A stretch of 10,229 bases of DNA, taken from the NCBI GenBank assembly GCA_039630055.1, contig JBCNVN010000033.1, positions 1 to 10,229 on the forward strand, written 5' to 3'. Below the pieces are notes generated by a model. It did no database searches, was not told where the DNA came from, and saw nothing but the letters and a program-made list of their open reading frames with translations. Positions 1-10,229 of the stretch are shown one piece after another (the stretch's first letter is position 1; every line of letters begins with the position of its first letter). The translations under genes were made by a program, and so were the position numbers. This stretch comes from Candidatus Caldarchaeales archaeon. GTDB lineage: Archaea > Thermoproteota > Nitrososphaeria_A > Caldarchaeales > Wolframiiraptoraceae.

Positions 1-148
1 TTTCCAGCATCTTATCGCTAACATCGACCACAATATTTTTTCAAGATTTCTCCATCTATCTTAATCGAGCAAGATAAGTTCGTATATAGCACCAGTACAT
101 AGAAACCTATACCACCATCTTTTATATATAGAATGTTAATCTTATGAG

Positions 149-156
149 TTTAAATA
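149..156 (+). promoter_or_regulatory. Putative archaeal TATA box for the aldolase gene
   Basis: TTTAAATA ends 24 nt before ATG 181, the spacing expected for a leaderless or near-leaderless archaeal transcript. The region is AT-rich, so chance matches are possible. Confidence 0.5.
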
Positions 157-180
157 TAACGTATATTCAGATATATCAGT

Positions 181-873
181 ATGAGTTTACCAGATATTGA
201 TAAGAGATCGATTGACAGAGTAATGGATGACGTTATACATGTTTCTAAGTCTCTTTTTGAAATGGGGTTGGTTAAGAGTACCTTTGGAGTAGTCAGCGAA
301 ATTATTCCAGATACAAATTATGTCGTCATAACTCCCAGTGGTTTTAGAAAAGAGAAGGTAACAAAAGAGAACCTAATAATAGTTGATCTTGATGGGAAGG
401 TTGTGTTAGGAGATCTTAGACCTTCAACTGAGACGCCGATGCACGTCTACATTCATAAACATGTCAAAGAGGCAAAATGCGTAATTCATTCCCACTCACC
501 GATGGCAACAGTCTTCGCAATTCTCAAGAGAGACATACCATGTATAACATCTGAGCAAGCCTTCATGTTTGGAGGAAGAATACCTGTAGTGAAGAAGTAT
601 TCTCTTCCTGGAACAAGTAACATAGAAGAATTGGAGAGCATAGCGGAGTCATTGAGAAATAGTAAAGCAGCATTGCTTCCGAGGCACGGTGTTATCGTTC
701 ATGGAGAGGGTGCAGAGGAGGCGTTAGACAATGCTATAGTCGTCGAAGATATTGCCCAGATGGCGATCTTTGCTCTACTACTTGGACAGCCTATAGAATT
801 TACAGATAGAGAGATAGCATACCTACAAGAATACAGGAGAACAAGATACGGACAGAAGATTCAAAAGAGATAA
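181..873 (+). CDS. Class II aldolase/adducin family protein (L-fuculose-1-phosphate aldolase-like)
   Basis: 230 aa with ITPSG, RPSTETPMH (Glu as in FucA-type aldolases rather than the Asp of AraD epimerases), Zn-binding IHSHS and LPRHGVIVHG. Confidence 0.9.
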   Translation: MSLPDIDKRSIDRVMDDVIHVSKSLFEMGLVKSTFGVVSEIIPDTNYVVITPSGFRKEKVTKENLIIVDLDGKVVLGDLRPSTETPMHVYIHKHVKEAKCVIHSHSPMATVFAILKRDIPCITSEQAFMFGGRIPVVKKYSLPGTSNIEELESIAESLRNSKAALLPRHGVIVHGEGAEEALDNAIVVEDIAQMAIFALLLGQPIEFTDREIAYLQEYRRTRYGQKIQKR

Positions 874-989
874 AAAATTATGTCACTATATCTAGCAGGG
901 GATGGTAATTTTACATCCATTTTTATTAAGCTATTTCGATGTCCGACTCGTATACTGTTTTAAAAAATAAAAAATGATTGAACGTATTG

Positions 990-2531
990 TTACTCGTATA
1001 GTTTGGATGGATCAGAATAGCATTCTTCAAGGACTTCATGAAGTTTTAGATACAATTTATAGAGTTTATCATAGATGATTGTATTCTCTAATGTTGGTTT
1101 CACTGATTGATCTACTTTCACCCAGTCATGTATCGTTTCATACTTGAGATGACCCGTTCCAACCCCTGCTAGCAGAGCATCTCCGAGAGGAGCGCCAGGA
1201 GCCTCCTCAACATAATATAGTTCTTTCCCGGTTACATCTGCCATAATCTTTCTCCAGACTGGAGATTTCGCTCCACCATTTACCAAGATGATCCGCTTTA
1301 TTGGTATTCTTGCTTCTACTGCGACATCAATACTATGGCGGAGGGCATAGGCAATAGATTCAAGAAATGCTCTGTAGATATGAGCCTTAGTATGCGATAT
1401 TGTCAATCCAAAAAGACAGCTCCTCATGTCTTTGCTCCAGAATGGCGCTCTCTCGCCAACAATCATGTGGGGTGTAAATATTAATCCATCAGATCCAGGC
1501 CTTATCTTCTCGGCCATCCTATCGAGAAGCATATATGTAGAAATATTAGAATTCTCTGCAACTAACTTTTCATGTTGGGATAACGTATCTCTAAACCATC
1601 TTACTATAGCTCCTGCTGTTGCAACCCCAGAGTGAGAATATACCTTTGCTAGGTCATAAGCTACATGAGGCAATGTTACAATCTTTCTAGATAGTCTTAG
1701 CTCGTCCTGTATTACACCATTACACATTGATGTCCCTATCATAGATGTTAAGTCTCCATCATCTAGTGCGGTTACACTCAAAGCCGAGACTGGTGCATCT
1801 ATTCCTCCAGCGACTACAGGTGTACCCTTCTTGAGACCGGTAAGCTTTTCCCCTTCTTCTGTTATCTCTCCAATTACATCTTTAGAGCAATTTATCTTCT
1901 CGGGGAAGAAGGTTCTAGGTATTCCGAGCTCATCCATCAGCTCCTCACTCCAATCTCTTTTGTATATGTCATATATTCCTCCAATGTTTCCAGCGCTCGA
2001 GTGGTCTATACAATTTACTCCTGTAAGCCTGTAGATTACATAGCCGTATATCGTCATTAGCTTATGTATCTTCTCCCAATTCTTAGGTTCATGTCTTTTA
2101 ATCCATAATATCTTTGGAAAACCATAATATGGATCTATTATATTGCCGGTCTTCTTGAATATCTCATCCTCACCTATCTCTCTCTTTATCCATTCGGTCT
2201 CTTCTATGGCCCTTCTATCCATCCAGATAATTGCAGGTCTAATAGGTTTATACTCTCTGTCTACAGGCACACCTGCACCTGAGAACAATCCACTGATCGA
2301 GAGACCGCCAATATCTGACGGATCTATCTTTGATATTCTTAAAGCTTCTCTAATGCTTTCACTGTAACCATTAAGCCAGACATCGGGCCACTGCTCTGCC
2401 CATCCAGGATTAGGAATAATAATGTCCGTTTCGATGAATGATGAAGCTATAATCTTTCCAGAAGAGTCTACTATGCAACTTTTAGTACCGAATGTTCCTA
2501 TATCGGTTCCGAGAAAAAGAGGGTAATCCAT
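990..2531 (-). CDS. FGGY-family carbohydrate kinase (xylulokinase-like)
   Basis: 513 aa with N-terminal LGTDIGTFGTK, PGWAEQ, IIWMDRRA, VVAGGID, IGTS, GERAPFW, RAFLES and NGGAKSPVW motifs. Confidence 0.93.
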   Translation of the reverse strand: MDYPLFLGTDIGTFGTKSCIVDSSGKIIASSFIETDIIIPNPGWAEQWPDVWLNGYSESIREALRISKIDPSDIGGLSISGLFSGAGVPVDREYKPIRPAIIWMDRRAIEETEWIKREIGEDEIFKKTGNIIDPYYGFPKILWIKRHEPKNWEKIHKLMTIYGYVIYRLTGVNCIDHSSAGNIGGIYDIYKRDWSEELMDELGIPRTFFPEKINCSKDVIGEITEEGEKLTGLKKGTPVVAGGIDAPVSALSVTALDDGDLTSMIGTSMCNGVIQDELRLSRKIVTLPHVAYDLAKVYSHSGVATAGAIVRWFRDTLSQHEKLVAENSNISTYMLLDRMAEKIRPGSDGLIFTPHMIVGERAPFWSKDMRSCLFGLTISHTKAHIYRAFLESIAYALRHSIDVAVEARIPIKRIILVNGGAKSPVWRKIMADVTGKELYYVEEAPGAPLGDALLAGVGTGHLKYETIHDWVKVDQSVKPTLENTIIYDKLYKLYLKLHEVLEECYSDPSKLYE

Positions 2532-2845
2532 AATAACATCAGCGTTTAATGGGATATAGCAGTATATATCTTTAAGCTGTAGGAAACGATGCTCAACTTA
2601 GTTTACGTTTCTCCAGTAGTCACGTTAATTCATCTATTAAAAATTAAGATAACATTGATAATTGGGAAACTATTGATTATTCTCTCTAAATTAGAATTTT
2701 TGTTTAGAGATTCTTTCTATCGATCTTTAATTTTGACCGATCGAATGATCACTGTATTCCCGATATATTTCACTAAATATTTAGATTGCTAAAAAATTAT
2801 CATGATCATGGTTGAAAGATCTTCTTGAGTATAGATGATCCTTTT

Positions 2846-3020
2846 AGTCTTCTAGGTTAACTACTCCATCTGGAATTCCATATTCTACTTGATCGTTTCT
2901 CTAATATATTGTAATCTCTAGGAGCTCTTTCTATATCTATCAAAACATCTAATGTTTTATAAGGTAAATATTTTTTGATTCTCTTCTAACACTTTCGAAA
3001 ATTCTTCTAGATTCTTCACT
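2846..3020 (-). pseudogene. Possible highly decayed aldehyde dehydrogenase fragment
   Basis: Minus-strand pieces in different frames read KNLEEFSKVLEEN, KTLDVLIDIERA and EYGIPDGVVNL (GIPDGVVNL at 2853-2879). They occur in ALDH order and the last resembles DAGIPHGVVNI of the intact ALDH. Matches are short and require large deletions. Confidence 0.25.
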
Positions 3021-3069
3021 TGAACGCTTGACCCATGTATTCAGTTCTATTGTAAATCATTTCTGATAA

Positions 3070-3413
3070 TGGGAGTATTCTGAAGAAATGGATGAGAAGG
3101 CAAAACAGATAAGAGAGATGATGATAGAGAAAGATTTGGGATATTTTGGATTATTGTTTATAAGAAAGCTTTGGAAGTGGTAAAGGAGATGAATACTCCT
3201 ACTAAGATTCTGGCCTACTCTACTCGTTTGGAATCGGGTAAAAGATATCTATATTTGGAGTGATTGGCTGGCTTACCAATCGTGATTATCATGAATAGAG
3301 ATGCTATAGAATGGATTTTGACAATTTACATAAGTGATGAAAATGGTAAGATTAAGATCCTTAACGATCTTTCCCCTCACATTGTCGATAAATTGATGAA
3401 GTTAAGATGGATT
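3070..3413 (+). pseudogene. Transaldolase-family C-terminal fragment (frameshift plus internal stop)
   Basis: Reconstruction reads ...EKDLGYFG / IIVYKKALEVVKEMNTPTKILAYSTRL...YLE*LAGLPIVIIMN...PHIVDKLMKL. There is a frameshift near 3149 and a TGA at 3261-3263; ORF 3264..3551 continues the same frame. It resembles the transaldolase C-terminal pattern G-I-A-V-x-K-K-A...K-L-L-x-A-S-x-R...E-L-A-G. Confidence 0.5.
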
Positions 3414-3763
3414 GGAAAAGAGTCATCTACCAATCGTCATGGTAATCACCAATCTCCAAATGCTATAATCGATACCTTTTTGAACACTTTCCTCGCAGCC
3501 TTCTTTTACTGCTCATGTAGTCATAGCTACTTGGAACACATTAAAACATGATATCTCATTAGTTGAAAACCGAAGCTTGTGAGATAGCTAAATGTTTGAA
3601 TTCTAGTCTTAATGACAGGTATCTTTACAATCTTCAATTTGGATTAGAACTAATCTATAATTAAGTATAGTTTTAACTATTATAGAATCCAATATCCTAT
3701 TTCACAGATTATTATTTGATGTATTATTTTAATCATTCAATAATGATTATCAAATGCATCTTA

Positions 3764-5215
3764 TTATGTTATGTCATAGTATACTTTGATGTGTTTAACT
3801 TCTAGATAATGCTTTAACCCTTCTCGACCCAAGTCACAGCCTATACCACTTTCCTTCCAACCAGGGTACGGAGCCTCAATAGTAGAAACATCAACATTGT
3901 TTATTCCTATGTTTCCTGCATCTAACATTCTCGATAGCTTCCAAGCCTTGTTTAGGTTATTGGTGTACACGTAGGCTGCTAATCCATAACGAGTGGAGTT
4001 GGCCATCTCGATCACTTCGTTTATGGTGTTGAAGGGCATTACTGGTTTAGCTGGACCGAAGGTCTCTTCCTTCATTATCTCCATATCATGATTCACATTT
4101 ACGATTATTGTCGGTTCATACCAGTATCCCTTCTTGAACTTCTCACCATCTGGTCGTTTACCTCCAATTAGGATCTTTGCACCCTTCTTGACCGCATCCT
4201 CAACATGTTCTATGACCTTGGATAGTGCCTCCTTATTACACATTGGCCCTAAATCAACATCGGGTTCCTTCAGTGGATCACCGATCTTTAATTTTTTGGT
4301 CTCCTCTACGAACAACTCTACAAATTTATCGTAAATCTTTTTCTCTACAAATATTCTATTAACCGCGTTACATATTTGACCCATGTTTCTGAAAGATCTC
4401 CTAACCGCTCCCTTTACCGCTTTCTCTAGATCTGCATCTTCAAAGACTATCATAGGTGTCTGCCCGCCAAGCTCCAAGGTCACTCTCTTCAAGTTTGATG
4501 CACATAACTCCATCACATGTTTTCCTATATCGGTTGAGCCGGTGAAACTAACCTTTCTAACTAGAGGATGAGATATGAGCGCTTCACCCACTGTCCTTCC
4601 CGGTCCAGTGATAATGTTTACTACGCCATGAGGTATACCTGCATCATGAAGACACTCGATAAATTTTATCGGTGATATAGGTGTGTATGATGGGGGTTTG
4701 GCGATTAGGGTGCATCCAGCTGCGAGGGCTGCTCCAACCTTCCATGATAAGAGCTGGACAGGATAGTTCCATGGTGTGATTGCAGCGACGACGCCTACTG
4801 GCTGCCATATCGTAATGCTCTCATATTCTTTTCTGGGTAAAGGTATTATTTCTCCATAGACTCTAAATATCTCTTCAGCAAAATATCTAAGAACATTAGC
4901 AGCATTTTTTAGTTCTTCTATAGCTTGCTTAAGCGGCTTACCTTGCTCCATAGATAGATATCTACTTATTTCACTTGCTCTTTTCTCAACTATCTCAGCA
5001 GATTTATACAATAAATCTTTTCTTTCTCCAAGAGGCTTTTGTGACCATTCTCTGAAGGCTTTATGGGCCGCTTTAACCGCTTTATCTACGTCTCCTAAAG
5101 TAGCAGATGGTACTTGAGCTATCGTATCCTCTGTTGCAGGATTTATTACATTCTCATATTTTCCGTCTGAAGATCCAACCCATTCACTATCAATCAGCAT
5201 AAAGAATTTCTCCAC
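3764..5215 (-). CDS. NAD(P)-dependent aldehyde dehydrogenase (succinate-semialdehyde/lactaldehyde dehydrogenase-like)
   Basis: 483 aa with ITPWNYP, FTGSTDIG, LELGG, catalytic Cys in GQICNA, and EETFGP. GTG start with a strong Shine-Dalgarno. Confidence 0.95.
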   Translation of the reverse strand: MEKFFMLIDSEWVGSSDGKYENVINPATEDTIAQVPSATLGDVDKAVKAAHKAFREWSQKPLGERKDLLYKSAEIVEKRASEISRYLSMEQGKPLKQAIEELKNAANVLRYFAEEIFRVYGEIIPLPRKEYESITIWQPVGVVAAITPWNYPVQLLSWKVGAALAAGCTLIAKPPSYTPISPIKFIECLHDAGIPHGVVNIITGPGRTVGEALISHPLVRKVSFTGSTDIGKHVMELCASNLKRVTLELGGQTPMIVFEDADLEKAVKGAVRRSFRNMGQICNAVNRIFVEKKIYDKFVELFVEETKKLKIGDPLKEPDVDLGPMCNKEALSKVIEHVEDAVKKGAKILIGGKRPDGEKFKKGYWYEPTIIVNVNHDMEIMKEETFGPAKPVMPFNTINEVIEMANSTRYGLAAYVYTNNLNKAWKLSRMLDAGNIGINNVDVSTIEAPYPGWKESGIGCDLGREGLKHYLEVKHIKVYYDIT

Positions 5216-5220
5216 TTCAA

Positions 5221-5228
5221 TACCTCCT
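5221..5228 (-). promoter_or_regulatory. Shine-Dalgarno sequence of the ALDH gene
   Basis: AGGAGGTA on the minus strand 5 nt upstream of the GTG start, typical of an internal gene of an archaeal operon. Confidence 0.75.
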
Positions 5229-5233
5229 TATGA

Positions 5234-5518
5234 CTATTCAATCTGCATTATCTCTTTTCCTTTTAAAATAAAGTAAACTTCTTCTAAATTATTATGCGAA
5301 TGACATGTATTTTGACATTCAAGATATTTTATTGTAAATCCTAAAGTCGATATCTTCAATGGAGATTTATAAGGCTCAATCGATCTATATGTATTTCTAA
5401 GTATATGCCCTTTCCTTTCTTTTATGGGATATCTAAGTGAACGACCACATGTATGTGATTCTATAGTGTCTATATTTCCTGCCAAGTATTTCTCAACTAT
5501 ATTTTCATTCATAGACAT
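5234..5518 (-). pseudogene. Truncated cupin-domain protein
   Basis: Ends with cupin motif 1 (CHSHNNLEEVYFILKGK) and stops a few residues later. Motif 2 is missing and only 18 nt separate it from the ALDH start. Confidence 0.65.
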
Positions 5519-5864
5519 CTATTACACTGTTATAGAAATGTAATATTTTAGTATTGTTAATCTACCATAAATAAATGTGAGATATCGAAACCCTCCATTC
5601 TGAGGAATAAATTACTAATTCATCCTCTATGGTATATGCTGCCAAATAATATAAAACTTGATTCTATAAATTGCCTAGCTAAAATATGACAAGTATTGGC
5701 AGGAAATCATATTTTCCATCTGCTTACAAGTAGGTTAAAGTTTACTGAAATTATCTAGAATCAATAATTTAACCTACATTCAATAAGAATTGTTCCTACA
5801 GATCTATTGATGTCGTAATCTTACTTAAACTCTATAGGTTCTATATTTTTATCTTTTCAAATCA

Positions 5865-6205
5865 AATGGATCTTGTTGGGTTTAGTTCTTCAATCGGCAG
5901 ACAAGCTTTGATAATTTTTAAGTTAGCTCTTCTGTAGCAAGTCTAGGTCTGTGAATGAGGTGGTCACTCTTTAATCTTATTTGCGACGATCGATGCGCCT
6001 GTTCCAGTGTAACACATGGGTATGGCGGTATCTGCTTTCCATCCGGTAGATTCTTTGCACCTTCATAAACCATATCAGGCTACGGTAGTGGGTGTCAATC
6101 TATCATGGCACTTACAGGACCATTTCGTAGCCCTGGGACTTAGATACTTGACGATGAATTTGCAACTGGGCATGATCTATCTGCACTGACGATAATTTTA
6201 GGCAT
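5865..6205 (-). pseudogene. RpiB/LacA/LacB family sugar-phosphate isomerase pseudogene
   Basis: Not in the ORF track. Fragments in changing frames: MPKIIVSAD (ATG at 6205), KSQGYEMV, PDMVYEGAK, and ADTAIPMCYTGTGASIVANKIK (CYTGTGASIVANKIK at 5970-6014). The last matches the RpiB catalytic motif C-x-T-G-x-G-x-S-I-x-A-N-K. The 3' limit is approximate. Confidence 0.8.
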
Positions 6206-6384
6206 CTGGCTTTACATCAGATTAATAGGTGAGAAAGAATTAAACATTATAGTTACCGGTTTTGAGCAATCCTTGTATGTGAAATATTCTTAAAGGACTA
6301 ATAAAATTTCTTTGTATGTAGCCAAGAGAAATGTTTTAAGAACAATCCTCAATAAGTCTTCGGATCAAAGGATTTATTTTATTT

Positions 6385-6392
6385 ATTATTAA
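6385..6392 (+). repeat. Left target-site duplication ATTATTAA
   Basis: Identical to 10175-10182 and directly abuts the left TIR. Eight bp is the usual IS6-family DR length. Confidence 0.9.
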
Positions 6393-6414
6393 GGTTCTGT
6401 TAAGTTTTCGGGGT
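6393..6414 (+). repeat. Left terminal inverted repeat GGTTCTGTTAAGTTTTCGGGGT
   Basis: 21/22 match to the reverse complement of 10153-10174. The start resembles IS257/IS6-family ends (GGTTCTGTT). Confidence 0.92.
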
Positions 6415-6435
6415 ATAAGTCCTTAGAGGATGCGA

Positions 6436-6455
6436 TGTTAGAATTCGGGGTATAA
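6436..6455 (+). repeat. Left inner (subterminal) repeat TGTTAGAATTCGGGGTATAA
   Basis: Repeats the inner part of the TIR (TTCGGGGTATAA at 6407-6418 and 6444-6455) and starts 43 nt from the element end, as does its right-end counterpart. Confidence 0.8.
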
Positions 6456-6460
6456 CACTT

Positions 6461-6472
6461 AAAGTTTAAATA
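6461..6472 (+). promoter_or_regulatory. Putative BRE-TATA promoter of the winged-helix gene
   Basis: AAAG followed by TTTAAATA (6465-6472). Standard archaeal spacing predicts a TSS near 6495-6498. Confidence 0.6.
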
Positions 6473-6495
6473 GAGTTTCGTCTTCTTTTCTTCTA

Positions 6496-6511
6496 GAGCG
6501 ATATGCCACGT
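6496..6511 (+). repeat. 16-bp direct repeat, copy 1 (GAGCGATATGCCACGT), spanning the predicted TSS and the ATG
   Basis: Exact match to 6947-6962. Confidence 0.92.
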
Positions 6512-6934
6512 AAGTTTAAAATTGAGTCTCTTGGAGAAAGAGAAGAGGATGTTGTGAAAATAGAAGTTTACGCAGATTCTATGGAAGAAGCAGTAGAGAA
6601 AGCTAAGAAAATTTTCTCCAGTCTTCAGCAGACATCCATTGCAAATATGTCGAAGAAAAGTCAACTTGCATCAAAGATTAAAGAAGTTCTCTACGAAAAA
6701 TTCAAAAATAATGAATCGTTCACCTTGCATGAAATCATGGAGAGAGTTCAAGGATTTTCTGTCTCTCCAAAAGATAATGAAAAAGAGTATAAGCGGTTTT
6801 ACGACCGGTTTTGGACTGTACTGCAGGAACTAAAGAGGGAGGGCATAGTATTTCAGAGCGGCACAATCATCCAAAGAGAAGACGGGGCGAACAAGCCGTA
6901 TAGAGTCTGGAAGCCTGTTAAAGTAGAGGGTTAG
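6503..6934 (+). CDS. Hypothetical two-domain protein with a small N-terminal beta-beta-alpha domain and a C-terminal winged helix-turn-helix
   Basis: 143 aa of normal composition with a TATA box upstream. The C-terminus FTLHEIMERV...RFWTVLQELKREGIV...PYRVWK looks like a wHTH. The N-terminus KIEVYADSMEEAVEKAKKIF recalls HicB-like or Jag_N-like small domains. Fold inferred by eye. Confidence 0.7.
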   Translation: MPRKFKIESLGEREEDVVKIEVYADSMEEAVEKAKKIFSSLQQTSIANMSKKSQLASKIKEVLYEKFKNNESFTLHEIMERVQGFSVSPKDNEKEYKRFYDRFWTVLQELKREGIVFQSGTIIQREDGANKPYRVWKPVKVEG

Positions 6935-6984
6935 TGGGGCCTAGCCGAGCGATATGCCACGTGAGACAGAATCGCTAGGCCCCA
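6935..6984 (+). ncRNA. Hairpin with a perfect 11-bp stem and a 28-nt loop carrying the 16-nt repeat
   Basis: TGGGGCCTAGC (6935-6945) pairs with GCTAGGCCCCA (6974-6984). It starts at the first base after the TAG stop. Expression as an RNA is inferred. Confidence 0.6.
6947..6962 (+). repeat. 16-bp direct repeat, copy 2, inside the hairpin loop
   Basis: Exact match to 6496-6511. Confidence 0.92.
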
Positions 6985-6987
6985 GAT

Positions 6988-7063
6988 GGGCGGGTGAGCT
7001 AACGGGAATGCGCCACCACATGGGCGTGGTGGTATTGGGGTTCAAGTCCCCACCCGCCCACCA
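6988..7063 (+). tRNA. tRNA-like element with encoded CCA and undetermined anticodon
   Basis: 76 nt. Acceptor stem GGGCGGG/CCCGCCC, T8, T-arm TGGGG-TTCAAGT-CCCCA, discriminator A, then CCA. D-loop GG is present but the D-stem is weak. The anticodon arm is a 7-bp stem CCACCAC/GTGGTGG with a 6-nt loop ATGGGC. Confidence 0.8.
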
Positions 7064-7075
7064 TAATTAATTGTG

Positions 7076-8245
7076 TTATGGCTGCTTCTTTATCTTTGCG
7101 TTTCTTTTTCGTTTTTCAGCAAGTTGGATGAGTTCCAGCCATTTGTTTTCTCCAGCGTACTTCAAGACTCCTGCCGTTTCCACCGGCGTTCTTCCATTCA
7201 GAGATATGTGAGGTTTTACGAAGTTATAATATATTCTATAGCCATCCATCAATCTCTCGGCTGCCTCCATCTTCTTCATTCCACGCATTACCTTGGTTCT
7301 GTCTTTGAATGTTCCGTGAAGCCTCTCTACTAGATTGTTGTTCGGTCTTTCTTCGAGACCTGCCAACCTGATATGTTTAACCCTCGGCCCCTTGAGTCTG
7401 TAGAACTCTTTCCTGAACGCATCTTCATAAGCTCGGAGACCGTCTGTTACAACTTCTGTTGGTAAGTTCTTAGAAGATTCTTTAGCTTTCCTGAATACTT
7501 CTCTAGCATCCGATACTTCTCTCCCTCTGCTCAGCTTTGTGGCCAATAAGTACCTCGTATCGGCGTCCATCAAGTTCCAGAGCCAGAGGTATTCTCCCCC
7601 AACCTTAACTGTGGTCTCATCAACATGCCATCTCCCAGAGGTTTCGGGTTTAAGCTGTTCTACATATCCCTTCATCAAGTCGATATACTTTCTAATCCAG
7701 TAGTAGACCGTTACATAGCTAACCTTTAATCCATGAAACTGCTTTACGTGGTCTGCTATCTTCCTAAAAGAGACCCCCTTGAAATACAGGTCTAAGGCCA
7801 GAGCGATTATCTCCGGTCTATACTTCATCTTTCTAAAAGCATCTTCCACTACTGAGAACTTTCTTCCACAGTTCTTGCACCTGTACCTTTGAACCTTGCC
7901 GTGCTTATTCTTCCTAAAGCCTATCTTCACGACCTTGTCTGAACTACAAAACCCGCAGACTGGGGATGGACATTCTAAGATGAAGCTACCCTCTTCCAGT
8001 ATTTTACTCCTTAGAGTGAGGGAGAACTCGACAGCATGGATATGCTTGCACTTAACCTTTCTATAGACGTGGTCTGGACAGCTACATACCCATCCTTCCT
8101 CGGTCTTTACGACATCGTACCAGCCATTCCCGTTCTGTGACCTGACTTTATAATAGGTGGAGCTAACCCTCCTGACTTGGTTGCCCCTAGCCAGTATTGC
8201 CAGACCTCTTAATTCACGGGAATCCATTCTCTGCAACCAATACAC
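7076..8245 (-). CDS. IS6-family DDE transposase with N-terminal SWIM zinc finger and zinc ribbon
   Basis: SWIM motif WVCSCPD...KCKHIHAV, zinc ribbon CGFC...QRYRCKNCGRKF, HTH SFRKIAD...VSYVTVYYWI, and catalytic WHVDET, VVTDG, NNLVERLH. Start is GTG 8245 or ATG 8227. Confidence 0.92.
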   Translation of the reverse strand: MYWLQRMDSRELRGLAILARGNQVRRVSSTYYKVRSQNGNGWYDVVKTEEGWVCSCPDHVYRKVKCKHIHAVEFSLTLRSKILEEGSFILECPSPVCGFCSSDKVVKIGFRKNKHGKVQRYRCKNCGRKFSVVEDAFRKMKYRPEIIALALDLYFKGVSFRKIADHVKQFHGLKVSYVTVYYWIRKYIDLMKGYVEQLKPETSGRWHVDETTVKVGGEYLWLWNLMDADTRYLLATKLSRGREVSDAREVFRKAKESSKNLPTEVVTDGLRAYEDAFRKEFYRLKGPRVKHIRLAGLEERPNNNLVERLHGTFKDRTKVMRGMKKMEAAERLMDGYRIYYNFVKPHISLNGRTPVETAGVLKYAGENKWLELIQLAEKRKRNAKIKKQP

Positions 8246-8337
8246 CTAATGTATTAGATATTTTGGATGTATTTAACTATTACATTGAATGTTAAGAAAA
8301 CCTTAAATATAGTCAATGCATTAAGTATTTTGAGAAT
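8246..8337. promoter_or_regulatory. Divergent promoter region for transposase and RHH-MTase genes
   Basis: Plus strand GAAAACC-TTAAATAT (TATA 8303-8310) before ATG 8338. Minus strand TTAAATA (8270-8276) before GTG 8245. Repeated AATGT/ACATT-like boxes are present. Confidence 0.6.
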
Positions 8338-8532
8338 ATGTCTCCTAAACCTAAGAAGTCTGATGCGGTGAAGAGGAACATAGTTTTAAAGATGGAGACT
8401 TATGAGCGTCTACAAAGATATCTTCTCGAATTGATACAGAAGCGTGGAGACCCTAGAATAACATTTGACGAAGCCATAAGCGCTTTATTAGACGAGCGCG
8501 AAGGGAGGGTTAAGGATGAGTCGGGGGACTAG
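8338..8532 (+). CDS. Small ribbon-helix-helix DNA-binding protein (archaeal VapB/CopG-like)
   Basis: 64 aa with the pattern KRNIVLKMETYERL...ITFDEAISALLD, typical of archaeal RHH proteins. It has its own TATA box and overlaps the MTase start by 17 nt. Confidence 0.75.
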   Translation: MSPKPKKSDAVKRNIVLKMETYERLQRYLLELIQKRGDPRITFDEAISALLDEREGRVKDESGD

Positions 8533-9457
8533 GACTAGAAGCTTTGGAAGCGGTAAGAGAGAAGGCCACGACTCCTCGCCTTTCTACTCCCGTAAGCTTT
8601 ACAGAGACTTCGCTCTCCCGAAGCCTAGACCTGGAGACCTTGCGGAGAACGAGGTTCCCGAAAAGTTCTTGGACAAGGTGCTCTTGGGGGATGCGAAGAG
8701 CATTCTGAGAGAGCTTCCGGACAGATGCGTCCACCTAATGGTTACTTCGCCTCCATACAATGTTGGCAAGGAGTACGATGAAGATTTAGCGCTGGGAGAG
8801 TACCTCGACTTCGTAGAAGAAGTGATGAAGGAGGTTTACCGAGTCCTGGTCTTCGGAGGCAGGGTGTGCTTCAACGTGGCCAACCTCGGCAGGAAGCCGT
8901 ACATACCGCTCCACGCATACCTGATAGAGAGGTTCGAGCAGATAGGGTTCTTGATAAGAGGAGAGATAATATGGTACAAGGGCGATGCTGTGGCCGGCTC
9001 TTCTACTGCGTGGGGTTCTTGGCTGTCCGCAGTCAATCCAACGCTGAGAGATGTCCACGAATATATCTTGGTCTTTTCAAAAGGCGGGTTCTCTAGAGAA
9101 AGGAGCGCTGGGAAGGAGGATACTATAGCGAGAGACGAATTCATAGAGTTTACGAAGAGCGTGTGGAAATTCCCTCCAGAATCTGCTAGCAGGGTAGGTC
9201 ATCCCGCACCGTTTCCCGTAGAGCTTCCATATAGATGTATACAGTTGTATACGTTTAAAGGAGACGTTATTTTAGATCCGTTCGTGGGCGTGGGAACTAC
9301 TTGTATCGCTGCAATAATAAGCGGGAGGCACTTCATTGGAATAGATGCTGATCCAAAGTACGTAGAGAGAGCGAGGAAAAGGATAGAGAACCTTCTATTT
9401 CAGCAAACCCTCTCGGGCGAGACAGGTTTTGCAAACCTCGACAGATATGGGATATAA
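8516..9457 (+). CDS. Site-specific DNA methyltransferase, beta class, probably N4-cytosine
   Basis: Motif IV VTSPPYN precedes HPAPFP and motif I LDPFVGVGTT, the beta order. SPPY is typical of m4C MTases. Confidence 0.92.
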   Translation: MSRGTRTRSFGSGKREGHDSSPFYSRKLYRDFALPKPRPGDLAENEVPEKFLDKVLLGDAKSILRELPDRCVHLMVTSPPYNVGKEYDEDLALGEYLDFVEEVMKEVYRVLVFGGRVCFNVANLGRKPYIPLHAYLIERFEQIGFLIRGEIIWYKGDAVAGSSTAWGSWLSAVNPTLRDVHEYILVFSKGGFSRERSAGKEDTIARDEFIEFTKSVWKFPPESASRVGHPAPFPVELPYRCIQLYTFKGDVILDPFVGVGTTCIAAIISGRHFIGIDADPKYVERARKRIENLLFQQTLSGETGFANLDRYGI

Positions 9458-9463
9458 AGTGAA

Positions 9464-10081
9464 TTATGGATGCTCTGTCTTTAAGCTGTCCGCAAGCTTT
9501 GCCACCATCTCGTAGAATGCGTCTAGGTATCTTTCTCTAGTAATCTCACCAGAGACTTTCGGGAAGGCGATATAGTTTCCTTTTTCTACCGCTTTCTGTA
9601 CAAGTTTTTCTACCGCTCCCCTCTTTATTCCAAACCCTCTCGGATTCGTTTTATTGCTAGGTATCCACCAGAATTTATTAAAGTTTAACTCCTTTTTCAC
9701 CGACTCTATATCATCCAATTCGAAGACGTATATGCCTTCCTCGATTACGTAGACGATCGGGCTTTTGAACTTAAACCTCTTCACTCTCTCCTTGGATGGA
9801 AAACCATTCCACGCAACCTTTACTACCTCCACGTCTTTAGCTGTCTTGAAGCTATATGCTTTCTTCTCCTCACCTATACATAAGTAGAAGTCCACCTTCC
9901 TCCCTAATTGTTCTCCGGGCTCCTCTACTACTCCAAGCTTGTTTAAGGTTGCTATGAACAACTCTTGTTTCCTCACTCCAACATCAGGGGTCTTGATGAC
10001 CTCTCCAAGAACTTTAAATCCCCTCGCCAAAAACTCTACAACGTCTTGACGATCCTTGAGTAAACATATTAACGAGTCCAT
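9464..10081 (-). CDS. Putative Type II restriction endonuclease, ThaI-like PD-(D/E)xK family
   Basis: Convergent with the MTase (6-nt gap). Contains DVGVRKQE, KVD...YSFKT, VKVAW, GIYVF and IPSNKTNPRGFGI, which recall ThaI-family motifs (EVG..RE, VD...SIKT, VKLIW, TNPRG) as remembered, not searched. Confidence 0.72.
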   Translation of the reverse strand: MDSLICLLKDRQDVVEFLARGFKVLGEVIKTPDVGVRKQELFIATLNKLGVVEEPGEQLGRKVDFYLCIGEEKKAYSFKTAKDVEVVKVAWNGFPSKERVKRFKFKSPIVYVIEEGIYVFELDDIESVKKELNFNKFWWIPSNKTNPRGFGIKRGAVEKLVQKAVEKGNYIAFPKVSGEITRERYLDAFYEMVAKLADSLKTEHP

Positions 10082-10104
10082 GCATTATACAGGCGCATCC
10101 AAAA

Positions 10105-10111
10105 ATATAAA
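10105..10111 (-). promoter_or_regulatory. Putative TATA box for the endonuclease gene
   Basis: TTTATAT on the minus strand 24-30 nt upstream of ATG 10081, directly next to the right inner repeat. Confidence 0.5.
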
Positions 10112-10131
10112 TAATACCCCGGATTTTAACA
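10112..10131 (-). repeat. Right inner (subterminal) repeat TGTTAAAATCCGGGGTATTA
   Basis: 17/20 identical to the left inner repeat 6436-6455, in inverted orientation, with the same 43-nt offset from the end. Confidence 0.8.
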
Positions 10132-10152
10132 CATCTCACTTGAACCTCAGAA

Positions 10153-10174
10153 ACCCCGAAAATTTAACAGAACC
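10153..10174 (-). repeat. Right terminal inverted repeat GGTTCTGTTAAATTTTCGGGGT
   Basis: 21/22 match to 6393-6414. Confidence 0.92.
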
Positions 10175-10182
10175 ATTATTAA
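10175..10182 (+). repeat. Right target-site duplication ATTATTAA
   Basis: Identical to 6385-6392. Confidence 0.9.
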
Positions 10183-10229
10183 ATATACTAAAATACTAAA
10201 AACTTTAAATTTTTTATTAAATAACAACT

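Follow-up and report, generated by a model that had tools for sequence, protein, structure and literature searches.

Guide RNAs encoded by insertion sequences are exemplified by the bridge RNA of IS110 and the omega RNA of IS200/IS605. In IS10, an RNA hairpin presents a loop that can pair with an mRNA of the element at its 5' end and start codon; the pair of RNAs is encoded by overlapping sequence at a single locus, and the targeted mRNA is that of the transposase. The RNA-IN/RNA-OUT pair of IS10/Tn10 is a case of antisense control (PMC5006887). A review of the IS6/IS26 family (PMC7986276) describes elements of 0.7-0.9 kb with a single ORF, terminal inverted repeats that begin with GG and an 8-bp target duplication; longer transposases bearing a zinc finger occur as well (clade h), and ISDsp3 is the only element named there as having a passenger gene.

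The window analysed here (the whole stretch of DNA, 10,229 nt) contains a member of this family. IS6 elements have been described as minimal (~0.8 kb, the transposase being the sole gene), whereas the member in the window is a cargo-carrying variant of 3.8 kb with a restriction-modification system and a module of protein gene, hairpin and tRNA-like gene. The hairpin loop contains a base-for-base copy of the predicted leader and the start codon of the module's own gene. Retention of the match, with another sequence, in a diverged relative suggests that these archaeal transposons have a control circuit programmed by sequence, the simplest form of which would be antisense. No description of this group of archaeal transposons was found in the literature searched.

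An archaeal IS6-family transposon and its cargo

Both copies of the repeat lie inside one 3,782-bp IS6-family cargo transposon (6393-10174) in the genome (1.54 Mb) of a hot-spring archaeon; this enclosing element had not featured in the original prediction. Its termini are GGTTCTGTTAA, inverted, and begin short terminal inverted repeats (GGTTCTGTTAA(G/A)TTTTCGGGGT at 6393, inverted at 10174), which are flanked by an 8-bp target-site duplication, ATTATTAA (left copy 6385-6392, right copy 10175-10182). The two ends are similar over ~80 bp, and each has an inward promoter-like box. The left terminal inverted repeat (GGTTCTGTTAAGTTTTCGGGGT..., 6393-6453, plus strand) includes a second CGGGGTAT box, and the right one (GGTTCTGTTAAATTTTCGGGGT..., 10114-10174, minus strand) has an inward TATA-like box of its own. 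Apart from alignment, the likeness was recovered by inverted-repeat search as the pairs I1 (6380-6414/10153-10187, 83%) and I9 (6436-6453/10114-10131, 89%), and by BLAST, which matched 6373-6453 to 10114-10192 on the minus strand. An empty-site allele is present in metagenome contigs, where one contig of run X2 fuses 6392 to 10186, the absence of the transposon being precise to within 1 nt.

The transposase (7076-8245, minus strand) is an IS6-family DDE enzyme of 389 aa with an N-terminal zinc-finger extension (NCBIfam NF033587, 155.8 bits against a cutoff of 125; Pfam DDE_Tnp_IS240, 3.3e-23). Transposase type, terminal inverted repeats and the 8-bp duplication all agree with the IS6 family. 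The cargo comprises ORF143, the hairpin and tRNA-like gene, a 64-aa ORF and a type II restriction-modification system, the last consisting of an N6/N4 DNA methyltransferase (8516-9457, plus strand; Pfam N6_N4_Mtase 4e-45, PADLOC MTase_II 2.3e-138) and a 205-aa restriction endonuclease (9464-10081, minus strand; PADLOC REase_II 8.4e-21). The 64-aa ORF (8338-8532, plus strand) matched no family; from its position before the methylase it may encode a controller protein.

No further copy of the transposon was found elsewhere in the host genome, and DNA matches to 6300-7075 in 60 related genomes were at most 35 nt long. Searches of viral contigs with end-repeat patterns gave 0 and 31 matches, none of the 31 adjoining a transposase relative or a tRNA. 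Relatives of the transposase were found in 2 of 76 genomes of the order (the window's own included), in 36 of 401 in the phylum (best 48% identity; a second phylum sample gave the same places) and in 3 of 66 in the Hadesarchaea-type phylum, and ARAGORN found no tRNA-like gene at the transposase loci of any of these three sets. The elements L031 and L033 also end in GGTTCTGTT, with target duplications of CCGCATTT and GAACTCAG, respectively. In L033 an ORF and a tRNA-like gene lie upstream of the transposase on the same strand as the latter, the tRNA-like gene beginning 8 nt after the ORF stop; it lacks both the hairpin and any leader match of at least 10 nt. L035, a metagenomic element with a transposase 54% identical to that of the window, has the same order as the window: end, TATA-like box, ORF, hairpin, tRNA-like gene and convergent transposase.

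The repeat, the hairpin and the tRNA-like gene

The 16-mer GAGCGATATGCCACGT occurs exactly at 6496-6511 and 6947-6962 (plus strand; spacing 451 nt), as originally predicted. With up to 2 mismatches allowed, no third copy exists in the host genome on either strand, and the window holds no other match on either strand at up to 3 mismatches; the further copies sought in the host and its viruses thus did not appear, the 3 single matches in viral contigs having unrelated flanks and being taken as chance. With one mismatch allowed the repeat reaches 19 nt (6496-6514/6947-6965). Beyond it the likeness of the flanks is not significant (that of the upstream 60 nt was equalled by 26 of 500 shuffles, that of the downstream 60 nt by 367 of 500), so the repeat is sharply bounded. 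It has no dyad symmetry on sequence reading, and neither the window nor L035 contains a reverse-complement copy of its repeat of at least 9 nt.

The original prediction had the repeat bracket the gene, which is accurate for copy 2, beginning 13 nt past the ORF143 stop codon, and less so for copy 1, which overlaps the gene start: it holds the 7-nt leader that would open the ORF143 mRNA, the ATG at 6503 and 6 nt of coding sequence. The CTAG motifs reported beside the two copies are indeed at 6493-6496 and 6941-6944; as a common signal they were discarded, the window having 31 such tetramers against 36 expected from base composition. A second ORF starting from copy 2 was also rejected as unconserved on sequence reading (38 codons in the window, 3 in L035).

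Copy 2 forms the 5' part of the 28-nt loop of a GC hairpin (6936-6983) with a 10-bp stem, its arms being GGGGCCTAGC (6936-6945) and GCTAGGCCCC (6974-6983). The fold of 6930-7070 is more stable than shuffled sequences (z = -3.7), and copy 2 is mostly unpaired in it on the sense strand. Since the stem is perfectly Watson-Crick, the hairpin can form on either strand. It lies between ORF143 and the tRNA-like gene (6988-7063, plus strand), which it directly precedes. The latter, identified by ARAGORN and alignment, has an encoded CCA and intact acceptor and T arms but departs from the cloverleaf with a 7-nt anticodon loop that tRNA models recognise: its anticodon loop is aberrant (8 nt, or 6 nt with an extended stem), ARAGORN reports a tRNA-??? 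with a 2-nt anticodon, and the Rfam tRNA model (RF00005) gave no match at E<=1. In an alignment with the tRNA-like genes of L033-L035 the T loop, G18G19, U8, A14 and CCA are present, so the gene is tRNA-derived, though not a normal decoder. It has no close paralogue in the genome, and its anticodon-arm 20-mer had no match in viral contigs. No bulge-helix-bulge splice motif was seen around the repeat copies on reading the folds. As archaea terminate at oligo-T, two T5 runs at 7105-7116 (plus strand) probably serve as terminator of the ORF143/tRNA-like transcript.

The most informative comparison is with L035. There, an exact 18-mer comprises the leader and GTG start (2112) of the ORF at 2126-2109 and recurs in the hairpin loop at 1570-1553; it is unrelated in sequence to the 16-mer of the window and likewise has no dyad symmetry on sequence reading. 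The leader match is thus present in both testable hairpin-bearing modules (the window and L035; in L034, which also has a hairpin, the ORF start falls just beyond the contig), and among 67 comparison loci screened for exact direct repeats of at least 13 nt L035 alone matches the layout (a 14-mer in L068 was rejected as an equivalent, being situated in coding sequence). The original prediction had taken relatives that keep the gene and the tRNA-like element but lack the repeat as counting against it; L035 keeps the gene position, hairpin and tRNA-like gene and has a repeat of its own, so the prediction stands on this point. The same layout with a different exact sequence means that the match co-varies and is neither chance nor a capture scar. 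That the repeat is fortuitous we regard as practically negligible: short repeats do occur, and nothing else speaks for it, whereas none of 200 dinucleotide shuffles gave two matches to the 16-mer, which, together with the independent 18-mer at the equivalent positions of L035, bears out the earlier judgement that chance is very unlikely. The repeat is non-random and, almost certainly, has a function.

It had further been proposed that the copies are recombination or capture scars, i.e., that a 451-bp cassette with ORF143 was inserted between promoter and tRNA-like gene by site-specific or microhomology-mediated recombination, the 16-bp core being duplicated. A direct repeat around a single small orphan gene would fit such an event, as would the fact that the module ORFs differ between elements (BLASTP of ORF143 against the L035 ORF gave E 1.3; the predicted structure of the latter has a pLDDT of 51). 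We nevertheless consider this very unlikely. The arms of the hairpin pair across copy 2 and nothing resembling the 5' arm precedes copy 1, which contains ORF143's own start codon; no recombinase family was found among the 10 window ORFs scanned; and the L035 architecture with another exact sequence would require the same accident twice. The 451-bp deletion allele that had been suggested was not seen in contigs of the two runs, X1 and X2 (depth over 6821-7843 about 4 and 0, respectively), and the only joint in these contigs, at low depth, removes the whole 3.8-kb transposon. The repeat looks like a built-in regulatory match, not a scar.

Candidate modes of action

ORF143 (6503-6934, plus strand; 143 aa) appears to be transcribed from an inward promoter borne by the transposon end, P1, whose TATA-like box TTTAAATA (6465-6472, plus strand; sequence reading) ends 23 nt upstream of copy 1; this spacing is typical of archaeal TATA boxes and starts and is the basis for the role given to P1 and for the predicted start. 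The protein is an orphan: neither a word search of 5.8 G proteins nor an exhaustive HMMER scan of 1.84 G representatives returned a relative, none was found in viral contigs, and Pfam gave no HTH match. Structure prediction suggests that its C-terminal half is probably a winged helix. The AF2 single-sequence model has a pLDDT of 79, Foldseek with this model gave weak matches to the winged helices of PadR (best E 0.038), Stf76 and F-112, and structural neighbours in the Atlas bear HTH_24/MarR domains (TM 0.42-0.54).

The original prediction had also raised the idea of an RNA guide, of which a modified version still stands, namely base pairing to the leader of the mRNA. The explanation to which we lean, while holding it tentatively and with rather less than even confidence, is that an RNA from the transposase strand, folded into the hairpin, blocks translation of ORF143. 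The end-borne promoter would start the ORF143 mRNA at ~6496, so that copy 1 would supply its entire 7-nt leader, the AUG and the following 6 nt. The transposase gene converges on the ORF143/hairpin/tRNA-like module, and a transposase-strand RNA, if produced, would cross the complement of the tRNA-like gene and fold into the same hairpin, its loop now presenting a perfect complement of the ORF143 leader and start codon. Pairing of this loop with the 5' end of the mRNA would block translation, comparable to RNA-OUT and RNA-IN of IS10, and would couple the cargo regulator to transcription of the transposase strand. With the mRNA 5' end as predicted and a transposase-strand hairpin assumed, the potential complementarity over 5' end and start codon is complete in both elements (window, 16 of 16 nt; L035, 18 of 18 nt). 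An exact, non-palindromic and bounded match that runs from the predicted mRNA 5' end through the start codon resembles, as a sequence, the target of a translational antisense RNA. It also speaks for this reading that L033, in which ORF and tRNA-like gene share the strand of the transposase, has neither hairpin nor leader match.

Two sources of such an RNA can be envisaged, read-through of the transposase mRNA or a small RNA that starts at the tRNA-like boundary. No T run of 4 or more is met on the window's transposase strand from the transposase stop (7076) to 6785, so that read-through would include the hairpin. For the second source, a weak TATA-like octamer, AGATAAAG (7088-7095, minus strand; sequence reading), which is a candidate antisense promoter, lies 24 nt ahead of the position complementary to the tRNA-like 3' end, and in all three convergent modules such an octamer was read 21-25 nt before this point, the equivalents being stronger in L034 (a perfect TTTAAATA) and L035 (TTTCATATA). 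In L034 the box follows T6/T5 runs predicted to end the transposase transcript ahead of the module, and a separate antisense promoter would therefore be needed there. Several observations count against antisense pairing: the match was seen in two elements only, the TATA candidate of the window is weak, an inner stem takes up about half of the anti-leader in the minus-strand fold of the window (in L035, 12 nt are predicted to be unpaired beside the 3' arm), and a T5 run just before the anti-leader on the transposase strand of L035 (1542-1546) could stop the RNA early. Furthermore, it is the ORF strand, not the proposed antisense RNA, that carries the tRNA features (T loop, D loop, CCA).

Alternatively, as the original prediction suggested, the copies might be twin binding sites for the ORF143 protein, which would repress its own gene at the start site and bind a second site before the tRNA-like gene. 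This site could be DNA, serving as another operator or as a roadblock, or RNA, the leader then mimicking the hairpin loop, for which the autoregulation of ribosomal proteins is a precedent. In its favour, ORF143 is predicted, if with weak support, to have a winged-helix-like C-terminal half, and copy 1 overlaps the predicted transcription start, as is usual for sites of archaeal repressors. Copy 2 might mark a start site as well, since a TATA-like TTAAAGTA ends 21 nt ahead of it, and proteins and repeats both vary between elements, as co-evolution of protein and site predicts. We regard twin sites as possible but unlikely, because the 16-mer and the 18-mer lack dyad symmetry, and identity that is exact along 16 and 18 nt and stops abruptly, in two elements that have diverged, exceeds what a protein site usually needs. 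In addition, the second TATA candidate is inconsistently spaced (its distance from copy 2 is 21 nt in the window and 15 nt in L035), and the close succession of ORF and tRNA-like gene in L033 implies co-transcription, which would make a second promoter unnecessary.

The hairpin could also act from the sense strand, copy 2 in the loop pairing with the complement of copy 1, either in the template DNA of the end promoter (a guide-like repression that senses copy number) or in a cis-antisense leader RNA that it would sponge. Of the RNAs considered, the ORF143 transcript is the only one that almost certainly exists; outside coding sequence no T run is met from 6496 to 7105, and the terminator-like T5 runs are placed after the tRNA-like gene. 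Apart from copy 2 being mostly unpaired in the window, 12 nt are unpaired in L035. A small hint comes from the bases that follow the exact match, where copy 1 has A and copy 2 has G, both in the window (6512/6963) and in L035 (2108/1552 and 2107/1551): antisense pairing would meet an A-C mismatch there, while a sense loop would gain G-U or G-T pairs and extend to 19 and 20 bp. The hint, however, consists of three positions and was spotted post hoc; an effector for RNA-guided DNA binding is not evident, ORF143 has no known guide-binding fold, and sequence reading gave no convincing promoter for a cis-antisense RNA. We therefore think sense-strand action improbable. A broader version, to which we assign a low probability, is that hairpin and tRNA-like gene form a programmable guide RNA, whose loop segment of 16-18 nt base-pairs with the element's own end promoter or leader, perhaps together with the small, probable winged-helix protein. 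If true, it would be an RNA-based, copy-number-sensing control of archaeal IS6-type cargo transposons and a new type of transposon guide RNA, built on a tRNA scaffold and outside the IS110 and TnpB lineages.

Comparison with known systems

If antisense control by the transposase-strand hairpin is confirmed, it would join a small number of defined post-transcriptional controls that act on mobile elements of archaea, and would give the tRNA-like/hairpin module a function. Judged against the IS6/IS26 review, the transposon resembles the family in its DDE transposase, in terminal inverted repeats that begin with GG and in the 8-bp target duplication; it differs in its size (3,782 bp, six additional genes or RNA genes) and in ends that are alike over ~80 bp and each carry an inward promoter-like box.

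With the guide RNAs of IS110 (bridge RNA) and IS200/IS605 (omega RNA) the module shares a structured RNA encoded by the element and a loop segment of 16-18 nt that is specific to each element. Unlike in these systems, the loop matches the element's own mRNA leader and not the target site or the element ends, and a partner protein is not known; the sole transposase is an IS6 DDE enzyme, not an IS110 recombinase, and no TnpB/IscB nuclease accompanies it. The tRNA-like fold placed directly after another RNA recalls MALAT1/mascRNA (Rfam RF01684), in which a tRNA-like 3' element is excised from a longer transcript; RNase P cleavage, should it occur here, would make the hairpin the 3' terminus of the mRNA. 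The host belongs to a different domain of life, and the match to RF01684 is sub-threshold (24.8 bits against a gathering score of 42.5) and driven by the T arm.

The likeness to IS10 concerns the proposed mechanism itself, i.e., a transposon-borne RNA with a hairpin loop able to pair with an mRNA of the element over its 5' end and start codon. The locus described here differs from IS10 in having its complement at a distance of 451 nt, a cargo gene as the proposed target, an archaeal host and an RNA that is predicted.

The repeat, its boundaries and the gene whose start it overlaps

The 16-mer GAGCGATATGCCACGT occurs exactly at 6496-6511 and at 6947-6962, as the original prediction had stated, and no third match with up to three mismatches was found on either strand of the window; if one mismatch is allowed, the match is 19 nt long. 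Two matches were obtained in none of 200 dinucleotide shuffles, which agrees with the claim that the repeat is unlikely by chance. In the host genome, where a search for further copies had been suggested, only these two were present at up to two mismatches (1.54-Mb assembly in 80 contigs, the window being the entire contig C27), with none on the reverse strand. The flanks of the two copies are unlike (an equal score was reached in 26 of 500 shuffles for the 60 nt upstream and in 367 of 500 for the 60 nt downstream), so that the repeat has abrupt edges and does not look like what remains at the centre of an old segmental duplication. The CTAG motifs at the copies are located as predicted; they were given no weight because CTAG is about as frequent in the window as expected (31 observed, 36 expected).

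Copy 1 would span the entire predicted leader (7 nt), and it continues through the ATG (6503) and the next six bases of ORF143, an orphan ORF of 143 aa (6503..6934, forward strand, stop codon at 6932-6934). A TATA-like TTTAAATA lies at 6465-6472 in the left end region of the transposon, 23 nt before copy 1, from which the usual archaeal TATA-to-start spacing would place the 5' end of the transcript at about 6496, where the repeat begins (all promoters, transcription starts and terminators were read from sequence). For ORF143, a word search and HMMER over 1.84 billion representatives each returned one match, itself. Its single-sequence model (pLDDT 79) combines a beta-hairpin and a long helix with a helix-helix-helix-strand-strand unit; the best structural matches were weak but all to winged-helix proteins (PadR, E 0.038, followed by Stf76 and F-112), and its atlas neighbours carry HTH_24/MarR at TM 0.42-0.54. 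The wHTH identity given to the gene is thus plausible on weak structural resemblance, not proven. A winged-helix-like product and the overlap of copy 1 with the predicted start site would suit twin binding sites for this protein, on DNA or RNA, a reasonable though less likely reading; against it, the sites have no symmetry, their identity is excessively exact and a candidate second TATA box stands at inconsistent distances (21 and 15 nt).

Copy 2 forms the 5' part of the 28-nt loop of a hairpin, the perfect 10-bp stem of which (GGGGCCTAGC / GCTAGGCCCC) starts at 6936. The two copies had also been read as scars of cassette capture or recombination, with loss of 451 bp as a possible outcome. This is highly improbable, since the hairpin arms pair across copy 2 while no arm-like sequence precedes copy 1, no recombinase was found among the window ORFs scanned, and the 451-bp deletion joint was not seen in the metagenome contigs, the depth of which is low.

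Four bases past the hairpin lies a tRNA-like gene of 76 nt (6988-7063) with a 7-bp acceptor stem, a canonical T arm, G18G19 and an encoded CCA. The anticodon arm is aberrant (ARAGORN gave a 2-nt anticodon), the Rfam tRNA model did not match the gene, and no close paralogue was found in the genome. Two T5 runs follow at 7105-7116, and the transposase stop (7076), on the other strand, is 12 nt from the tRNA-like 3' end. The tRNA-like sequence might serve as a site for RNase P, whose cut would make the hairpin the 3' end of the mRNA, or as a scaffold, or it might have some other role; a bolder reading would make hairpin and tRNA-like sequence together a guide RNA on a tRNA scaffold. The host genome has 42 tRNA genes (ARAGORN, introns allowed), most with introns, several of them at non-canonical positions.

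The transposon

A transposon of 3,782 bp (6393-10174) makes up the right-hand 3.8 kb of the window. Its left end starts at 6393 with GGTTCTGTTAAGTTTTCGGGGT, the inverted counterpart ends at 10174, and ATTATTAA flanks both ends (6385-6392 and 10175-10182). Its transposase (389 aa, minus strand, 7076-8245) matched the NCBIfam IS6 model at 155.8 bits (cutoff 125). A contig of 2,380 nt (depth 9.6), from one of the two hot-spring metagenome runs containing the region (X2), has 6392 and 10186 separated by just four letters, a joint within 1 nt of the absence of the transposon and one octamer copy; the population is thus polymorphic for the insertion. The depth of the transposon interior in the metagenome is about 3-4. 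The insertion site is AT-rich (TTATTAA/ATATAC), with TTTAAAT 20 nt to the right (10183-10229 region, X2 contig).

From the left end, the transposon carries ORF143, the hairpin, the tRNA-like gene, the transposase gene (oppositely oriented), an ORF of 64 aa and two type II enzymes, a methyltransferase (PADLOC 2.3e-138) and a restriction enzyme (PADLOC 8.4e-21). The last two make up a complete, convergent restriction-modification pair within 8338-10081 (methylase 8516-9457, endonuclease 9464-10081); the 64-aa ORF overlaps the methylase start, has no family match and may encode a controller protein. The ends (6393-6472; 10174-10095, minus strand) are similar over about 80 nt, including a second CGGGGTAT box, and each has two CGGGG boxes and an inward TATA-like box, so that both appear to drive cargo genes inward; the right-end box would yield a leaderless restriction-enzyme mRNA (ATG at 10081). 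To the left, the roughly 870 bp between a 94-aa ORF (5234-5518, minus strand) and the transposon (5519-6384) hold no ORF longer than 57 aa, and 19 nt at 6013-6031 are 84% like the tRNA-like anticodon arm (7017-7035), which may be chance or the stump of an older element.

Related elements

Loci with transposase relatives came from the genome collection (2), metagenomes (32), viral contigs (3), genome searches (29 + 2) and the order (1). A tRNA-like gene detected by ARAGORN adjoins the transposase in three of the 69, all metagenomic (L033, L034 and L035), and many of the loci are short contigs in which absence means little. In L035, the transposase is 54% identical to that of the window and the layout is the same: an end repeat (2224-2201), TTTTTATA (2153-2146), a 193-aa ORF with GTG at 2112, a 9-bp GC stem (1577-1569 / 1532-1524), a tRNA-like gene (1516-1440) and a convergent transposase. 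An exact 18-mer occurs at 2126-2109, where it begins near the predicted start site and includes the GTG, and again at 1570-1553, in the hairpin loop directly 3' of the 5' arm. It has nothing in common with the window 16-mer, and each is confined to its own element among 137 loci. The match is thus kept while its sequence has been fully replaced; chance is thereby excluded, and a scar left by a single event becomes very improbable.

In L034, the layout is likewise convergent and the hairpin stem is 12 bp long; the ORF would start about four codons past the contig end, so its leader is not comparable. L033 contains an intact element of about 2 kb (487-2509) flanked by GAACTCAG, with a 129-aa ORF, a tRNA-like gene 8 nt after its stop codon, the transposase and, on the opposite strand, an ORF of 58 aa that is ribbon-helix-helix-like; ORF and tRNA-like gene lie upstream of the transposase and are co-directional with it, and neither a hairpin nor a leader repeat of at least 10 nt on either strand was found. 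The leader/loop match, known from n=2 elements, is accordingly present in both testable modules with a hairpin and absent from the one without. An inward TATA-like box at the right end of L033 would read antisense into the transposase gene. In L031, from a Bathyarchaeia MAG, an IS6-like element (3264-6404) has GGTTCTGTT ends 3.1 kb apart, an 8-bp duplication (CCGCATTT) and several passenger ORFs; no tRNA-like gene was found in it. Long arrays of tandem repeats of about 69 nt each, probably a repetitive coding region, lie beside the transposon in L031 (1900-2700) and in the metagenome contig L059 (1-560).

The four tRNA-like sequences (window 6988-7063; L034 1471-1545, minus; L035 1440-1516, minus; L033 985-1059, plus) keep U8, A14, G18G19 and the T loop, three of the four encode CCA, and all have enlarged anticodon loops. 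The loops of L034 and L035 read xTTGGTAA and look like a Thr(GGU) loop with one base added before U33, and that of the window includes GGG. These core positions are common to L033-L035 and the window; the acceptor stems and anticodon-loop sequences differ, and the four are therefore not simple copies of one another.

Proposed pairing between loop and leader

The identity is same-sense, exact, non-palindromic, sharply bounded, element-specific and begins at the predicted mRNA 5' end, including the start codon, which argues for a base-pairing partner and not a protein site. Neither the window element nor L035 holds a reverse-complement copy of its repeat, and the partner must therefore be the complementary strand of one copy. 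Our tentative preference is for an RNA from the transposase strand, the simplest source, that would pair with the ORF143 leader and block translation. The stem, being perfectly Watson-Crick, would form on either strand, and the loop on the transposase strand carries the exact complement of leader and start codon (the anti-leader) directly before the 3' arm. In the window, the stretch of this strand from the transposase stop to 6785 has no sequence like an oligo-T terminator, so that transposase mRNA would read through the hairpin. A dedicated small RNA from the tRNA-like boundary is also possible in three elements, judging by TATA-like boxes that precede the point complementary to the 3' end of the tRNA-like gene: a perfect TTTAAATA at 25 nt in L034 (after T6 and T5 runs that follow the transposase), TTTCATATA at 21 nt in L035 and a weak AGATAAAG at 24 nt in the window. 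Such an RNA, once bound to the initial 16-18 nt of an mRNA with so short a leader, should block its translation.

Against this antisense arrangement, the transposase strand of L035 has a T5 run immediately ahead of the anti-leader, and about half of the anti-leader is paired in the window minus-strand fold. Moreover, in both elements the exact block is followed by A at copy 1 and by G at copy 2 (twice in succession in L035), a difference that gives a G-U pair in one direction of pairing only, that of the sense-strand loop with the copy-1 complement. This favours a variant, on the whole unlikely, in which the hairpin loop of the ORF143 transcript itself is the active strand and pairs with end-promoter template DNA or a cis-antisense RNA; the transcript surely contains the loop, which is mostly unpaired in folds.

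New here is the co-varying match between the hairpin loop and the leader of the gene in the same module. The literature searched had no description for the IS6 family with tRNA-like genes and archaea, nothing fitting by title or abstract among the matches listed for tRNA-like, insertion sequence and antisense, and nothing relevant for expanded anticodon loops. According to a review of the family, IS6 members have 8-bp repeats and a size of 0.7-0.9 kb, with a single member carrying a passenger gene (PMC7986276), against which the window element is an unusually large, cargo-carrying member. It is like the family in its transposase, ends and 8-bp duplication and unlike it in size and gene content. 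On its sequence features, we take the system to be a probable transposon-borne, sequence-matched control. In IS10, RNA-OUT blocks the translation of RNA-IN, and the block of a short-leader mRNA proposed under the antisense reading may be likened to it.

What the first reader, a model, noticed from the sequence alone, without database searches (positions are those of the whole stretch)
6988..7063. Transposon-borne tRNA mimic: perfect acceptor and T arms, broken anticodon arm
The acceptor stem, T arm, A73 and CCA are intact, but the D-stem is minimal. The anticodon arm is a 7-bp stem with a 6-nt loop (ATGGGC) instead of 5 bp plus 7 nt. Full pairing in three stems argues for selection on shape, not random decay. 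It has G3-C70, so it lacks the Ala determinant of tmRNA. No integrase is present and the element is inside the TIRs, so it is not an obvious att-site remnant. Possible roles are processing signal, decoy for anticodon nucleases or tRNA-binding proteins, or non-standard Pro-like (TGG/GGG) decoder.
Basis: partly seen in the sequence, partly recalled or inferred. Interest (0 to 1): 0.75.

Follow-up and report, generated by a model that had tools for sequence, protein, structure and literature searches.

The report
Odd tRNA gene riding a transposon
A recently mobile archaeal transposon carries, beside a restriction-modification system, a well-folded gene that looks like proline tRNA with one extra base in its anticodon loop; it belongs to a recurring but unexplained class of irregular tRNAs that travel on mobile elements.

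Summary
6988-7063 (+) folds as a cloverleaf with perfect acceptor, T and anticodon stems, A73 and an encoded CCA. It has a two-pair D stem and an anticodon arm one nucleotide too long. That arm reads as 7 bp with a 6-nt loop, or as 5 bp with an 8-nt loop C-AUGGGC-G. ARAGORN calls it tRNA-???(gg); Rfam's tRNA model does not report it. It is Pro-like (G1-G3:C70-C72, A73, loop close to the host's CUUGGGC) but is no recent copy of a host tRNA.

It lies inside a real IS6-family transposon (6393-10174) with 22-nt inverted ends and an 8-bp target duplication. An empty-site allele occurs in the same hot-spring population. The other cargo is a type II restriction-modification pair and an orphan, probably winged-helix gene (orf143) just upstream.

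Among 79 related transposase loci, 48 have clear ends and 7 of those hold tRNA genes. All 8 genes are irregular, and each follows an ORF on the same strand. Three are Thr-like with a conserved 8-nt loop and covarying stems. The closest precedent is the irregular/allo-tRNAs found near toxin-antitoxin and transposon genes in bacteria.

No homologue of the window's own RNA was found and no expression data exist. I favour a tRNA mimic or decoy; a frameshifting decoder and a decaying relic remain open.

The parts
6385..6392 (.). Left copy of the 8-bp target-site duplication, ATTATTAA
   Evidence: Identical to 10175-10182, 8 of 8.
6393..6414 (+). Left terminal inverted repeat, GGTTCTGTTAAGTTTTCGGGGT
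   Evidence: 21 of 22 positions complementary to 10153-10174. The same GGTTCTG... ends flank the transposase in related loci.
6496..6514 (+). First copy of a 19-nt repeat, spanning the start codon of orf143
   Evidence: Direct repeat D12, 95% identical to 6947-6965. It lies inside a predicted hairpin.
6503..6934 (+). orf143: orphan protein, probable winged-helix DNA binder, directly upstream of the tRNA-like gene
   Evidence: No relative in two protein searches. AlphaFold2 model has mean pLDDT 79. Weak Foldseek matches to PadR, Stf76 (pSSVx) and F-112 (SSV1), best E 0.038.
6937..6984 (+). G+C-rich hairpin in the leader of the tRNA-like gene; it encloses the second copy of the 19-nt repeat (6947-6965)
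   Evidence: Fold of 6933-6987: -24.0 kcal/mol, z -3.47, 1 of 200 shuffles as good. The leader 6954-6986 reads MPRETESLGPR, against MPRKFKIESLGER at the start of orf143, with synonymous differences.
6988..7063 (+). tRNA-like gene: Pro-like acceptor (G1-G3:C70-C72, A73), encoded CCA, 8-nt anticodon loop (or 7-bp stem with 6-nt loop), weak D stem
   Evidence: ARAGORN; sequence; shuffle controls; 29.1 bits against the model of the Thr-like 8-nt-loop tRNAs; not reported by Rfam.
7076..8245 (-). IS6-family DDE transposase with an N-terminal zinc-binding extension (389 aa)
   Evidence: NCBIfam transpos_IS6 1.1e-45, 155.8 bits against a cut-off of 125. Pfam DDE_Tnp_IS240 3.3e-23. 1844 relatives at E<=1e-10.
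8516..9457 (+). Type II DNA methyltransferase (N6/N4)
   Evidence: Pfam N6_N4_Mtase 4e-45. PADLOC MTase_II 2.3e-138.
9464..10081 (-). Type II restriction endonuclease (205 aa)
   Evidence: PADLOC REase_II 8.4e-21, residues 2-198 on profile positions 5-220 of 224.
10153..10174 (-). Right terminal inverted repeat
10175..10182 (.). Right copy of the target-site duplication, ATTATTAA
   Evidence: A contig of run X2 joins 6392 to the right flank without the element.

Best explanation
The feature is a genuine tRNA-derived gene carried as cargo of a recently mobile IS6-family transposon.

The molecule is Pro-like: G1-C72, G2-C71, G3-C70, A73, and a UGGGC loop core as in the host's tRNA-Pro. It has one extra nucleotide in the anticodon loop and a weakened D stem. 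All bases needed for the L-shape are kept, and the CCA end is encoded.

Inferred: it is transcribed from a diverged copy of the orf143 promoter and leader, or together with orf143. RNase P then cuts it free of a hairpin leader.

It belongs to a recurring cargo module of this transposon clade: an ORF, winged-helix where its kind can be told (by Pfam in one case only), followed by an irregular tRNA. The module travels with addiction or defence genes: restriction-modification here, Panacea-type antitoxin genes in four relatives.

Most likely mode of action (inferred, not shown): a tRNA mimic that is still recognised by tRNA-binding proteins but decodes poorly or not at all because of its odd anticodon loop. 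Candidate partners are prolyl-tRNA synthetase, modification enzymes, or a tRNA-directed toxin or nuclease. On this view it is a decoy or regulator serving the mobile element, not a normal adaptor.
For: Real and tRNA-shaped: ARAGORN call; 19 of 19 Watson-Crick pairs in the three long stems and all tertiary bases; 1 false hit per 200 window shuffles and 0 per 2000 local shuffles; G+C like the host's tRNAs.

Cargo of a live transposon: ends match 21 of 22, with a perfect 8-bp duplication. An empty-site contig is present in run X2 at depth 9.6. The transposase passes NCBIfam transpos_IS6.

Not a host copy: the 12 best-scoring of 41 host tRNAs share 49-55 of its 73 positions.

Recurring module:
- Of 79 loci with this transposase, 48 have an end pair matching at 17 or more of 22 positions, and 34 of those have perfect duplications.
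- 7 elements hold 8 tRNA genes, all irregular. The 3 tRNAs found outside elements are ordinary.
- 7 of 7 have an ORF just upstream on the same strand, 10-130 nt away.

Selection on the anomaly, seen in relatives only:
- L017, L034 and L044 keep the loop UUUGGUAA unchanged.
- Across these three plus the window's RNA, 13 of 20 stem pairs show changes on both sides and 97.4% of cells pair.
- L034 against L044: tRNA 89.5% identical, transposase DNA 73.5%, flanks about 50%.

Acceptor identity and loop agree in both types. The Thr-like type has G1 C2 C3, U73 and GGU-A-A. The Pro-like type has G1 G2 G3, A73 and UGGGC. This fits the identity sets given in passages of PMC9976931.

Addiction or defence company: type II R-M here; Panacea domains in 4 of the 7 tRNA-bearing elements.

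Precedent (passages of PMC5389517): bacterial irregular and allo-tRNAs with UAU, GUC, GGU and GCU/U73 anticodons lie near toxin-antitoxin genes and a transposon ORF. Some were charged in vitro but not used in translation. The same anticodons recur in the archaeal cargo tRNAs.
Against: No homologue of the window's own RNA was found anywhere searched. Conservation of this molecule is therefore not shown; the argument leans on analogy with the Thr-like type. Those score only 29 bits against it and may not be homologous.

It is more degenerate than they are. They pass Rfam's tRNA model at 48.7-56.9 bits against a cut-off of 29. The window's RNA is not reported even at E<=10. Its D stem has 2 mismatches in 4 pairs, and it has A rather than U before UGG.

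There are no expression, processing or charging data. No binding partner is identified. The promoter assignment rests on a 19-nt repeat and loose TATA-like similarity.

The upstream ORFs share no detectable sequence homology (hhalign E 0.16 and 0.42). The winged-helix label for orf143 rests on weak Foldseek rows.

The Panacea association amounts to two independent lineages at most.
Confidence: 0.45

Rival explanations
1. It is a working decoder of the frameshift-suppressor kind. Prolyl-tRNA synthetase charges it. The 8-nt loop then reads a four-base codon (anticodon UGGG for CCCA) or promotes +1 shifts at Pro codons. This would serve a programmed event, or act as a harmful mistranslating effector kept in check by orf143.
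For: An 8-nt anticodon loop is the hallmark of +1 frameshifting tRNAs such as SufB2 (abstract of bioRxiv 10.1101/2020.12.31.424971). That the classical suppressors derive from Pro, Thr and Gly tRNAs is recalled, not checked.

A natural 8-nt-loop tRNA-Thr decodes in yeast mitochondria (abstract of PMC4267643; passage of PMC7609411).

The two transposon-borne 8-nt-loop types found here are Pro-like and Thr-like, with acceptor identity matching the loop. The Thr-like loop UU-UGGU-AA keeps U33 and A37 around a four-base anticodon. Tertiary bases and CCA are intact.
Against: No gene in the element needs a frameshift. The transposase, methylase and endonuclease all match their families end to end.

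The one split transposase among relatives (L044) changes frame by -1, at a place without an ACC or CCA codon.

In the window's loop the base before UGGG is A, not U. With GGG as the anticodon, position 37 would be C.

I made no systematic search for +1 sites.
Confidence: 0.2
2. It is a decaying tRNA gene that hitch-hiked into the transposon and has no function now. The extra loop base and the D-stem mismatches are simply damage.
For: It is a singleton with no homologue. It fails Rfam's tRNA model. It has 2 mismatches in the 4-pair D stem, a non-canonical loop, and A at the position of U33.
Against: All 19 pairs of the other three stems are Watson-Crick and every tertiary base is intact.

G+C is held at tRNA level in a 40% G+C element. 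The insertion is recent, since an empty site is still present in the population.

The same anomaly is kept under evident selection in three related elements. All 8 cargo tRNAs of the clade are irregular in ways that recur.
Confidence: 0.2
3. It is a cis-acting RNA element rather than a free RNA. The tRNA shape recruits RNase P or tRNase Z to define the 3' end of the orf143 message, as mascRNA does for MALAT1. Alternatively it blocks convergent read-through into the transposase gene 12 nt away.
For: 7 of 7 cargo tRNAs sit 10-130 nt behind an ORF on the same strand. In four relatives the gap is 10-47 nt, too short for a separate promoter.

Here the gene ends 12 nt from the stop codon of the convergent transposase gene. 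The best Rfam row is mascRNA-menRNA, though well below its cut-off.
Against: A processing handle needs no particular anticodon loop. Yet the loop is the most conserved part of the Thr-like type, and it matches the acceptor identity.

The position relative to the transposase is not constant: upstream on the same strand in six relatives, downstream and convergent here.
Confidence: 0.1
4. It is the remnant of a tRNA gene that served as the attachment site of an integrative element.
For: Archaeal integrative elements commonly target tRNA genes (general knowledge, recalled). The leader carries a truncated copy of the orf143 start, which points to a past recombination joint at the 5' end of the tRNA-like gene.
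Against: Both halves of the acceptor stem are present. No integrase gene lies in the window. There is no second partial copy in the window or genome. The gene lies inside IS6 ends with a target duplication.
Confidence: 0.02

Closest known systems
Irregular and allo-tRNA genes near toxin-antitoxin systems and transposon genes in bacteria (Mukai et al., NAR 2017, PMC5389517; reviewed in PMC7609411; passages read)
   Same: Both are tRNA genes with non-standard architecture that sit beside addiction modules or mobile-element genes. Elongated anticodon stems occur in both. The anticodons named there (UAU, GUC, GGU, GCU with U73) recur in the cargo tRNAs of this transposon clade. In that work some were charged but not used in translation, so function is unknown there too.
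   Different: Those are bacterial (mostly acidobacterial), often 8/4 or 9/3 in acceptor/T-stem layout, and often polycistronic. The window's RNA is archaeal, 7/5, Pro-like and has an 8-nt anticodon loop. It sits inside a transposon with defined ends. I found no mention of 8-nt loops in the passages I read; a search of that paper for 'anticodon loop' gave 0 occurrences.
+1 frameshift-suppressor tRNAs with 8-nt anticodon loops (SufB2 and relatives)
   Same: One extra nucleotide in the anticodon loop of an otherwise normal tRNA. Pro ancestry (SufB2's Pro origin is recalled; its extra loop base is stated in the abstract seen).
   Different: Those are laboratory mutants of chromosomal genes. Here the extra base comes with U33 replaced by A, a weak D stem, a 26-44 Watson-Crick pair and a mobile-element setting. 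No frameshift target is evident.
Yeast mitochondrial tRNA-Thr(UAG) with an 8-nt anticodon loop (abstract of PMC4267643; passage of PMC7609411)
   Same: A natural, selected tRNA with an 8-nt anticodon loop. The relatives L017, L034 and L044 are also Thr-like.
   Different: That one is an organellar decoder that reassigns CUN codons. Nothing here points to codon reassignment, and normal tRNA-Thr(GGU) genes were found in two of the three host genomes, G076 and G077.
IS6/IS26-family insertion sequences, zinc-finger clade (Varani et al. 2021, PMC7986276, passages)
   Same: The transposase passes NCBIfam transpos_IS6. The ends begin GGTTCTG and there is an 8-bp target duplication. The nearest annotated relatives are ISCpe7-type transposases at 29% identity.
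   Different: That review names a single family member with a passenger gene (ISDsp3). Here 48 of 79 related loci have ends 2.3-7.2 kb apart. They enclose several genes, including R-M enzymes, antitoxin-domain genes and tRNAs.
tRNA-like processing elements such as mascRNA/MALAT1 (Rfam RF01684)
   Same: A tRNA-shaped element directly behind a gene on the same strand. It gives the best, though sub-threshold, Rfam row.
   Different: 24.8 bits against a gathering score of 42.5. The match covers only the T arm and part of the acceptor. That family is eukaryotic.

Membership tests
Canonical tRNA (Rfam RF00005) | Scores at or above the family's gathering score (29 bits) | tested here: not met
   No match at gathering score and no RF00005 row at E<=10. 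The related cargo tRNAs in L017, L034, L044, L047 and L048 score 46.7-56.9 bits.
Canonical tRNA (cloverleaf rules) | 7-bp acceptor stem, 5-bp T stem with T-loop consensus, tertiary bases U8, A14, G18, G19, C56 and A58 | tested here: met
   Read directly from the sequence. ARAGORN accepts it.
Canonical tRNA (cloverleaf rules) | 5-bp anticodon stem with a 7-nt loop and U33 | tested here: not met
   20 nt lie between positions 26 and 44 instead of 19. The loop is 8 nt (or 6 nt behind a 7-bp stem), and A precedes UGG.
Archaeal tRNA-Pro | A73, G1-C72 and G35/G36 in the anticodon (A. pernix set, passage of PMC9976931) | tested here: inconclusive
   A73, G1-C72 and a GG(G) run in the loop are present. 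The loop core resembles the host's CUUGGGC. The numbering of the G's is ambiguous in an 8-nt loop, and charging cannot be tested here.
+1 frameshift-suppressor type tRNA | One extra nucleotide in the anticodon loop of a chargeable tRNA | tested here: met
   8-nt loop in the register fixed by the stem. Chargeability was not tested.
+1 frameshift-suppressor type tRNA | Shown to shift the reading frame, or a target gene that needs the shift | tested here: not met
   All four genes of the element are intact. The split transposase of L044 is a -1 break away from ACC/CCA.
allo-tRNA (Mukai et al. 2017) | 12-bp acceptor branch arranged 8/4 or 9/3 | tested here: not met
   The window's RNA is 7/5.
allo-tRNA and irregular tRNAs (Mukai et al. 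2017) | Elongated anticodon stem, and a place next to addiction modules or transposon genes | tested here: met
   7 possible pairs in the anticodon arm. It lies inside a transposon beside a type II R-M pair.
tmRNA / Ala-type tRNA-like domain | G3-U70 and a tag reading frame | tested here: not met
   It has G3-C70. ARAGORN's tmRNA search found none.
tRNA-Pyl / tRNA-Sec type | Pyl: 6-bp anticodon stem, 3-nt variable loop, one base between acceptor and D stem, CUA anticodon. Sec: 13-bp acceptor branch and long variable arm (passages of PMC7609411) | tested here: not met
   Two bases (U8, G9) follow the acceptor stem. The T-loop is standard, there is no CUA or UCA anticodon, and the layout is 7/5 with a 4-nt variable loop.
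IS6-family transposon (context) | IS6 DDE transposase, short terminal inverted repeats, 8-bp target duplication | tested here: met
   transpos_IS6 scores 155.8 bits against a cut-off of 125. Ends match 21 of 22 and the duplication 8 of 8. An empty site is seen in run X2.
att-site remnant of an integrative element | Partial tRNA copy at an element border, with an integrase | tested here: not met
   The cloverleaf is full-length. No integrase family was found among 10 ORFs. There is no second copy.

The most novel reading that the evidence does not exclude
Archaeal IS6-type transposons carry a two-part module, a small DNA-binding protein plus an irregular tRNA, in which the tRNA itself is the effector. 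It would be a stable, chargeable RNA that corrupts decoding, by frameshifting at Pro or Thr codons or by mis-insertion in the UAU and GUC types, or that jams a synthetase. The adjacent regulator would hold it in check. The pair would then act as an RNA-toxin addiction or abortive-defence system, and the bacterial irregular tRNAs near toxin-antitoxin genes would be the same thing.
Probability: 0.12. Interest if true: 0.85.

Novelty: new variant of a known kind. Interest (0 to 1): 0.6.

Why it matters
Irregular tRNA genes next to toxin-antitoxin and transposon genes were described in bacterial metagenomes in 2017 and remain unexplained. This case gives them a defined vehicle in archaea: a transposon with known ends, a target duplication and an empty site still present in the population. 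It also gives them a fixed partner, an upstream ORF, and a sharp molecular signature: one extra base in the anticodon loop, with acceptor identity and loop sequence still matching.

That makes the question testable. One can ask whether the RNA is made, whether ProRS or ThrRS charges it, and whether it shifts frames or soaks up a nuclease.

It also shows that the zinc-finger branch of the IS6 family commonly carries several kilobases of cargo. The family review I read records this for a single member only.

Tried and rejected
Searches for a homologue of the window's RNA, all negative:
- Own genome: only matches of 25 nt or less, at T-arm level.
- 61 relatives: one 28-nt match.
- 401 genomes of the phylum: one 45-nt match, which is a tRNA-Val gene.
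- Exact 43-mer in genome contigs: 0.
- Plasmid and phage collections: no match.

Pattern scans were too loose:
- TTTGGTAA...T-arm in viral contigs gave 24 loci. Those that ARAGORN called were ordinary phage tRNA-Thr(GGU) or tRNA-Pro(UGG) genes.
- ATGGGC...T-arm gave 88 viral and 119 or more metagenome loci. The 97 matches that fell in an ARAGORN gene were nearly all Leu or Ser variable arms. Two were tRNA-???(tt) calls that I did not examine.

Other dead ends:
- The transposase alignment in viral contigs gave only 2 loci. I did not examine them.
- The Thr-like model R1 run on 151 genomes of G077's order returned only ordinary tRNA-Thr genes among the 29 loci examined, apart from one tRNA-???(gtat) call.
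- orf143 has no sequence relative. hhalign between the upstream-ORF families was not significant, and BLASTP of L017 against L044 gave nothing.
- Frameshift idea: the only split gene seen, the L044 transposase, is a -1 break unrelated to the tRNA's codons. No systematic +1 scan was made.
- Expression: no RNA holder is listed among the 3 runs found, all DNA contigs of one hot-spring study. This says nothing either way.
- An intron, split or permuted tRNA reading is rejected. The gene is 76 nt with CCA, and ARAGORN with introns allowed gives the same call.
- The fold of the endonuclease (job) was not collected because PADLOC settled its identity.
- The first ARAGORN runs on the loci returned nothing. 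Rerunning with upper-case sequence, bare headers and without the -i and -gcbact options gave the calls used here.
Full report
**The observation**

ARAGORN finds one gene in the 10,229-base window: 6988-7063 on the + strand, called tRNA-??? with a two-base 'anticodon' (gg). The sequence reads GGGCGGG-TG-AGCT-AACGGGAA-TGCG-C-CACCA-CATGGGCG-TGGTG-GTAT-TGGGG-TTCAAGT-CCCCA-CCCGCCC-A-CCA.

- The acceptor stem (7 bp), the T stem (5 bp) and the anticodon stem are entirely Watson-Crick.
- A73 and CCA are encoded, and G3-C70 is present.
- The D stem has only G11-C24 and C12-G23, flanked by A10/G25 and U13/U22.

Positions 26 to 44 span 20 nt instead of 19, so exactly one nucleotide is extra. The arm reads equally well as a standard 5-bp stem with an 8-nt loop (C-AUGGGC-G), in which C26-G44 and the two outermost loop bases can also pair.

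The bases that build the L-shape are all present: U8, A14, A15/U48, G18, G19, A21, G53-C61, T54, T55, C56 and A58.

Chance is excluded. ARAGORN gave 1 hit in 200 dinucleotide shuffles of the window and 0 in 2000 shuffles of 6930-7075. The gene is the most G+C-rich 76-mer of the window (65.8% against 39.6%), like the host's other tRNA genes (mean 62.7%, n = 41).

The cloverleaf scores -36.7 kcal/mol against an MFE of -40.4.

Rfam does not recognise it. There was nothing at gathering score and no tRNA row even at E<=10. The best row was mascRNA-menRNA at 24.8 bits against 42.5.

**Host and relation to host tRNAs**

The window is a whole contig of an archaeal metagenome-assembled genome: 1.54 Mb, 80 contigs, 39.4% G+C, 91.9% complete. 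ARAGORN calls introns in most of its tRNA genes (27 of 42). It comes from hot-spring metagenomes.

The host has ordinary tRNA-Pro genes whose loops are CUUGGGC (UGG) and CUGGGGC (GGG). The window's loop CAUGGGC+G is closest to the first, with A for U33 and an extra 3' G. Its acceptor end (G1-G3:C70-C72, A73) is also Pro-like.

The body, however, is not a copy of any host tRNA. The 12 best-scoring of 41 host tRNAs share 49-55 of its 73 positions.

Logan contigs of run X1 cover the gene, and no difference was reported there. That run may be the sample the window was assembled from.

**The vehicle**

The gene lies in a real transposon.

- The ends GGTTCTGTTAAGTTTTCGGGGT (6393-6414) and its complement (10153-10174) match at 21 of 22 positions.
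- They are flanked by a perfect 8-bp duplication, ATTATTAA.
- A 2380-nt contig of run X2 (depth 9.6) joins 6392 to the right flank without the element. The tool reports a skip of 3793 bases with ATAT in between, where the window has ATA. That is the predicted empty site to within one base. The insertion is therefore polymorphic in the population.

The element contains five features:

| Coordinates | Strand | Feature | Evidence |
|---|---|---|---|
| 6503-6934 | + | orf143 | |
| 6988-7063 | + | tRNA-like gene | |
| 7076-8245 | - | 389-aa transposase | passes NCBIfam transpos_IS6, 155.8 bits against a cut-off of 125; N-terminal zinc-binding region |
| 8516-9457 | + | type II methyltransferase | PADLOC 2.3e-138 |
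| 9464-10081 | - | type II restriction enzyme | PADLOC 8.4e-21 |

orf143 has no sequence relative in two very large searches. Its AlphaFold2 model (pLDDT 79) gives only weak Foldseek rows. They point consistently to winged-helix DNA binders: PadR, Stf76 of pSSVx and F-112 of SSV1, best E 0.038.

**The leader**

The 19-mer spanning the start codon of orf143 (6496-6514) recurs at 6947-6965, just behind the orf143 stop codon.

The copy continues as MPRETESLGPR, against MPRKFKIESLGER in orf143. The differences in the ESLG codons are synonymous. The tRNA-like gene starts right after it.

Both copies sit in predicted hairpins whose arms differ in sequence. The second is strong (z -3.47) and the first weak (z -1.3 to -1.9).

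I read the leader as a diverged copy of the orf143 promoter and 5' region, now feeding the tRNA-like gene. The TATA-like similarity upstream is loose, so this is inference.

**Relatives of the transposon**

The transposase has 1844 relatives at E<=1e-10, the closest 73% identical. A scan of one genome per species gave 159 relatives, of which 78 loci were kept. Most come from Bathyarchaeia, Nitrososphaerota and methanogens.

In a script that pairs GGTTCTG-like ends around each transposase gene:

- 48 of 79 loci, window included, have an end pair matching at 17 or more of 22 positions.
- 34 of these have a perfect 8-bp duplication.
- The ends lie 2.3-7.2 kb apart, so these elements generally carry cargo.
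- Methyltransferase relatives occur in 9 of the 78 related loci.

The IS6 review by Varani et al. (passages read) records one family member with a passenger gene.

**Cargo tRNAs**

ARAGORN finds 8 tRNA genes inside 7 of the 48 bounded elements; 6 of those 7 have perfect duplications. It finds 3 tRNA genes outside elements. The three outside are ordinary (two Ala, one Arg). All eight inside are irregular:

| Locus | Irregularity |
|---|---|
| L017, L034, L044 (three Bathyarchaeia genomes) | Thr-like (G1 C2 C3, U73, CCA) with loop UUUGGUAA, which is the tRNA-Thr(GGU) loop UUGGUAA plus one U |
| L047, L048 (Methanoregulaceae) | UAU anticodon, long variable arm, 6-bp anticodon stem, G73 |
| L091, first gene | GCU anticodon in a class I body with U73 |
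| L091, second gene | GUC anticodon, long variable arm, 8-bp acceptor stem |
| Window | Pro-like with an 8-nt loop |

In 7 of 7 elements an ORF lies 10-130 nt upstream on the same strand.

- In L091 that ORF has a Pfam winged-helix domain (HTH_45, 9.5e-7).
- L047 and L048 share a 65%-identical ORF.
- The ORF families show no significant sequence similarity to one another or to orf143.
- Panacea/SocA antitoxin domains occur in 4 of the 7 elements. A small HMM built from those four finds no other clear case among the 79 loci.
- On a quick transposase tree of 77 rows the tRNA-bearing elements are scattered. L044 was left out because its gene is broken, and the careful search did not finish. The Panacea link therefore rests on two lineages at most.

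**Evidence that the loop anomaly is selected, in the relatives**

A covariance model of the three Thr-like RNAs gives them 87-101 bits and gives the window's RNA 29 bits.

On the model-fitted alignment of the four, 97.4% of cells pair and 13 of 20 pairs change on both sides, with 0 of 500 shuffles as high. The alignment was fitted to the structure, and the window's RNA may not be homologous to the other three.

L034 and L044 are 89.5% identical in the tRNA, 73.5% in transposase DNA and about 50% in the flanks. L017 is 56-62% identical in the tRNA, yet its loop is identical.

Each of the three genomes has one copy. Normal tRNA-Thr(GGU) genes were seen in two of them.

In 151 genomes of one host's order, the model's best other hits (at most 77.6 bits) among the 29 loci examined were ordinary tRNA-Thr genes. 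This confirms Thr ancestry and rarity. These RNAs pass Rfam's tRNA model.

**What is missing for the window's RNA**

No homologue was found: own genome, 61 relatives, 401 genomes of the phylum, an exact 43-mer over all species genomes, plasmids and phages, and two loose pattern scans.

Selection on this particular molecule is therefore inferred from three things: its intact stems and tertiary bases, its tRNA-like G+C, and analogy with the relatives. It is also more degenerate than the Thr-like type.

**How it probably works**

Shown:
- A tRNA-shaped, Pro-like gene with a +1 anticodon loop.
- It is cargo of a recently mobile IS6-type transposon.
- It is one of a recurring ORF-plus-irregular-tRNA arrangement.

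Inferred:
- Transcription from the duplicated leader or together with orf143.
- RNase P processing.
- Recognition by ProRS. The A73, G1-C72 and GG elements fit the archaeal identity set in passages of PMC9976931.

The closest precedent is the set of irregular and allo-tRNAs of Mukai et al. (passages). Those have UAU, GUC, GGU and GCU/U73 anticodons, lie next to toxin-antitoxin genes and a transposon ORF, and include species charged in vitro yet not used in translation in E. coli. Given that precedent, I favour a mimic that engages tRNA-binding proteins without normal decoding.

The rivals are a frameshift-type decoder, a cis processing signal and a decaying relic. The first is attractive because 8-nt loops define +1 suppressors (abstract seen). 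But no gene in the element needs a shift, and the one split relative gene is a -1 break elsewhere.

**Verdict**

The feature is real and more regular than 'broken'. It is a new archaeal, transposon-borne variant of the poorly understood irregular tRNAs of mobile elements. Its function is open. Supplements of the cited papers were not consulted.

Noticed in passing
window 6393-10174; loci L015-L092: The zinc-finger branch of IS6-family transposases in archaea mostly sits in elements of 2.3-7.2 kb with several cargo genes. 48 of 79 loci have clear ends and 34 have perfect 8-bp duplications. The family review I read names only one member with a passenger gene.
   Followed up: partly
window 6392 / 10183: An empty-site allele without the 3.8-kb element is present in run X2 at higher depth (9.6) than the element's own contigs (about 2-6).
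   Followed up: yes
L047:3577-3665, L048:1899-1987: Transposon-borne tRNAs in Methanoregulaceae with a UAU anticodon, long variable arm, 6-bp anticodon stem and G73. They sit in the same slot about 400 nt upstream of the transposase gene, each behind a 65%-identical ORF of 232-248 aa.
   Followed up: partly
L091:3584-3763: An Archaeoglobaceae element holds two adjacent irregular tRNAs. One has a GCU anticodon with U73 in a class I body. The other has a GUC anticodon with a long variable arm and an 8-bp acceptor stem. Both lie behind a 432-aa winged-helix/AAA-associated ORF.
   Followed up: partly
L034:4067-4729, L044:5775-6440, L047:5533-6120, L048:3524-4528: Panacea/SocA antitoxin-domain genes with small unknown neighbours occur in 4 of the 7 tRNA-bearing elements. 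Only one weak hit (L020) was seen elsewhere among the 79 loci.
   Followed up: partly
window 6954-7070: A 38-codon open frame starts with the same MPR...ESLG.R as orf143 and runs through the whole tRNA-like gene. It is probably a relic of the duplicated orf143 start, kept open by the G+C-rich sequence.
   Followed up: partly
window 6405-6457 and 10113-10168: Subterminal repeats of the motif TTCGGGGTAT / ACCCCGRA lie inside both ends of the element. They may be extra transposase-binding sites.
   Followed up: no
window 8655-8799 and 9090-9234: Depth spikes of 100-450 in all three runs, with loose ends on both sides. These are conserved methyltransferase motifs shared with other, abundant organisms of the community.
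   Followed up: no
L373 (G088:C50:4677-4765): ARAGORN calls a tRNA-??? with a four-base anticodon (gtat), 89 nt long, in a Bathyarchaeia genome. It may simply be an intron-containing tRNA-Thr.
   Followed up: no
window 181-5215: The flanking host genes are ordinary sugar-catabolism enzymes: class II aldolase, FGGY kinase and aldehyde dehydrogenase.
   Followed up: no
L044:3965-5148: The transposase gene of this tRNA-bearing element is split by a -1 frame change, and the element lacks a matching target duplication (2 of 8). The tRNA is nevertheless intact at 98.8 bits.
   Followed up: partly
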